Source: Candidatus Omnitrophota bacterium (lineage in GTDB: Bacteria > Omnitrophota > Gorgyraeia > Zapsychrales > JANLHA01). From it: DNA of 64,000 nt. Under the pieces are notes generated by a model. That model was not told the origin of the DNA, ran no database searches, and was given only the letters and a program-made list of their open reading frames with translations. Shown here in pieces: positions 1-64,000 of the stretch (its first letter is position 1; every line of letters starts with the position of its first letter). Where the stretch lies: assembly GCA_022711395.1 (NCBI GenBank), contig JAKLFA010000001.1, positions 387,277-451,276 of the forward strand, in the 5' to 3' direction. A program made the position numbers and the translations under genes.

Positions 1-236
1 TGACGCTGCTGGGGTATGAATTTTCATCTTTGCTGAGCGGGGCGGCTTTGATCGAGATCATTTGCTCCTGGCCGGGTTTGGGGTCTTTGATGCTCACGGC
101 GGTCCGTTCCAAGGATGTGTATCTGGTGATGGCCAGTTTTATGATGGGAGGGGTTTTATTTTTGATCGGGAATCTGCTGGCTGATATTTTATTGGCGCGG
201 CTTGATCCGAGGATCCGTTATGAAAGATTATCATAA
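1..236 (+). CDS. Oligopeptide/dipeptide ABC transporter permease, C-terminal fragment (OppB/DppB-like). The gene starts upstream of the window.
   Basis: The ORF runs open from the window edge to the TAA at 234–236. The C-terminal sequence ...LFLIGNLLADILLARLDPRIRYE is typical of OppB/DppB permease ends. Confidence 0.6.
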   Translation, partial: TLLGYEFSSLLSGAALIEIICSWPGLGSLMLTAVRSKDVYLVMASFMMGGVLFLIGNLLADILLARLDPRIRYERLS

Positions 237-1305
237 AAGCGAATTTCAGATCGCGCTGGGGAGCTTTCTTCGCAACCGGGCGGCGGTGGTGTGCCTTTGG
301 GTATTGGGCCTGTTGTATGCGGGCGCGATCTTCGCGGATTTTTTGGCGCCGTATTCTTACCAGAATGAGGACCGTGATTATTCTTATTGTGAGCCGACGC
401 GCGTTCATGTTCGCGATGAGGAAGGGCGCTGGCAGCGGCCGTTTGTTTATGGGATGACGGTCTCTTTTGATCAATATCATAAGCGTGTTTATCAGGAAGA
501 CCGCGCGCGGAAATATCCTGTCGAATTTTTTGTTCAGGGTGATGAATATCGGCCCTTGGGCCTGTTATCGTCGAAACTTCGGCTGTTCGGGGTCGCGCCG
601 GAGGGACGGATCCATGTTCTGGGAGCGGATTCCCGAGGGAGAGACCTGTTCTCCCGGATCCTCTACGGAGGAAGGATCTCTTTGTCGATCGGCCTTCTGG
701 GGGTCGCCATCTCATTTTCGATCGGGCTTTTGGTGGGGGGCATCGCCGGATATTATGGCGGGCGCGTTGATAATATTTTAATGCGGGTCTGTGAGATGTT
801 CATGATGGTCCCGGGTTTTTATTTGCTTTTGGCCTTGCGGTCTGTGGTCCCGGCAAACTTTAATTCCATGCAGGTCTATATCTCGATCGTCGTGATCCTG
901 TCGTTCATCGGATGGGCGGGATTGGCCCGTATTATCCGGGGGATGTGCTTATCCTTGCGCGAGCGGGAATTCGTTCTGGCGGCAAAGTCCATGGGAGTTT
1001 CTGATCTTGGGATCATCGTGAAACATGTTTTGCCGCATACCATTTCGTATTCGATCATCGCGGTGATGCTTTCGATCCCCGGTTATATTCTGGCGGAGTC
1101 CGCTTTAAGTCTGATCGGCCTGGGGATCCAGGACCCGTATGCCAGTTGGGGAAATTTGCTCTCAGAGGCTATGGGGATCCTTCAGATCCAGTTCGCGCCG
1201 TGGATCCTGATCCCGGGGCTGTTTATCCTGGTGACGGTGATGTGTTTTAATGTGATCGGGGATTGTTTAAGGGACGTCCTGGACCCGAAAATCAAAAAAT
1301 TATGA
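220..1305 (+). CDS. Oligopeptide/dipeptide ABC transporter permease (OppC/DppC-like).
   Basis: ATG at 220 lies 6 nt downstream of a GAGGA Shine-Dalgarno (SD) sequence and overlaps the upstream stop by 17 nt. The protein is a multi-TM permease with the OppC-type N-terminal extension and an ABC-permease EAA-like loop. The ORF track gives a longer TTG-202 alternative. Confidence 0.75.
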   Translation: MKDYHKSEFQIALGSFLRNRAAVVCLWVLGLLYAGAIFADFLAPYSYQNEDRDYSYCEPTRVHVRDEEGRWQRPFVYGMTVSFDQYHKRVYQEDRARKYPVEFFVQGDEYRPLGLLSSKLRLFGVAPEGRIHVLGADSRGRDLFSRILYGGRISLSIGLLGVAISFSIGLLVGGIAGYYGGRVDNILMRVCEMFMMVPGFYLLLALRSVVPANFNSMQVYISIVVILSFIGWAGLARIIRGMCLSLREREFVLAAKSMGVSDLGIIVKHVLPHTISYSIIAVMLSIPGYILAESALSLIGLGIQDPYASWGNLLSEAMGILQIQFAPWILIPGLFILVTVMCFNVIGDCLRDVLDPKIKKL

Positions 1306-2072
1306 TCTATCAAGTTGAAAATTTGACAGTCCGTGTGAACGATAACGGCGGAAAGCCGTTGGTAAATAACGTGAGCTTTTCGATCGGTTCGGGAGAGATC
1401 GTGGCGCTTGTCGGCGCCTCCGGAAGCGGAAAGACCACGACGGCCCTTGCCGGGCTCGGGCTTCTGGCGGATGGACTAATTGTAGCGTCCGGCCGCGTCC
1501 TTTTTGAAGGGGATGACCTGCTTAAAATTCCGCCGGTCCAACTTCGACGTTTTCGGGGGCGGAGGATCGCGGTGGTCTTTCAGGAGCCGTTATACGCGTT
1601 TGATCCGCTTTTTACGATCGGAGCGCAGATTGATGAGGTTTTGGAGGTCCATTTTGGAGCGCATGCCGCTGAGCGCAAAGACAAGGCTCTGGCATTGCTC
1701 AAGCGCTGCGGAATTGAGGAGGCGGAACGGGTTTATCGAAGTTATCCGCATCAGTTGAGCGGCGGTTTGCGCCAAAGGGCGATGATCGCCCAGGCTTTGG
1801 CCGGGGAACCCAAACTGATCATCGCTGATGAGCCGACCAGCAGCATTGACGTGACGCTGCAGGCGAAGGTTCTGGAACTGTTTCAGCAGTTGCGAAAGGA
1901 ATTGAATTTGTCGATCCTTTTGATCACGCATGATCTGGGACTGGTCCGGCATTTGGCGGACCGTGTTGTTGTTCTGAGGCAGGGGGAGATCGTAGAGCAG
2001 GGCAGGGTCGGGCATGTTTTGACGGCTCCGCGGCATGTTTATACACAACAGTTAATGGCGGCCGGCGGGTAA
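1302..2072 (+). CDS. ABC transporter ATP-binding protein (OppD-like).
   Basis: ATG at 1302 overlaps the oppC stop (ATGA). It has a Walker A motif GASGSGKTT, the ABC signature LSGGLRQR and Walker B LIIADEPTS. Confidence 0.85.
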   Translation: MIYQVENLTVRVNDNGGKPLVNNVSFSIGSGEIVALVGASGSGKTTTALAGLGLLADGLIVASGRVLFEGDDLLKIPPVQLRRFRGRRIAVVFQEPLYAFDPLFTIGAQIDEVLEVHFGAHAAERKDKALALLKRCGIEEAERVYRSYPHQLSGGLRQRAMIAQALAGEPKLIIADEPTSSIDVTLQAKVLELFQQLRKELNLSILLITHDLGLVRHLADRVVVLRQGEIVEQGRVGHVLTAPRHVYTQQLMAAGG

Positions 2073-2077
2073 GATTT

Positions 2078-2938
2078 ATGTTGCTGAGAATCCAGAATTT
2101 GAAAAAGTATTTTTATAAGGGATCCGGTCTTTTTACGGCATCGCGGGTGCATGTCAAGGCCGTCGACGGGGTGTCTTTGGATGTTCACGCCGGTCAGCAT
2201 GTGGGCCTGGTGGGGGAATCCGGTTCAGGAAAGAGCACCCTGGCACGGCTGATTGTGCGTTTGTATGAACCCGAGGAGGGGACGGTGATCTGGGACGGGC
2301 GCGGGGGCTTTTGCAAGAAACGATCACACGATGCCCGGCGTGATGTTCAGATGGTGTTTCAGGACCCCTACAGCAGCCTGGATCCGCGGTTTACGGTGCG
2401 GCGGATACTGCTGGAGGCTCTTTCGCTTTGCGGTGAGAAGATCTCCCCAAAAGAGCAAACAGGGCGCATGCAATCGGTCCTGGCTTCCGTTGGCCTTGAG
2501 GAAGGGGCTTTGGGCCGATTCCCTCATGAATTCAGCGGAGGAGAGCGCCAGCGGGTCGCGATCGCGCGGGCGCTTCTTATGAAGCCTCGGCTTTTGATCC
2601 TTGATGAGGCGGTCTCTTCTCTGGATGTGCTGGTTCAGCAGCAGATCGTGGAACTTTTGCTGCAGCTGCAAAAAGATTATTCCCTGACATACTTATTTAT
2701 TACGCACAATCTGAAGATCGTCCGTAAACTTTGCAAAAGGATCGCCGTGATGTATCGGGGAAAGATCGTTGAGACGGCAGAGACCGACGAGCTTTTCAAA
2801 AACCCGCTACATCCTTACACGCAGAGGCTTCTGGCGGCGGCCATGGACTACCGTGTTCACGAAACGGCATGGATCGAAAATTTCACGGAAAAATTTCAAT
2901 TAATTGATAAAGGGAACAGCCATTTTGTGTTAGAGTAA
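2078..2938 (+). CDS. ABC transporter ATP-binding protein (OppF-like).
   Basis: Walker A GESGSGKST, signature FSGGERQRVAIARAL, Walker B LLILDEAVSSLD. It immediately follows the OppD-like gene. Confidence 0.85.
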   Translation: MLLRIQNLKKYFYKGSGLFTASRVHVKAVDGVSLDVHAGQHVGLVGESGSGKSTLARLIVRLYEPEEGTVIWDGRGGFCKKRSHDARRDVQMVFQDPYSSLDPRFTVRRILLEALSLCGEKISPKEQTGRMQSVLASVGLEEGALGRFPHEFSGGERQRVAIARALLMKPRLLILDEAVSSLDVLVQQQIVELLLQLQKDYSLTYLFITHNLKIVRKLCKRIAVMYRGKIVETAETDELFKNPLHPYTQRLLAAAMDYRVHETAWIENFTEKFQLIDKGNSHFVLE

Positions 2939-2958
2939 AATTGTCTTTATAGAAAGGG

Positions 2959-5289
2959 ATGTTGTTTATGAGTGATAATTTTTGGCGGAGGATAAGCTTA
3001 ATATTCGGGATCATTGCCTTAGGAGGGATCTTTTCGCTGGCGATCCTGATGGCGCATCTTGAGATCAAGGACCTCGATCTCTGGCTTCATATCGGAGTGG
3101 GCCGCTTCATCGTTGAGAACGGGTTTCAGGTCCCGCAGGTGGATTTTCTTTCTTCCACGGTTGCCGGCACGCCGTGGAACAATCATGAGTGGCTGTTCCA
3201 GGTCTTGGCGTATCTCATTTATCAGGACGCGGGGCCTGACGGGCTGATCACGATGCAGGTGGTCCTGATTACGGTTACACTTTTATTGCTGGCTTTTCTG
3301 GGATACAGCAGGGAGAGGCAGTTCTTATCGGTGTTCGGGCTGCTGTTCGTCGTTTTTGTTTACATCGGCAGGTTCACGATCCGGCCTGATCTTTTCAGCC
3401 TGTTCTTTTTTACGCTTTATATTTTTATCATGGCGATGTTTTTGGACCGCAAATGGACGATCCCCGCTGTTTTTCTCATCCAGGTGATTTGGACCAATAT
3501 GCATGGATTCTTTTTTTTCGGTCCGGTGATCATCCTTTTGTCGCTGGTCTCTGAATGGAGCAAACGCCATTTGAAATTGCCTTGGGAGTGGAATTCGATC
3601 TCCCGGCTTGAAGATGATGAATACGCTCATCTGAAGTGGATGCTTTTAGTCGCCATGCTGGCTTGTTTCATCAATCCTGGCGGGATCAAGGGGGCGTTGT
3701 ATCCGATTTTTATTATGTTCCAGATCTCTGGCGATTCGAAGATATTCTTCGATCATATCGTGGAGCTGCAGAGGCCGATCACGAAAGAGACCCTGTTCTC
3801 TTTGGGGGAGAACTCTCAGTACCGTTTGCTTTTGCTAATCTCGGCGGTGAGCTTTTTCTTTAACCGGAGAAAGATGGATATCGGGGTTTTTGTTTTTTGG
3901 CTGATCTTTCTGTTCTTTTCCCTGGTCGCGGCCCGCAACATGGTCTTTTTTTCTTTCGCTGCTTATTTGGCGTTCATGAACAACGCGATGACACTGTCGC
4001 TTAAAGACCTCGTGCCGCTCACGTTGGAGGACAAAAAATTCAGTTACATCGCGGGAGCGTTCGCCAAGGTCCTGATCCTCATCGCGGCTTTGCAGTTCGT
4101 GATCGAGCTGACCGGCAACGGATATTTTGATTTTGACAAATATGAACGCAAAAGCGAGTTCGGAGGGGTGTCGCAGCGTAATTTTCCCGACAAGGCCGTG
4201 GATTTTCTGGTTGATCACCGCGTCAAGGGAAACATTTTCAATGATTTTAACAGCGGCGCGTATTTAGTGGGAAGGGTGTTCCCGAACATCAAGGTGTTCA
4301 TAGACGGCCGGACGGAAGTCTACGGGCCGAAATTTTTCTCGTATTATAAAACAATTTGGATGGATCAGAATTTGGATGAGTTTGACAAGGCCGTCGAAAA
4401 ATATCATCTGACGATCGCCTTGATCAACACGGTCAGCGGTGAGGGTCCGCCTAAGCTTTTGAGGCACCTTTATGAGTCAAAGGATTGGGTGCCGGTCTAT
4501 CTGGGCCATGACGCGGTGATTTTTCTAAAGAACACCCCGGAAAACGCTCAGTTGATCGCTGAAACGGCCCTTAACCTCGAGCACTGGCAGATTGAGCCTC
4601 TTGACATTTACCGTTTGGGATCCCGCAAGGTCGTTCCTTATCAGCATATGCACCGGGCCTTTATTTTACGGTCGATGGGGCTCAATGAGGCGGCCAAGCA
4701 GGAACTTGAGGAAGCCCTGCATGCCTATCCGGCGTTTGATGAGGCGATGGGGCTCCTCGGGGACATTTACGCCGAGGGAGGGGATTTTGAAAACGCGTTT
4801 TATTATTTCCGTACGGCGTTGACGTTTGACGTTGGAAATTATGACCTTCGTTTGAAGATGGCAAAGGCCTATGACCGATTGCAAATGTATGATTATGCCA
4901 TCCAGCAATACCGCCGGATGATCGAAGATTCTCCTCAGAAGCCTAACGCTTATTTTGAATTTTCCCGCACGTTACTGCGCCAGGGCGATTTCAAGGAAGG
5001 CCTTGCTGTTCTTGAAAAGGCCAATGGCCTTCAGCCCGATAATGTCCGCGACCTGATCGTGCTCGGTGATCTTCTTGCGGAGAAGGGCAAATACCCGGAG
5101 GCTGTTGAAGTGTATCATCGGGGCGTGGGCAAAGCCAAGGACCAGGCTGAGCTGAACGTGAAGATGGGCGATGCGTTCGAGAAGATGGGAAATATGGAAA
5201 AAGCCCGGGAGTCCTGGTCTGCCGCTTTTGAAGCGGATCCTGAATATGAAGAGGCGAAGCAGCGTCTGGAGTCGTCGTCGGCAAAGTAG
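2959..5289 (+). CDS. Polytopic membrane protein with C-terminal TPR repeats, architecture like a GT-C-fold glycosyltransferase (TMTC/PMT/ArnT-like).
   Basis: About 480 aa containing more than 10 predicted TM helices. The last 300 aa are TPR-like repeats (…AYFEFSRTLLRQGDFKEGLAVLEKA…, …LGDLLAEKGKYPEAVEVYHRG…). The glycosyltransferase assignment is by architecture only. Confidence 0.5.
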   Translation: MLFMSDNFWRRISLIFGIIALGGIFSLAILMAHLEIKDLDLWLHIGVGRFIVENGFQVPQVDFLSSTVAGTPWNNHEWLFQVLAYLIYQDAGPDGLITMQVVLITVTLLLLAFLGYSRERQFLSVFGLLFVVFVYIGRFTIRPDLFSLFFFTLYIFIMAMFLDRKWTIPAVFLIQVIWTNMHGFFFFGPVIILLSLVSEWSKRHLKLPWEWNSISRLEDDEYAHLKWMLLVAMLACFINPGGIKGALYPIFIMFQISGDSKIFFDHIVELQRPITKETLFSLGENSQYRLLLLISAVSFFFNRRKMDIGVFVFWLIFLFFSLVAARNMVFFSFAAYLAFMNNAMTLSLKDLVPLTLEDKKFSYIAGAFAKVLILIAALQFVIELTGNGYFDFDKYERKSEFGGVSQRNFPDKAVDFLVDHRVKGNIFNDFNSGAYLVGRVFPNIKVFIDGRTEVYGPKFFSYYKTIWMDQNLDEFDKAVEKYHLTIALINTVSGEGPPKLLRHLYESKDWVPVYLGHDAVIFLKNTPENAQLIAETALNLEHWQIEPLDIYRLGSRKVVPYQHMHRAFILRSMGLNEAAKQELEEALHAYPAFDEAMGLLGDIYAEGGDFENAFYYFRTALTFDVGNYDLRLKMAKAYDRLQMYDYAIQQYRRMIEDSPQKPNAYFEFSRTLLRQGDFKEGLAVLEKANGLQPDNVRDLIVLGDLLAEKGKYPEAVEVYHRGVGKAKDQAELNVKMGDAFEKMGNMEKARESWSAAFEADPEYEEAKQRLESSSAK

Positions 5290-5302
5290 TTTTTGGAGAT
5301 GG

Positions 5303-5331
5303 TTGCGAAGTCTTGCCGGCTGGCATATAAT
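5303..5331 (+). promoter_or_regulatory. Candidate sigma70 promoter for glgC (TTGCGA-N17-TATAAT).
   Basis: -35-like TTGCGA at 5303–5308, 17-nt spacer, consensus TATAAT at 5326–5331. It lies about 40 nt upstream of the glgC ATG. Confidence 0.4.
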
Positions 5332-5370
5332 GATCCTTTATTATTTAGACATTAATCGAAAGGCAGTCTT

Positions 5371-6597
5371 ATGCGCAATGTTCTGACGTTTATTTTAGCG
5401 GGTGGAAAGGGGGAGAGGCTGAATCCTTTGACCCGTGACCGCGCAAAACCGGCGGTCCCATTCGGCGGGATATACCGGATCATTGATATTACCTTAAGCA
5501 ACTGTATCAATTCGGGCCTGCGGCGGATCTATGTCCTGACCCAATACAAGTCGTTTTCGTTGCAGAAACATCTCCTTTCAGGCTGGCTGGACATCGTTTC
5601 ATCGCAGCTGGGAGAATTCATTGACCTTATTCCGGCGCAACAGAGGGTAAGTGCCGACTGGTATTTGGGAACGGCGGACGCCATTTATCAAAATATGTAC
5701 GCGATCTCGGACACGAATCCCGAGCACATCCTCATTCTCGCGGGGGACCATGTTTATAAAATGAATTACCAGGATATGCTCGATCAGCATTTGACAAATA
5801 AAGCGGATGTGACGGTTTCCTGCATTCCCATGCCGGTTGAGACCTCTTCCGCGTTCGGGGTAGTGGAGGTGGATGATAACGGGTGTGTGTGCGGGTTTCA
5901 GGAAAAGCCCAAGCATCCCAGGACGATCCCGGGAGCGCCGGACCAGATCTTCGCTTCCATGGGGATTTATCTCTTCAATAAGGATTCCCTGTGCGAAGAG
6001 CTGGAAATAGACGCCAAGACGCCTTTGTCGCAGCATGATTTCGGGAGGAATATCATTCCGCAAATGCTCAAGCGTGACCGGCGGGTTTACGCGTATAATT
6101 TTTCTGATTCACAGGGCCGTCCGAAATATTGGCGGGATATCGGGACCCGGGACGCGTATTATCAGGCTAATATGGACCTCGTCAAATATGGGGGAGAGTT
6201 CAATATTTATGACAGAAGTTGGCCGTTGCGTACGAACCATATCCAATATCCGCCGTCCAAGACGGTCAGTTATATCAATCAGAACGGAAGCCGTATCGAC
6301 AGCGTGATCGTTGATTCGTTGATCTCCGGCGGTTGCGTTGTTGAGGGGGCGACCGTCAAAGGTTCTGTCCTGTCTCCCAGCGTCAAGGTCGAGTATGGAG
6401 CTCAGGTCCTCAATTCCGTGGTCATGAACAATGTGACGATCGGCCACGGCGCCAGGATCCAGAACGCGATCATCGATAAAGAGGTGAAGATCGCGCCCGG
6501 AGCGCAGATCGGCTACAACGCTGAGGAGGATCGGAAGCTGTTCGATGTGACAGCCTCCGGAATCGTGATCGTTGGAAAGCGGGAGTCTGTGGGCTGA
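5371..6597 (+). CDS. glgC: Glucose-1-phosphate adenylyltransferase.
   Basis: N-terminus LAGGKGERLNPLTRDRAKPAVPFGGIYRIIDITLSNCINSG and FQEKP match canonical GlgC motifs. A left-handed beta-helix C-terminus is present. Confidence 0.9.
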   Translation: MRNVLTFILAGGKGERLNPLTRDRAKPAVPFGGIYRIIDITLSNCINSGLRRIYVLTQYKSFSLQKHLLSGWLDIVSSQLGEFIDLIPAQQRVSADWYLGTADAIYQNMYAISDTNPEHILILAGDHVYKMNYQDMLDQHLTNKADVTVSCIPMPVETSSAFGVVEVDDNGCVCGFQEKPKHPRTIPGAPDQIFASMGIYLFNKDSLCEELEIDAKTPLSQHDFGRNIIPQMLKRDRRVYAYNFSDSQGRPKYWRDIGTRDAYYQANMDLVKYGGEFNIYDRSWPLRTNHIQYPPSKTVSYINQNGSRIDSVIVDSLISGGCVVEGATVKGSVLSPSVKVEYGAQVLNSVVMNNVTIGHGARIQNAIIDKEVKIAPGAQIGYNAEEDRKLFDVTASGIVIVGKRESVG

Positions 6598-6616
6598 TCG
6601 TGATCTGGTTTTAAAA

Positions 6617-6656
6617 ATAAAAAACCCTCGGGCCGTTTGACCCGAGGGTTTTTTGT
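6617..6656. terminator. Bidirectional rho-independent terminator.
   Basis: Perfect 8-bp GC-rich stem CCCTCGGG/CCCGAGGG with an 8-nt loop, flanked by AAAA on one side and TTTTTT on the other. It sits between the convergent glgC and etfA genes. Confidence 0.8.
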
Positions 6657-6666
6657 CGGCGAAAGA

Positions 6667-7863
6667 TCAACGCCTCAACGCCTCTTTGAATTTTCGTGTC
6701 AAAAGTGGAACGACCTCAAAGACATCCCCCACAATACCGAATGTCGCCACGCTAAAGATCGGGGCGCTGGCGTCTTTGTTGATCGCGATGATGATATCAG
6801 AAGACTGCATGCCGACCAGATGCTGGATCTGCCCGGAAATGCCGCAGGCGATATAGATCTTGGGGCAGACGGTCTTTCCGGTCTGTCCTACCTGATGAGA
6901 ATAGGGCATCCAGCCGCTGTCGACCGCCGCGCGTGAAGAGCCGACGGCTCCTCCCAGGACCTGGGCCAATTCCTCCAAAAGGGCGAAATTCTCCGGTCCG
7001 CGCATCCCGCGGCCACCTGAAACAATGATGTTGGCTTCCGCAATGTTGATCGTCGCGGTCACTTCCTCAACGATATCCAAAAGCTTGGTGCGTGAGGTAA
7101 GAAGGCTCGGAGCGATCTTTTCTTCGATGATCTCGCCTTTGCGGGACTTGTCAATTTCACTTTCCTTAAAAACTTTATGCCGCACCGTGGCCATCTGAGG
7201 GCGGTGGTTCTTGCTCAGGATCGTTGCCATGATATTTCCGCCGAAGGCAGGCCGGGTCTGAAGCAGGAAACCCTCTTTGGGATCCACATCGAGCCCTGTG
7301 CAGTCGGCAGTGAGCCCTGTGTGAAGTTTGACCGCGACCCGGGAAACGAGCGAACGGCCCATGAAGGTCGCCCCGCACAAAAACATGGCCGGTCGGTATT
7401 TGCGCACAAGCTGGACGAGCACTTTGGTGTAGGGCTCATCCAGGAAATGCTCGAGTTTGGGGCTGTCCACGACGATGACTTTATCGGCGCCGCGGTGGAT
7501 CAGCTGCTTGGCATGCTCGGTGATATTGTGGCCGATGAACACGGCGGTAACTTCGGTCTTGAGCTTGTCAGCCAGTTCCCGTGCTTTTCCAAGAAGTTCA
7601 AAAACAACGGGCTGAACAACTCCCCGTTTCTGCTCGGCAAAGACCCAGATCCCCTTGTAATCTTCAAGATGGGGGGTCTTATTGGTGCTGCGCTGGATCT
7701 CGATCCCCTTGAATTTGCAGGAATCGAGGCACGCGCCGCAGAGCGTGCATTTGTCGCGGTCGATGACCGCCTTTTTGTCCTTCATGGAAATGGCCGCGAA
7801 TGGGCAGACATTTAAACATAAGGTGCAACCGGTGCATTTATCTTCGAAAATTTTGATGCTCAT
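6667..7863 (-). CDS. etfA: Electron transfer flavoprotein alpha subunit with an N-terminal 2x[4Fe-4S] ferredoxin domain (FixB-like).
   Basis: N-terminus has [12 protein letters not shown] and [11 protein letters not shown] ferredoxin motifs. This is followed by an EtfA fold with the FAD-binding C-terminal region (…[15 protein letters not shown]…). Confidence 0.85.
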
Positions 7864-7864
7864 A

Positions 7865-8647
7865 TTAATTCAACCTATCCTTTAAAAGATGAACGATTTT
7901 TGTGGCCGCTTCTTCAGGGTCCCCGTCAAAGATCTCGCCTTTGGGGCGCGGAGGGGGCGTGAAGATCTTGGACACCCATGTCGGGGAGCCTCCTAATCCA
8001 AGCTGTCCTTCATCAGCATCGATGTCGATGGCTTTCCAGGATATGATCTCTGCCTTTTTGGCTTTCATTTTTCCTTTTAAAGAAGGAAGGCGCGGCTCGT
8101 TGATCTCTTTGACAACAGTGAGAAGGCAGGGGAGGGATGTCTGGATGATCTCAAATCCTTCCTCGGTCATACGTTCGGCGACCAGGGTTTTATCCTCGAT
8201 CTTTTCGATCTTTTTGACATAGGTGATCTGCGGGATGTCCAGCTGGGTGGCGATGCCGGGCCCGACTTGGGCGGTATCACCGTCAGAAGCCTGTTTTCCG
8301 CAGATAATGATGTCGAATTCCCCGGTCCGTTTGATCGCGTTGGCCAGCGTATAGCCGGTCGCCAACGTGTCTGATCCGGCAAAGGCGCGGTCGCTGACCA
8401 GGATGGCATCGTCGCAGCCCAGGGCGATCGCTTCCCGCAGGGCGTTCTCCGCCTGGGGCGGGCCCATGGTGATGACGGTTGTTTTTCCGCCGAAGCGTTC
8501 TTTAAGGCGCACGCCTTCTTCGATGGCGTACATATCAAAAGGATTGATAATAGACTGAACACCCTCTCGGATGAGGGTATTGGTTTCCGGGTCGATCTTG
8601 ACCTGGGTCGTATCAGGCACCTGTTTGATGCAGACAACTATGTTCAT
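7865..8647 (-). CDS. etfB: Electron transfer flavoprotein beta subunit.
   Basis: MNIVVCIKQVPDT… start and overall EtfB/FixA similarity. It is adjacent to etfA. Confidence 0.85.
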   Translation of the reverse strand: MNIVVCIKQVPDTTQVKIDPETNTLIREGVQSIINPFDMYAIEEGVRLKERFGGKTTVITMGPPQAENALREAIALGCDDAILVSDRAFAGSDTLATGYTLANAIKRTGEFDIIICGKQASDGDTAQVGPGIATQLDIPQITYVKKIEKIEDKTLVAERMTEEGFEIIQTSLPCLLTVVKEINEPRLPSLKGKMKAKKAEIISWKAIDIDADEGQLGLGGSPTWVSKIFTPPPRPKGEIFDGDPEEAATKIVHLLKDRLN

Positions 8648-9804
8648 TTCTTCTTGCTTTCTTTTATGAGATTGAGAGCGATAATGCTGCGCTGAATTTG
8701 ATTGGTTCCTTCGTAGATCTGGGTGATCTTGGCGTCACGCATGAATTTTTCGACCGGATATTCATTAATGTAACCGTAACCACCGAAGATCTGGACCGCG
8801 TCCGTCGTGACCTGCATGGCGACGTCGGAAGCGAACATTTTTGCCATGGAAGATTGCATGGTGACGTCTTTGACCCCCGCATCGATCTGACGTGCCGCGG
8901 AATAAACGAGCGCGCGGGCTGCCTCGATCTGGGTGGCCATGTCAGCCAGCATGAACTGCAGGCCCTGGAAACTGGCGATGCTTTTTCCGAACTGAACGCG
9001 TTCCGTGGCATACTTAAGGGCTGCGTCAAAGGCGCCCTGGGCGATCCCCACGGCCTGAGCCCCGATCCCCGGCCGGGACATGTCAAAAGTTCTCATCGCG
9101 ATGAGAAAGCCCTGTCCTTCGCGTCCGAGGAGATTTTCTTTAGGGATCCGGCAGTCGGTAAAGATCAACTCACGGGTGGAAGAGGCGCGGATGCCGAGCT
9201 TTTCTTCCTTTTTTCCGAAGGTGAACCCGGGGGTGTCTTTTTCAACGATAAAGACGCTGGCGCCACGTGTGCCTTTGGATTTGTCGGTCATGGCGACGAT
9301 CGTGTAGATTTCCGCTTCGCCGCCGTTGGTGATGAAATGTTTTGTCCCGTTTAAGACATAATAATCGCCTTCCTTTCGGGCGGTTGTCTGCATGGCGCTG
9401 ACATCAGAACCTGCGGCCGGTTCAGTGATGCCATAGGCGGCCAATTTTTTTCCGCTGGCGATATCGGGCAGGTATTTCTTTTTTTGATCTTCATTTCCGA
9501 AGAGCAGGATCGGATCGGTCCCCAAAGCGGTCCCGGCAAAGGACAAGGCGATCCCGGCGCATCCGCGGGACAGTTCTTCCGCGGTAATGCACAATTCTAA
9601 AATCCCGCCGCCCATACCGCCATACTCTTCAGGAATATAGACTCCGCAAAGGTCGGACTGCGCCAGGATCTTCACGATCTCCCAGGGGAATTTTTCTTCC
9701 CGGTCGTATTTCGCGGCCACTGGCTTGATCTTTTCTTCAGCGACCTCGCGGCAAAGGTCTCTCAGCATGATTTGTTCTTCGGTTAGTAAATAATCCATGC
9801 ACAC
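8644..9804 (-). CDS. Acyl-CoA dehydrogenase (short-chain/butyryl-CoA dehydrogenase-like).
   Basis: ACAD fold with …YGITEPAAGSD…, an FAD-binding region, and a C-terminal …IYEGTNQIQR… motif. It forms an operon with etfBA. Confidence 0.85.
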   Translation of the reverse strand: MCMDYLLTEEQIMLRDLCREVAEEKIKPVAAKYDREEKFPWEIVKILAQSDLCGVYIPEEYGGMGGGILELCITAEELSRGCAGIALSFAGTALGTDPILLFGNEDQKKKYLPDIASGKKLAAYGITEPAAGSDVSAMQTTARKEGDYYVLNGTKHFITNGGEAEIYTIVAMTDKSKGTRGASVFIVEKDTPGFTFGKKEEKLGIRASSTRELIFTDCRIPKENLLGREGQGFLIAMRTFDMSRPGIGAQAVGIAQGAFDAALKYATERVQFGKSIASFQGLQFMLADMATQIEAARALVYSAARQIDAGVKDVTMQSSMAKMFASDVAMQVTTDAVQIFGGYGYINEYPVEKFMRDAKITQIYEGTNQIQRSIIALNLIKESKKK

Positions 9805-9970
9805 CCTCCTAATGTATAAGTGTCTTTTATTAAGATTATTATTTAAAGCGGTTTAAAAACTTTTCCATATTACCACATCTTTAAGATGAAACGCAATATT
9901 TTTTTAGCTTAGTTTTTTGTAATTGAATGTCTTTTTTGGCGACAAAATTTAAAAATACCTTAAAATCGGA

Positions 9971-9976
9971 TATAAT
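9971..9976 (+). promoter_or_regulatory. Candidate -10 element (TATAAT) for fabV in an AT-rich divergent intergenic region.
   Basis: TATAAT at 9971–9976 sits in the AT-rich divergent region between the acyl-CoA dehydrogenase gene and fabV. The -35 is poor (TTTAAA). Confidence 0.25.
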
Positions 9977-10098
9977 CTATGATTCAGAGATCTTCAAAAC
10001 TTATTGCAGGGAACGGGCAGAACGTGCTGGAAAGATCTCTTTTAAAATTCAGGAACGTTTTGAACTTTGCGCCATTCAATCCAGGGGAGAGGTTCCGT

Positions 10099-11280
10099 AT
10101 GATCGTTCGACCTAAGGTTAGGGGTTTTATTTGCACAACAGCCCACTCAGCGGGGTGTGCTCAAAATATCAAGGATCAGATCGAATATGTCCGTCGGCAC
10201 GGGCCCATAAATGGGCCGAAACGGGTCTTGGTCATTGGTGCGTCCACAGGATATGGTCTGGCCTCAAGGATCGTTTCGGCTTTTGGCAGCGGAGCATCCA
10301 CAATAGGGGTTTTTTTCGAAAAGCCTGCGGAAGGCGAACGCACGGCCACGGCAGGGTGGTATAACTCCGCGGCGTTCGAAGTGGAGGCCCGCAAGGCAGG
10401 GTTGTATTCAAAGAGTTTCAATGGTGACGCGTTTTCAGATCAAATTAAGGCCCAAGTGGTTCAAGCAATCCGAAAAGATTTGGGGCAGGTTGACATGGTG
10501 ATTTATAGCTTGGCCGCGCCCCGCAGGGTTCACCCTAAAACAGGCGAACGTTTCAAGGGGGTCGTGAAGCCGCTGGGAAAAGCTTTTAAAAATCGAGCGC
10601 TTGACCTTGAAACTTTTGAAATTATTGATGTTACAACAGAACCGGGAACTGAAGAAGAGCGAAAACAAACAGTCGCGGTGATGGGTGGTGAAGATTGGGA
10701 AATGTGGATCGAAACTTTAAAAAAAGAGGGAGTTTTGGCAGACAAATCCCTAACATTGGCATATTCTTATTTAGGACCAGATATTACATTTCCCATTTAT
10801 CGCCAAGGGACATTGGGAGCGGCCAAAGACCATTTAGAAGCTACTGCGCATAAATTGGATGAAACCCTTCGCCCGAAAGGCGGACGGGCTTTTGTGTCTG
10901 TTCAAAAGGCTTTGGTGACCCAGGCGAGCGCGGCGATCCCTTTGATGGCATTGTATATGGTGATTCTGCTTAAGGTCATGCGGCAAAAGGGTGTGGATGA
11001 GCATTGTATCCAGCAGATCCACAGGTTATATCAGGACCGGCTTTTTTCAGGGCGTGAAATTCCCGTCGATGAAAAGGGGCGCATCAGGCTGGATGACCTT
11101 GAGCTGCGGAATGATGTTCAGGCTGAGGTCAAACAGTCCTGGGAAGCGATCACCACTGAAAATTTTAAGGACTATGCGGATATTTCAGCCTATCAAAATG
11201 ATTTTTTAAGGCTTTTTGGTTTTGAGGTGCCCGGCATTGATTACGAAAAAGACGTTGAGGTGGATGTTCCGATCCCGTAA
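10099..11280 (+). CDS. fabV: trans-2-enoyl-CoA/ACP reductase (NADH), FabV/TER family.
   Basis: ATG at 10099 preceded by GGGGAGA. The N-terminus MIVRPKVRGFICTTAHSAGCAQNIKDQIEYV matches the FabV/TER signature. The ORF-track start at 9979 is probably too long. Confidence 0.8.
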   Translation: MIVRPKVRGFICTTAHSAGCAQNIKDQIEYVRRHGPINGPKRVLVIGASTGYGLASRIVSAFGSGASTIGVFFEKPAEGERTATAGWYNSAAFEVEARKAGLYSKSFNGDAFSDQIKAQVVQAIRKDLGQVDMVIYSLAAPRRVHPKTGERFKGVVKPLGKAFKNRALDLETFEIIDVTTEPGTEEERKQTVAVMGGEDWEMWIETLKKEGVLADKSLTLAYSYLGPDITFPIYRQGTLGAAKDHLEATAHKLDETLRPKGGRAFVSVQKALVTQASAAIPLMALYMVILLKVMRQKGVDEHCIQQIHRLYQDRLFSGREIPVDEKGRIRLDDLELRNDVQAEVKQSWEAITTENFKDYADISAYQNDFLRLFGFEVPGIDYEKDVEVDVPIP

Positions 11281-11475
11281 AACCGCTTTATCTTGGGGTG
11301 TTTTTTTTCCTGTCTGCAGTATCTAGTAGAAAATAGTCTAAAATCTTATTGACACACCGTCTATTACTATCTAAATTAAAATTAATTCAAGGCGAAGATG
11401 CGGCAAAGCCGACGTTTTGCTTTCGTTAAGCTTTCAGCAGGCCAAATTAAAACATCTGTGTAAGGAGAAAACGCT

Positions 11476-11733
11476 ATGGGGCAGTTGCCTAAGGGTGTTG
11501 ATGTTGAGGCAGATATCCGCGCGCTGGTCGCCGAGATCCTGGAGGAAGAGCCTGAAAATATTCAGGCTAGCGCCAACTTTATCAAGGACCTGGGAATGGA
11601 TTCGATGATGGCGCTTGAGATCCTCGCCGGGATCGAAAAAAAATATCGCATCGCGATTCCGGAAGAGATGTTGCCGAAGTTCACGGACTTAAACACGACA
11701 GTCAGCTTGGTCAAAGATTTACTATCAAAATAA
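11476..11733 (+). CDS. Acyl carrier protein-like (phosphopantetheine attachment).
   Basis: 85 aa with DLGMDSMMALEI, an ACP-type DSL/DSM serine motif. The N-terminal extension is unusual for a canonical AcpP. Confidence 0.6.
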   Translation: MGQLPKGVDVEADIRALVAEILEEEPENIQASANFIKDLGMDSMMALEILAGIEKKYRIAIPEEMLPKFTDLNTTVSLVKDLLSK

Positions 11734-11758
11734 TCCTAACTGAAAAAGGGAGAAGACC

Positions 11759-14700
11759 GTGTATTTAAAACGGCTTGAGATTTTTGGGTTCAAATCCTTT
11801 GCGGATAAGACGGTGTTCAATTTTGGTTCCGGGATCACAGCGGTGATCGGTCCCAATGGCTGCGGAAAAAGCAATGTGTTCGACGCCATGCGCTGGGTGC
11901 TGGGTGAACAGAGCGTCAAGGAGCTTCGCGGGTCCTCGATGGAGGATGTGATCTTCAATGGGACCGACCAAAAGCCCGCGCTGGGTTTTGCTGAAGTGAG
12001 TTTGACCTTCTCCAATGAGTCACGGGTCCTTCCGTATGAATATAACGAGGTCACGGTGACCCGCCGTTTGTTCCGTTCCGGCGAGAGCGAATATCTGATC
12101 AATAAAACTCCCGTTCGGCTCAAGGATATCACCGAGATGTTCATGGGAACCGGCGTCGGGGCGGAGGCTTATTCCATGGTCCAGCAGGGAAAGGTGGACC
12201 TCATCGTCAGCGCCAGGCCGGAAGACCGCCGGGTTCTTCTGGATGAAGCCTCCGGCATCACGAAATACAAGACCCGTAAGCGCGAGGCCTTGAACCGCCT
12301 GCGCGACACGGAGAACAATCTTTTGCGCATCAACGATATCGTGACTGAAGTCAAGCGCCAGATCGCGTCATCCGAGCGTCAGGCTAAAAAAGCCCGTCGA
12401 TACAAAGAAGAGTTTGAAAAACTGAAAGTATTGGAGGTCAGGTTCGCTCAGCATGAGCTGTCCCAGCATCAGGGTGAGCGTTCCCGTCGTCAGGAGCATC
12501 TTGATCAGTTGAAGGAAAAAGAAGCTCAACTTCATGCGGAGCTGGAAGAGTTCAAAAATCTTATTGAGCACGAATCGGTGATCCTGGATGAATTGGAAGA
12601 AAAGATCAACGCCGTTTACGCCGACCAGATCAAGATCGACGGTCAGATCGATCTGAACAACAAACAGATCGGTTTTAATGAGGAGCGGCTGCAGGGGCTT
12701 TCTTCGACAGAGCGCCGCATCCAGGAAACCAAGCAGCAGCTTGAAGAACGATGCCGGCAGCAGCGCGAGAAGATCGACCATATCAATCAATTCCTGTCCG
12801 GTTTGGACCAGAGCCTTCAGGGAAACCTTCAGGCCCTGGAGGTCAAGCGCCAGGCCCTGGCGGCGATCAACCGTTCTGTGGAAGATGCCCAGCATGAGAT
12901 CCGTCAGAAAGAGGAGCAGATCCTTTTTATCACATCCGAGCAGGTCAAGGTCAAGAACAAGCTCACCGACAGCATGAAACAGGTGCAGGGCTGTCTGGCC
13001 CGCCAGCGCCGGCTGGAAGTCGAGCACAGCAAGGTCTCTTCCGAGAAGAACGAGATCGATCAGAAATTTTCCGGGATCTGTCAGAAGATCGAACAGGTGA
13101 TGGGCGCGATCGGCGGATTGGGAACGCAATTGCGCGAACGCCGCGCCGCGTTTGATGAGGTCTCATCCCAGATGACGTTTATAGACGGGATGATCGATGA
13201 TCTCGACAGAAAGAAACTGTTTTTGATCTCCCAAAAAGAATTTATCGAGAAGTTAAGCGCCCAATACCAGGACATTCCTGATCCCGTGGCGGAAGGGCGT
13301 TTGGTGACGGATCGCGTTCCATTGCAGCATCAGAGTGGGATCATCGGCAAGGTTAAGGAAGTTCGGCCTTTGGACGCCGGAAACATGGGATGGCTCTCCC
13401 AGCAGTTCGGCCAGGACGGCCGCCAACTGTATGAGATCATCTGCGAGACCAAGTTCATTGAACTGGATCCGGCGCAGGTTTCCGCCCGCATTGATGAACT
13501 GGCCCGACAGATCGCCGAAAGGTCTTCAGAGCGGGAAGGATTGAATTCCCGAAGCGGACAGATGAGAGCGGAGATCTCCGCTTTGGAATCCCAATTGCAG
13601 GAAAGGGAAAAAGAAAGCTCGGTCTATCAGGCCCAGAGGTCTGATATCGCTCAGGAAGTTGAGAAATTGAACCAGGAGCTTGAATTGCTTCGTATGGAGC
13701 TCGATGAGGTGGCAACGAGCCTGGAAGCTCATCACAGCGCCGAGAATGTTTTGACCAATCAGCTGCAGACGCTGAATCAGGATTTGGATCACGCTCAGCA
13801 TGTGATCCGCGAGCGGCAGGAATCGATTCGCGTTAAGGGGCAGGAGCGTGAAGCGACGACGGTCTCGATCGCCCAGTTGGAAGCGGAGATCAATTCCGTG
13901 GAGGATAAACGTTCCAGCTATCTCGAAAATCTCCGGACGTTCAGTGAAGCGTTTGAAAGCGCCCAAAGCGAGCTTTTGCGTCTGGACCATGAGAATGAGG
14001 ACCTTTTTAAAAGGCGTGAACAATACCGGCAGGAGATTGATCAGATCGTTCAAGCTATCGAACAGCTGAAAGTCCAGAGGCAGGAATATCAGACCGAACT
14101 TCATGAGCAGCAAATTCAAAAAGAAGAGGTGGCCAGACGGATCCAAAGCGTCAAAGGCAATATTTTGGGTTATGAAAAGGACCTGGATGCGGTCCGCGCC
14201 GCCATGCATGATGAACAGATGAAAGAACAGCAGATCGGTTTCCGTCAAAAAGAGGTCCGTGACCGTTTGTTCCAGACATACCGGATCGACCTGGATCATT
14301 TAGAAACCGCTGAAGGCCTGGACCTGAACATGGCCGTAGAGGGAATATCAGCCGAAGGGCCGTTCAATCCTGAGGAACTTAACGCGGTCGTTGAACGGTT
14401 ACGGCGCAGATGCGAATCGTTCGGATCCGTCAATCTCGTCGCGATCGAGGAGTTCGATGAACTGAAAGATCGTTTTGAATTTTTGACCCGGCAGCAGGCT
14501 GATCTGATCACCGCAAAGGAATCGCTCCACAAAACGATCCAGAAGATCAACCGTGAGACCCGCCAGATGTTCATGAACACGTTCACCAAGGTCAGCGAAG
14601 AGTTCCGGATCTATTTCCGCATGCTTTTCGGCGGAGGTGAGGCTCAGCTTCTTCTTCTGGACCCTGAAAATGTCCTGGAATCCGGGATCGATATTATCGC

Positions 14701-15061
14701 CCGGCCTCCCGGGAAGAAGCGCCAGAACATCAGCCTTCTCTCCGGAGGGGAAAAGACGCTCACTGCCATTGCCCTGATCTTCGGGGTCTTTAAGGTCAAC
14801 CCCAGTCCGTTCTGCGTTCTGGATGAGATCGACGCGGCGCTGGATGAGTCCAATGTCGGACGATACAGCTATCTTTTGAAGGATTTTGCCAAGATCGCGC
14901 AATTCATTATTATCACCCATAATAAAAAGACCATTGCCAGCGCGGACGTGATGTATGGGATTACGATGCAGCAGACCGGGGTTTCGAAGCTCGTGTCCGT
15001 CAAATTCAGTGATCAGAAGCAAGAACAATCTGAAGAGGCAGAGGTTCCAGCGGCTGTTTAA
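11759..15061 (+). CDS. smc: Chromosome segregation protein SMC.
   Basis: GTG start with an AAAAAGGGAGAAG Shine-Dalgarno (SD) sequence. Walker A GPNGCGKSN at the N-terminus, long coiled coils, a hinge, and C-terminal signature LSGGEKTLTAIALIF with Walker B CVLDEIDAALD. Confidence 0.95.
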   Translation: MYLKRLEIFGFKSFADKTVFNFGSGITAVIGPNGCGKSNVFDAMRWVLGEQSVKELRGSSMEDVIFNGTDQKPALGFAEVSLTFSNESRVLPYEYNEVTVTRRLFRSGESEYLINKTPVRLKDITEMFMGTGVGAEAYSMVQQGKVDLIVSARPEDRRVLLDEASGITKYKTRKREALNRLRDTENNLLRINDIVTEVKRQIASSERQAKKARRYKEEFEKLKVLEVRFAQHELSQHQGERSRRQEHLDQLKEKEAQLHAELEEFKNLIEHESVILDELEEKINAVYADQIKIDGQIDLNNKQIGFNEERLQGLSSTERRIQETKQQLEERCRQQREKIDHINQFLSGLDQSLQGNLQALEVKRQALAAINRSVEDAQHEIRQKEEQILFITSEQVKVKNKLTDSMKQVQGCLARQRRLEVEHSKVSSEKNEIDQKFSGICQKIEQVMGAIGGLGTQLRERRAAFDEVSSQMTFIDGMIDDLDRKKLFLISQKEFIEKLSAQYQDIPDPVAEGRLVTDRVPLQHQSGIIGKVKEVRPLDAGNMGWLSQQFGQDGRQLYEIICETKFIELDPAQVSARIDELARQIAERSSEREGLNSRSGQMRAEISALESQLQEREKESSVYQAQRSDIAQEVEKLNQELELLRMELDEVATSLEAHHSAENVLTNQLQTLNQDLDHAQHVIRERQESIRVKGQEREATTVSIAQLEAEINSVEDKRSSYLENLRTFSEAFESAQSELLRLDHENEDLFKRREQYRQEIDQIVQAIEQLKVQRQEYQTELHEQQIQKEEVARRIQSVKGNILGYEKDLDAVRAAMHDEQMKEQQIGFRQKEVRDRLFQTYRIDLDHLETAEGLDLNMAVEGISAEGPFNPEELNAVVERLRRRCESFGSVNLVAIEEFDELKDRFEFLTRQQADLITAKESLHKTIQKINRETRQMFMNTFTKVSEEFRIYFRMLFGGGEAQLLLLDPENVLESGIDIIARPPGKKRQNISLLSGGEKTLTAIALIFGVFKVNPSPFCVLDEIDAALDESNVGRYSYLLKDFAKIAQFIIITHNKKTIASADVMYGITMQQTGVSKLVSVKFSDQKQEQSEEAEVPAAV

Positions 15062-15135
15062 GGTTTGCATTTATTATATAGATACGTTATACTTTTATTA
15101 CCATTTCAAGCTAAATTGCTTCATCAAGGGGCGCC

Positions 15136-17712
15136 ATGAATCGCAAAGCACAGCAAATCGTTGAATATCTCCTGTTGATCGCCAGTGTTATGGTGGTTTT
15201 TTTGGCTGTTTCCGGTCCCAATGGAATGATCCGCTGGAGGGTGGAAGATTCGATCAACCGGACCATTAACCTCATCAAAAAAGGGGATCCCCTTCCTTCA
15301 ACGGCCTATTATTGGGTTAAAGTTAACTGCGATTGTACTGGTCAGAGGGATTGTGTGTATCCTGGGGCGGCTGAGGTCTTTGTGAGCTGCACGTATCGGT
15401 GCATTCAGAATGGAACGGGCGCCAAAGTTGATGATTTTTTCTGTATCGATCTTTTGGGCTATAAACCGAACGCTCTTGGAAGTTGCGGGAATGGGCCATG
15501 CTGCGGTAACGCTAGAGTGGACGCGGCTTATGGTGAGCAATGCGACTCGAGCGCGGGATTTACACAGACGTGTAGCACCAGGCATACTCTCACAGACCCG
15601 GCTCGGAACACATGGTCGGGCAGCGTTCAATGCAACCAGTGCCGGATCATTGACACTTGCGTGGAAGTGGAAAACCCCGCGATCGCTCCTGTCTGCGGTG
15701 ATAACCGTCTGCAGTCGGCTGAGCGGTGCGATATGGTTAACGGCCGGCCGGTCTTTAATCCGGCATACGTGACCAATACGTCATGCATCGGCCGGAATAC
15801 GCCTGTCGCGCCGATCGTCGCTTTTACAGGAGGGTCTTTGGGTTGCAGCAACACCTGCCAAGTTGACGTTAGTAAATGTTACAGGTGCCCCACTTCATGG
15901 ACAGATGTTGGCTGCGGTACCAATGACACAGCATCGCTTCCTAATCCTACAGAGGAGGCACATTGTTTTAAAAACGGGACAAAATATCAGGAGCACACCT
16001 GCCGGTGGGGGACGAATCCCAGTAAGACATTCACGGAAGGGCGCTGTACGGCCGGCCCGGATTGCGGGAACCAGTGTAAGAACCGGGATCCATATTCCAC
16101 GATCTGCCCGCTGACGGTCCCATCAAGTTATACGATCGGTGATCATTGGAACTATGTGGATGCGCCGGCGAATTGCGGCATGAACACTATCTGCCAGGCA
16201 TCCTGTGACGGTGAATTGGTGGCGGTTGATGGCGGAACAGATTGTGATTGTGCGGTCGCGAATACGGTGTATAATGCCGGCACCAAAAAATGTGATTGTC
16301 CTTCCGGTTTTATTCATACCACAGACCGGGACGCGGCGTGTGATGTTTATGGCCCATGGAAAAAACCTGAAGTGGATATTTATACGGCATGGTCATCAGC
16401 GCTTTCTACTGCCAGCTGTTCCAGTTCAGCCATCCCAACGGATACATGTGATTCAAATCAGGTGGATGCATACAATTGTCCGGCTGATACAGCAAAGACC
16501 TGCGCGGATTCAACCTGCGTCTCTCTATATCATTCAAGCGTTTCCTATTACACCAGGACTGTGACCTGCGTGAACCCGCCGCCTACAACCACATATTCAA
16601 AGCGGACGTTAGCTTGCACACGGCCACGGGCTAGTTATATGGTAAATTATTTTAGTTGCGTGGATCCAGCGCCAGAGGCAACATACGCATATGATAATGT
16701 GACTTGCGCGGCTGGTGTTAAAAGCTCTACGGGTGCGGGTTCAAATGTTGTTTCGGGAACATGTGCCGCGAACGTGACAGATACATGTGACGGAGTGAAA
16801 ACAGCGGCGTATACATGCGGCGCTACCGAAACAAAAACATGCGTGGATGTTACAAGCTGTAGTGATGGTTTTGGCCCGGACAATGATACGATCACATCCA
16901 CGGAGGGGCCTTTTGATGTGGTAGGCGGCACGTATACATGTGCGAGTGCGCTGACAGATACCTGCAATGGAAATAAAATGGCGGCTTATGCGTGCGTTTC
17001 TGGTTTTAGAGGGACTTGCACGGATGTTGTCTGCACTGACACAGCTTCCGGGGCGGATACGATCACGGTGAATCCGTCCAATCCTATTACGGTTACGGGA
17101 ACATGCGCTGATAACGCTGAGGCGGATACCACGCCTTCCCCGAACAAATCAGCACAGTATACGTGTCAATTATTAGATGAGGGAACGTATACGGATATTT
17201 ATTCTTGTACGACTACTCCCGCTCCTGAAGGGGAGGGAGATACTTATGTTAACGCTACAGCGCCTGTTGTCTTGACTGGAACCTGTGGGACATGTGTTAA
17301 CGAAGGCTGTTTAAGGAGGCATCCGGAAACTGATGTTTGTCTTGAATACGGTAAATGCGTTGATGAGCCAGTAGGCTGCACACAGGGAACGTGCGGTGAA
17401 ACTCCTTTAACGGATACGTGCAATTCCGATAAGGCCGGCGCCTATACATGCGGTTCGGCAGAGGTAAGGACCTGCACGGATGTGGTTTGTGCGGCGGCGG
17501 CGAATGTGAATTACGCGAAGTATTCCACGCGAAGCATCACATGCAAGGCGCTCGGGGCTGATACATGCAACAATGTTCGTTCAGCTGAATATGATTGCCC
17601 CAATACGGTCCGAAAAACGTGCGTGGATGTTTTAAGCAATCCTCCGACCTTTGAAGGGTATCGCGATGTGACCTGCAGGACCTATAACGGAACATCCTGC
17701 GTTGCGCCATAA
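15136..17712 (+). CDS. Large secreted/surface Cys- and Thr-rich repeat protein with an Flp/Tad-pilin-like N-terminal processing motif.
   Basis: N-terminus MNRKAQQIVEYLLLIASVMVVFLAV matches the Flp 'G/XXXXEY + hydrophobic' class III signal, with Ala at -1. About 100 Cys. At least five ~28-aa modules T-D-T-C-[DN]-x-x-[KQR]-x-[AD]-[AE]-Y-x-C-x5-6-T-C-x-D-[VS]. No recognisable catalytic domain. Confidence 0.6.
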   Translation: MNRKAQQIVEYLLLIASVMVVFLAVSGPNGMIRWRVEDSINRTINLIKKGDPLPSTAYYWVKVNCDCTGQRDCVYPGAAEVFVSCTYRCIQNGTGAKVDDFFCIDLLGYKPNALGSCGNGPCCGNARVDAAYGEQCDSSAGFTQTCSTRHTLTDPARNTWSGSVQCNQCRIIDTCVEVENPAIAPVCGDNRLQSAERCDMVNGRPVFNPAYVTNTSCIGRNTPVAPIVAFTGGSLGCSNTCQVDVSKCYRCPTSWTDVGCGTNDTASLPNPTEEAHCFKNGTKYQEHTCRWGTNPSKTFTEGRCTAGPDCGNQCKNRDPYSTICPLTVPSSYTIGDHWNYVDAPANCGMNTICQASCDGELVAVDGGTDCDCAVANTVYNAGTKKCDCPSGFIHTTDRDAACDVYGPWKKPEVDIYTAWSSALSTASCSSSAIPTDTCDSNQVDAYNCPADTAKTCADSTCVSLYHSSVSYYTRTVTCVNPPPTTTYSKRTLACTRPRASYMVNYFSCVDPAPEATYAYDNVTCAAGVKSSTGAGSNVVSGTCAANVTDTCDGVKTAAYTCGATETKTCVDVTSCSDGFGPDNDTITSTEGPFDVVGGTYTCASALTDTCNGNKMAAYACVSGFRGTCTDVVCTDTASGADTITVNPSNPITVTGTCADNAEADTTPSPNKSAQYTCQLLDEGTYTDIYSCTTTPAPEGEGDTYVNATAPVVLTGTCGTCVNEGCLRRHPETDVCLEYGKCVDEPVGCTQGTCGETPLTDTCNSDKAGAYTCGSAEVRTCTDVVCAAAANVNYAKYSTRSITCKALGADTCNNVRSAEYDCPNTVRKTCVDVLSNPPTFEGYRDVTCRTYNGTSCVAP

Positions 17713-17765
17713 TATATCAGGCGCAAGCGTTTTAAAAAATTTTTAAGACGGTAGAAGGAGACCCA

Positions 17766-18029
17766 ATGGATAAAAAGAGATCAAAGACATTTCCGAAGAT
17801 CCAAAAAGATCTTAAATGCTTCCTGGAAAGTGAAGAAGGAAAGATCGTTGAAAAGGACGCCGTGAAGCTCGGCACTGCGATTGTGGCGGCGGGCGTCTTT
17901 TTGGGCAGCTTAGTGGCTCCTGTGGATGATGCCCATAGCGTGACCACGGGCCATTGTCAGCATGCCTCGCACGGAAGCCACGGAAGCCACGGAAGCCACG
18001 GAAGTCATTCGACCGGGGGCTGGTGTTAG
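17766..18029 (+). CDS. HxsA-like precursor peptide with C-terminal His-Xaa-Ser repeats.
   Basis: 87 aa. Charged N-terminal leader, hydrophobic segment LGTAIVAAGVFLGSLVAPV, then CQHASHGSHGSHGSHGSHSTGGWC. Preceded by a GAAGGAGA Shine-Dalgarno (SD) sequence and followed by four radical SAM genes in the same island. Confidence 0.7.
   Translation: MDKKRSKTFPKIQKDLKCFLESEEGKIVEKDAVKLGTAIVAAGVFLGSLVAPVDDAHSVTTGHCQHASHGSHGSHGSHGSHSTGGWC
17966..18005 (+). repeat. Perfect 9-bp tandem repeat (CACGGAAGC)x4 encoding the His-Gly-Ser repeats.
   Basis: Direct reading: cacggaagc cacggaagc cacggaagc cacggaagc cacggaagtcat. Confidence 0.9.
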
Positions 18030-18148
18030 GTTCTGGCGTATGTCCGCCGGGCCTTCAAATGTTTTATCTTCCAGAGCGACATCTTAGTCTAAGAAAAGAA
18101 TCCATGATCAACCCAATCAAGTCTGTAATGAAATATTCTAAAGATCGG

Positions 18149-18188
18149 AATATGACCGTGGTGCAGTCTACGGTCATATTTTAATTTT
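18149..18188 (+). terminator. Intrinsic terminator/attenuator hairpin between the precursor peptide and the downstream rSAM genes.
   Basis: 10-bp perfect stem ATATGACCGT/ACGGTCATAT with a 10-nt loop, followed by TTTTAATTTT. It sits 12 nt upstream of the rSAM start codon. Confidence 0.6.
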
Positions 18189-18199
18189 AAGGAGCGATC

Positions 18200-19627
18200 A
18201 TGCAGGGCCTGGCATCATCTGAGCAAGAGATGAGATTGAGAAGATTGTTCGCGGATCTTTTGATCAAAAAAGGATACGAAAAAGAGGTCTATCTGCTTGA
18301 CCTGAGCGCCTTTTTTAAGAGCCATGGAGTTTACACCTTATCCGAAGTGCAGGACCTTTGGAGAGGGCATTTGTCCAAAGCGGAAGTCTGCCGGCATTAT
18401 TTTTCTCTTTATGTGCACATCCCGTTCTGCCGGAAGCGATGTTCATTTTGCCGGCATTATGAATGGACCTGCAGCAGTGAGAACCAGCTGCGGCTTTATC
18501 TTGATTCGCTGGTCTTTGAGATCCGGGCGTTCAAAGAGATATTTTCTGGTGTTATGTTCAAAAGCCTTTATGTCGGCGGCGGGACGGCGAACATTTTAAG
18601 CCCGGAGCAGATCGATCGTCTTTTGTCAGAGATCGACCTAAATTTTAGATTTGATGATCACGCGGAGAAGACATTTGAATGCAATCCCAATGAGTCCTCC
18701 ATGGAAAAACTATCTGTTTTCGCGGGCCATGGGATCAACCGTGTTTCGTTCGGGGTGCAGAGCTATTCTCAGGATGTTCTGGGATGCACTCATCGCGCTC
18801 ATCAGAGTGAGGAGATGGTCGCCTCAGCCATCAGGGATGCGCAGAGATTCCCGGCTTTTCATAAGATCAATGCGGATCTGTTGATCGGGCTGCATAATGA
18901 CAGCCCGAAAACGGTGTGTGACAGTTTTCTTAAACTTGCGCAACTTGGCACAGGATCGATCTCGCTTTATGCTCTTAAGCCGCCGCTGCATTATATTAAA
19001 AAATATTATCGAGGACGGCAGGACCTCTATGATGAGGCCCTATCGGAAAAATTAAGGGACTTTGAACGCCTGGTCGCGCCGATCACAGAAGAATTTGATT
19101 ATGTTTTTACGCCCCTAAAGGAAATTAGGGCGAACTTTGACGCATGGATGTTCACCCTGCGAAAGAATTATCATACCGGGCGCATCTATAAATATGTGAC
19201 CGCGGAATTCCCGATCGATTGCCTGGGCCTTGGAACAGGCGCGGTCTCGACGATCACGGATCACGCTTTTTACAAGAACCAGAGCTTTACGCCGTCCGCG
19301 CAGGGCGGGACCTTTGAGCAAAACGGCAGATACCGAGGCTGTTTGAAATATGGGCCTAAAGAGCAAAGAGTGTTGTTCATTCTGGGGGAGATCGCCACAT
19401 GGAACCGTATTTCGAAAACCCAATACCGGGGGATGTTCGGATCAGATATTACGGCTGACTTTACGGTTGAACTCGAGCGGCTTTCAGCATTGGGCGTTGT
19501 GAGCCTGACTGACGCGTTCGTTATTTTTGAGAGGAAGAAGCCGGAGGAGAGGTTCTTTTACGCGCTGTTTTTTTTGGACCATAAGATGATCTTTGATGCA
19601 ATGGAAAAACTAAAAACAAAAGTCTGA
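18200..19627 (+). CDS. HemN-like (class C) radical SAM enzyme.
   Basis: YVHIPFCRKRCSFCRHY (HemN-type CxxxCxxC) and LYVGGGT. It immediately follows the Hxs-type precursor peptide. Confidence 0.75.
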   Translation: MQGLASSEQEMRLRRLFADLLIKKGYEKEVYLLDLSAFFKSHGVYTLSEVQDLWRGHLSKAEVCRHYFSLYVHIPFCRKRCSFCRHYEWTCSSENQLRLYLDSLVFEIRAFKEIFSGVMFKSLYVGGGTANILSPEQIDRLLSEIDLNFRFDDHAEKTFECNPNESSMEKLSVFAGHGINRVSFGVQSYSQDVLGCTHRAHQSEEMVASAIRDAQRFPAFHKINADLLIGLHNDSPKTVCDSFLKLAQLGTGSISLYALKPPLHYIKKYYRGRQDLYDEALSEKLRDFERLVAPITEEFDYVFTPLKEIRANFDAWMFTLRKNYHTGRIYKYVTAEFPIDCLGLGTGAVSTITDHAFYKNQSFTPSAQGGTFEQNGRYRGCLKYGPKEQRVLFILGEIATWNRISKTQYRGMFGSDITADFTVELERLSALGVVSLTDAFVIFERKKPEERFFYALFFLDHKMIFDAMEKLKTKV

Positions 19628-19648
19628 TTTCATAAGCGGACGTTCAAG

Positions 19649-21481
19649 ATGCCAGTCGCAAAATCCAAAAATAATTCTGCGGGCGCGGTCCGAAAAAAGG
19701 ACGCCCCCTATGTCATTTCAGCAGCCTATCATTGTAATAACGCGTGCCTGTTCTGTTATAACAAGGGCGGGCAGAATATCCGTCCTCAATTGAGCTTTGA
19801 TGAGATGCTCCGGCAGATCGAACAAGCCGCCGGGGCAGGGTATAAAAAGGTCGCTTTTTTCGGGGGGGAATGCACGGTCGAGCCGTATTTTTTTGATCTG
19901 CTCAAGGTCGCCAAAAAATTCGGTTTAAAGGCCCGGCTGGAAACCAACGGCCAGATGTTCGCAGAGACGGACTTTTTGAGGCGATTGAAAGAATTCGACC
20001 TGGATTCATGCCAGTTTTCTTTTCATACTTATGAGGAATCGGTGCATGATGAGTTGACGCGCAATCCGGGCGGATTCCGCAAGACCGTCAAGGGCATCCT
20101 GAATTTTAAAAAAGCCTTTCCCCATGTCAGGCTGGACAGTTACACCGTGATCACCCGCCGGAACGTGCGTCAATTGTATAAGACGGCCTGTTATCTTCAC
20201 AAATTCTTTGGCGTGCAGGAGGCGTTCTTTTCGTTTTTGATCTCTCCGGCGGAGAGGGAAAATTTTAAGCGCCTCGCCGTTTCGTTCAATGACGCCCGTC
20301 CCTGTTTGCAAAGGGCGCTGGACTATCTTTCTGGCCATAACCTTCCGTTCCGGATCGATAAATGCCCGAAATGCGTATTTCCCCAGTATCACGAGCTTCA
20401 TCATTATGAAAAAGGGGTCTTTGATCCGGATGATTACTGCAAGCATGCGGTCTGTGAAAGCTGTCCGCTTTCTGCGGATTGCCCGGGATTCAGTAAACAA
20501 TACGTGGCTGTTTTCGGATTTGATGGCCTGCGGCTGGGAGGATTTCAGCAGGATGAGCTGAAATATTTTTTTGCCGGGCTGAATATGGGAGCGTTAAAGA
20601 GCGTGAAACGATCGCTGACCTTTGATGAGTTCAACAATCCAGTGCTGAACTTTGAGAGGGAAGAGGGGGGCTGGGAGCAGATCTGCAAAGATGTCAATAT
20701 CCCATTGTGCGCGATTAAAAGCACAGGAAAGCTGATCGACATCTGGAATGATTTTCAATTTACGCCGGAGTTTGTTGAAAAAGCGCTTCGTCAAAACAGA
20801 ACAGTGTCCTGTGAAGATTTATCCAGGGCTGTGTGTCAGCAGTTGAGGAAAGATTTTAAGGCGAAGGTCAGTGAGGAAAATGTCCTTTTGACCGCCGGTT
20901 CCCGTCCGGCGTTGTATGCCGCGTTCCTTGCGCACATAAGGCCGGGCGACCTGGCCGTTCTTAAAGAGGGCATGTGGGACGGCTATCGCTATGGTCTTGA
21001 TCAGACCGGGGGCCGGGTCGTTGAGGTTTCTTCTTACGATGAACTGGAGAATGTCGGTTCGGATGAGCTGCGGCTGGTGATCGTCAACAACCCTCAGCTG
21101 CCTTCCGTGCGCCAGCGGTTGTCTGAAAAGGAAATCAGGAAGCTCATCTCTTTTTGCAATCAGCGGGGAACGTTTTTGCTCGTCGATGAGATCGGTAACC
21201 GCCTTTCTCCTGACCCGTTTTCGGTCCTTTCGCATTGTGATATGTCTAAAGACCGCGTGATCGTGACCCAGTCATTTTCTAAAAATTATTTTATTCCTCA
21301 ATATAAGGCCGGTTATGCGGTGGCGCATCCTGAGATCATTTCAAAGATCAAACGGATCATTGATTTCAGCGGATATCCGATCGCGCCCCGGTCCGTTCAG
21401 GCAGCGCATGCGGTTCTCTGTTCACCTCAGCAGTGGCAGAAAGAAAAGGCCGCCATGATCTATAAAAAAGGGACGTGGTAA
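19649..21481 (+). CDS. Radical SAM domain fused to a C-terminal PLP-dependent class I/II (HisC-like) aminotransferase-fold domain.
   Basis: N-terminal CNNACLFC (CxxxCxxC) with GGE. The C-terminal ~250 aa align to the aminotransferase fold, including SFSKNYFIPQYKAGYAVA. Compare hisC in this window: [18 protein letters not shown], the pyridoxal-Lys motif. Confidence 0.6.
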   Translation: MPVAKSKNNSAGAVRKKDAPYVISAAYHCNNACLFCYNKGGQNIRPQLSFDEMLRQIEQAAGAGYKKVAFFGGECTVEPYFFDLLKVAKKFGLKARLETNGQMFAETDFLRRLKEFDLDSCQFSFHTYEESVHDELTRNPGGFRKTVKGILNFKKAFPHVRLDSYTVITRRNVRQLYKTACYLHKFFGVQEAFFSFLISPAERENFKRLAVSFNDARPCLQRALDYLSGHNLPFRIDKCPKCVFPQYHELHHYEKGVFDPDDYCKHAVCESCPLSADCPGFSKQYVAVFGFDGLRLGGFQQDELKYFFAGLNMGALKSVKRSLTFDEFNNPVLNFEREEGGWEQICKDVNIPLCAIKSTGKLIDIWNDFQFTPEFVEKALRQNRTVSCEDLSRAVCQQLRKDFKAKVSEENVLLTAGSRPALYAAFLAHIRPGDLAVLKEGMWDGYRYGLDQTGGRVVEVSSYDELENVGSDELRLVIVNNPQLPSVRQRLSEKEIRKLISFCNQRGTFLLVDEIGNRLSPDPFSVLSHCDMSKDRVIVTQSFSKNYFIPQYKAGYAVAHPEIISKIKRIIDFSGYPIAPRSVQAAHAVLCSPQQWQKEKAAMIYKKGTW

Positions 21482-21498
21482 AGAGGGCTTTTATGTCT

Positions 21499-23097
21499 TT
21501 AAGGCAGGATCTTGTAGAATGTGTAACGGGCCTTGCCTTGATCGTATGAACGGTATTCTTCCATCCTGTAACTGCTTTTCATGATCCCGCACAATTCCCC
21601 TTCAGCGGCCGACATTTGGCAGATCAGATCATCGAAAAAGAGAACGCAGTCCGTTGAACGCAAGATGTTTCCTCGCTCCGCATGGTTTTCCAGGAAAAAG
21701 CTGAGATCGACCACGTTGAGTTCAGTGGTGGACCGCAGGATCGTTGGGTGGTTGGCAATGATCAGGCAGCCGGAAGGGATGTCTTTTTCCGCCAGCTCCG
21801 GGACGCGGGTCTCCAGCCGGTGTCCGTCACCGCCGAACATCTTTGACACCGGGTCAACGTAAGGGAGGCAGGAGCTTATTAAAAGGCCCACGATGAGAAT
21901 GCGCATGGCCGTTTGCGCGGAAGGCCGTTTGATTTTTTGCGTAAAAAAGACCAAGCCCTCAGAGAGCGCCGATGCGGCAAAAATGCCCAGGACAGGGTAA
22001 AAACTGAGAACGATCCGCCCCTTTCCCAGCAGGGCGTCTTCGCCGCCCAGGGTCTTTATCCAAGAGGAGAAATAGGCGGCCCACCAAAAGACGAGCCACA
22101 GGCACAGGAATGAAAATATTTTTCGGTCCTTGATGAGGAGCAGGATAGCCCCGATAAGCGAAAGAAAAGAGAAAAGAAGCGGCTGCATGGATCCGTTAAA
22201 AATGGAGATGCCGTAATGCCGTGTGTTGTAAAACAAATTTTGGAGGCTCCAGTTGGCTCCGCGGATGCCGGTATATTCTGCGACCTCGCTGAAGTTCAGG
22301 GAGGAATAATAATGAAGGACTTGCGCGAGATTGGGCAGGCTTAAGGCAATAAACAGCAGCCAGGCGAAGACGTATGATACAGGAGGCGTTACGTTGTTTT
22401 TTTCTCCCAGGATCCAGTTTCCCGCCGGGAACAAAAGAAAAAGGATATAATTTTCCGGCCTGAATTGTGCCGCAAGGCATATCGCAGACAGGGAGAGCCA
22501 AAAAAAGGCGCGGGTCTTTTTTTGAAAATAAAGAGAACATGCCGTTACGGCCAGGCAGACCATGAAGAGTGAAACGACATTGGTTTCGGCTGTGGCCGAC
22601 CAGCGGATATGGATCGGCTGAAGGCCTATCAGCAGAGCGGCAAAGATGGCTGTTGTTTTTTTATTCGTGATGGCAAAGGTCAGAAAAAACACTGCAGCGG
22701 CTGAAAGAGCCCCGATAACGATCATCCCGTAAAGCGCGACCCAGTTGTTGGTTCCGAACACGAAAAAAAATGAGCTTAAGAGAAAAGGCCAGCCGATCGA
22801 TTTGGGATAATCCCCCGAGTGGCCTGTTTGCAGGATGTGTTTGGCTGCCTCCATATACCATGGTTCATCCAAATACATCACATGCTGGATCGGCGGGACC
22901 AAAAGGCGCAAGGCGAGAGAAAAGAGAACAATGACGGCAAGCCATCCATAAGCAGCGCCGCCGGCCTTTGACGCGAACTCCGAGAGATTTTTACGGTTCT
23001 GAGCGAGCAGAAATAAAAAGATGATCCATGAGAACAGGGCGCATGCCGGGATGGCGGCGGAAAGAGTTTCGGCTATGGAGCGTAAGAACATTGTCAT
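21499..23097 (-). CDS. Polytopic membrane protein, GT-C-fold glycosyltransferase-like (ArnT/PMT family-like).
   Basis: At least 12 TM helices and a first-loop acidic motif …HVMYLDEPWYMEAAKHI… resembling the GT-C DE/DD motif. Function is inferred from architecture. Confidence 0.45.
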   Translation of the reverse strand: MTMFLRSIAETLSAAIPACALFSWIIFLFLLAQNRKNLSEFASKAGGAAYGWLAVIVLFSLALRLLVPPIQHVMYLDEPWYMEAAKHILQTGHSGDYPKSIGWPFLLSSFFFVFGTNNWVALYGMIVIGALSAAAVFFLTFAITNKKTTAIFAALLIGLQPIHIRWSATAETNVVSLFMVCLAVTACSLYFQKKTRAFFWLSLSAICLAAQFRPENYILFLLFPAGNWILGEKNNVTPPVSYVFAWLLFIALSLPNLAQVLHYYSSLNFSEVAEYTGIRGANWSLQNLFYNTRHYGISIFNGSMQPLLFSFLSLIGAILLLIKDRKIFSFLCLWLVFWWAAYFSSWIKTLGGEDALLGKGRIVLSFYPVLGIFAASALSEGLVFFTQKIKRPSAQTAMRILIVGLLISSCLPYVDPVSKMFGGDGHRLETRVPELAEKDIPSGCLIIANHPTILRSTTELNVVDLSFFLENHAERGNILRSTDCVLFFDDLICQMSAAEGELCGIMKSSYRMEEYRSYDQGKARYTFYKILP

Positions 23098-23121
23098 TTG
23101 AAGATCCTTCGTCCTATTATT

Positions 23122-24060
23122 TTAACGGAAGTAGATCCCTAATGAATCGCCTTCCCAGGTCAGGTAAGAAACGGCTCCGCCGCATTGCTTTAAATATTGC
23201 TTAGAGCTGTCCCACCACGTCAAAAGATGCTCGTCTTTAAAATTAAAGACTGGAAGTTCAGGGGCTGGCAGCGCCGTTTCCAAACGGGCCCAGATCTTGG
23301 TTGAAGAGACCGAGGCCTCCGGTGTGATGCGGTGCAGATATCCGATGTGGCGCAAAGGCATTTGTTTGACCCAGAGTAAAAATGGGGTGAGGAACGCAGA
23401 TCCGTCCCTTGAGCATTGATGGATGATCTCGTCATAGAACGCATCATGAAACGGGGCGGATGAATACGGGTAGATCTTTAAAGAACAATTGCCGCTCGGT
23501 CCGAAGTCTATTCCGATGGCGTCCAGCGTTATTCCTGAAATAAGCGTCTTTAACGCGGCCCGATTGATCCGCAGATCTTCAGCGATCGAAAGGAGAGAGT
23601 CGTCCGCTTTATGACAGGTGTTGATCAGGCTGATGTATGTTTTTAGCAAAAGGCGGCCGTCCTTATTAAGAGTGAAGCCAAACTGCATCGGCCAGTTGGT
23701 TTTTGAAATGGATTTGAAGGCTCCTTCAAGGATATGGACCTGTTGTTGCGTTAATGTTGGTTCCTGCTTTGAAAGAATATGCAGGGCGCGGTAGATCTCA
23801 AAAAAACGCTCTTTGCAGAGGGCCTGTTGGAATTCAAAAGGTCGGTCCGCGTCAAAGAAGCGCAAGTGGAGGAGCCGAAGGTCATCCGTTTTTGAGCTCA
23901 GCGAGAATTCAAAGATGCCCGATTGGGAAGAAAGCGCAGTGCCGGGTTTTTCCAGCAGCTTAAACAGGGAGCTGAAATCCAGCGGCGGGATGTTCCAGTG
24001 TTTTGTCAGGTCTGTGATGAAACGTTTTGCTTGGGAGCTGTCCATGGCTGATAAGGTCAA
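23122..24060 (-). CDS. Hypothetical protein (312 aa) in the rSAM island.
   Basis: Long ORF with coding-like composition, translationally coupled to the upstream rSAM (4-nt overlap). I recognise no family. Confidence 0.45.
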   Translation of the reverse strand: MTLSAMDSSQAKRFITDLTKHWNIPPLDFSSLFKLLEKPGTALSSQSGIFEFSLSSKTDDLRLLHLRFFDADRPFEFQQALCKERFFEIYRALHILSKQEPTLTQQQVHILEGAFKSISKTNWPMQFGFTLNKDGRLLLKTYISLINTCHKADDSLLSIAEDLRINRAALKTLISGITLDAIGIDFGPSGNCSLKIYPYSSAPFHDAFYDEIIHQCSRDGSAFLTPFLLWVKQMPLRHIGYLHRITPEASVSSTKIWARLETALPAPELPVFNFKDEHLLTWWDSSKQYLKQCGGAVSYLTWEGDSLGIYFR

Positions 24061-25208
24061 TATTGATAAAGTTGGATGAACCGCGGATCATATTTTAACG
24101 CGGACTTGATCTTTAAGAAAGTTCGGACATAGATTTTGGAGATACAGCAGAAAGCCGTGTAAAGACGCCGGCTTTGGACGGCGCGTTCGGTCTCGAATGT
24201 CTTTGTGTAGAGGAGATGTCCGATCGGGCAGAAACAATATTTATAGATGGAGCACTCTGAGCACTCGAGCCCGGATTCGGCGGTGAATTCATCGCGCAAT
24301 TTTTTCAGTAAACGCAGGCGTTTATCGTCATCGATCCCTTCGCAGGCGTTTCCGATGGCGTAGTCTTTTCGCATGGCGGGGTCAAGAGAGAAGACTTTGT
24401 CGCAGACATAGAATTGCTGATCGTTCCCGAAAGAGAGCTTTCCGCAGCGTTCCATTTTATCGACCTCGATCCCGTTGACGAGCGTGTCAAGAAATGCGTT
24501 CTTAAAGACCGGGGCGTTACGTTGAAACAGCTCGATATAATAGCGTTCAAAATCTTCAAAGGATCTTTCCATGGACCGCAGGTCGTTCGTGTTCCAGTGG
24601 GCGTATTGGTCAGGATAGAATTCGATCGAATAAAAATCCTTGGCGCTTAAAAAGCGGATATTGTCCAGAAGACGGCTCACGTTTTGTGGGGTGAACACCA
24701 TCGCGGCGGAAAGTCTGAAGGTGGTGCCGAGGCGCTCCATGTTCCGCATGATCGCATCAAAGCTGGACCGGTCAGGGTTGTTGCGGAATGGGCGGTTCTC
24801 ATCATGGGTCAGTTTGTCGCCATCGATGCTGATCTTGATGATGGTGTCTTCTTTGGCGATCGAGCGGAGGATGTCCTTATCCAGGAGGGTGCCGTTGCTG
24901 ATGATCGCCACATCTAAGCGGGTCTTGTTTTCCTGGGCTTTTTTTCGGGCGTAGTCGCAGAGCGCTCTTAAAAGTCCGATCTCAAGGGTCGGCTCGCTGC
25001 CGTTAAAACTTAAGGTCTTGTGTTTTCCGGGATAGCTGAAGAGCAGGTCGATCGATCGTTTCAAGGATTCTTCATCATCCGGAGAATGCTTGAAATCCGT
25101 CTTTTTTAGGAAGCAGTATTTACAGTCGAGGTTGCATTGGCCGGTGAAAAAGAAATTCAGCGTGGACGGCGAGTCGTGGGGGATTATGGGGTTATTCGGA
25201 TCTCTCAT
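24057..25208 (-). CDS. Radical SAM/SPASM-domain protein (anaerobic sulfatase-maturase-like); HxsB/HxsC candidate.
   Basis: Start revised to ATG 25208 (MRDPNNPII…). The ORF-track N-terminal 74 aa are low-complexity and would overlap the upstream gene by 238 nt. CNLDCKYC lies near the N-terminus. The C-terminus has Cys clusters (CEGIDDDKRL…CSECSIYKYCFCPIGH…). Confidence 0.7.
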   Translation of the reverse strand: MRDPNNPIIPHDSPSTLNFFFTGQCNLDCKYCFLKKTDFKHSPDDEESLKRSIDLLFSYPGKHKTLSFNGSEPTLEIGLLRALCDYARKKAQENKTRLDVAIISNGTLLDKDILRSIAKEDTIIKISIDGDKLTHDENRPFRNNPDRSSFDAIMRNMERLGTTFRLSAAMVFTPQNVSRLLDNIRFLSAKDFYSIEFYPDQYAHWNTNDLRSMERSFEDFERYYIELFQRNAPVFKNAFLDTLVNGIEVDKMERCGKLSFGNDQQFYVCDKVFSLDPAMRKDYAIGNACEGIDDDKRLRLLKKLRDEFTAESGLECSECSIYKYCFCPIGHLLYTKTFETERAVQSRRLYTAFCCISKIYVRTFLKIKSALKYDPRFIQLYQY

Positions 25209-26691
25209 AGAGATGAGCGGCCATCCGCCGGAACCAGTCGTCGAAGACGGCCCGTATTTTTTTGTTCTTGAGCTTTTTGAACAGATGATCAAAGATCGCC
25301 ATTTTGATCTTGCAGCTGTCTGTCGCCGGGATCTGGGGGAAGAGATTGCCGTATTCCACGAAATTGACCAGCGGGCAGACGCCGCAGTATGGTTTGTAAG
25401 CACAGTCTGAGCAGCTGGCCTGGTTATCAAGGCAAGATGAGATGCATAGCGTCTTCGTGACTTCGTTGTCGATCAGGTCGCTAAACCGGCTGGTATTGAC
25501 ATGTCCGATCTGAAAATTCCCGTAACCCATACGGCTGGACATCCGCCCTTCATCGCAGGAATAGATCGCGCCGTCGTAGTTGAAGGCCATTTGGCCGATG
25601 CTGGCGCCGCAAGGATTGCGCATATCATAAAAACAGGGGTCATCGTTCTTGAGGATCTTGGACAAAGCAAAAAAAGCGTTACGTTCCAGTATGAACGTGC
25701 CCTTCGAATTCAACTCCAGGATATAATCCAGCGCGCGCTTGTAAAAGGTGATGAACTTTTCGGATTTATAGCTGATGAGTTTGTGTGTTTTGCGCTCCAG
25801 GCCGAACGGATTGAGCGGGCGCAGGAAAATGTTATTGAATCCCAGGGAAATATATTCATCAATGATCTCTTTGGCGTAGGGAAGCGAGAATTTTGTGATG
25901 GTCGTGATGGCGTTGAGCTGGTCAATGAATTGAGAAGGGGAACCTTTACGCTTTTGCCGGATGGCCGCATTGATCTTTTTGATCTGCTTGACAACGATGG
26001 CATGGCTTTTACCGGAACCGAGAAATGGCCGGTTTTTGTCGTGCACTTCAGCTGGTCCATCCAGCGAGGTGACGATGCTCACGTTATGATCGAGCAGGAA
26101 CTTGAGCTTTTCATCATCCATCAGGATGAGGTTGGAGATCACCGTGAGCTTAAGCCGTTTTTTATGGATCTCGGCCATGTTTTGAGAATATCCGACCATA
26201 TATTGCAGGACCGGCCAATTCAATAACGGCTCTCCTCCCTGGAATTCGATATGGACATTTTGTGAAGGCCCTTGAAAAATAAGGTCCAGCGCCTTTTTGG
26301 CGGTCGCCTCATCCATGTCATAACCATGCGTGTCGCAGGTTTCCGGAGTGGATTGGCAGTAAAGGCAGCGTTGGTTGCAACGCAAGGTCAGGATGATCAG
26401 GAAAAGCGAGGGGCCCCGGTAAGCGGAGTTGTGAAGGCGGAGGTACTTTGAGGCCTGCTCAGCCAGTTTGTTTCGGTCGGTCCGGTCGATGTCAATGAAC
26501 TGTTTGTCCCGTAGCTCTTGATAGAGCGGTTCATCTTTTGTAATGGAATTTTCAAGCAAACGCTTGAAATCCACCTGGTCCAGGCAGGCCCAATCGCCGC
26601 AGTCATTGGTAACGATGTAATCGTTGTTGACCCTGCGGAAACGGATATTGCCCAGGTGAGAACAGGTGGCTGCTTTTTTAGGGTTGCGCAT
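25192..26691 (-). CDS. Radical SAM/SPASM-domain protein with a ~110-aa N-terminal extension; HxsB/HxsC candidate.
   Basis: Start revised to ATG 26691 (MRNPKK…); the upstream ORF-track residues are low-complexity. CNQRCLYC lies ~110 aa in from the start. The C-terminus has SPASM-like Cys clusters (…CISSCLDNQASCSDCAYKPYCGVCP…). Confidence 0.65.
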   Translation of the reverse strand: MRNPKKAATCSHLGNIRFRRVNNDYIVTNDCGDWACLDQVDFKRLLENSITKDEPLYQELRDKQFIDIDRTDRNKLAEQASKYLRLHNSAYRGPSLFLIILTLRCNQRCLYCQSTPETCDTHGYDMDEATAKKALDLIFQGPSQNVHIEFQGGEPLLNWPVLQYMVGYSQNMAEIHKKRLKLTVISNLILMDDEKLKFLLDHNVSIVTSLDGPAEVHDKNRPFLGSGKSHAIVVKQIKKINAAIRQKRKGSPSQFIDQLNAITTITKFSLPYAKEIIDEYISLGFNNIFLRPLNPFGLERKTHKLISYKSEKFITFYKRALDYILELNSKGTFILERNAFFALSKILKNDDPCFYDMRNPCGASIGQMAFNYDGAIYSCDEGRMSSRMGYGNFQIGHVNTSRFSDLIDNEVTKTLCISSCLDNQASCSDCAYKPYCGVCPLVNFVEYGNLFPQIPATDSCKIKMAIFDHLFKKLKNKKIRAVFDDWFRRMAAHLYERSE

Positions 26692-26896
26692 GGGCGATCT
26701 CGAGATAGAGGACATAGTTTTTGAACTCACTGATAAAGATTTCTGCGTCGTCCAATTGTCCGTCGTCATCAACGGAGACATGGAAATACTGCCCCTTTGA
26801 GCGGATCTCAAACTTGCCGAAATCCTTGAATTGTTCAAAGGCGGCTTCAATGTGCGCTTGTGAGTATAAATTTTTATGAAAAGGGATTGTCAGCAT
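26678..26896 (-). CDS. Small hypothetical protein (72 aa) immediately upstream of the SPASM rSAM pair; possible accessory protein or second substrate.
   Basis: Tight spacing: 2 nt after the upstream gene and a 14-nt overlap with the downstream rSAM. I have no family assignment. Confidence 0.4.
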   Translation of the reverse strand: MLTIPFHKNLYSQAHIEAAFEQFKDFGKFEIRSKGQYFHVSVDDDGQLDDAEIFISEFKNYVLYLEIAHAQP

Positions 26897-26897
26897 T

Positions 26898-27401
26898 TTA
26901 CTGCAAAGGTCTTTTTATGTTCAACGGATCTTCTTCGTAGGTTCCCGCAGAAAAATCTTCCTGCTCCAGTTCTTTCTTGAGAGCTTCGATCTCCTGTTCG
27001 ATCTTTTTGATGTCATCCTCATCACTGTTGGCGCGTGAAGGTTCTTGCGGCCCTTTGGATGAGGAGGGAAGGGCGGCGTTAATGGCCCCTCCAACGATAT
27101 ATTCAATGATCGTTTTATTTTTTTGGGCGATCTCTTTGCGGACGGATGCATTGAGAAGTTCATTCAAGAATTCATTGCGGAGCGCTTCGAGCTGCTTTTT
27201 GGTTGATCGTGTCTTTGTTTTCAACAAGACGGTGAACTCATCTTTTTTCGGGGCGTCGATATAAACATAGACTTTGTCTACGATGATGTAGCAAGCCTTT
27301 AAAAGGACCTCTTTGGGATAGATTTTAGGATGAACGGAGAAGACAATCTCTGAATCCTTCGTGTTAATCCGTGTTTTGCTGGATTTTTCGAAATTATTCA
27401 T
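26898..27401 (-). CDS. Hypothetical protein (167 aa) with an acidic coiled-coil C-terminus; HxsD-like candidate.
   Basis: First gene of the minus-strand rSAM operon. Contains …FLNELLNASVRKE…, loosely reminiscent of the LLNDYxLRE motif I recall for HxsD. This similarity is weak. Confidence 0.4.
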   Translation of the reverse strand: MNNFEKSSKTRINTKDSEIVFSVHPKIYPKEVLLKACYIIVDKVYVYIDAPKKDEFTVLLKTKTRSTKKQLEALRNEFLNELLNASVRKEIAQKNKTIIEYIVGGAINAALPSSSKGPQEPSRANSDEDDIKKIEQEIEALKKELEQEDFSAGTYEEDPLNIKRPLQ

Positions 27402-27538
27402 TTTTCGCTCGTATATTGTGGGATTGATAGAGAACTAAAAGAATCTAGGTAAAGTATAACAGGAATGACTGTTTTCGCAAATATTTTATTCCGTTTCTTG
27501 CGCCGGGCAGCGTCTAGCCCCGGCCTCGTTGCTGCCTT

Positions 27539-28303
27539 TTAAGGACCGGCATGGATGTTGGGAAGGATGCGCAGGAGTTCTTCTTTGGGCATGTCATATT
27601 TCAAGAGGGCGTCACTTCGTAATCCGGCCAGAGCAGTGTAGTAGGCGTCATAACCGAGACTGAACGCGGTGTAGGCCAAGAGGCTGGAATAGTCATAATA
27701 TGTGAAATAGATCAGGATCTTTTTGTTCTTATCGAATTTCCGCAAGGCTTTTTCCATTTCCTGGGGGTTCATATAAAATTTTTTTGCTGAAGGGGAATCG
27801 TCATTCAAAAGGCGGATAGGATAAAAATCGTCGATCCCCAGGACCTGGAACGATCCGTAGGTTTGCGGGTCGATCGTGTTCAGGTCAACGTAACGCTGCG
27901 CCTTGAATTCCTGATAGGGTAGGGAAACGCCCGGGGAGGCGATCAGCTCGCCGCAGTAATCGACATCGCAGGATGCTTCATGGCAGCATTTGTAGGATAG
28001 ATACGTTTTGAAACGGATATCATAATATTTCAAACTGATGAAAGCTGCCAGGAAGAGCGTGAAGATCGCAGCCCAGAAACGGAGGCGCTGCTGGGAGGCT
28101 TTGTTTTTTATGAGCTTCAGGAAGGAGATGGTCCCGGCGCAGAAGACGACCAGGATATAGATCAGTCCCATGCCCATGGCTGACGCGATCACCTGGATGG
28201 TATGAGGGGAAATAAAGGCAAAAGCGTCCGTTGAAAGACAGAGAATGATACAGAAGGACAAAAGGGTTTTAAAGGATCTTGATCTCGACATGTTTGGCGT
28301 CAC
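27539..28303 (-). CDS. Membrane protein with 3 N-terminal TM helices and a Cys-containing C-terminal domain.
   Basis: Hydrophobic N-terminus followed by …CCHEASCDVDYC…. Family unknown. Confidence 0.4.
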   Translation of the reverse strand: MTPNMSRSRSFKTLLSFCIILCLSTDAFAFISPHTIQVIASAMGMGLIYILVVFCAGTISFLKLIKNKASQQRLRFWAAIFTLFLAAFISLKYYDIRFKTYLSYKCCHEASCDVDYCGELIASPGVSLPYQEFKAQRYVDLNTIDPQTYGSFQVLGIDDFYPIRLLNDDSPSAKKFYMNPQEMEKALRKFDKNKKILIYFTYYDYSSLLAYTAFSLGYDAYYTALAGLRSDALLKYDMPKEELLRILPNIHAGP

Positions 28304-28592
28304 CTGTTATGGCCAGTTTTCCACGCGGGGGGACCGGCCCCAGCGTTTGGTTCAAACGTATGATCGTTTTGCCGTATTCCAGCGCGATCAACGCCAGATG
28401 CGCCAGGGGAGAGCCCTGTTCGGTAATGATCAGTTTGACCTTGTGCAAGATGATCGAAAAATCCGGGTCCAATGAGCGGACGATCACGCAGGGGCTGCCG
28501 GCGAATTCTGAAATATTTCCCATTGTCTGATAGTCGATCATGTCCTCAGCGGTGAAATGACCGGTGATCGTTATTCCTTTTAATGTCATCAT
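28269..28592 (-). CDS. Stand-alone PEP-utilizing-enzyme mobile (phosphohistidine swivel) domain protein.
   Basis: …ITEQGSPLAHLALIALEYGKTII… matches the PEP-utilizer swivel-domain consensus around the catalytic His. Only ~107 aa, with no flanking ATP-grasp or PEP-binding domains. Confidence 0.55.
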   Translation of the reverse strand: MMTLKGITITGHFTAEDMIDYQTMGNISEFAGSPCVIVRSLDPDFSIILHKVKLIITEQGSPLAHLALIALEYGKTIIRLNQTLGPVPPRGKLAITGDAKHVEIKIL

Positions 28593-29310
28593 AGCTCATC
28601 TCAAATATATTTTGAATGTTTTTTTCTGCGGCTAGCTCAAGAAAAGAAAAACGCAGGTCGCGGATGACCAGGAGCGAAAGATATTTCAGCTCTTCCCGCA
28701 ATGACGAATAGGCCGCGAACAGGTTCTTGCTTTTAGAGTCGATAAAATCATAAAGAGAGGTCGCTTTCTGCGTTTTGAAGTCACTGAGGAACCTGGCGAT
28801 CTCAAGGAGCTCCTGCTCCGGGTATTCGCTGAAACGTCTGGCGGAAAGTTCATAGGCGTTGAAGGCGTAATGGCCGAAGCTTTCATTGAATGATTGACGG
28901 GTGATCTCCCCGTGGAACAGGCGCTTGAACGCAAGAAGTCTCTCATCCTCTTTCGTGATGATGGGGTTGGTTTTATGTTTTTCGGCAAAGAAGGCGTATA
29001 TCAAGAACGTGTTGTTGAGCGCGATAAAATCGAACAGGACGGTCAGCCGCTCCCAGGCGCGGTCGATCCTTTGGATGGTGTCCCTTTCAGCGGGGAGAGC
29101 GCGGTCATATCCGCGGGTGAAGGCGTGGATCCTCAGATACTCCTCCTGATACCGGAGCCGCAGCTTGACCTGGTTAAAGAAACCCCGGGGCGGGAAGAGG
29201 GAATCGTATTTCTGCTTTTGGGATATGGCCAGCTCCACAACGCTCCGGGAAAGAGGGCTGGGATCTTTAATAAAATCTTCGAAGATGTTGTTTTGCTCGT
29301 ATTGTCCCAT
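28546..29310 (-). CDS. Hypothetical protein. The start is uncertain (ATG 29310, or 29472 per the ORF track).
   Basis: Helical, charged protein. The ATG at 29310 avoids a 90-nt overlap with the upstream gene. Its 3' end overlaps the swivel-domain ORF by 47 nt in another frame. Confidence 0.35.
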   Translation of the reverse strand: MGQYEQNNIFEDFIKDPSPLSRSVVELAISQKQKYDSLFPPRGFFNQVKLRLRYQEEYLRIHAFTRGYDRALPAERDTIQRIDRAWERLTVLFDFIALNNTFLIYAFFAEKHKTNPIITKEDERLLAFKRLFHGEITRQSFNESFGHYAFNAYELSARRFSEYPEQELLEIARFLSDFKTQKATSLYDFIDSKSKNLFAAYSSLREELKYLSLLVIRDLRFSFLELAAEKNIQNIFEMSYDDIKRNNDHRSFHR

Positions 29311-29381
29311 GCGTATTAGAAGAAGGCTTTTTATCCCGTATTTTATGCCGGCCGTGGAGGGCTTGATCTTTTTTTTGGTCT

Positions 29382-30329
29382 TTAAGGAGAAGGGGTGATA
29401 TTGGTTCTCGGTGGAGCGTTGCCCTTCTGCTGTTTGACGAACTCCCTTGCCTGATAGACCAGTTCCCGGCATTTGTTGAAGTCGACCTCATGAAAATCCC
29501 TGATCTTGTAACAGTAGGACACGGGGTCATCCGGGCCATTGGGGTCAAGGGTCCCAACGACAGCCAAGGGGATCGCGTATGCCTTATAGCACTGATTTTC
29601 AGTGTAATGGCGGATGATCTTTTTTTCAACACTGCTTGGATCGACCAAAGTTTCGCACTGGAGGCGCAGCATGTCATCCCGGATGCTGATCTTGCTGCAC
29701 TCATTGATATCTTTTGTTTTGAACGCCCGGTAAAGCGTGAAGCCTTCCACGCAGTATTTTCGCCCGTCAGACCCTTCTTCAAAATTGTCCAGGCAGGCAT
29801 TGATCCCGGCCGGTGTCGTGACGGCCAGGCAGATCGAATAGGAAACCCGTTTATCTTCCTCGGTGCTGTCATCGAAGATTTGGTTTTTCAGGAACGAATC
29901 GCAGAGAGAAGGGTCCTTGTAAAAGATCACGTGGGCCATGCGGACGCTTTTTGACCTTAAGTTCAGTTTTTGGGCGTCCTCAAGGAATTTTTGGAGGTCT
30001 TTTTCCGTCTTAAGGTGGAACATGATCGATTGCAGACAAAGACGCTTAATATCATCACTCCATGTTTTGTTGTCACAGGTGCCGGTCTTGGCTTGATGGA
30101 GGATCACTTGATATTCCTGGTCCTGGTAGGAGTTGCCGAATTTGGGCAGTTGGCCGCGCGTGGCCAAAGATGTGCACTCATCAATATAGCTTTGGGATTT
30201 TTTCTGAACGTCAGAGAACTTCTGCCCTTTGAAATTATCCAGGGTCATGTCCAGGACGGTCTGAGCATGGATCGTTTGGGAAACAAGGGTAAGAAGCGCG
30301 CTGATCAAAAAGATTCGGAGGGTCTTCAT
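29382..30329 (-). CDS. Secreted Cys-containing protein (signal peptide MKTLRIFLISALLTLVSQTIHAQ), function unknown.
   Basis: Clear Sec signal peptide and about 12 Cys. It is divergent from the tandem rSAM operon. Confidence 0.5.
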   Translation of the reverse strand: MKTLRIFLISALLTLVSQTIHAQTVLDMTLDNFKGQKFSDVQKKSQSYIDECTSLATRGQLPKFGNSYQDQEYQVILHQAKTGTCDNKTWSDDIKRLCLQSIMFHLKTEKDLQKFLEDAQKLNLRSKSVRMAHVIFYKDPSLCDSFLKNQIFDDSTEEDKRVSYSICLAVTTPAGINACLDNFEEGSDGRKYCVEGFTLYRAFKTKDINECSKISIRDDMLRLQCETLVDPSSVEKKIIRHYTENQCYKAYAIPLAVVGTLDPNGPDDPVSYCYKIRDFHEVDFNKCRELVYQAREFVKQQKGNAPPRTNITPSP

Positions 30330-30576
30330 TCTTTTTCCGATCGGTTAAGTGGTAGTAGACATGACAGTATCACATCCAATGCATAGGTATTATATGTGTG
30401 TCAAAATTTGAGGTCAAGACTTAAAGTGACAGATCCTGATCCAAAGTATCTGGGGCATGCTTTAGATCAAGAAAAACCATTGCAAGTCCATTCTAAAGGC
30501 ATTATATTTACTATAAGTCTGAATAATGAAAAAGGCCCTCTTTAAGTCGAGAAAAGAGTTTTTTCCCTAAAAGCCG

Positions 30577-31473
30577 ATGAAAAAAGCGGATATCAAAACC
30601 GGGTTTTTATGCAATTCCAACTGCCGTTTCTGCGTTCAGGGTGACCTCAAAAAGGCCCTTGGCAATAAATCGGCTGCTGAGCTTAAAGAGATCATCAAGG
30701 AGGCCAGCCGCGACTGCGGGATCCTGGTCTTTACCGGAGGGGAAGTGTGCGTGCGGGAGGATATTCTTGAGCTTGTCGCGTATGCCCGGCAATTCCCTTT
30801 TCACACAATACAGATCCAATCCAACGGCCGTGTGTTTATGGACGAGCGTTTTTGCGCGGACGTGATCTCCGCCGGGGCCAATGAGTTCGCCCTGGCGCTT
30901 CACGGCCATACGCCGGAACTTCATGATTATCTGACCCAAAGCGCCGGCTTTAAACAGACGATCCGCGGCATTCGGAATTTAAAAAAACTCGGCCAGCGTG
31001 TTCTTGTGAACACGGTGGTGACCAAACCAAATTACCGCCACCTGCCGGATATTACAAAATTGCTGATCAGCCTGGATGTTGACCAGATGCAGCTGGCCTT
31101 TGTGCACGCGCTGGGTTCGGCCGCATTGAATTTTGAAAGCATGGTCCCGCGACTGACGCTGGTGATGCCCTATGTCATCCGAAGTATCGTGATCGCCCGT
31201 CATTTTGACAGGCAGATCGTCACGGAGGCTATTCCGTATTGTTTTCTTAAAGGTTATGAAGGGCATGTTTCCGAGCAGGTCATGCCTATCATGAAGATCT
31301 TTGAACATGATCATGTTGTGGCCAACTTCACGGAATCCAGGTTGACCGAGGGCAAGCTGAAAGGCCCGGATTGTCCGCAATGCGCTTATTACGAGGCATG
31401 TGAAGGATCGTGGAAAGAATATCCCCAAGCCTTCGGATGGGATGAATTCGTGCCGGTGAGCAGGGAACGATGA
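30577..31473 (+). CDS. Radical SAM protein (small, ~300 aa), first of three tandem paralogs.
   Basis: CNSNCRFC at residues 12–19, GGE motif (FTGGEV), C-terminal CPQCAYYEACEG. Confidence 0.75.
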   Translation: MKKADIKTGFLCNSNCRFCVQGDLKKALGNKSAAELKEIIKEASRDCGILVFTGGEVCVREDILELVAYARQFPFHTIQIQSNGRVFMDERFCADVISAGANEFALALHGHTPELHDYLTQSAGFKQTIRGIRNLKKLGQRVLVNTVVTKPNYRHLPDITKLLISLDVDQMQLAFVHALGSAALNFESMVPRLTLVMPYVIRSIVIARHFDRQIVTEAIPYCFLKGYEGHVSEQVMPIMKIFEHDHVVANFTESRLTEGKLKGPDCPQCAYYEACEGSWKEYPQAFGWDEFVPVSRER

Positions 31474-32606
31474 GCGCAAATAAGGTCCAAATTAAAAATA
31501 AGGCGGCTGAGGAGAAACGTCATTGGGTGCGTTTGACGAATACCTGCAACCAGCGGTGCGTGTTCTGCCACGATCGTCGGAATCAGCAGGGAGGGGTCGT
31601 GCCGTTTGAGGAGATTGTCCGCGATCTTCAAAAAGGGCGCAGGCGGGGTTGCCGGCGGGTGGTGCTGTCAGGAGGTGAACCGACGCTGCATCCTGAATTG
31701 GCCAGGGTCATTTCCGAGGCCAGGCGCCTGGGGTATTCACATGTGCAGATGGTGAGCAATGGGCGGATGCTCTTTTATAAGGATTTTGTAAAGGCCTTGA
31801 AGACGGCTGGTTTGGATGAAGTGACCCTTTCATTGCATAGTCATTTGGAGGGGCCGTTCGAGCAGATCACGCGAGCAAAGGGCAGTTTCCGTCAGGCGAT
31901 GAAGGGGCTGCTTGCCGTTCTTGAGAACGATTTTATTGTGAGCGTGGATATTGTCATTAATAAGCTGAATTACAAGAGCCTCGCACGGACCATGAAATTC
32001 TTTATCGGGTTAGGGGTCTATGAGTTCGATCTTTTGCATTTGATCCCGTTCGGGGATGCCTGGCAGAACAGGAGGGACGTTTATTACCCTATCCAAAAAG
32101 CGAAAAAATATCTGGATGAGGCTTTCGAACTTTCCAGGAAAGAACAGGTCTATCTTTGGACCAACCGTCTGCCGGCGATGTACCTCGAGGGTTATGAAGA
32201 CTTGATCCAGAGTCCGCGTAAACTTTTTGATGAAGTGGCGGGGATGGAGCAGGAACTTAAGAACGTTTTGGAGACGGGGCGCCCGATGATCTGTTCGGGA
32301 GAACGATGCGGATATTGTTTTATGGAGGCCTTTTGTCAGGATCTGATGCGATTACGAAAGGATAAGTTTCTTTCTGCCAGACAGCCGCCGCCATGTTTAA
32401 AAAAGAAACAGCAGTTGAAGCCGGCCGTTTACCGCTTTCGAAAGGGCATGAGCCTTTACCGGTTCCTGGATTTTTTTATTGAACATCGGTATTATGTGAA
32501 AAGCCTGCGGTGCGGGCAGTGTCGCTTCAACCGTCAGTGCGACGGAGCGCACATCGAGGAAATACGGACAAAGGGTTTTAAGGCCCTGGTCCCGTTTAAA
32601 AAATAA
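31470..32606 (+). CDS. Radical SAM protein with a SPASM/twitch-like C-terminus, second tandem paralog.
   Basis: CNQRCVFC; LSGGEPTL; C-terminal CSGERCGYCFMEAFC and CGQCRFNRQCDG. Its start overlaps the previous stop (ATGA). Confidence 0.75.
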   Translation: MSANKVQIKNKAAEEKRHWVRLTNTCNQRCVFCHDRRNQQGGVVPFEEIVRDLQKGRRRGCRRVVLSGGEPTLHPELARVISEARRLGYSHVQMVSNGRMLFYKDFVKALKTAGLDEVTLSLHSHLEGPFEQITRAKGSFRQAMKGLLAVLENDFIVSVDIVINKLNYKSLARTMKFFIGLGVYEFDLLHLIPFGDAWQNRRDVYYPIQKAKKYLDEAFELSRKEQVYLWTNRLPAMYLEGYEDLIQSPRKLFDEVAGMEQELKNVLETGRPMICSGERCGYCFMEAFCQDLMRLRKDKFLSARQPPPCLKKKQQLKPAVYRFRKGMSLYRFLDFFIEHRYYVKSLRCGQCRFNRQCDGAHIEEIRTKGFKALVPFKK

Positions 32607-32611
32607 GAGCA

Positions 32612-33547
32612 ATGGCGAGCCTAGGCTATATACAAGTCACCCGCGAGTGCAATCAGAATTGTATGATCTGTTCTAATCCTCCGACGGGTTATTATTTGCC
32701 GCTTGACCAGGCCAAGAAGGAAGCGGACTGGCTGGTCGAAAAGCGGTGCGCAGGTGTTATTTTAAGCGGCGGGGAGCCTACGTTGTATCCGCAACTTCCG
32801 GAATTGATCCGATATTGCAAAGCCCGGGGGCTGTTTCCACGGATCATCACCAACGGGCAGAAGACCTGTGATGAACAGTATCTTCGCCTTTTAAAAGAAT
32901 CCGGTCTGCAGCATTTGCATCTGTCGATCTATTCTTGCCGGCCCGCGGTTCAGGCGAAGCTCACCGGCAACGCGCAGGCCTTTGCCAACATTGAAAAAAG
33001 CCTTATGAATATCGTGCGGCTTGGCGGAATGACCGTGGATGTCAATATCGTGATCAATAAATATAATGCCGGTCATTTGTTGGAGACGGTTTCGTGGATG
33101 ATTGAACATTATGGTTTTGTTCAACATTGTGTTTTCAACAATCTGGATCCGTGCATGAACCGCGTGGCGGAGCATCCGGATGTGGTCCCGCGGCTCAATG
33201 ATTTTGAGCTGGAGCTTCACCGGGCGTTGCAGTTCTTGGCTGCTCATGGAAAAACATTCCGTGTTGAGCGTGTCCCGCTGTGCTATTTGACGGATTTCGA
33301 GCACATTTCCACGGAAACGCGCAAGATCGTCCTGAATGAACAGAGAGCGATCTATTTTTTGGATGACCGGGGAGAGGTGGAGCAGGAAGATTGGTATTAT
33401 AAAAAAGGGGCTGCTTGTAGGCCCTGCAGGCTGAATAAGATCTGCGCCGGGCTGTATGCCCTGGGAAAAGGATATGATGAAGGGGAGTTGTATCCGGTTT
33501 TTATTGATCCTGCCGGGATCATTGAGAAGATCAAAGGAATTCCATGA
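32612..33547 (+). CDS. Radical SAM protein, third tandem paralog.
   Basis: CNQNCMIC; LSGGEPTL; C-terminal CRPCRLNKICAG. Confidence 0.75.
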   Translation: MASLGYIQVTRECNQNCMICSNPPTGYYLPLDQAKKEADWLVEKRCAGVILSGGEPTLYPQLPELIRYCKARGLFPRIITNGQKTCDEQYLRLLKESGLQHLHLSIYSCRPAVQAKLTGNAQAFANIEKSLMNIVRLGGMTVDVNIVINKYNAGHLLETVSWMIEHYGFVQHCVFNNLDPCMNRVAEHPDVVPRLNDFELELHRALQFLAAHGKTFRVERVPLCYLTDFEHISTETRKIVLNEQRAIYFLDDRGEVEQEDWYYKKGAACRPCRLNKICAGLYALGKGYDEGELYPVFIDPAGIIEKIKGIP

Positions 33548-34521
33548 TATTCAATAACCTTTTGCTTGCTATGCTTTTTGGGTTCAGTTTGTATATTGCA
33601 GATCAGGATATGCGGACAAAACGCATCTCGAACCGGGTGATCGCAAGGGCGCTTTTGGCGGGGGTGTTGGTGTATGGAGCGGGCCTTATAGCTGGCGCGA
33701 TGAGCGTGACGTATGTTCTTCAAGCAGGGCTGAACACGCTTACGGCTTTTGCCGCTGGATTCCTGATCTGGAAACTGAACTTATGGCCTGCCGGGGACGC
33801 GAAATTTTTCATGGCCTGTTCCTTTTTGATCCCTTTACAGTATTATTCAAAGCAGTTTTTCTATTTTCCGGCGTTTAGTTTTTTGATGAACATGTTCTTG
33901 ATCTATTTGGTTTTTATGGGGTATAAATTTGCGATCTGGGCAGGTCAAAACATCGTTGCATTTTTCAAAAGCCGGGTGTTTTTAAGAAAGGGTTTTTTGC
34001 GATTTCTGAAGATGAGATGCAAACGATCCCTGGCCGTTCTCGGAACTGCGGGATTTTGGAAGAAACTGGCTTACCGGGTCATGTTCAAGGCTGTTTTTCA
34101 GGTGTCGCTGATCGCCGTGGCGTTCGTGTTTTTTACAAAGCGGAGTTTTCAGTTCCAGGCGTTCTCAGTGTTTTTTTTGTTCTTTCTGGGAGTGCGGATG
34201 GTATTCAGTGCTTTTGTTAAGACCTCAGGACGCCGGATGATCAAGGCGGAAACCCTTCAACCCGGCATGAATCTCTCGATAGATACGATCAAGCGGGTGA
34301 AATGCGATCGTGAATTCTTCAAGGGGATCGGGGCCTTGAGGGCTGATGGGCTTACTGTTCAGCAGGCAGAGGCCCTTAAAGAATATTTGTTGCGGAAAAA
34401 TTTTCTTGATATCTATATTTATGACACGATCGCGTTCTCACCATTCATCGCCTTGGGGGCTGCGGCAACGGTCCTGGCGAACGGCTCTGTGCTGGATTTG
34501 GGCCCGCAGATCATGATGTAA
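33544..34521 (+). CDS. A24-family prepilin peptidase-like membrane aspartyl protease (TadV/CpaA type) with a C-terminal extension.
   Basis: DQDMRTKRISNRV (CpaA-like D…R.I[PS]N motif) and WPAGDAKFF (GxGD second catalytic Asp), both embedded in TM helices. It overlaps the last rSAM stop (ATGA). Confidence 0.55.
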   Translation: MIFNNLLLAMLFGFSLYIADQDMRTKRISNRVIARALLAGVLVYGAGLIAGAMSVTYVLQAGLNTLTAFAAGFLIWKLNLWPAGDAKFFMACSFLIPLQYYSKQFFYFPAFSFLMNMFLIYLVFMGYKFAIWAGQNIVAFFKSRVFLRKGFLRFLKMRCKRSLAVLGTAGFWKKLAYRVMFKAVFQVSLIAVAFVFFTKRSFQFQAFSVFFLFFLGVRMVFSAFVKTSGRRMIKAETLQPGMNLSIDTIKRVKCDREFFKGIGALRADGLTVQQAEALKEYLLRKNFLDIYIYDTIAFSPFIALGAAATVLANGSVLDLGPQIMM

Positions 34522-34536
34522 GGTTCTTATTCCGAA

Positions 34537-35718
34537 TCAATGAAAAGGTTTTTGGGGGTCAATGCTTGCGGCTGAACATGTCTTGTTTTTGCCGGAGGAT
34601 TTAGCCTGATACATGGCTTGGTCAGCCAGGCGGATCAGGGCGTCCTTGGAAGAGACATCCGTTGGGTAGGATGCCAGTCCGATACAGACCGTGAATCGCA
34701 TGTATCCGACCCCGGAGGGGGAGGGGAAGTTATGTTCAGCGATTTTTGTGCGCAGGTGTTCAGCAATCTCAAAGGAATTCTGTCCATTGCTGTTTTTCAG
34801 GATCATGGCGAATTCTTCACCGCCGTAACGGCAAACATAGTCTCCGGGTCGCAGGGACTCGGTCAGGAGACGTGAAATATCTTTGAGGATCTGGTCCCCG
34901 TGCTGATGGCCGCACGTGTCATTGAGCTTTTTGAAATCATCGATATCGATCATCGCCAACGTAAAAGGTTCGCCGCTTCTTTTGCTCGCTTCGATCTCAT
35001 TGACCAGGTTCTTTTGAAAATAACCGTGGTTCCAGAGGCCAGTCAAAGAGTCGGTCTGGCTTTGGGCGACGACCATCTCATAAAGGCGTGAGTTCTCGAT
35101 CGCGAGCCCTGCCTGATTGGCCAGCATGCGGAAAAAACGGATATCGGCATCCGAGATGGGTTTCTTTGTGAAAATGTTATCAGCGACGATGAGCCCGTTG
35201 ATCTGGTCCTGCGCTTTGAGCGGCATGATCAGGAGCTCATGGCTTTGGAACTTTTTTAAAAACGGGTCATCTTTGAATTTTTCCACCTCTTCCGGAGGTA
35301 AATGCCAGGCGTGCCCTCTGTGATAAGCCTGGCACAACAGGCAGTCGGGCATATCCTTAACGGAGAACGTCATGTCTTTTAAGGAAAGGTAAAGATTGGA
35401 TTCATGATAGGTCTGCTCGAGGCGTTCTTCATGGATCAGGTCTTCCATTCGCTGCTCGGATTGGTCAATGTATTTCCAGATCTTGTTGGCCTCTTCTCCG
35501 GATTCCGGGCCGATGGCCATTTCGCATTTGAGGGTTTGGTTCTTTGGGTTGAAGAGGAAAAGGATAGCGCGGTTATACTCAAGCCCAAAATGCGAAGTGA
35601 CGCCTGTCAGAATAATATAGAGAACATGCTTCAGTTCGAGCGTTGTGCGCATCGCGCAGCTGATCTCATAAAGGATCCGTAAATTGCGTTCTGTTGGGTC
35701 TGTTTGTGAAGGCACCAT
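34537..35718 (-). CDS. GGDEF diguanylate cyclase with an N-terminal GAF-like sensor region.
   Basis: …RYGGEEFAMIL… active-site motif within a GGDEF domain (…SLTGLWNHGYF…DIDDFKKLND…). Confidence 0.85.
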   Translation of the reverse strand: MVPSQTDPTERNLRILYEISCAMRTTLELKHVLYIILTGVTSHFGLEYNRAILFLFNPKNQTLKCEMAIGPESGEEANKIWKYIDQSEQRMEDLIHEERLEQTYHESNLYLSLKDMTFSVKDMPDCLLCQAYHRGHAWHLPPEEVEKFKDDPFLKKFQSHELLIMPLKAQDQINGLIVADNIFTKKPISDADIRFFRMLANQAGLAIENSRLYEMVVAQSQTDSLTGLWNHGYFQKNLVNEIEASKRSGEPFTLAMIDIDDFKKLNDTCGHQHGDQILKDISRLLTESLRPGDYVCRYGGEEFAMILKNSNGQNSFEIAEHLRTKIAEHNFPSPSGVGYMRFTVCIGLASYPTDVSSKDALIRLADQAMYQAKSSGKNKTCSAASIDPQKPFH

Positions 35719-35882
35719 AAGTCCACATCCGTGTTGCGTTCAACTGATTTTGTGAAAGATAACACTTTCTACAATCTTTGTCAAGAAGCATATTTTTGGG
35801 CCTCATGAGCGCCCTAATTTGTAACTATTTTATTTACAAATATTTGTGTTAATTTAGAAATGGCTTGGTTGAAACCGCTTTC

Positions 35883-35911
35883 TTGACACTCTCGGGGGGC
35901 TGTGTTATACT
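35883..35911 (+). promoter_or_regulatory. Consensus sigma70 promoter (TTGACA-N17-TATACT) for the cvpA-dnaG-rpoD operon.
   Basis: TTGACA at 35883–35888, 17-nt spacer, TATACT at 35906–35911. It lies about 55 nt upstream of cvpA. Confidence 0.55.
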
Positions 35912-35966
35912 TGCACAAGCTTAAGTACTGGTTTTTCAATATGTTCGGCGATTTTGGGGGAAAAGA

Positions 35967-36542
35967 TTGAGCTGGATGGACTTAGTGATATTCTGTGTGT
36001 TTGCCTGGTGTATCGCAGCTGGCGTAAAGCAGGGACTTTTCTCAGAAATATTTCGACTCCTCGGATGTTTTTTTACAACGGTCTTTGCGCTGCACTTCTT
36101 CCCGATGTGCGCGCAATTTTTTCGAAAGTTCATTCCGATCGCACCGCGTTATCTAGAGTTTTTTTCATATGCCTTTTTAGGGATATTTATTATCATGAGC
36201 TTTAAAGTCATGCGTGATGCGATGGACCTTTTTCGAAAGGTGCCGGAAGAGGGGGCGGAGATCTCTTCACGAAGCCGCATGTGGGGCGCGATGCTAGGCA
36301 GTGTGCGGGCGGTTCTGGTGTCAGGATTGATCTTTACGGCGGTTGTGATCTTGGATCATACTCCGACGCTGCGGGCCAGTCAGGCGTCTTTTAGCGGAAA
36401 AATATTGTTCCATGTATCGCCAACTATTTATAAAGGGATTCACAATAACGTGATCGAGAAGCTGTTCCCGAACGAGCAGATCAATTCGAAATTATTCCGA
36501 AGGTTTGAGGACGTCAAATATCTTCATAAAAAAATGCCATAA
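35967..36542 (+). CDS. cvpA: CvpA-family membrane protein.
   Basis: The TTG start gives MSWMDLVIFCVFAW…, which aligns with the E. coli CvpA N-terminus MVWIDYAIIAVIAF…. About 4 TM helices. Confidence 0.6.
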   Translation: MSWMDLVIFCVFAWCIAAGVKQGLFSEIFRLLGCFFTTVFALHFFPMCAQFFRKFIPIAPRYLEFFSYAFLGIFIIMSFKVMRDAMDLFRKVPEEGAEISSRSRMWGAMLGSVRAVLVSGLIFTAVVILDHTPTLRASQASFSGKILFHVSPTIYKGIHNNVIEKLFPNEQINSKLFRRFEDVKYLHKKMP

Positions 36543-36586
36543 GAAGGTCTTGGTGATGATGGCTGGATGGCAGTGGGGAACTTGGA

Positions 36587-38383
36587 ATGGGATTCATTCC
36601 CGAAGAGGTTATACAGCAGGTTTTAGACCGATGCGATATTGTTGAAGTGGTTTCGTCCTATGTTCCATTAAAGAAGGCGGGGCGGAATTTTAAGGCGTTG
36701 TCTCCTTTTCGGCATGAAAAAACACCATCGTTCATTGTCAGTCCGGATAAACAGATATTCCATTGTTTCAGCAGCGGGATGGGTGGAAATGTCATTAGTT
36801 TCATTATGCATATGGAACGGTTGACTTTTCCGGAAGCTGTGAGGCTTTTGGCTGATCGCTGCGGGGTTGCGATCCCGCAAGCTGTTTCGGGGATTTCCAA
36901 AAAAGATGATCGTGACGATGTGTTACGTCAGATTAATGAATGGGCCGTTGAATTTTATCACCGTAATTTGTTGATGTCGCGAGAAAAGAACGCGGTTTTT
37001 GCCCGGGAATACTTGAAAAAACGTGGAATTAGCCTGGAAAACGCACGAAAATTTCAGTTAGGGCTGGCTTTAGAAGATTGGGATGCTCTGGCTCGATTTT
37101 TGCTGGAAAAAAAGGCAAAGGCCGAATTATTGGAAAAGGCCGGGTTGGTCATTGCACGCCAGGGAAAAGAAGGGCATTATGACCGTTTTCGGAACCGGAT
37201 TATGTTTCCGATTTTTGATGTTCGAGGCAGATGTGTGGCGTTTGGCGGTCGGGCTTTAGACAGCGGTCAGGATGCGAAATATATTAATTCACCCGAAACT
37301 CCAGTTTACAGTAAAGGGGCCCATCTTTACGGGTTACAGTTGTCAAAACAGGCGATCGCTCAAAAGGATCAGGTGATCGTTGTTGAAGGGTATATGGATT
37401 TTGCGATACCGTTCTCGGCAGGAGTGGATAATATTGTCGCGTCGTTGGGAACGGCGCTAACACAGCAACAGATACGGTTGATCCGTCGTTATACACACAA
37501 TATTGTTATGCTTTATGATGCGGATCCGGCAGGACAGGCTGCCATGATCCGCAGTCTTGATCTGCTCATTGAAGAAGGAATGCACGCGAGAGTCGCCGGC
37601 CTTGAACAAGGCGAGGATCCGGATTCGTTTGTGAGAAAATTCGGGGTGGAGGCGTTCCTAAAACGGGTGTCAGAGGCTAAAGAGGCCGATGATTTCAAGA
37701 TGGATTTTTTGTTTGAAAAGATCGATCCGTCAACTTCTGAAGGACGTTCTAAGATCGCCTCTGAAATGCTTTTGACGATCAACCGGTTTCAGGATGAGAA
37801 CCTGAAAGTGGAAGCGATCCGCAAATTGGCGGGCCGGTTGTCGGTTATTCAAAGCTCAATGATGACTCAGCAGGCTTTGATCACGGAGCTCTCAAGGATC
37901 GCTCGTCAGCCGGACAGGCAGGCAGGTCGTGTTAAGGCTGAAGAGCCGGCCGACGACCAATTTAAGGATGTCCCTGCAGCGGAACGGGACCTTTTACGGC
38001 TGATGCTTGTTGACGCTGATTTTATTGGACCGGTCCAATCAGAGGTGACCCTGGATGGTTTTCAGCATGGGGGCGTCAAGGAAGTGGCCCGGTGTATTTT
38101 TGAACTGTTCTCTCAGCATGGAAGTTTTGAACTGACGCTTTTGATCTCCCGGCTTGAGAGGCAGGAAATGATCAATTTTGTTTCCGGGCTGGTGTCGTCA
38201 GGCTCTTCGGTCGTTGGTAACAAGAAAAAGATGTACCGTGATTGTGTTGATAAGATGAAGAATGATAACATGCGTCTGGTTCGAAAAAGCCTTCTCGCCG
38301 CGATGGAAGATGCCAAGGCAAGAGGCGATGAGCAGCAGCTGGCCAAGTTGGCACAAGAATTTAACCGATTATTAAAGAGGTGA
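36587..38383 (+). CDS. dnaG: DNA primase.
   Basis: CHP-type Zn finger …[34 protein letters not shown]… and a TOPRIM domain (…VVEGYMDF…). Confidence 0.95.
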
Positions 38384-38388
38384 GATAC

Positions 38389-39978
38389 ATGGACACAAAG
38401 GATTTGCAGTCCGATTTGGAAAAACTCGTTTCAATGGGGAAGAAAAAAGGTTTTCTGACCTATGATGAAGTGAACGAGACTTTGTCCGAAAAGATCGAGT
38501 CATCAGAGGATATCGATCAGGTTTTCGATATTCTAGATGGAAAGAACATCAAGGTCATTGAGTCTGAGGACCTGGAAGCTGTTGAAGTGGATGAGGAGTT
38601 CTTGGAGGAGGAGTCCCGCGAACAGCAAGTCCGTCGTGTCCGGGCCGAGCAGACGAAGGATGACATCTATTCTGACAAATTTATTCCATTGGATGATCCG
38701 GTCAAGATGTATTTGAAACAAATGGGGTCGATCCCATTGTTGACCAGGGATGAAGAGATCGCTTTGGCCAAGCGTATTGAGGAGACCGAATACAAACTCG
38801 CCGAGGCGCTTTACTGCACCGCCTATGCACGCAAGCGGGCCATTGAAGTGATCAAGAAAGTTCTTTCGGAAGAGATCAATGTGGAAGATGTGATCAAGGA
38901 TGAGCTGGAACGCCGGCCGAAACTCATAAAAGATCTCAAGCGTATTTTAGCCCAGGTGCGGCAGACCCGGGTTGGCTCTGAGAAGTCGGCGAAGCTGTTA
39001 GCGGAGTTTAAACTGACCGCTTCTTTTAACGAGCAGGTGATCGATGAGATCGTCATGAAGAAAAGACGCCTTGAAAAGTTGGACCGGTTGCTTAAAAATA
39101 AATCCAAGAAAAAAGAGAATGAAGAACTTTATAAAGAGCGCGCGCTGTTGAGCAAGGATCTTGTTCAGCCGGCAAAGGTGATCAAAGAGCAGCTTAATGA
39201 TATTCGTATGCGCCGTTCCAATTTCAATAAGGCAAAAAAGTTGTTGGTCGAAGCGAACCTCCGTCTAGTTGTCAGCATCGCTAAAAAATATATTAACCGC
39301 GGACTTTCGTTCCTTGATCTGATCCAAGAGGGCAATATGGGTTTGATCCGTGCGGTTGAAAAATTCGAATATCAGCGAGGGTATAAATTTTCGACTTACG
39401 CCACTTGGTGGATCCGTCAGGCGATCACGCGTTCCATCGCCGATCAGGCCAGGACGATCCGTATTCCGGTTCATATGACCGAGACGATCAACAAGATCAT
39501 CCGGGTGTCACGTCTCTTTGTTCAGGAGTTCGGCCGTGAGCCCACGCCTCAGGAGATCGCCAAGCAGATGCGCATTCCTGTGATCAAGGTCAAGGAGATC
39601 ATGAAGATCTCTCAGGTCCCGATTTCTTTGCAGACACCGATCGGGGATGAGGGGGACACGAACTTCGGTGATTTCATTGAGGATAAAAAGGCGGTTTCGC
39701 CAGCCAACGCGACTTTGCATTCGATGCTCAAAGAAGAGATCCATTCTGTGCTTGAGACCTTAGATGAGCGCGAGCGCAAGATCCTGGAGCTGCGATTCGG
39801 TATCCATGATGGGACCAGCCGCACGCTTGAAGAGGTGGGTTCTGAATTCAATGTGACCAGAGAGCGTGTCCGTCAGATCGAATCGAAAGCCCTGAGGAAA
39901 CTCCGCCATCCGACACGTTCACGCCGGATCCAACAGTTTTTGGATGTGTCACTGAAGGATGCGGAAGTGATCTTTTAA
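38389..39978 (+). CDS. rpoD: RNA polymerase sigma-70 factor RpoD.
   Basis: ATG at 38389 lies 8 nt after AAAGAGG. It has regions 1.2 to 4 (…[32 protein letters not shown]…, …[20 protein letters not shown]…). Confidence 0.95.
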
Positions 39979-39995
39979 CGATGAAATGTCCTTTT

Positions 39996-40028
39996 AAGGC
40001 CTCGGGAAACCGGGGCCTTTTTTGTTTT
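39996..40028 (+). terminator. Rho-independent terminator after rpoD.
   Basis: Stem AAGGCCTCGGG/CCGGGGCCTT (10 bp including one G·U pair), AAA loop, then TTTTTTGTTTT. Confidence 0.7.
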
Positions 40029-40096
40029 AAAGCTGTTTTTTAGTTTTTTAAATCATGATATACTTACAATGATTTCAGCTTTTCAGGAGGGACACC

Positions 40097-40933
40097 ATGC
40101 GGCGCTGGATTTTGATTATCGGATTTTTGATCGGTTTCATGTGTACGGGATCGGTCTTTTCGGCAGACGATCAGGCGATCGACCCTCAGGTCATTGAACT
40201 TTCCAACAGGATCATGCAGGACATTTTTTCGGAGGTCAAGACCTCCCAGCCCAAGTTCAAGGAGCTGGCCCAATTCAGCGATCAGAATTTATTTAAGAAC
40301 GCCCAGGGAATCTATGCGATCAAGTATGAGTATAAGCCGGTCGCTCAAAGTGGCGATGCTTCTCAGCAAGACCTTCCCTATGAGCTGGCGGTTACTATCG
40401 ACGGCATGGAGCAGTGGACATTTGAGCCCCGCAAGGGGATGTTCAATTATGGATTTCCTTTGCTGAAACTGAAGATCTCGGGTTATCAAAAAAAGCATCC
40501 GATCCGTACCCAGTTCGATATCGATCCTCTCGTCAAGAAATACGGCCAGATCCTGGCGGACGAACAGCAAAAGCTCATGCCGCTTAAGATCATCATTGAG
40601 CCGACAAAGTCTTCGTTCACCACGGATGAGGACGTGATCGTGGAAGTCGTCCTGCGCAATGTTTCTAAACGCCACATGTATGTCCGGCCGTTGAACAAGG
40701 ACACATTGTATTTTTTGATCGATGATCAGTACTGGGGAACCAAACCAACTGAGGCGGCCCCGGATGAAGTGCAGAAGATCCTTTATTCTGGAGAAGAAGA
40801 ACGGATGAGCTATCGGATCGGGGTTTTTCAGCAACCACAGACTATTCACATGATGTGTTTTTATCGGATGGCCATTCATGGGGTCAATCCATTTGGTGTT
40901 CAGGAAATCTCGATCGTTGAGGCGAAGAAGTAG
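40097..40933 (+). CDS. Secreted hypothetical protein.
   Basis: Signal peptide MRRWILIIGFLIGFMCTGSVFSA. I recognise no family. Confidence 0.45.
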   Translation: MRRWILIIGFLIGFMCTGSVFSADDQAIDPQVIELSNRIMQDIFSEVKTSQPKFKELAQFSDQNLFKNAQGIYAIKYEYKPVAQSGDASQQDLPYELAVTIDGMEQWTFEPRKGMFNYGFPLLKLKISGYQKKHPIRTQFDIDPLVKKYGQILADEQQKLMPLKIIIEPTKSSFTTDEDVIVEVVLRNVSKRHMYVRPLNKDTLYFLIDDQYWGTKPTEAAPDEVQKILYSGEEERMSYRIGVFQQPQTIHMMCFYRMAIHGVNPFGVQEISIVEAKK

Positions 40934-41174
40934 CGGAGAGTTTAAGATTGCAGATGGTTTGCGATAGGTCGCGCTTGTCTGGGGGGACGCGCTTTTAAAG
41001 CCTTTCCGAGTGCAGTAATGCGTTAATATATAAGGGGTTATCAAAGTTGGCTTTTCCTACCGATTTTAACAAAGAAGTTCTGGAAAACCTCTTTACAGGT
41101 TTCTAAAATTCAATTATAATTAGGTTCACTTTTTGATTTATATTAGTATTAATTATATAAATATTTGGATTTTC

Positions 41175-41248
<74 letters not shown>

Positions 41249-41281
41249 GATTTGTAGAGAGTTCTTTTAGATTTTGCTTTC

Positions 41282-41358
41282 GGGCGCATAGCTCAGCTGG
41301 TTAGAGCGCTGCCCTCACATGGCAGAGGTCGAAGGTTCGAGTCCTTCTGTGCCCACCA
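41282..41358 (+). tRNA. tRNA-Val (CAC) with encoded CCA.
   Basis: Acceptor GGGCGCA/UGUGCCC, anticodon loop CUCACAU, T-loop GGUUCGAGUCC, 3' ACCA. Confidence 0.85.
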
Positions 41359-41389
41359 TCTTTTAACGATTGAACTGAAAGAAGGCATT

Positions 41390-42121
41390 GTGGCTGGATC
41401 CAATGTAGTGGAGACGCTCCGAAAATTAGTCGGGTTGCAGAAGTTTGATAATGAGATTTTCATGCTCAATCGAGAATTGGAGGAAAAGCCGGTCGCATTA
41501 GAGACCTTAAAGCAGGAGTTTGAACTTAAAAAAAGCAAGCTCAAGGATTTGGAAGCACGCTTTAAGAGTGTTCAGGTTGAGCGTAACACTCTGGAAGGGG
41601 ATTTGGCCGCCAAGGAAGAAAATATTAGAAAAGCCGAATCTCAATTGGCCCAGCTCAAGACAAACAAAGAATATCATGCCAAGATCACAGAGATCGAGGG
41701 TCTGAAGGCTGAAAAGTCTATGATTGAAGAAAAGATCCTCATGTCATACGATAAAGCCGATGAAGTGAGGGTCCAGGTTGAATCTGAGAAAAAAGTTGTC
41801 GCCGAGCAGGAGCAAGATTTTCAGTCAAAAAAGAAAGTCTTGGATGATGAGATCAAGGGCATACAGGGCCGAGTGGGCCTTTTGAAGGCTGAGCGGGAAA
41901 AGCTTCTTCCGGACCTGGATAAGGCCCTCTTGGCAAGGTATGAACGCATTTTGCATAATCGTGAGGGGCTGGCTGTTGTGCCGGTCAAGAATCAGGTCTG
42001 TGGCGGCTGTTTCATGAACATTCCAGCGCAGGTCATCAATGAGATCAAGAAACACGAGGAAATGATCAGTTGTGAGATTTGCGCCCGTATTCTTTATCTT
42101 GAGGAAGAACTGGGGTTGTGA
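41390..42121 (+). CDS. Coiled-coil Zn-ribbon protein (COG1579/DUF164 family).
   Basis: Long coiled coil ending …VCGGCFMNIPAQV…EEMISCEICARILY (C4 zinc ribbon). It sits in the conserved position upstream of rnhA. Confidence 0.75.
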   Translation: MAGSNVVETLRKLVGLQKFDNEIFMLNRELEEKPVALETLKQEFELKKSKLKDLEARFKSVQVERNTLEGDLAAKEENIRKAESQLAQLKTNKEYHAKITEIEGLKAEKSMIEEKILMSYDKADEVRVQVESEKKVVAEQEQDFQSKKKVLDDEIKGIQGRVGLLKAEREKLLPDLDKALLARYERILHNREGLAVVPVKNQVCGGCFMNIPAQVINEIKKHEEMISCEICARILYLEEELGL

Positions 42122-42576
42122 AAAGTTTAGAGATCTATACTGATGGGGCGTGCAGCGGAAATCCCGGTCCTTCTGGGATCGGATATATCATCCGTCAGAA
42201 TGGAAAAGTGGTCGGTGAATTTTCCCATTTTATCGGGCAGGCGACCAATAATATCGCTGAATATACGGCGCTTATTTATGCGCTGCAGGAAGCCTTGATC
42301 TTGAAGGCTTCGGATGTTGAGATCCGTGCCGATAGCGAGCTTTTGTGCCGGCAGGTATTGGGTGAATATCAGGTCAGGCACGAGAATATCAAACCGCTCT
42401 TTGATCAGATCCAGCATTTGGTAAAAGGTTTTCGTTCGTTTAGGATCAAGCATGTTCCGCGGACGGAGAATCGAGATGCCGATAGGCTGGCAAGAGAAGG
42501 ACTCAAACAAGGGCAGGCGAAGGTGTTTGCCTCGGCACAACAGGCCGGGGAGGAAAGTCCGAGCTCCGAAGGATAA
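42118..42576 (+). CDS. rnhA: Ribonuclease HI.
   Basis: GTG start overlapping the upstream stop. MKSLEIYTDGACSGNPGPSGIGYII…NNIAEYTALIYAL…ADSELL…KHVPRTENRDADRLAR contains the DEDD catalytic residues. Confidence 0.9.
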   Translation: MKSLEIYTDGACSGNPGPSGIGYIIRQNGKVVGEFSHFIGQATNNIAEYTALIYALQEALILKASDVEIRADSELLCRQVLGEYQVRHENIKPLFDQIQHLVKGFRSFRIKHVPRTENRDADRLAREGLKQGQAKVFASAQQAGEESPSSEG

Positions 42577-42913
42577 TGCACCCTGCTAATCCAGGGCCTG
42601 TGCACCACGTGGGGTGTACGGCGGGCCTTTTACAAGGTTTGCCGTGGACCCGGCATGGTTCACGGAGGATCAGAGCAACAGTGACGATGTCCCTGCAAAG
42701 GGAAGTGAAACGGGCAATCTCTGCATGGAGCAATGCCAAATAGGAGGACACATCCGGAAACGGAGACGAAGCGATCCGCTTCGTGTATGATCCTCGGGTA
42801 GGCAGCAAGAGTTCATGGGGCAACCCGTGAAGTGAGTTGAATAAACACCGCCTCGTTAGCGCATAAGCTTTTTTCTGCGAGGTCACAGAACTCGGCTTAC
42901 CGTTTGCCCTTGT
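42508..42913 (+). ncRNA. rnpB: RNase P RNA, bacterial type A.
   Basis: 5' conserved region GAGGAAAGUCCGAGCUCC. GCAAUGCCAAAUAGGAGG (cf. E. coli GCAAGGCCAAAUAGGGG). CGGGUAGGCAGCAAGAG. 3' ACAGAACUCGGCUUA. The P4 strands covary (5' AAGUCCGAG with 3' CUCGGCUU). P1 helix ends CAAGGGCA/UGCCCUUG. Confidence 0.85.
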
Positions 42914-42971
42914 TCTTATTTTAGATGAAATTGAAAATGAAATAGGTTGTTTTAAATGAGGAGGGTTTAAC

Positions 42972-43724
42972 ATGTCAGGACATTCAAAATGGGCAACCAT
43001 CAAGCATAAAAAGGCTGCTGCCGATGCCAAGCGCGGTGCGTTGTTTACAAAGTTGACAAAAGAGATCACGGCGGCCGCGAAGGCCGGTGGCGGGGACACG
43101 GAATCGAATATCCGTTTGCGTACGGCGATCCTGCGCGCGAAGGCCTATAATATGCCCAGTTCCAATATCGATAATGCTGTTAAAAAGGGAACAGGGGAGC
43201 TTCCCGGTGTCATTTATGAAGAGGTTGTTTTTGATGCGTATGCTCCGGGCGGAGTGGCTCTGTTAATCGAAGGGCTGACCGATAATAAAAATCGCACGAC
43301 AGCGGAGATCCGCAATATCCTTAACAAAAAGAATGGCAGTATGGCCGGTGCCGGTTCAACATCATGGATGTTCACGGCGAAAGGCGTCATTACGGTCAAG
43401 AAGGATAACGCTTCTGAAGACCAGCTTATGGAAGTCGCGCTTGAAGCCGGGGCTGAAGACATCGGAACAGAAGGTGATCTTTTTGAGGTCACTTGTGAGC
43501 CAGCAGCTTTCAATCAGGTCAAAGTTGCTTTGGAAGCAAAAAATATTGTAACGGAATCCGCTGAATTGACAAAGATCCCGAGTTCGACCGTGCGAGTTGT
43601 TGGAAACGATGCCAAGCAGGTGCTGGCATTGATGGAAGTCCTGGAAGAGCATGAGGACGTTCAGGCGGTTCATGCCAATTTTGATATCCCCGATGAAGAA
43701 ATGGAGCAGATCTCTGCTGAGTAA
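42972..43724 (+). CDS. yebC: YebC/PmpR-family transcriptional regulator.
   Basis: MSGHSKWATIKHKKAAADAKRG…, a canonical YebC N-terminus. Confidence 0.9.
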   Translation: MSGHSKWATIKHKKAAADAKRGALFTKLTKEITAAAKAGGGDTESNIRLRTAILRAKAYNMPSSNIDNAVKKGTGELPGVIYEEVVFDAYAPGGVALLIEGLTDNKNRTTAEIRNILNKKNGSMAGAGSTSWMFTAKGVITVKKDNASEDQLMEVALEAGAEDIGTEGDLFEVTCEPAAFNQVKVALEAKNIVTESAELTKIPSSTVRVVGNDAKQVLALMEVLEEHEDVQAVHANFDIPDEEMEQISAE

Positions 43725-43728
43725 AACG

Positions 43729-44211
43729 GTGATCTTGGGAGTTGATCCAGGGCTCAAGGCAACCGGATATGGCGTGATCGAGGTTGTTTGGCAGCCGGAT
43801 CGCCGTATCCGCCTTCTGGAGGCTGGGACCATTAACCCGAAGTCGCGAGATTCCATGCCGCTGCGTATTGATTCTGTCTATAAGAACTTAAAGGATATCA
43901 TCCATCAGCATGCTCCTCATTTGATGGTCCTTGAGAAACTGTTCGCGCATTATAAACATCCAACAACCGCTTTTATTATGGGGCATGTCCGCGGGGCGAT
44001 CTGTTTGCTCTGCGCTCATTGCCAGATCGAACTGGCCGAATACAGCGTCAAGCGGATACGCAAAGCGCTGGTCGGCAACGGAAGTGCCACCAAGCAACAG
44101 ACGCAGTTGGCTGTTGCCAAGGTCCTGAGCGTTGATCCTTCAAAATTGACACTGGACGCCAGCGATGCTTTGGCATTGGCCTTGGGCCATGCTTATATGC
44201 AACGATTGTAG
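43729..44211 (+). CDS. ruvC: Holliday junction resolvase RuvC.
   Basis: GTG start giving MILGVDPGLKATGYGVIE… with the catalytic Asp. The ORF-track ATG at 43651 would overlap yebC by 74 nt. Confidence 0.85.
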   Translation: MILGVDPGLKATGYGVIEVVWQPDRRIRLLEAGTINPKSRDSMPLRIDSVYKNLKDIIHQHAPHLMVLEKLFAHYKHPTTAFIMGHVRGAICLLCAHCQIELAEYSVKRIRKALVGNGSATKQQTQLAVAKVLSVDPSKLTLDASDALALALGHAYMQRL

Positions 44212-44224
44212 GAATGAAAAGGAT

Positions 44225-44875
44225 ATGATCTCAAAGATCAGGGGAAAATTTATTGAACGGCGCGATCAAGCGGTGATCCTTGAGGTGGGGGGGATCTTTT
44301 ATGAGATCCTGGTCTCGGATTCCGTGATGGGAAGGATCGAAGACCGCATGGGCCCCGATGCTTGTTTGGAGCTGATCACGTATTACTATATCCAGATCGG
44401 GCCGGCAAAAGGGAACCCTGTCTTGGTCGGATTTTTAAATGAGATCGAGAAAGATTTCTTTCTTGATTTTATCAAGGTCTCTGGTATTGGCCCGCGGGCT
44501 GCGATTAAAGCTCTCAATCAGCCGATCTCCACGATCGCCGAGGCGATCGTCAAGGGCGAAGAAAAATTCTTGACGGCTTTACCGGGGATCGGTAAGCAAA
44601 AGGCCAAGGAGATCGTGGCCAAGCTTCAAAATAAGGTGGGCAAATACGGGTTGATCCAGGATGAGGGGCCAGGAAGTTCTTTTCAGGCGGCGAGCAAGAT
44701 TGGAAAAGTCGAAGCTTGGCAGGAAGAAGCGTTGGAAGTTCTGCTGCAGTTGCAGTATAAAAAAGCGGAGGCCCAGCAGATGATCGAAAAGGCGCTTGAA
44801 CGCAATGCCTCGGTCTCTTCTGCCGAACAGTTGCTTAATGAAATTTATAAACAAAGGATCGCAGCTCATGGATGA
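44225..44875 (+). CDS. ruvA: Holliday junction branch-migration protein RuvA.
   Basis: ATG at 44225 after AAAGGA gives MISKIRGKFIERRDQAVILEVGGIFYEI…. HhH motifs (…GIGPRAAIKAL…, …LPGIGKQKAKEIV…). Confidence 0.85.
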   Translation: MISKIRGKFIERRDQAVILEVGGIFYEILVSDSVMGRIEDRMGPDACLELITYYYIQIGPAKGNPVLVGFLNEIEKDFFLDFIKVSGIGPRAAIKALNQPISTIAEAIVKGEEKFLTALPGIGKQKAKEIVAKLQNKVGKYGLIQDEGPGSSFQAASKIGKVEAWQEEALEVLLQLQYKKAEAQQMIEKALERNASVSSAEQLLNEIYKQRIAAHG

Positions 44876-45800
44876 AGAATCTCTTCGTTATATGAAAGGC
44901 GCCGTTGAAGCGCTGTTATTTATCAGCGAGAAGCCGGTGGCCCTTGAGCAGTTCAAGGAGGCCCTGGAGACCGTGGAGATCCAGGATATCCGTTTCATAT
45001 TAAAGGAGCTTCAGCAGGATTATGAAGAACGTCAGACGGGCATCACGCTGGTGGAGATCGCTGGCGGGTTTCAGATGTTGAGCAATCCGCAGTATGCGGA
45101 ATATATCCGTAATTTTTTTAAGACGAGGGTTAAGGAGAAATTGTCCCGTCCGGCCCTGGAGGTCCTTGCGATCGCGGCGTATCGCCAGCCGGTCTCGCGC
45201 GGGGATATTGAGATGATCCGCGGGGTTAATTCGGATGGGACCGTGGCCCATCTGCTGGATAAGAATTTGATCAAGATCGTCGGGCGGAAAGATGTTCCGG
45301 GCAGACCTTATTTGTATGGGACTACGAAACTTTTTTTGGAATATTTTGGCCTTAAATCATTGAAAGACCTGCCCAAGCTTGAGGACTTTGTGGATTCTGT
45401 TGGGGCGATGGAAGACGAGCGCGGCGCCGGGAATCTTTTTTCCAGCAATAAACCGGTAACGGTCGAGGACGCGGTCCAGGATGTCGGGGAGGACCATGTG
45501 GAGCGGTCGTTTGCCACGCAGGACCCGGGGGGGGAATCTGTCCCGGAGGACGAGGTCCTCTCGTCCAGTGAGCCAGCACCTGAGGAATTCTCGGATGCGA
45601 TGGCCCGGCGTGATATCGCTCAGCAGGAACATGTCCTGGATGGTCCTGCGGAAGAAGCGGGAGATCTGAAAAAAGCCATGGATGCGATTAGCCGCGGTGA
45701 ACATGAGATCGAGCAGGATGCTCAGCGCCCTGAAGGGTATGAGCAGAGTTTTTACGAAGAGATGCAGCAAGAACAGGCGCCGGAACCCTCAAAAGATTAA
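44868..45800 (+). CDS. scpB: Segregation and condensation protein B.
   Basis: MDEESLRYMKGAVEALLFISEKPVALEQF… followed by winged-helix repeats (…AAYRQPVSRGDIEMIRGVN…) and a long acidic C-terminal tail. It overlaps the ruvA stop by 8 nt. Confidence 0.8.
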   Translation: MDEESLRYMKGAVEALLFISEKPVALEQFKEALETVEIQDIRFILKELQQDYEERQTGITLVEIAGGFQMLSNPQYAEYIRNFFKTRVKEKLSRPALEVLAIAAYRQPVSRGDIEMIRGVNSDGTVAHLLDKNLIKIVGRKDVPGRPYLYGTTKLFLEYFGLKSLKDLPKLEDFVDSVGAMEDERGAGNLFSSNKPVTVEDAVQDVGEDHVERSFATQDPGGESVPEDEVLSSSEPAPEEFSDAMARRDIAQQEHVLDGPAEEAGDLKKAMDAISRGEHEIEQDAQRPEGYEQSFYEEMQQEQAPEPSKD

Positions 45801-45814
45801 AAGGTGAGGTGAGT

Positions 45815-46870
45815 ATGTCATTAAAAGAATACCGAGCAAAAATCGATCAGTTGGACGAACGTATCGTCAAGACCCTTAACGAGCGAGCGAAACTGAGCCA
45901 GAAGATCGGAGAGCTGAAGAATAAAGAAAAACGAAGCATTTATTCGGCTGAACGGGAACAGCAGGTCCTTAAAAGGGTCAAAGATATGAACGCCGGCCCT
46001 ATGACCGGGGAGGCGCTGGACGCGATCTACAGAGAGATCATGTCCGCCTCGCTGTCATTGGAGAAGGCGTTGCGTATCGCGTATATGGGGCCGAAAGCCT
46101 CGTTCTCACACCAGGCGGCCTTGAAGAAATTCGGTTCTCAAGTGGAATACGTGGATTGCCTGAACATCTCAGAGGTCTTTAAGCGTGTCTCGGATGGTGA
46201 CTGTGACCACGGTGTTGTGCCGATCGAAAACTCTATTGAAGGGGCGGTCACACATACTTTTGACCTTTTGGTGGACAGCGACCTAAAGATCTGTTCTCAG
46301 CTTTTGCTTGAGATCTCGCATAATTTGCTGTCGAAAACCACATTAAGCAAGATCAAGAACGTGTATTCCAATCCGCATGTGTTCGGACAGTGCCGATATT
46401 GGCTGCAGAACAATTTGCCCCAAGCGAATTTGATCGATGTGGTTTCAACGACCCATGCGTCACAGATCGCGACAAAGGAAAAGAATTCCGCGGCGATCGC
46501 CTCGATCTTGGCGGCGAAGGAATACAATTTGAAAGTTGTCCAGCAGGGGATCGAGGATTCGCATCATAATATCACCCGGTTTTTAGTGATCGCCAATTCT
46601 GACGTTCCGCAAACCGGAAATGACAGGACATCGATCGTGTTCTCTATCAGGGACCGGGTGGGCGCGCTTCATGACATGCTCACGCCGTTTCATGAGAACA
46701 AGATCAACCTGACAAAGATCGAATCCCGTCCATCCAAGAAAAAGGCGTGGGATTATTATTTCTTTGTTGATTTTTACGGGCACCGGGAAGACGCTCAGGT
46801 CAAAAAAGCTCTTCAGAAACTCGACGGAATGTGCAAATATTTAAAGGTTCTGGGATCCTACCCAGTTTAA
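45815..46870 (+). CDS. pheA: Bifunctional chorismate mutase/prephenate dehydratase.
   Basis: N-terminal chorismate-mutase helix (…LREYRAKIDQLDERIVKTLNERAKLS…), then a prephenate dehydratase domain (…RIAYMGPKASFSHQAA…) and a C-terminal ACT domain. Confidence 0.9.
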   Translation: MSLKEYRAKIDQLDERIVKTLNERAKLSQKIGELKNKEKRSIYSAEREQQVLKRVKDMNAGPMTGEALDAIYREIMSASLSLEKALRIAYMGPKASFSHQAALKKFGSQVEYVDCLNISEVFKRVSDGDCDHGVVPIENSIEGAVTHTFDLLVDSDLKICSQLLLEISHNLLSKTTLSKIKNVYSNPHVFGQCRYWLQNNLPQANLIDVVSTTHASQIATKEKNSAAIASILAAKEYNLKVVQQGIEDSHHNITRFLVIANSDVPQTGNDRTSIVFSIRDRVGALHDMLTPFHENKINLTKIESRPSKKKAWDYYFFVDFYGHREDAQVKKALQKLDGMCKYLKVLGSYPV

Positions 46871-46874
46871 GACT

Positions 46875-47969
46875 ATGAAAAAACAAGCTGTTCAAAGACT
46901 TTTATCGCTGGCTCCTTACCAGCCTGGAAGGCCGATCGATGAAGTGAAACGCGAATTGGGCCTTCGCAGCGTGATCAAACTGGCCTCCAATGAAAGCCCG
47001 TTCGGGCCTTCTCCCAGGGTTCTAAAGGCGATCGAAAAGGCGGCCCTTGATGTCAATCGGTATCCGGACGGAGGATGTTTCTATCTTCGTCAGGAAGTGA
47101 GCAAACAGTTGTCCGTGAAAGCAGGCCAGCTGGTTTTCGGCAATGGTTCCGATGAGCTGATCATCCTGGCGCTGCGTTCTTTTGTGAACCCCGGCGATGA
47201 GATCCTGGTCTCTGACCCGTCATTTATGGTCTATAGCATCGGAGGGAAGGCCGTGGGCGCCAAGGTCCGAGTTGTTCCCATGAAAGATTTCCATCATGAT
47301 CTTAAGGCTTTGGCGGCAGCAGTGACTGAAAACACGAAGATCATTTTTCTGGATAATCCCGGCAATCCGGCAGGTACTTATATCACGGATCAAGCCCTGC
47401 GGGATTTTTTGACAAAGATCCCATCGAGGGTCGTCGTATTTTTGGATGAGGCCTATTATGAATATGCCTGCTTGCAAAAAGATTATCCGTGCTCCTTGTC
47501 CTGGATCTCGCAGTATCCCAACGTGATCGTGGCCCGGACATTTTCAAAGATCTACGCCCTTGCGGGCCTGCGTGTCGGCTACGCGATCGCCAGCGAGGAG
47601 GTCGCTGATATCCTCAACCGCGTCCGGGAACCGTTCAATGTCAATTCCCTGGCGCAGGCTGCGGCGGTGGCTGCCTTAAAAGATCAGGCGTATTACCGAA
47701 AGCGTGCGAAAGATTTCAAGGAACAGAGGCAGTGGCTCGCGGATGAATGCGTGAAATTAGGCGTGCGGATCATCCCCGGTGTCACGAATTTTGTCCTGAT
47801 CGATCTGCAGGGGGCAGCATCTCCTGTTGCCCAGGAGTTGCTGAAGAAGGGCGTGATCGTCCGGGATATGACGGCCTGGGGCTTGAAGAATTTTATCCGT
47901 GTTACCATTGGGACAGACGCTGAAAACCAGCGTTTCGTGAAAACGTTCAAAACCGTTTTAAAGAAATAA
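46875..47969 (+). CDS. hisC: Histidinol-phosphate/aromatic aminotransferase.
   Basis: Class II aminotransferase with [17 protein letters not shown] (pyridoxal-Lys motif) and …FGNGSDELI…. Confidence 0.85.
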
Positions 47970-47979
47970 AGGTGAATAT

Positions 47980-48996
47980 ATGATCGTCATTTTAAAACCA
48001 GGAGTCACTGAGGAGCAGATCCAGCATATTGTGACCAAGGCTGAATCATTGGGCCTTAAGGCTCATATTTCACGGGGGGTGCAGCGCAGCATTATCGGAT
48101 TTATCGGTCCGGAAGATGTTTTGCGCGTCACTCCATTGGAAGTCTTTCCGGGGGTTGAAAGTGTTATGGAAGTCCTCTCGCCGTACCGATTTGTTTCGAG
48201 GGAATTTCAAGCTGAGGATTCGGTCATTCAGATCAAGGACGGAGTCGCGATCGGGGGGAAGGCGCTTGCGGTCATGGCCGGCCCCTGTTCGATCGAGAGC
48301 TATGAGTCATTGCTTGAAGTGGCCAAAGAGATCAAGAAGGCGGGGGCCCGGATCTTGCGGGGAGGGGCGTTTAAGCCCAGGACATCGCCTTATGAATTTC
48401 AAGGCCTTGGAGAAGAGGGATTGAGGATCATGAAGAAAGTGGCCGAAGAGACTGGCCTTGCGACGGTGACAGAGCTTATGGACGTGCGCCATGTCGAGCT
48501 TCTGGACCGTTACGTGGATATGTTCCAGATCGGGGCCAGGAACATGCAGAATTTCACCCTTTTGCGTGAGGTGGGAAAGACCAAAAAGCCGGTCCTTTTA
48601 AAAAGGGGGATGAGCGCCACGATGAAGGAATGGCTCATGTCGGCGGAATATATTTTTTCTGAAGGAAATCCTAACGTTGTTTTTTGTGAACGCGGGATCC
48701 GGACCTTTGAGACCGAGACACGGAACACATTTGATATCAACGCAATTCCTGTGATCAAATCCAAGACCCACCTTCCGATCATTGCTGATCCCAGCCATGG
48801 GACGGGACGCTGGGGCCTGGTTGGAAGCATTGCCAGGGCCGCGGTCGCCGCAGGGGCTGACGGGTTGATGATCGAGGTCCATGCCAATCCGGAAGAGGCG
48901 CGTTCAGATGGGGCCCAGTCGCTGCTGCCGAAGAATTTTTCGCAGCTTATGAAAGACCTTCGCGCGGTCGCAGAGGCTGTCGGCAGGACGCTTTAG
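47980..48996 (+). CDS. aroF: 3-deoxy-7-phosphoheptulonate (DAHP) synthase, type I-beta, with an N-terminal regulatory domain.
   Basis: …[13 protein letters not shown]…[23 protein letters not shown]…ELMD…ADPSHGTGR…. AroA(I-beta)/KDO8PS-family motifs. Confidence 0.85.
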
Positions 48997-49031
48997 ACTC
49001 GGGCTAAACATTTTAAACGCAGGCGCAAACG

Positions 49032-49910
49032 TTGGAGGGGATTTTTATGATGGGGTTAGTCGGCAATTCATTGTTATTCCGGAAGGTCGCGATCATCGGT
49101 GTGGGACTGGTCGGGGGGTCTCTTGGCAAGGCCTTGAAGAAGCAGGGTTTGGCGAAGGAAATCGTTGGCTCTTCCCGGCGGAAGGAAGCCCTGGCCCACG
49201 CGGTCAAGGATATGGCGATCGACCATGGGACCCACGATGTTAAGAAAGCGGTCATTAACGCTGATCTGGTGGTCTTAGCGACGCCGGTTAGCGTTGTTCC
49301 GGCCATGCTGTCTGCCATAGCGCCGAATTTAAAAAAGAGCTGTATCATCACGGATGTGGGGAGCACAAAGGTCTCGATTGTCGCCGCGGCTCATCAGGCG
49401 CTGCAAAATCCTTCGATGTTCGTGGGGTCGCATCCTCTGGCCGGTTCAGAAAAGAAAGGCGTAGAATTCTCAACTGAGACTTTGTTTCAGGATTCGACAT
49501 GCATCATGACGCCCTTGGATGAAACGAACCGTTCAGCCGTGGATCGTGTCAAAAAGATGTGGACCGCTGTCGGATCCCAGGTCAAGATCCTCACTCCAGA
49601 AGAACATGATAAAGCGCTTGCCTATGTGAGCCATTTACCGCATGTGCTGGCGTATGCATTAATGGGAGTCATCAATCCTGAAATTTTGCAGTATGGGGCC
49701 GGCGGGTTGAGGGATACGGCACGCATTGCCTCGTCGACTCCGCAGGTATGGGCTGATATTTGTTCTGCCAACGCCAAGAATATTATCGGTGCCATTGATG
49801 ACCTTGCCGGGGTTCTGTCCACGATTCGTAAGGCGATCAGTGAAACGGATGAAAAGACCCTGCTGGAATGTTTTAGGGTTGGAAAAGAGCGCAGGGACCA
49901 GTTGAAATAA
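49032..49910 (+). CDS. tyrA: Prephenate/arogenate dehydrogenase.
   Basis: Rossmann motif IIGVGLVGGSLGKAL and …GSHPLAGSEK… (TyrA catalytic His region). The start could be 49047. Confidence 0.85.
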   Translation: MEGIFMMGLVGNSLLFRKVAIIGVGLVGGSLGKALKKQGLAKEIVGSSRRKEALAHAVKDMAIDHGTHDVKKAVINADLVVLATPVSVVPAMLSAIAPNLKKSCIITDVGSTKVSIVAAAHQALQNPSMFVGSHPLAGSEKKGVEFSTETLFQDSTCIMTPLDETNRSAVDRVKKMWTAVGSQVKILTPEEHDKALAYVSHLPHVLAYALMGVINPEILQYGAGGLRDTARIASSTPQVWADICSANAKNIIGAIDDLAGVLSTIRKAISETDEKTLLECFRVGKERRDQLK

Positions 49911-49919
49911 AGGAACGCT

Positions 49920-50594
49920 ATGGGAGCTTCTGTTGTCGCGATTGATGGCCCTGCCGGGGCAGGCAAGAGCACAGTGGCCAAACGGCTGGCTGTGCGTTTA
50001 AATTTTTCGTATTTGGATACCGGGGCGATGTACCGTTCGGTCACGCTGAAAGCGATGCGGCAGGGAGTTCCTTTGGATAATGAGGACGCGTTGGCGCATA
50101 TGGCCAAAAACACGCGGCTTGATCTTCGGGGCAATCCGCAGAGCGGGTTAAAGGTTTTTCTGGATGGAGAGGATGTTTCAGACGAGATCCGAACCCCTGA
50201 GGTGACCAATCAGACGTTTTATATCGCCCGCGCCCCGAAAGTGCGAGCTGTTATGGTCGAGTTGCAGCGTGCGATCGGGTCCGGGACGGATGTGGTGATC
50301 GAAGGCAGGGATATCGGAACGGTTGTTTTTCCTGAGGCCCGTTTTAAGTTCTATCTGGACGCCAGTGTGGAGGAACGAGCCGAGAGGCGTTTTAAGGAGT
50401 TCCGGGAAAAAGGAAAAGAGATCGCGTTGGCGCAGGTCATCGAAGATGTCCGTAAACGGGATGAAACAGATTTCAACCGTTCGGTCGGTCCTCTTCGAAA
50501 GGCGGAAGACGCGGTCGTGATCGATTCAACACGAATGTCCATTGACGAGGTCGTTGAAGCGATGGCCCGTCATGTTGAGAAGCAAAAAAACTAA
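49920..50594 (+). CDS. cmk: Cytidylate kinase.
   Basis: VVAIDGPAGAGKSTVAKRLAVRLNFSYLDTGAMYR, a canonical Cmk N-terminus. Confidence 0.95.
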   Translation: MGASVVAIDGPAGAGKSTVAKRLAVRLNFSYLDTGAMYRSVTLKAMRQGVPLDNEDALAHMAKNTRLDLRGNPQSGLKVFLDGEDVSDEIRTPEVTNQTFYIARAPKVRAVMVELQRAIGSGTDVVIEGRDIGTVVFPEARFKFYLDASVEERAERRFKEFREKGKEIALAQVIEDVRKRDETDFNRSVGPLRKAEDAVVIDSTRMSIDEVVEAMARHVEKQKN

Positions 50595-50633
50595 CCTTTT
50601 GGCGCGAGCGTCAAACAATGGATGTAAGGTGTT

Positions 50634-52424
50634 ATGGACAAATCGCATATTCGAAATTTTTCAATTATCGCCCACATCGACCATGGCAAGTCCACGCTTG
50701 CTGATCGCCTTTTGCTGCATACCGGCGCTATTGATGAGCGCAAATTTCACAATCAACTGTTAGATGATATGGACTTGGAACGTGAACGCGGGATCACGAT
50801 CAAAGCCTCAGCGGTCCGTATCGAATACCACGCCAAAAATGGCGAGGACTATATTTTCAACCTGATCGACACCCCCGGGCATGTGGACTTCTCCTATGAG
50901 GTTGAAAAGTCGCTGCGCGCCTGTGAAGGGGCTCTTCTGGTTGTTGATGCGTCCCAGGGCGTGGAATCCCAGACGGTCGCCAATTATTATCTTGCATTGG
51001 ACAATCAGCTTAAGATCGTTCCGGTCATTAACAAGATCGATATCGTCAATATTGATCTGGACCATGTCAAATTGGAACTGATGGAGATCTTTAACGTTGA
51101 CGAAGGCAAGATCGCTCTCGTTTCGGCCAAAGAGGGGATGGGGATCCCGGAACTTTTTGAATATATTGTCAGGGAAGTTCCCCCTCCGACGGGATCTGAT
51201 GACGGGCCTCTGAAGGCGCTGATCTTCGACATGGAATACGATATTTATAAAGGCGTGATCATTTATGTCCGTTTGATGGAGGGCGAGATCAAGCCGGGCA
51301 TGCGCATCCGCATGATGAATATGGGACAGGAGTTCGGCGTTGAAGAAGTGGGGGTCTTTGTCCCGCAGGCCCAGCAGATGAAAAAGTTGACCGCGGGTGA
51401 AGTCGGCTATATTACGTGCAACGTCCATGAACCGCGCCTGGTGCGTGTGGGGGATACGATCACGGCTAAAGATAGGCCGACGGATCAGGCCTTGCCGGGA
51501 TACCGCCAGTTGAATCCGCTGGTCTTTTGCGGGGTGTATCCGGTCAGCCCAAAGGATTTCATGGCCCTGCGTGAGGGGATAGAAAAATTGCGTTTGAACG
51601 ATCCGAGTTTTGTCTACGAACCGGAAACGTCGCAGTCGTTCGGCAACGGTTTTCGCTGTGGATTTTTGGGCCTTCTGCATATGGAGATCGTTCAGGAACG
51701 GCTGCAACGCGAATATGACCTGAATTTGATCCTGACCACTCCGAACGTCAAGTACCGTTTGGTGAAAAAGAACGGCGAGTTTCTTGATATAGAGAATCCT
51801 TGTGATCTGCCGGACGCAGGAATGATCGAACGCGTGGAAGAACCCCTCTTGGAGGTCTCGATCATGTGCCCCGTCGAGCACATGGATAAAGTGATGGAAC
51901 TTTCCAAGACAAAACGCGGAGTGTACCAGCGCAGCGAGTATGTTTCGGACCGGATGCGGATCATTTTTGATATTCCGCTGTCTGAGGTTATTGTGGATTA
52001 TAACGACATGATCAAATCGGTGACCCGCGGGTACGGTTCGATCGATTATAAGTTTAAAGGGTTCCAGCCGGCCAATGTGACGCGCCTCGAGATCATGATC
52101 AACGGGAAGCCCTGCGACGCGTTCTCGTTTTTGGTCAGCAAAGACCGTGCCTATGAGAAGGGACTGGCTTTGGTCACAAAGCTCAAAGACATGATCCCGC
52201 AGCAGTTATATGAAGTGCGCGTTCAGGCCGCGGCCGACGGGCGTATTATTTCCAGCGCGAAGATCAAAGCGACCGGAAAGAACGTGACGGCGAAGTGTTA
52301 CGGGGGCGACATCACCCGTAAGCGGAAGTTATGGGAAAAACAGAAAGAAGGTAAAAAACGCCTGAAGCAGGTCGGGAATGTGGAGATCCCTCAAGAGGCG
52401 TTTTTGGCTGCGTTAAAGATTTAA
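50634..52424 (+). CDS. lepA: Elongation factor 4.
   Basis: IRNFSIIAHIDHGKSTLADRLL…DTPGHVDFSYEV…NKID. A LepA-specific C-terminal domain is present. Confidence 0.95.
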   Translation: MDKSHIRNFSIIAHIDHGKSTLADRLLLHTGAIDERKFHNQLLDDMDLERERGITIKASAVRIEYHAKNGEDYIFNLIDTPGHVDFSYEVEKSLRACEGALLVVDASQGVESQTVANYYLALDNQLKIVPVINKIDIVNIDLDHVKLELMEIFNVDEGKIALVSAKEGMGIPELFEYIVREVPPPTGSDDGPLKALIFDMEYDIYKGVIIYVRLMEGEIKPGMRIRMMNMGQEFGVEEVGVFVPQAQQMKKLTAGEVGYITCNVHEPRLVRVGDTITAKDRPTDQALPGYRQLNPLVFCGVYPVSPKDFMALREGIEKLRLNDPSFVYEPETSQSFGNGFRCGFLGLLHMEIVQERLQREYDLNLILTTPNVKYRLVKKNGEFLDIENPCDLPDAGMIERVEEPLLEVSIMCPVEHMDKVMELSKTKRGVYQRSEYVSDRMRIIFDIPLSEVIVDYNDMIKSVTRGYGSIDYKFKGFQPANVTRLEIMINGKPCDAFSFLVSKDRAYEKGLALVTKLKDMIPQQLYEVRVQAAADGRIISSAKIKATGKNVTAKCYGGDITRKRKLWEKQKEGKKRLKQVGNVEIPQEAFLAALKI

Positions 52425-52447
52425 TTTGAATTGAGAAAGGAACAACC

Positions 52448-53017
52448 ATGGCCGCTAAATCAGCAGCGCGGGAGTGGACGGAGTCGATCATCATCGCTTT
52501 TATTCTGGCGATGTTCATCAGGACATTTTTTATTCAAGCATTCAGGATCCCCAGCGGCTCTATGCTTCCGACGCTTCAGATCGAGGACCGGCTGATGGTC
52601 AACAAGCTCTTGGTTGGTCCAAAGTTCCCATTTACGCGTTACCGCCTGCCGGGCTACGGCAAGTTGAAGCGGGGAGACGTGATCGTTTTTGTTTATCCTG
52701 AAAACCCCAAGAAAGATTTCATCAAGAGGCTGATCGCTTTTGGCGGGGAGACCATTGAGATCAAGTTCGGCGATGTTTATATTAATGGGGAATTGATAAC
52801 GGATCCGAGGATACGGAACATTTATTATTACAATTATGGCCCGAACGCTTTGCCCGGCGAATCGATTAAAGTGCCGGAGGGGTCTCTTTTTGTGCTGGGG
52901 GATAACAGCGCGTCCAGTCACGACAGCCGTTACTGGGGATTTGTTCCGGAAGACAACGTGATCGGAAAAGCAGAGCTTATTTATTGGCCGGTGAACCGGA
53001 TGAGGTTCATTCAATAG
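52448..53017 (+). CDS. lepB: Signal peptidase I.
   Basis: …RIPSGSMLPTL… (catalytic Ser box), …KRLIAFGGETIEIK… (Lys box), …VLGDNSASSHDSRYWGFV…. Confidence 0.95.
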   Translation: MAAKSAAREWTESIIIAFILAMFIRTFFIQAFRIPSGSMLPTLQIEDRLMVNKLLVGPKFPFTRYRLPGYGKLKRGDVIVFVYPENPKKDFIKRLIAFGGETIEIKFGDVYINGELITDPRIRNIYYYNYGPNALPGESIKVPEGSLFVLGDNSASSHDSRYWGFVPEDNVIGKAELIYWPVNRMRFIQ

Positions 53018-53036
53018 TCGAGCGAAGGACAAGACC

Positions 53037-53657
53037 ATGGTCGCATTTTTATTGGGTGCAGCGTTGAGCTATTTTATCGGGTCCATCCCCACGGCGTATG
53101 TTTACGGGAAATGGACCCGGGGCATCGACATTCGGGGCCATGGTTCGGGCAATATCGGCGCGACCAACACGTTCCGTGTTCTGGGAAAAGGGCCGGGGAT
53201 CTTTGTTTTGATCTGCGATATTTTAAAAGGGATCGTGGCGGTCGTTGGGGTGGCAATGATCTTGAACATTTCCGGGGCTTTTGCGCGGGCAGGACTTGGC
53301 CTGGCGGCTGTGGCAGGGCATAATTGGACGATCTTTCTGAATTTCAAAGGCGGGAAGGGAATCGCCACAAGCCTCGGCGTCTTGATCGGGCTTGCCATAT
53401 CCTTTCCGGCTTTATGGCCGGCGTTAGGGTTAACGTTATTTTTATGGGGCGTGGTGTTTTTTATGAGCGGTTATGTTTCGCTGGCATCCATGGTCGCTGC
53501 TGTGGGGCTTCCTGTTTTTGTTCTGGCCTTTCATTTGTCGTCCGAACTGATGGTCCTGAGCGCGATCCTCTGTATTCTTGTCATCATCAGGCATAAATCC
53601 AACATTACTCGCCTTTTGTGCGGAACGGAAAACAGGGTCCGGTTCGGGAAGAAGTAA
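53037..53657 (+). CDS. plsY: Glycerol-3-phosphate acyltransferase PlsY.
   Basis: …GSIPTAYVYGKW…DIRGHGSGNIGATNTFRVLGK…. Membrane protein. Confidence 0.9.
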   Translation: MVAFLLGAALSYFIGSIPTAYVYGKWTRGIDIRGHGSGNIGATNTFRVLGKGPGIFVLICDILKGIVAVVGVAMILNISGAFARAGLGLAAVAGHNWTIFLNFKGGKGIATSLGVLIGLAISFPALWPALGLTLFLWGVVFFMSGYVSLASMVAAVGLPVFVLAFHLSSELMVLSAILCILVIIRHKSNITRLLCGTENRVRFGKK

Positions 53658-53696
53658 TTTTTGAGCACGCCAAAGGTTTTTTGCATTCGTCTTTTT

Positions 53697-53779
53697 TGCA
53701 ACTTGTTTTTTTACAACATGTTGTGCCAATTCAAAAAAACAACACTTGTTTGTTTATCATCATAAATAAATGTTATAAT
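53697..53779 (+). promoter_or_regulatory. Candidate regulatory region upstream of the glycoside hydrolase gene: three CAAC-N2–4-TGTT motifs, one a perfect 10-bp palindrome CAACATGTTG, plus an extended -10 TGTTATAAT.
   Basis: TGCAACTTGTT (53697–53708), ACAACATGTTGT (53713–53724) and AACAACACTTGTTTGTT (53739–53755). TGnTATAAT at 53771–53779, about 28 nt upstream of the ATG. Confidence 0.35.
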
Positions 53780-53807
53780 TATTTATAAATTTTTTTCAGG
53801 GGGCCAC

Positions 53808-56435
53808 ATGAAGTCGGTTTTTTTAGCCATTCTTTTTTTCTGCCTGATCCTGGCAATTCCTGCCTTTGCGGAACCATGGGTTACCGTTGAGCCTTCTCAA
53901 GAGACCGGCGCTCTGGAGATCCAAGTCGACTTCGATGGAAATGGTGTCTATGATCCGTATTTTATCCGTGGGGTCGGTTACAGCCCAGTCCCGATCGGCC
54001 GCAGCGGATATCAGTGGGGGACGACCAACATTTTCAATGATGAACGGATTTTGAGGCGTGATTTCCAGCTGTTAAAGGACATGCATGCCAACACCATAAG
54101 GATCTGGAAGGCAGATAACACGAATAACGCCCAGAATGAATTCCCGAACTTTATCACGGCCAGGACCCTGGACTTGGCTGAGGAATATGGCTTGAAGGTG
54201 GTTCCTGGATTTTGGCTCGAGTTCAACGGCTACTGGCAGTGCGGGCTCAATGGGAGGGAATTTGTTTGGGATGGGTCATTTTTTGACCTGACCAACAAAA
54301 ATATTTGGCCTCACATCAGGACAAACATCCTGGCACGCTGGGAGCTTTTCCTGCGGGAGTTCAAGGACCATCCCGCGATCCTTTTTTGGGTCATCGGAAA
54401 CGAGAATAATTATCATTTGGGTAAAGACGCGATCTTGGCAGAGAGATTTTATTCTTTGGTCAATGAGATGGCTCAGATGGCGCATGCGATCGACCCTAAT
54501 CATCTGGTCGCATTCGTTAACGGAGATATCTTTGTCCCGGTCGATATCGTTGACCAGGAAACGGGTCAAACGGTTGAGGTCAATTATTTTTCCCATTTAA
54601 TGAATGATGTTGCTTCGAATGTGGATATTCTGGGGCTTAATGTTTATAGAGGGGAAACCTTCGGCAGTTTGTTCCAGGACATTCGCGCAATGGGCATTGA
54701 TAAACCGGTGTGGATCTCTGAATACGGGATCGATGCTTGGTATGGGGACCGCTATGATGATGAAGGCGGATATGAAGATCAGCAAACCCAGGCTGTCTGG
54801 GCTGGACAGCTTTGGGATGAGATCGTGGAGGCGCGCGCTCTTGGAGCTGTTGGAGGGACCGTGATGTCCTATGTGGATGAGTGGTGGAAGCCGTATGCTT
54901 GGCTTTGTGAGAATGCCGGATGGAGGCAGTGGTGGCAACCGTATTGGCTTTTGATGAGCGGCAGCAATTGCGGGGTCTTTAATAACACACATGACCTGTA
55001 TGGTTACGGACCGACCGATGATAATTGCGACGGGACTATTGATGAACAGAATGACTGGTTCCCGCCAACGCAGGATCATTTTTTTAATGAAGAGTGGTGG
55101 GGCCTGATGGGCGCCCGGCGGAACCTGTCCACTGGAGAGCCGGATGTGATGACTCCCCGATACGCTTATACGCTGCTTCAGCAAAAATTTGAAGAGCTTG
55201 TGGCCGGCAATCATTTTCCTGTTTTTGATGAGATCGAAGATCGCGTGATCGCTGTTGAGCGGCCGTTGGTCCTGGAATTGAGGGCGCAAGATCCCGACGG
55301 GGATGACGTTTTGATCTCGGCCCGGTTGGCAAACGGTGAAGCGCTTTCCACTATTGGCGCGCAGATCTCGGACCGGGGAAACGGGACAGCGGAGTTTTCC
55401 TGGACGCCTGCCCCGGGTCTTTTGGGCCAGGTTGTGGGGATTGTTTTTTCTGCGACGGATACGCACGGCGGGTTAACCGAGATGCCGGTGATCTTTTCTG
55501 TGACCCTTGTTCCTCCGAACGTGACCGCGGTCAGTCCCGGCACGGCGGTCTACGGGGACCTGATCGCTCTTCAGGGGGGCGGGTTCGGTTCTTATCAGGC
55601 GGATGCCAAATATAACCCCGCGGCGGATTTCAACCATGATAAAGTTGTGGATTCTCTGGATCTTTCGATCCTTTCTGCGTCGTATGGAAAAAGGTCGGGG
55701 CAGGCGGGATTCAACCGGAGCGCGGACCTGAATTTTGACGATAAAGTCGATTCGGCGGATTTCTTTATGTTCGCCGATAGTTATGCTCGTCGGGGAAAAG
55801 ATGATTTTGTTGTGCTTCGTCCGGGGGTTTTCGCCCGCGTGATCAGCTGGCGGGAAAACGAGATCCGGTTTGAGGTCCCTCATGGGGCGGACTCCGGAGA
55901 AATTATTGTTCGAACAGAGGCGGGGGAAAGCCTTCCCGGAATGACGTTGCAGCTTTTGACGCAGCAGCCGGCCATGACGATCACTTCCATCTCGCCTTCA
56001 GCGGGGGGATCCAGGACGATCGTAAGTCTGTCTGGAGAGTTTTTGATGGAAGGGAGTGTCAACGTTATTTATCAGTCAGGTTATGATTTTGACCTGGATG
56101 GCGATGTCGATACATATGACTTTCAGAGTTTTTTGACCCATTATAATACAAGGCAGTCCGCGGGGAATGGATATATTGCCAAGGCGGATTATGATGGGGA
56201 TGCGGATATCGATGTGCAGGATTTCTTTTTGTTCGCTGCGGGCTACGGCTCTAAAAGAGGGGATCGTTATGTCTCCTTTGGGTCTCTTTTTCCGCGGGTC
56301 GTCAGCTGGAGCGCCACGTCTGTTGTTTTTGAGATCCCTCATGACGCCAAGGCGGCCATAGGGTCCGGGCAGGTTTCAGTGACAGCAAAATCCGGACAAA
56401 AACAATCAAATTCTGTCAATTTTTACCTTAATTAA
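53808..56435 (+). CDS. Secreted clan GH-A (TIM-barrel) glycoside hydrolase with Ig-like domains and two dockerin-like Ca-binding modules.
   Basis: Signal peptide. …VIGNENNY… (acid/base NE) and …WISEYGIDAW… (nucleophile E). Dockerin-type paired repeats DFNHDKVVDSLDLSILSASYG / DLNFDDKVDSADFFMFADSY and DFDLDGDVDTYDFQSFLTHY / DYDGDADIDVQDFFLFAAGY. Confidence 0.7.
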   Translation: MKSVFLAILFFCLILAIPAFAEPWVTVEPSQETGALEIQVDFDGNGVYDPYFIRGVGYSPVPIGRSGYQWGTTNIFNDERILRRDFQLLKDMHANTIRIWKADNTNNAQNEFPNFITARTLDLAEEYGLKVVPGFWLEFNGYWQCGLNGREFVWDGSFFDLTNKNIWPHIRTNILARWELFLREFKDHPAILFWVIGNENNYHLGKDAILAERFYSLVNEMAQMAHAIDPNHLVAFVNGDIFVPVDIVDQETGQTVEVNYFSHLMNDVASNVDILGLNVYRGETFGSLFQDIRAMGIDKPVWISEYGIDAWYGDRYDDEGGYEDQQTQAVWAGQLWDEIVEARALGAVGGTVMSYVDEWWKPYAWLCENAGWRQWWQPYWLLMSGSNCGVFNNTHDLYGYGPTDDNCDGTIDEQNDWFPPTQDHFFNEEWWGLMGARRNLSTGEPDVMTPRYAYTLLQQKFEELVAGNHFPVFDEIEDRVIAVERPLVLELRAQDPDGDDVLISARLANGEALSTIGAQISDRGNGTAEFSWTPAPGLLGQVVGIVFSATDTHGGLTEMPVIFSVTLVPPNVTAVSPGTAVYGDLIALQGGGFGSYQADAKYNPAADFNHDKVVDSLDLSILSASYGKRSGQAGFNRSADLNFDDKVDSADFFMFADSYARRGKDDFVVLRPGVFARVISWRENEIRFEVPHGADSGEIIVRTEAGESLPGMTLQLLTQQPAMTITSISPSAGGSRTIVSLSGEFLMEGSVNVIYQSGYDFDLDGDVDTYDFQSFLTHYNTRQSAGNGYIAKADYDGDADIDVQDFFLFAAGYGSKRGDRYVSFGSLFPRVVSWSATSVVFEIPHDAKAAIGSGQVSVTAKSGQKQSNSVNFYLN

Positions 56436-56689
56436 CCCCTTTTTCTTTTTTTCAGGATGATTTTTAATTTTCGCCTTCCAGTCCGTCCGTTTTCAATGAC
56501 ATGGCATAAATAAAAAATTTGTTTTTGGTTTAGAAAACCGCGCGGACCAGATTTTTTATTTTTTCCCGACGACAAATTTGATTTCTGGTGTTTTTGGAAA
56601 ACGCTTTCCTGAAAACGCCTTATCCGTCTTGTTCCCCCGATCGCAGGTGTTATACTTTGACTAACATTGAAAGGGACAGGGGGATAGGG

Positions 56690-57049
56690 ATGAAGCATGT
56701 CATTTTCAGAAACCGGACTTCGCAAGAACATCATCGAAAAATGGTCTCAATTGATGAGTTCTCTCAAGATAAAGATGCAAAGACCCATGTGCGTAAGAGC
56801 TTTCTTTATCAGGTTAGCGTTGTGGAAGACGGGAGTTTGGAGGAGCGGGCTCCGGAGATCCATATCCAGAAACGGATCGACACGAAACGGCAGTTTGAGG
56901 AATTCTGTTTTCGCACGAATGGAAGTTTTTGCATGAGCAATGGGGACCAGGTGGTTCGGGTTGAGTTCAGCCATGCACTGAAAATCCAGATGCATTGGAA
57001 ACATAAAGTTTTTCTCCCCCAAAAAGTCAGTTACTCTGACTTAGGCTAA
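56690..57049 (+). CDS. Hypothetical protein (119 aa).
   Basis: ATG at 56690 after AGGGGGATAGGG. An upstream TGTTATACT extended -10 lies at 56648–56656. I recognise no family. Confidence 0.4.
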   Translation: MKHVIFRNRTSQEHHRKMVSIDEFSQDKDAKTHVRKSFLYQVSVVEDGSLEERAPEIHIQKRIDTKRQFEEFCFRTNGSFCMSNGDQVVRVEFSHALKIQMHWKHKVFLPQKVSYSDLG

Positions 57050-57073
57050 GTGAGTGACATCACCAGCCACACC

Positions 57074-57111
57074 TGACGGAAGCGGTTCGCCGCTTCCGTC
57101 AGTTTTTTTTG
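57074..57111 (+). terminator. Rho-independent terminator with a UUCG tetraloop.
   Basis: 13-bp perfect stem CTGACGGAAGCGG/CCGCTTCCGTCAG, TTCG loop, then TTTTTTTT. Confidence 0.85.
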
Positions 57112-57264
57112 TGATCCATCCTTCGAAGGCCATTTCAAAATAATTCTAAAAGATGCTATACGAACTTGGTCTTTATGTTAGAATAAATCCTCGTAGAGTT
57201 CCGAAAAAATTGTCTTTTAAATCCATAACAAATCCATAAAAATTTGAAACACAAGGAGGGGTCG

Positions 57265-57762
57265 GTGGGGAGAAAACTTTTATTTTTGGCGGCGTGTCTG
57301 GTTGTGTTAAGCGGCTGTGCCACAGCGTCACGTTCTCAGAACCAGACGATGACAAGCCAGCTTCAGTTTCGGGTTGGAGATCTGGAGCGTCAGATCGAAG
57401 GTCGTGATCAGCAGATCAAACAGCTGGAATATGATGTCAAGGACCTGAGCTATGAAGTCGGCCGTCTTCAAGAGGAACTTAAACGCGCCCGAGGGGGATC
57501 GTCATCTCGCAGCACGTCTGGTTCTTCTGGTGCCGTTGCCCTTCCTGGTAAGGATGAGCCGATCATCCGTATCGATGTGGATCCTAAAGACGTTCAGACA
57601 GCATTGAAGAATGCGGGATATTATAGTGGAGCGATCGATGGAAAAGTCGGGTCAGGAACAAAAAGCGCCATTGTTCAGTTTCAGAAAGATAACAACCTTA
57701 AGGCGGATGGCCTTATGGGGAATCAGACCTGGAATGAATTAAAGGCGTTCTTGAACCGATAG
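57265..57762 (+). CDS. Lipoprotein with a C-terminal peptidoglycan-binding (PG_binding_1) domain.
   Basis: GTG start 5 nt after a perfect AAGGAGGG Shine-Dalgarno (SD) sequence. Lipobox LVVLSGC. C-terminal …ALKNAGYYSGAIDGKVGSGTKSAIVQFQKDNNLKADGLMGNQTW…. Confidence 0.7.
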   Translation: MGRKLLFLAACLVVLSGCATASRSQNQTMTSQLQFRVGDLERQIEGRDQQIKQLEYDVKDLSYEVGRLQEELKRARGGSSSRSTSGSSGAVALPGKDEPIIRIDVDPKDVQTALKNAGYYSGAIDGKVGSGTKSAIVQFQKDNNLKADGLMGNQTWNELKAFLNR

Positions 57763-57772
57763 AGCGGAGACG

Positions 57773-58375
57773 TTATCCAGCGATCAAAACGCCTTGAGGC
57801 GGGACGCGCGCTTTTTTCTGCCAGGGATGAGATTCGTTAGGGAGCTGTTTACAGATCGTATATTCGGTTTGAGTTGTCAAAGCAAGGGCGAGTTCTTTTA
57901 AAGATCTCGCCCCTGTTTTTTGAAGGCGGTTATTGTTGAATACGACAAACGATCCATCCATTTCGAACACGCAGACCGCGTGTGAGCTTTCGCGGTTGGA
58001 GAGGATCAGGATGTGGGGATCATAGCCTAAAAGAACGGCCACGCGTGAGGCGAGAAAGGCGAAATCCTCGCAATCTCCACTTTGTTTTTTGAGCGTCTCG
58101 ATCGGCGATGCCCAGGTGTCTTTCACGGGATCTTTGATGTAGGATGTATTTTCCGAAAGCCATTTCGCGAAATCCGAGATATCAGTGATGCCTCGGCTGC
58201 GCAGAAAAGACAGGAGCTCTTTATCAACGATGTCCGGGCCGGAGGAGAGGACGCCGTTTTTTTGGACTGTTCGAGTTTCTGCCTGGCGTGAAAGTAGCGG
58301 CAGTTCAGCGTGAACAGGGCCCAGCGGAAGGCTCGTAAGGAAGATGGTCGCGAGTAATACAGGTGTGAATTTCAT
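57773..58375 (-). CDS. Secreted transglutaminase-like cysteine protease superfamily protein.
   Basis: Start revised to ATG 58375 (MKFTPVLLATIFLTSLPLGPVHA signal peptide, GGAGAAG Shine-Dalgarno (SD) sequence). Core …QSGDCEDFAFLASRVAVLLGYDPHILIL…HAVCVF… has the Cys-His core of the TGase-like fold. Confidence 0.6.
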   Translation of the reverse strand: MKFTPVLLATIFLTSLPLGPVHAELPLLSRQAETRTVQKNGVLSSGPDIVDKELLSFLRSRGITDISDFAKWLSENTSYIKDPVKDTWASPIETLKKQSGDCEDFAFLASRVAVLLGYDPHILILSNRESSHAVCVFEMDGSFVVFNNNRLQKTGARSLKELALALTTQTEYTICKQLPNESHPWQKKARVPPQGVLIAG

Positions 58376-58463
58376 GAACTTCTCCAACTTGGCGTAAATA
58401 TGATAAGGGAGTTCAAATTCAAAGGGAAGAATTTTATAAAAATTTTTAGCACTGGGGCAAACA

Positions 58464-59111
58464 ATGAAAAACATGGATATTTTAGACCGTAAACCGGGCG
58501 GGCCGGATAACGCAGGGGTAACGGAACTCCGAAAGAAGATCGTTGAGCATTGCAAGAGCTTTAAGACCTCTTGGGTAAATCTCGGACAGGCGCTTTATCC
58601 GGCATGGAAAGATAAGTTGTATTACGGCTGGGGTTTTGAGAAGTTTGAACATTACGCTCGGGAAGAACTGGGGCTTAAGAAAGAAACAGCGCTGAAGCTT
58701 TTGAAGGTTTATTTTTTTACGGAGCAGACAGAGCCGTCTTATTTAAAGGAAGAATTCGTCCAGGAGAATGAGGCAGCGCATGTCCCCGGTTGCGATGAGA
58801 TCAATGTTTTGAGGTTGGCCCGTTCCAAAAAGGAATTGACCAAGGATGATTATCAGCAATTAAAAAAAGCTGTTTTTAAGGACGGAAAGGATGCGTCGCT
58901 TCTGCGCAAAGACCTGACGGCGCTCATGCGCGAACGTAAAGAGGTCGACCCGGATGAAGAGCGTCAGGAACGAAATGATGCTGCTATTCGTAAGCTTGCT
59001 TCAGCGATCAAAATTTTCAGTCGGGATATGGAAACCCTAAAAATGGCTCCTGCGGACCTTTTGGAGGAGGCAAGAAAGCTTTTGGATCGGTTGGAAAAAG
59101 AAGTTGAGTAG
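58464..59111 (+). CDS. Hypothetical protein (215 aa), charged and helical.
   Basis: Long ORF with coding-like composition. I recognise no family. Confidence 0.4.
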   Translation: MKNMDILDRKPGGPDNAGVTELRKKIVEHCKSFKTSWVNLGQALYPAWKDKLYYGWGFEKFEHYAREELGLKKETALKLLKVYFFTEQTEPSYLKEEFVQENEAAHVPGCDEINVLRLARSKKELTKDDYQQLKKAVFKDGKDASLLRKDLTALMRERKEVDPDEERQERNDAAIRKLASAIKIFSRDMETLKMAPADLLEEARKLLDRLEKEVE

Positions 59112-59140
59112 GGCTTTTTCATAAGGATGAGAGAAAAAGA

Positions 59141-59169
59141 TTGACATCCACACGCATGGGTGGTATATT
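59141..59169 (+). promoter_or_regulatory. Consensus sigma70 promoter (TTGACA-N17-TATATT) for lexA, with an imperfect inverted repeat in the spacer.
   Basis: TTGACA at 59141–59146, TATATT at 59164–59169. The spacer CCACACGCATGGGTGG reads CCAC-N8-GTGG. The ATG lies only ~9 nt after the -10. Confidence 0.55.
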
Positions 59170-59178
59170 AAAAACACT

Positions 59179-59778
59179 ATGGAAAATAACAAACTTACCG
59201 AAAAACAGCGTGATGTCCTGAAATATATTTACCGCAGGGTCAAAGAGGTCAACCTGCCGCCGACGATCCGTGAGATCGCGGAAGAATTCGGGTTTTCTTC
59301 TACGGGAACGGTCCGTGATTATTTGCGGGCCTTGGTCAAAAAGGGTTATATCAAGATCGAAGAGGGCAAATCCCGGGCGATTGAGCTTATGAAATCGAGT
59401 CTGTTTTCCCTTCCGATCCTCGGTAAAGTCCAGGCTGGCCTTCCCACGCTGGCCGTTGAGGAGATCGAAGGGTATCTTGATCTGGACAGTTTGGTCTTTT
59501 CTGATAATGACACCTTTGCCCTGCGCGTCAAGGGGGACAGCATGATCAATGCCGGGATCCTTCCGGATGACTTGGTCTTAGTCCGCCGTCAAACGATCGC
59601 GCAGACCGGCGAAATCGTGGTCGCCCTGGTAGGCACTGAAGAAGCGACCGTGAAATATCTCCGCAAACGCCCCAACGGTTATGTCCTGGATCCCGCCAAT
59701 CCGCGCTATGAGCCTATTCCGGTCAATGAAGATGTCGCCATTGTTGGGAAAGTCATCAGCGTGGTCCGAAGATTTTAA
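59179..59778 (+). CDS. lexA: LexA repressor.
   Basis: N-terminal wHTH (…LPPTIREIAEEFGFSSTGTVRDYLRAL…), an A-G cleavage region, and an S24 peptidase domain with VKGDSMINAGI and the catalytic Lys region. Confidence 0.95.
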   Translation: MENNKLTEKQRDVLKYIYRRVKEVNLPPTIREIAEEFGFSSTGTVRDYLRALVKKGYIKIEEGKSRAIELMKSSLFSLPILGKVQAGLPTLAVEEIEGYLDLDSLVFSDNDTFALRVKGDSMINAGILPDDLVLVRRQTIAQTGEIVVALVGTEEATVKYLRKRPNGYVLDPANPRYEPIPVNEDVAIVGKVISVVRRF

Positions 59779-59820
59779 GAAAGTATTTTTAAATGTGTTT
59801 CTTTCTTCACGGCAACCCCG

Positions 59821-61830
59821 GTGGGTGTTATAATGCAGCCCATGCCAACTCTAATTGACTATAAAAAAGAACTTAATCAGGCCCAGTATGAAGCGGTCGC
59901 TTCGATCGAGGGCCCTCATCTGGTTATCGCGGGCGCCGGCAGCGGGAAGACCCGGGTCCTGGTCTATCGCACCGCCTATCTTGTTGAGCAGGGGGTGGAT
60001 CCCCGCAGCATCCTTCTTTTGACGTTCACGCGCCGGGCCGCTTCACAAATGCTGGAACGGGCTTCGCATATTCTGGATGAACGTTGCCAGAACGTCTCCG
60101 GGGGGACGTTTCATTCGTTCGCAAATTTGACCCTTCGCCGTTTCGCGGACCGGATCGGATTGTCACGCGGTTTTTCTATTCTTGATGAGCAGGACGCTGA
60201 AAGCCTGGTTGGTATTTTGCGCAAGAAACGCGGTTTTGACAAATTGGACAAGAGGTTCCCGAAAAAAGCAACGCTTTATTCCGTGATCTCCAAAAGTATC
60301 AATAAATGCATGGATGTGGAAGAGGTCTTTTATGATGAATATCCTCAGCTTTGCCAGTGGGCTGAGCAGGCCGCTGTTCTGAAAAATGATTACGCCTTGG
60401 CTAAGCGGGACATGGGTGTTCTGGATTATGATGACCTGCTTATTTTTTTGAGGGATCTTTTGCAGCAGCATCAGGATATCCGCAGGTCGTTGAGCCGGCA
60501 ATACCGCTATATCATGGTCGATGAATACCAGGACACCAACCATATTCAGGCGCAGATCATCCGTTTGTTGACGGATGACCACGCCAATATTATGGTCGTC
60601 GGAGATGATTCTCAGAGCATTTACGCTTTTCGGGGGGCGCAGTTTCGGAACATCATTGATTTTCCCAACGCCTTCCCGGGCGCGAAGGTGGTCATGCTTG
60701 AGGAGAATTACCGCTCCTCCCAGCCGATCCTTGATCTGACCAACGAGGTCATTCAGTCGTCCCGTGAGAAATTTGACAAGGTGCTTTTTAGCCGCAGGCC
60801 GGGAAAGCAGCGCCCGAAATATGTCGACGTTTATCATGAAAATTCTCAGTCAAAATATATTACCAGACGGATCGCAGAACTCAGACAGGAGGGTGTTCCT
60901 TTGGGAGAGATCGCGGTGCTGTTCCGTTCGGGATGGCATTCCAATGATCTGGAGATCGAACTTTCCAGTTGGAGGATCCCGTTCGTGAAATACGGAGGGC
61001 AAAAATTCACTGAGGCTTCGCATGTGAAAGATGTGCTGGCGTATTTGAATATCATCCATAACCGGACACATGAGCTGGCCTGGCTGCGGGTCCTGATGAT
61101 GGTCAGGGGGATCGGTCCCAAATCCGCCGCGAACCTTACTCAACGCGTGGTCAGCTCCGCGCAGCTTCCTATGGATGCGCCTTCTGTCGTGAAGAACGCT
61201 GACCTAAGACGGCTGTTCGAGTCCCTGGCTAAGATCGATGCGGCCGCTCAAAAGCCGGCTGAGATCCTGGACGCGGTCTTGAATATGTATCATCCTTTTT
61301 TCATGGACCAATATGATGATTATGACAAACGGATCAATGACCTGGAATCTTTGCAGAGGATCATTCAGCGTTATTCGAGCCTGGAGGCTTTCTTATCCGA
61401 CCTGACCCTGGAACCGATGGAAAAAAGCGTTCTGGAGGCACAGCGGACGCAGAAGAAAGGAGATGTTTTAACGCTTTCGACGATCCATTCCGCCAAAGGG
61501 CTTGAGTGGCACACGGTTTTTCTCATTCATGTGTGTGAAGGATTTTTGCCGTCTTACAAAGCGCTGAACAGCCATGACGCGATCGAGGAAGAGCGCCGTT
61601 TGTTTTATGTGGCGACCACCCGGGCTAAAGAGAACTTGTATTTGTTACGGCCTCAGCGCAACTCATCAGTCCAGATGAACGCGGATGTTTTTTCTTCGCC
61701 TTATACGCGGGTCTCCAGGTTCATCGGAGAAGGCCGCATCCTCACGGATTATGTTGATATCGAGCAGACCTCTTTTGCGCCGGCAGCTACACGAGCATGG
61801 ACGGATGATTATTTTGATGCGACCTTTTGA
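59821..61830 (+). CDS. UvrD/PcrA/Rep-family ATP-dependent DNA helicase.
   Basis: …VIAGAGSGKTRVLVYR… (Walker A), …VDEYQDTN… (DEAD-like motif), …TIHSAKGLEWHTVFL…YVATTRAKENL…. Confidence 0.9.
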   Translation: MGVIMQPMPTLIDYKKELNQAQYEAVASIEGPHLVIAGAGSGKTRVLVYRTAYLVEQGVDPRSILLLTFTRRAASQMLERASHILDERCQNVSGGTFHSFANLTLRRFADRIGLSRGFSILDEQDAESLVGILRKKRGFDKLDKRFPKKATLYSVISKSINKCMDVEEVFYDEYPQLCQWAEQAAVLKNDYALAKRDMGVLDYDDLLIFLRDLLQQHQDIRRSLSRQYRYIMVDEYQDTNHIQAQIIRLLTDDHANIMVVGDDSQSIYAFRGAQFRNIIDFPNAFPGAKVVMLEENYRSSQPILDLTNEVIQSSREKFDKVLFSRRPGKQRPKYVDVYHENSQSKYITRRIAELRQEGVPLGEIAVLFRSGWHSNDLEIELSSWRIPFVKYGGQKFTEASHVKDVLAYLNIIHNRTHELAWLRVLMMVRGIGPKSAANLTQRVVSSAQLPMDAPSVVKNADLRRLFESLAKIDAAAQKPAEILDAVLNMYHPFFMDQYDDYDKRINDLESLQRIIQRYSSLEAFLSDLTLEPMEKSVLEAQRTQKKGDVLTLSTIHSAKGLEWHTVFLIHVCEGFLPSYKALNSHDAIEEERRLFYVATTRAKENLYLLRPQRNSSVQMNADVFSSPYTRVSRFIGEGRILTDYVDIEQTSFAPAATRAWTDDYFDATF

Positions 61831-61904
61831 TATTTTTATCTTGGAATAATATGGAAATGATGTATAGTTATTTTTTAAATGGTAACACGATTTAAGGGGA
61901 TGTT

Positions 61905-62684
61905 ATGGATATCAAGAAACCTTTAGTGATCCTGGATCTGGAAACAACCGGGACGTGGATCGAGAAGGACCGGATCATTGAGATCGCCATGGTCCGTTGC
62001 CTTCCGGATGGAAACCGCGCTGAATATGAACAGCGGGTCAACCCGGGGATGCCGATCCCTTTGGAGGCATCGGAGATCACAGGTATAACCGATCAGGATG
62101 TCAAGGACTCGCCCCGTTTTAAGGACATCGCTCAACAGGTCATGGCTTTTCTGGACGGCGCGGACATCGCCGGATTTAATGTCGAACGGTTCGATCTGCC
62201 TTTGCTGGCGAGGGAGTTTGCGGACGTGGGGCTTACTTTTAACTGGCAGGAACGAACGGTCTACGACGCGCAGAAGGTCTATCATCTCAATGAAAAACGG
62301 GATCTGACGGCGGCGTATTCTTTTTATTGCCATAAGGACCTGGAGGGTGCGCATTCGGCGCTGGCTGACACGCGCGCGACATTGGAGGTCTTGCAGGCGC
62401 AGGTCGTTAAATATGGGAAAGGACGCAACGATATCGAGGCCTTGGGGTCGTTCGATTATAAAACGCACGGTGATTATTATGACGCCGGTCGCAGGTTTCG
62501 CTGGTGGAACGGTGAGCTGTATATGATGTTCGGCAAATACGCCGGCAAAATGACCATAAAGGAAGTCGTTAAAAATGATCCTCGTTATCTTGAATGGATC
62601 CTTTCCGCGAACTTCAGCGAGGATATCAAGGACCTGGTTTCCGCCGCGTTGGAGGGGAAGTTCCCGGTTTATCCGCGCTCGTGA
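61905..62684 (+). CDS. DnaQ-like 3'-5' exonuclease (DEDDh) domain protein.
   Basis: LVILDLETTG (Exo I), …FNVERFDLPLL… (Exo II), …HSALADTRATLEVL (Exo III with His). Confidence 0.75.
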   Translation: MDIKKPLVILDLETTGTWIEKDRIIEIAMVRCLPDGNRAEYEQRVNPGMPIPLEASEITGITDQDVKDSPRFKDIAQQVMAFLDGADIAGFNVERFDLPLLAREFADVGLTFNWQERTVYDAQKVYHLNEKRDLTAAYSFYCHKDLEGAHSALADTRATLEVLQAQVVKYGKGRNDIEALGSFDYKTHGDYYDAGRRFRWWNGELYMMFGKYAGKMTIKEVVKNDPRYLEWILSANFSEDIKDLVSAALEGKFPVYPRS

Positions 62685-62769
62685 TGTGGAGTTGTCGCGG
62701 ACATAATTTTTCTTGAGTCAAGGGGCATTGCCCATTAAAATATTAAAAATTGATTGAACAGGGGGAGAT

Positions 62770-63378
62770 ATGAAAAATCAATGGCCATTCTGGTTGTTTC
62801 TGATCGTGATCGTGCTGGTAATCGTCTTTTCTTTGAATTATCAAAAAAAGTCCGAACCGGTCCATTTGGGGGAAATTTTTGAAGAAGGGACCACTCAAAA
62901 GATCGACTATGTTTATAAGCCTGAGGAAAACGTTGTTCAGACCGCAATCGGTGAGGAAGGTGTTCCTTTGGCCCCGGCGGTGAAGACTGCTGTTGAGCCT
63001 GTTGGTGCGCCGACAACCGCTTCTGTTCCTGCGCAGCCGGCGGTGAAGCCGGTTGTCCCGACAGCCCAGGTAACGTCAGCACCAGCCGTGTCGCCTGCCC
63101 CTGTTGCAACTTCCACGCAGCCTGCGCCAAGCGCGGCAGGAGATAAGTACGTGATACAGGTTTTGGCATCAAAAGACAAATCTTCCTCAGAAAAAGCTTT
63201 GGAACGTGTTCGTAAGAACGGTTTTGAATCAGCCTATCTCCAGACGGTTGACCTGGGCGAAAAAGGCACATGGTACCGGATCTATGTCGGAGGATTCAAG
63301 ACAAAAACTGAAGCGGACGCGTCTTTGGCCAAAGTCAAGAGTTCCTACAGCGATGCGTTTGTCCGATCTTTAAAATAA
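62770..63378 (+). CDS. SPOR-domain protein (single N-terminal TM, Pro/Ala/Val-rich linker, C-terminal SPOR).
   Basis: TM helix WPFWLFLIVIVLVIVF, low-complexity PAVKPVVPTAQ… linker, C-terminal …YVIQVLASKDKSSSEKALERVRKNGFESAYLQTVDLGEKGTWYRIYVGGFKTKTEADASLAKV…. Confidence 0.75.
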   Translation: MKNQWPFWLFLIVIVLVIVFSLNYQKKSEPVHLGEIFEEGTTQKIDYVYKPEENVVQTAIGEEGVPLAPAVKTAVEPVGAPTTASVPAQPAVKPVVPTAQVTSAPAVSPAPVATSTQPAPSAAGDKYVIQVLASKDKSSSEKALERVRKNGFESAYLQTVDLGEKGTWYRIYVGGFKTKTEADASLAKVKSSYSDAFVRSLK

Positions 63379-63396
63379 GAACACTGGAGAACACCG

Positions 63397-64000
63397 ATGC
63401 TGACCCGCAAACATTTTGTTTTTGGTATGTGCCTGACAGTTATCGCTTTTTCCTTTTTGGGCTGCAGCACGACACCGAAGGTTAAACGGGTCGATGTCGC
63501 CGACGTGATCGATATCAGCGGGCGCTGGAATGACACAGACGCGCGGGTGGCGGCTGAAAAAGTCATTGCTGATGCGGCTCAAAGCATGTGGAATCAGCAG
63601 TTCAGGGACAGTAACGGACGCAAACCCGTCGTGATAGTAGGCGATATTTTGAACCGCAGTCATGAGCAGATCGACACGCTTGTTGTCGTGAAGGCGTTCG
63701 AGCATGCCCTTTTGAATTCTGGCCAGATGAAGTTCGTGGCTTCACGCGATGAGCGCGCCGGCATACGCGAAGAGCGAAGGGATCAGAACACCGAAGGGCT
63801 GACGCGGCCGGATACGATCAAACCGATAGGACAGGAGACCGGCGCTGATTTCATGTTGATCGGGACTATCAATTCCGTGGTGGATGAGTACGGGCCGCGG
63901 TCGGTCGTTCTTTATCAGGTGAATATGGAAATCGTGGATATTACCACCAATGAGAAAGTTTGGTTTGGCCAGGCGAATATCAAGAAAACGGTCACAAAAA
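63397..64000 (+). CDS. Lipoprotein, LpoB-like (penicillin-binding-protein activator family). 3' end truncated by the window edge.
   Basis: ATG at 63397 after GGAGA. Lipobox FSFLGCS. …GDILNRSHEQIDT…GQETGADFMLIGTINSVVDEY…VLYQVNMEIVDI… resembles the LpoB/COG3417 core. Confidence 0.5.
   Translation, partial: MLTRKHFVFGMCLTVIAFSFLGCSTTPKVKRVDVADVIDISGRWNDTDARVAAEKVIADAAQSMWNQQFRDSNGRKPVVIVGDILNRSHEQIDTLVVVKAFEHALLNSGQMKFVASRDERAGIREERRDQNTEGLTRPDTIKPIGQETGADFMLIGTINSVVDEYGPRSVVLYQVNMEIVDITTNEKVWFGQANIKKTVTK

Follow-up and report, generated by a model that had tools for sequence, protein, structure and literature searches.

In a 64,000-nt stretch of Candidatus Omnitrophota DNA (the window, which is the whole of the sequence analysed), the RNase HI gene, rnhA, runs on the same strand into the gene for RNase P RNA, rnpB, whose first 68 nt double as the last 22 codons and stop codon of the protein gene. 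We consider it probable that the overlap arose by loss of the spacer between the two genes, with the translated tail as a tolerated by-product and with rnpB co-transcribed with rnhA and then processed. The overlap looks like a moderately interesting variant of gene organisation, its tail a by-product of tight packing and not a new function. The RNA gene and the elements that fall in or pair with the overlap are, in window coordinates:

42509–42915, + strand: rnpB, RNase P RNA of bacterial class A, full length (Rfam RF00010, RNaseP_bact_a)
42509–42576, + strand: rnhA/rnpB same-strand overlap, 68 nt (Rfam and ORF boundaries)
42509–42519, + strand: P1 5′ strand, inside the overlap
42522–42528, + strand: P2 5′ strand, inside the overlap
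42530–42550, + strand: entire P3 hairpin, inside the overlap
42552–42563, + strand: P4 5′ strand, GGAAAGUCCGAG, translated (G)EESPS; partner 42885–42899
42564–42567, + strand: P5 5′ strand, inside the overlap
42574–42576, + strand: rnhA stop codon, TAA, at the junction after P5
42885–42899, + strand: P4 3′ strand, ACAGAACUCGGCUUA; partner 42552–42563
42902–42911, + strand: P1 3′ strand, followed by a U-rich tract (Rfam and alignment)

The rnpB gene matches RF00010 with 143.6 bits against a gathering score of 100 (E 3.7e-44), over model positions 1–367 of 367 and without truncation. Both conserved P4 strands (GGAAAGUCCG... and ACAGAA.CGGCUUA) are present and able to pair. Judged by this match and these helices, it is a real and apparently functional class A RNase P RNA gene, as an earlier note on this DNA had argued; the P1 pairing that the note described (42508–42515 with 42905–42912) and the P4 covariation of CCGAG with CUCGG were likewise found. 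The note had also put the overlap at about 70 nt, with the last 22 or so residues of RNase HI coded by rnpB, and had proposed fixing the rnpB boundaries with a covariance-model search. We ran this check with cmscan, which placed the 5′ end at 42509, upstream of the rnhA stop, and thereby left the overlap standing. The position given for the stop requires correction: it is not inside the P2/P3/P4 region but 3′ of both P4 and P5, in the junction that leads to the next helix, and its final A is the first base of that helix (42576–42580, partner 42722–42726). The overlap also takes in most of the junction after P5. A dual-function RNA carries within the mature non-coding RNA a translated ORF with its own start; in 42509–42576 we found only the 3′ end of rnhA. 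The coding frame enters from upstream, so an RNase P RNA matured at P1 would contain no more of rnhA than its final 22 codons.

The protein that enters this region appears complete. Its gene and the part shared with the RNA are:

42118–42576, + strand: rnhA, RNase HI gene, GTG start, 152 aa, TAA stop at 42574–42576
42508–42573, + strand: C-terminal tail, QGQAKVFASAQQAGEESPSSEG, coded almost wholly by the rnpB 5′ region

The rnhA product comprises a catalytic domain, residues 1–130, followed by a 22-residue tail. Residues 2–129 are covered by Pfam RVT_3 (91.1 bits, cut-off 21.6) and RNase_H (65.1 bits, cut-off 25.8). Residues D9, E48, D72 and D122, which from general knowledge of the RNase H family we take to be the DEDD active-site carboxylates, are invariant across the RNase HI alignments A1 and A3. 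In an AlphaFold2 model, residues 1–130 have pLDDT above 96, with a β-sheet and helices, and solved RNases H match the product with E values down to 1e-26. By these measures the RNase HI is apparently complete and enzymatically active. Its best PDB and NCBIfam matches lie in the group of Sto-RNase HI, Halobacterium RNase HI and the Rv2228c N-terminal domain (PDB members 3u3g, 4e19, 3hst and 2ehg; Pfam RVT_3 and RNase_H), with which it has in common a domain of about 130 residues and an invariant DEDD set. Compared with the NCBIfam equivalogs for the Rv2228c-type bifunctional enzyme, haloarchaeal RNase HI and thermoproteotal RNase HI, it scores under the cut-offs (118.9 against 326, 116.9 against 300 and 104.8 against 140 bits) and on these scores is a relative, not a member, of those families. 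The solved homologues stop near query residue 130–134; unlike those Sto-RNase HI-like structures, the window protein has a further 22-residue, low-confidence C-terminal extension encoded by rnpB. Mean pLDDT falls to 63 at residues 131–140 and to 41–45 at residues 141–152, and the tail, which includes the peptide ...VFASAQQAGEESPSSEG, is predicted to be disordered. No in-frame stop occurs in the window between residue 130 and 42574.

Within the shared DNA, the RNA sets the sequence of the tail, as judged from covariation of P1, P2 and P4 in the coding region and from two tail families that translate the same helices in different frames. In a MAFFT alignment of 10 loci, all 70 P2 cells are paired and 5 of the 7 P2 positions show double-sided (compensatory) changes, while P1 is paired in about 105 of 110. 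P4 is CCGAG/CUCGG in the window and carries the compensatory pair CCGGG/CCCGG in locus L168, where the tail accordingly reads ...SPGS. The families KQAKVFAS and GQDGRSDA are identical P1–P2 helices read one base apart, and the peptide ...GEESPSS-x-G is the universal P4 sequence, GAGGAAAGUCCGAGCUCC, translated in one frame. The invariant tail residues GEESPSS coincide exactly with invariant P4 nucleotides, and the remainder of the tail varies along with the RNA covariation. The earlier note had suggested that the overlap constrains both genes. The half of this that concerns the protein is well founded: GEESPSS is P4, the helices covary freely, and two frames are in use. For the converse we found no solid evidence, the sole hint that the protein constrains the RNA being a stop that persists at its site as TAA, TAG or TGA.

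The same arrangement recurs among relatives. In a search with the domain alone, the tail ...GEESPSS-x-G was present in 88 of the 120 closest homologues (counted as clusters), the frame through P4 being the same in these 88 and different in one. A search with the full protein returned 106 tail-bearers out of 120, but the tail itself raises the score and biases the list, and the domain-only count is used instead. Scans of genomes and metagenomes gave at least about 25 relevant loci among the matches listed. By Rfam, overlaps of 67–82 nt occur in nine further independently assembled loci (L002, L004, L161–L166 and L168); in L169 the P4 motif lies within the ORF, on a contig that stops short of a full rnpB match. 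Given this recurrence and the Rfam E-value, a chance origin of the overlap is excluded. We regard it as barely credible that the structure is an artefact, with an ORF over-extended through an assembly error or a degenerate rnpB. Gene callers are known to stretch neighbouring ORFs across rnpB (yebC in L162 is given 284 aa against about 250 elsewhere), but the window has no in-frame stop between the domain and 42574, about 10 independent assemblies made in different projects show the same structure, and the rnpB in question is full length, above the gathering threshold and covarying.

Not all relatives have the tail. The ortholog comparison suggested by the note thus gave a divided answer, with the tail conserved in the majority of close homologues and RNase HI shorter by about 20 residues, its stop either next to P1 or before it, in sister Omnitrophota lineages and several nested relatives. 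Junction overlaps of 1–6 nt were found in L001, L003 and L085, gaps of 1–13 nt in L082, L088 and L008, and gaps of 37–186 nt in other loci. Because the junctions range from spacers of up to 186 nt, via stops abutting P1, to overlap, the overlap looks derived from spaced or abutting junctions, a polarity read from the distribution of junction states and not from a resolved species tree. Relatives nested among tail-bearers have also lost the tail again, by a nonsense codon in P3 (P0274, P0277 and P0291), by an insertion in P3 (L166), by a frameshift (L164) and by a new spacer (L167 and L170).

These junction states suggest a simple route to the window. The two genes would already have been same-strand neighbours, separated by a spacer or with an rnhA stop abutting P1, as in related lineages, and the overlap most likely represents the last stage of spacer loss. 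Since the rnpB 5′ region is nearly stop-free in all three frames, loss of the junction stop would automatically add about 20 codons. An rnhA left without a stop at the end of its domain would thus continue for 22 codons through the 5′ part of rnpB, as far as the TAA after P5, and the resulting tail would be a disordered, dispensable appendage without conserved protein function.

Whether the tail could instead be a functional and selected part of RNase HI, one that keeps the overlap in place, turns largely on how frame conservation is read. An acidic, serine-rich C-terminal peptide might serve stability, regulation, or the binding of RNase P or another partner, and in Sulfolobus tokodaii RNase HI a C-terminal tail does add to stability. 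The shared frame of the 88 homologues against a single exception would fit such a role, as would the holding of frame 0 in the GQDGR family although its P1–P2 is read in the other frame. In one family P3 is 2 nt longer, and this is offset upstream, so the frame is kept. At the junction codon, the nine loci that share the frame all have a stop (TAA in seven, TAG in one, TGA in one), and it is missing in two of four related loci whose ORF does not reach that codon in the window frame, a contrast for which Fisher's exact test, worked by hand, gives about 0.08. The kept frame, the offset P3 and the persistent stop hint at selection on the translated tail, from few independent events. By a neighbour-joining tree and parsimony, these amount to one family switch and about three in-frame changes of P3 length; the four or so frame-preserving events are too few to set shared ancestry aside, and we rejected frame conservation as proof of a functional tail. 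The open frame itself we also rejected as a sign of selection, since stops are nearly absent from all three frames between P1 and P4, also where the genes do not overlap. The identity of invariant residues with invariant nucleotides, the use of two frames, the low model confidence throughout the tail (pLDDT 41–63), its repeated loss or truncation in close relatives and its absence from sister lineages all speak against a selected tail, which we rate as rather improbable.

The genes upstream of rnhA lie close together on the same strand:

41092–41120, + strand: sigma-70-like promoter, TTTACA, 17-nt spacer, TATAAT, 11 of 12 matches, upstream of the tRNA pair
41175–41248, + strand: tRNA-Met (CAT)
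41282–41358, + strand: tRNA-Val (CAC)
41390–42121, + strand: CT398/CdsZ-like protein gene, 243 aa, coiled coil and C4 zinc ribbon (Pfam Zn_ribbon_9, CT398_CC)

The NCBIfam CdsZ-like match of the zinc-ribbon protein is under that family's cut-off, and its TGA stop overlaps the rnhA GTG start (GTGA). The order tRNA, tRNA, zinc-ribbon gene, rnhA, rnpB was seen again in the Omnitrophota-like loci checked. Promoters were sought by a tool scan of the window and by a relaxed consensus scan (8 of 12 matches) across loci, a consensus scan not amounting to proof. Of 17 related loci, 13 have a promoter-like site with at least 9 of 12 matches ahead of the first tRNA, and the site at 41092–41120 is the candidate promoter for the unit as a whole. 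Neither the 11 overlapping loci nor the 6 abutting ones gave a sigma-70-like site in the 60 nt before rnpB, even when 8 of 12 matches sufficed. A further promoter-like site, at 41930–41959 within the zinc-ribbon gene, may also contribute. Because a promoter-like site is lacking before rnpB in the overlapping and abutting loci and is usually present before the tRNAs, co-transcription of rnhA and rnpB with processing is likely. On this evidence rnpB would have no promoter of its own and would stand at the 3′ end of one transcript with tRNA-Met, tRNA-Val, the zinc-ribbon gene and rnhA, to be freed from it by endonucleolytic cleavage. The transcriptional coupling of two RNases that the earlier note proposed is, on this arrangement, plausible.

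A promoter nested in the 3′ part of rnhA would give a different picture, in which the mature 5′ end of the RNA is a transcription start, the rnhA mRNA simply reads through rnpB, and the overlap has no regulatory effect. In E. coli, rnpB is transcribed as a unit of its own, from a start at the 5′ end of the RNA, and loci with a gap between the genes do carry promoter-like sites upstream of rnpB (L086, L084 and L081), in L086 at the canonical distance (TTGAAA, 18-nt spacer, TATAAT, 6 nt before the rnpB start). AT-rich stretches that code for ...AIKK... just before P1 in several loci would also suit a promoter there. Against this, the 17 overlapping or abutting loci, the window among them, have no pair of hexamers at 8 of 12 close to rnpB, while the same scan detects strong sites before the tRNAs of those organisms. 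One -35-like hexamer, TTGGCA, which encodes Leu-Ala of an ADxLA motif, was rejected as an rnpB promoter; it lies 16 nt from P1, too near for a start at P1. A non-consensus promoter inside rnhA is possible, and independent transcription of a nested rnpB, though an alternative to be taken seriously, seems to us on the unlikely side.

Processing inside a reading frame could also affect rnhA itself. It is conceivable, and in our view very doubtful, that the overlap exists only on paper, with cleavage at the rnpB 5′ end so efficient that the tail is seldom translated and stop-less mRNA yields an RNase HI that is tagged and broken down; production of RNase P RNA would then be coupled negatively to synthesis of RNase HI. 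With no promoter detected for rnpB, a mature 5′ end at P1 needs processing within the ORF, and loci with a stop abutting P1 would meet the same problem. However, this scheme is purely inferential, RNase P RNA may tolerate 5′ extensions, and a stop that persists at one site in three codon forms suggests that ribosomes arrive there. A bolder reading, to which we give a small but real chance, makes the overlap a switch. The essential RNase P ribozyme of these Omnitrophota, with no transcription unit of its own, would be cut from the 3′ end of the rnhA mRNA inside the reading frame, each transcript yielding either full-length RNase HI, as ribosomes unwind P1–P5, or RNase P RNA together with a stop-less mRNA. 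If so, the two RNases would be coupled in a mutually exclusive manner on a transcript that also bears tRNA substrates of RNase P, and the kept frame and stop codon would reflect selection on the switch.

The overlap also has wider meaning. It is rare for a protein gene to pass through P4, a catalytic-core helix of a universal ribozyme, and here the arrangement extends over a whole group of related uncultivated bacteria; in the literature searched, of which coverage was incomplete, we found no published account of an rnhA–rnpB overlap or of Omnitrophota RNase P. The arrangement also makes one ask how cells produce an RNase P RNA that is apparently promoterless and starts within an ORF. As a natural experiment on coding and RNA-structure constraint in shared DNA, it is one in which the RNA wins. 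For annotation, many database entries for RNase HI end in ...GEESPSS-x-G, which is translated P4.

The window RNA resembles the RF00010 family and E. coli M1 RNA in its full-length model match, in its conserved P4 strands, in having P1, P2, P3, P5 and the later helices in the expected order, and in helices upheld by compensatory changes. It differs from them in that its first 68 nt serve as the end of rnhA, and from E. coli rnpB also in that no promoter-like site was found directly upstream. Enterobacterial small RNAs derived from 3′ UTRs offer another parallel: like them, the window rnpB would form the 3′ end of a coding transcript and seems to have no promoter of its own, and the structured RNA may start inside the upstream ORF. 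Unlike them, the RNA here is an essential ribozyme, the overlap spans a helix of its catalytic core, and processing is deduced. In Thermus, the genes rpmH and rnpA, the latter for the RNase P protein subunit, overlap. There, as in the window, the gene for a component of RNase P overlaps another gene, and the genome is compact; however, the Thermus pair are two protein genes in different frames, whereas the window pairs a protein gene with the RNA subunit.

By Rfam search, rnpB in the window is a full-length class-A RNase P RNA, matching model positions 1–367 of 367. The earlier note had proposed that the rnhA coding sequence extends into this gene, and the match at 42509–42915 and the reading frame at 42118–42576 bear this out, with 68 nt in common on the same strand (42509–42576). 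The features are as follows.

42118–42576, + strand: rnhA open reading frame, GTG start, 152 aa, TAA stop at 42574–42576
42509–42915, + strand: rnpB, class-A RNase P RNA, full length (RF00010, 143.6 bits against a gathering score of 100, E = 3.7e-44)
42509–42519, + strand: P1 5′ strand, within the overlap
42522–42528, + strand: P2 5′ strand, within the overlap
42530–42550, + strand: P3 hairpin, within the overlap
42552–42563, + strand: P4 5′ strand, within the overlap
42564–42567, + strand: P5 5′ strand, within the overlap, followed by a junction

The rnhA stop, earlier placed inside the P2/P3/P4 region, actually lies 3′ of both P4 and P5. The final A of TAA is base 1 of the next helix, which we take to be P7, with the junction as J5/7, in standard RNase P nomenclature. 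A 198-aa minus-strand frame (42503–43099) also covers rnpB and is probably spurious.

Pfam RVT_3 (91 bits) and RNase_H (65 bits) match residues 2–129 of RNase HI, and D9, E48, D72 and D122 are invariant in alignments. In NCBIfam the closest matches are to the RNase HI equivalogs of Rv2228c, haloarchaeal and thermoproteotal type, each scoring under its cut-off. The C-terminal tail, QGQAKVFASAQQAGEESPSSEG, is an additional, probably disordered appendage, because the catalytic domain is whole without it, solved homologues (3u3g, 4e19, 3hst and 2ehg) align to query residues 2–131 and stop a few residues beyond, and AlphaFold2, with 67 homologues, gave a mean pLDDT of 96–99 for residues 1–130, 63 for 131–140 and 41–45 for 141–152. 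For the domain, the top-scoring cluster representatives at 50% identity include proteins of 270–930 aa with two or three tandem domain copies (P0121–P0133 and others).

With the full protein as query, 106 of the 120 best matches end in …(G/A)EESP(S/G)S-x-G, a peptide that arises when the 5′ strand of P4, which is universally conserved, and P5 (GAG GAA AGU CCG AGC UCC) are read in one frame. Since the tail contributes to this score, the search was redone with the domain alone (residues 1–130) and the 120 best matches were classified. A complete same-frame tail was found in 88 and a +1-frame reading of P4 in one (P0079, …GRKVRAPKDHAPC). About 12, judged from C-termini read by eye, run into rnpB and stop early, as do P0274, P0277 and P0291 (ending …DA), P0290 (ending right before EESP), P0055 and P0076. 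About 14 terminate upstream of rnpB, and a few probably come from genes cut off at contig ends. Three more distant RNase HI proteins, P0144, P0239 and P0250, carry tails in which P4 is read using the third frame (…GKSGL…) or, with the stop further on, using frame 0 (…EESPGSKRQGAG); judging from these sequences, read-through into rnpB may have more than one origin.

We ran Rfam on 29 related loci to define the junction. In 26, rnpB lies directly downstream of such an RNase HI gene, 25 on the same strand and one (L089) on the opposite strand. The junction states were:

Overlap of 67–70 nt, window's frame: the window, L002, L004, L161, L162, L163, L165, L168
P4 motif within the reading frame, contig ending ahead of a full rnpB match: L169
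Overlap of 82 nt, frame +1: L164
Overlap of 67 nt, stop within an enlarged P3: L166
Overlap of 1–6 nt: L001, L003, L085
Gap of 1–13 nt: L082, L088, L008
Gap of 37–186 nt: L092, L086, L084, L167, L081, L090, L170, L009, L091, L083

Among the matches listed, the nearest genomes are MAGs of Candidatus Omnitrophota; one locus, whose gap measures 78 nt, comes from Ignavibacteria. Because more distant lineages show non-overlapping states, the 68-nt overlap appears to be a derived state, at the far end of successive spacer losses. Outside the overlap group, spacers of 37–78 nt part the two genes in L009, L091 (Ignavibacteria-like), L086, L090 and L092, and rnpB adjoins the RNase HI gene on the opposite strand in L089; the linkage may be of earlier origin than Omnitrophota and extend beyond them. 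In the close relative L170, a 71-nt spacer (1414–1484) contains a hairpin with a T-run behind it (AAATTCC-TGC-GGAATTTTT), together with a copy of the complement of the P1 5′ strand (GACCTGCT), and may have originated by local duplication or rearrangement. In L162, yebC (3140–3994) has a called length of 284 aa, where other loci have about 250 aa; the start is pushed upstream into rnpB (2885–3204), a gene-caller artefact.

In 10 aligned loci, pairing holds in 70 of 70 cells for P2, where 5 of 7 positions show double-sided changes, and in about 105 of 110 for P1. P4 pairs as CCGAG/CUCGG in the window and as CCGGG/CCCGG in L168, whose tail changes from …SPSS to …SPGS; the TAG stop of L004, in place of TAA, is accompanied by a matching U-to-C change on the partner strand. 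Compensatory change thus keeps the RNA helices within the coding region. Invariance in the tail is confined to residues encoded by invariant RNA nucleotides. The main tail families, …KQAKVFAS… and …GQDGRSDA…, are the same P1–P2 helices in frames one base apart, and a P3 of 23 nt, rather than 21 or 24 nt, restores P4 to the same frame. Because these helices are read in two frames, the proximal tail lacks any conserved protein sequence.

An open frame through the rnpB 5′ region is itself uninformative about selection. From P1 to P4 all three frames are almost stop-free, non-overlapping lineages included (9, 7 and 16 stops in 21 sequences), so loss of the junction stop alone lengthens the reading frame by about 20 codons, whether in frame 0 or +1. 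There are two hints of selection. Among the domain-only matches, 88 read P4 in frame 0 and 1 in another frame, and a stop is present in all nine loci sharing the frame (seven TAA, one TAG, one TGA), whereas it is missing in two of four related loci whose reading frame does not reach the codon in frame (TCA in L164, CAT in L166; L167 and L170 keep TAA; Fisher's exact test about 0.08, by hand). Shared ancestry can account for both; a neighbour-joining tree with parsimony gave one family switch and only about three in-frame changes of P3 length. Relatives nested among the tail-bearers have shortened or uncoupled the tail by P3 nonsense codons, a P3 insertion, a frameshift or new spacers (L167, L170), and these varied losses count against a functional tail. 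Most likely, the tail is without function.

A unit of promoter-like site, two tRNAs, a CT398/CdsZ-like zinc-ribbon gene, RNase HI and rnpB recurs in the Omnitrophota-like loci compared (window 41092–42915, L001–L004, L008, L082–L085, L088, L161–L170), continuing into yebC, ruvC and ruvA where context was examined. The tRNAs are Met and Val in the window, and the zinc-ribbon stop and rnhA start overlap as GTGA. Two promoter-like sites are relevant:

41092–41120, + strand: strong promoter-like site upstream of tRNA-Met (tool scan)
41930–41959: promoter-like site in the zinc-ribbon gene (TTGGCA, 18-nt spacer, CATAAT; 10/12), about 160 nt ahead of the start of rnhA

The tool scan gave no promoter-like site on the + strand from 41960 to 42509, and a relaxed sigma-70 scan (at least 8/12) of the 60 nt upstream of rnpB gave none in 11 overlapping and 6 abutting loci. 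The same scan does give sites in gap loci, such as L086 (TTGAAA, 18-nt spacer, TATAAT, 6 nt from the rnpB start). The sigma-70 consensus does hold in these organisms, because in 13 of 17 loci the tRNA pair has a site of at least 9/12 upstream. The most economical reading would be a single transcript of tRNA-Met, tRNA-Val, the zinc-ribbon gene, rnhA and rnpB, from which the RNase P RNA would be freed by processing. An internal non-consensus promoter may contribute, as may the site at 41930–41959, which could drive a shorter rnhA–rnpB transcript. On the joint transcript, RNase P RNA would travel with two of its own substrates, the tRNAs. Any cleavage at P1 would fall within the rnhA frame and leave a stop-less mRNA; for this reason each transcript might yield either full-length RNase HI or RNase P RNA plus stop-less mRNA, a mutually exclusive coupling that we consider unlikely. 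Every overlap-group locus (window 42912–42925; L002, L161–L168) has a U-rich tract immediately after the P1 3′ strand (e.g. GCCCUUGUUCUUAUUUU). It may be a termination or 3′-processing signal with P1 as its stem; the tool scan found no conventional terminator hairpin at 42912–42925.

In the literature searched, of which coverage was incomplete, the rnhA–rnpB overlap and Omnitrophota RNase P are undescribed. We regard the arrangement as of moderate interest, as a recurrent overlap of coding sequence and ribozyme and a lead on RNase P RNA biogenesis. Taken singly, rnpB and RNase HI are ordinary members of RF00010 and type 1 RNase H, respectively; what is unusual is their organisation.
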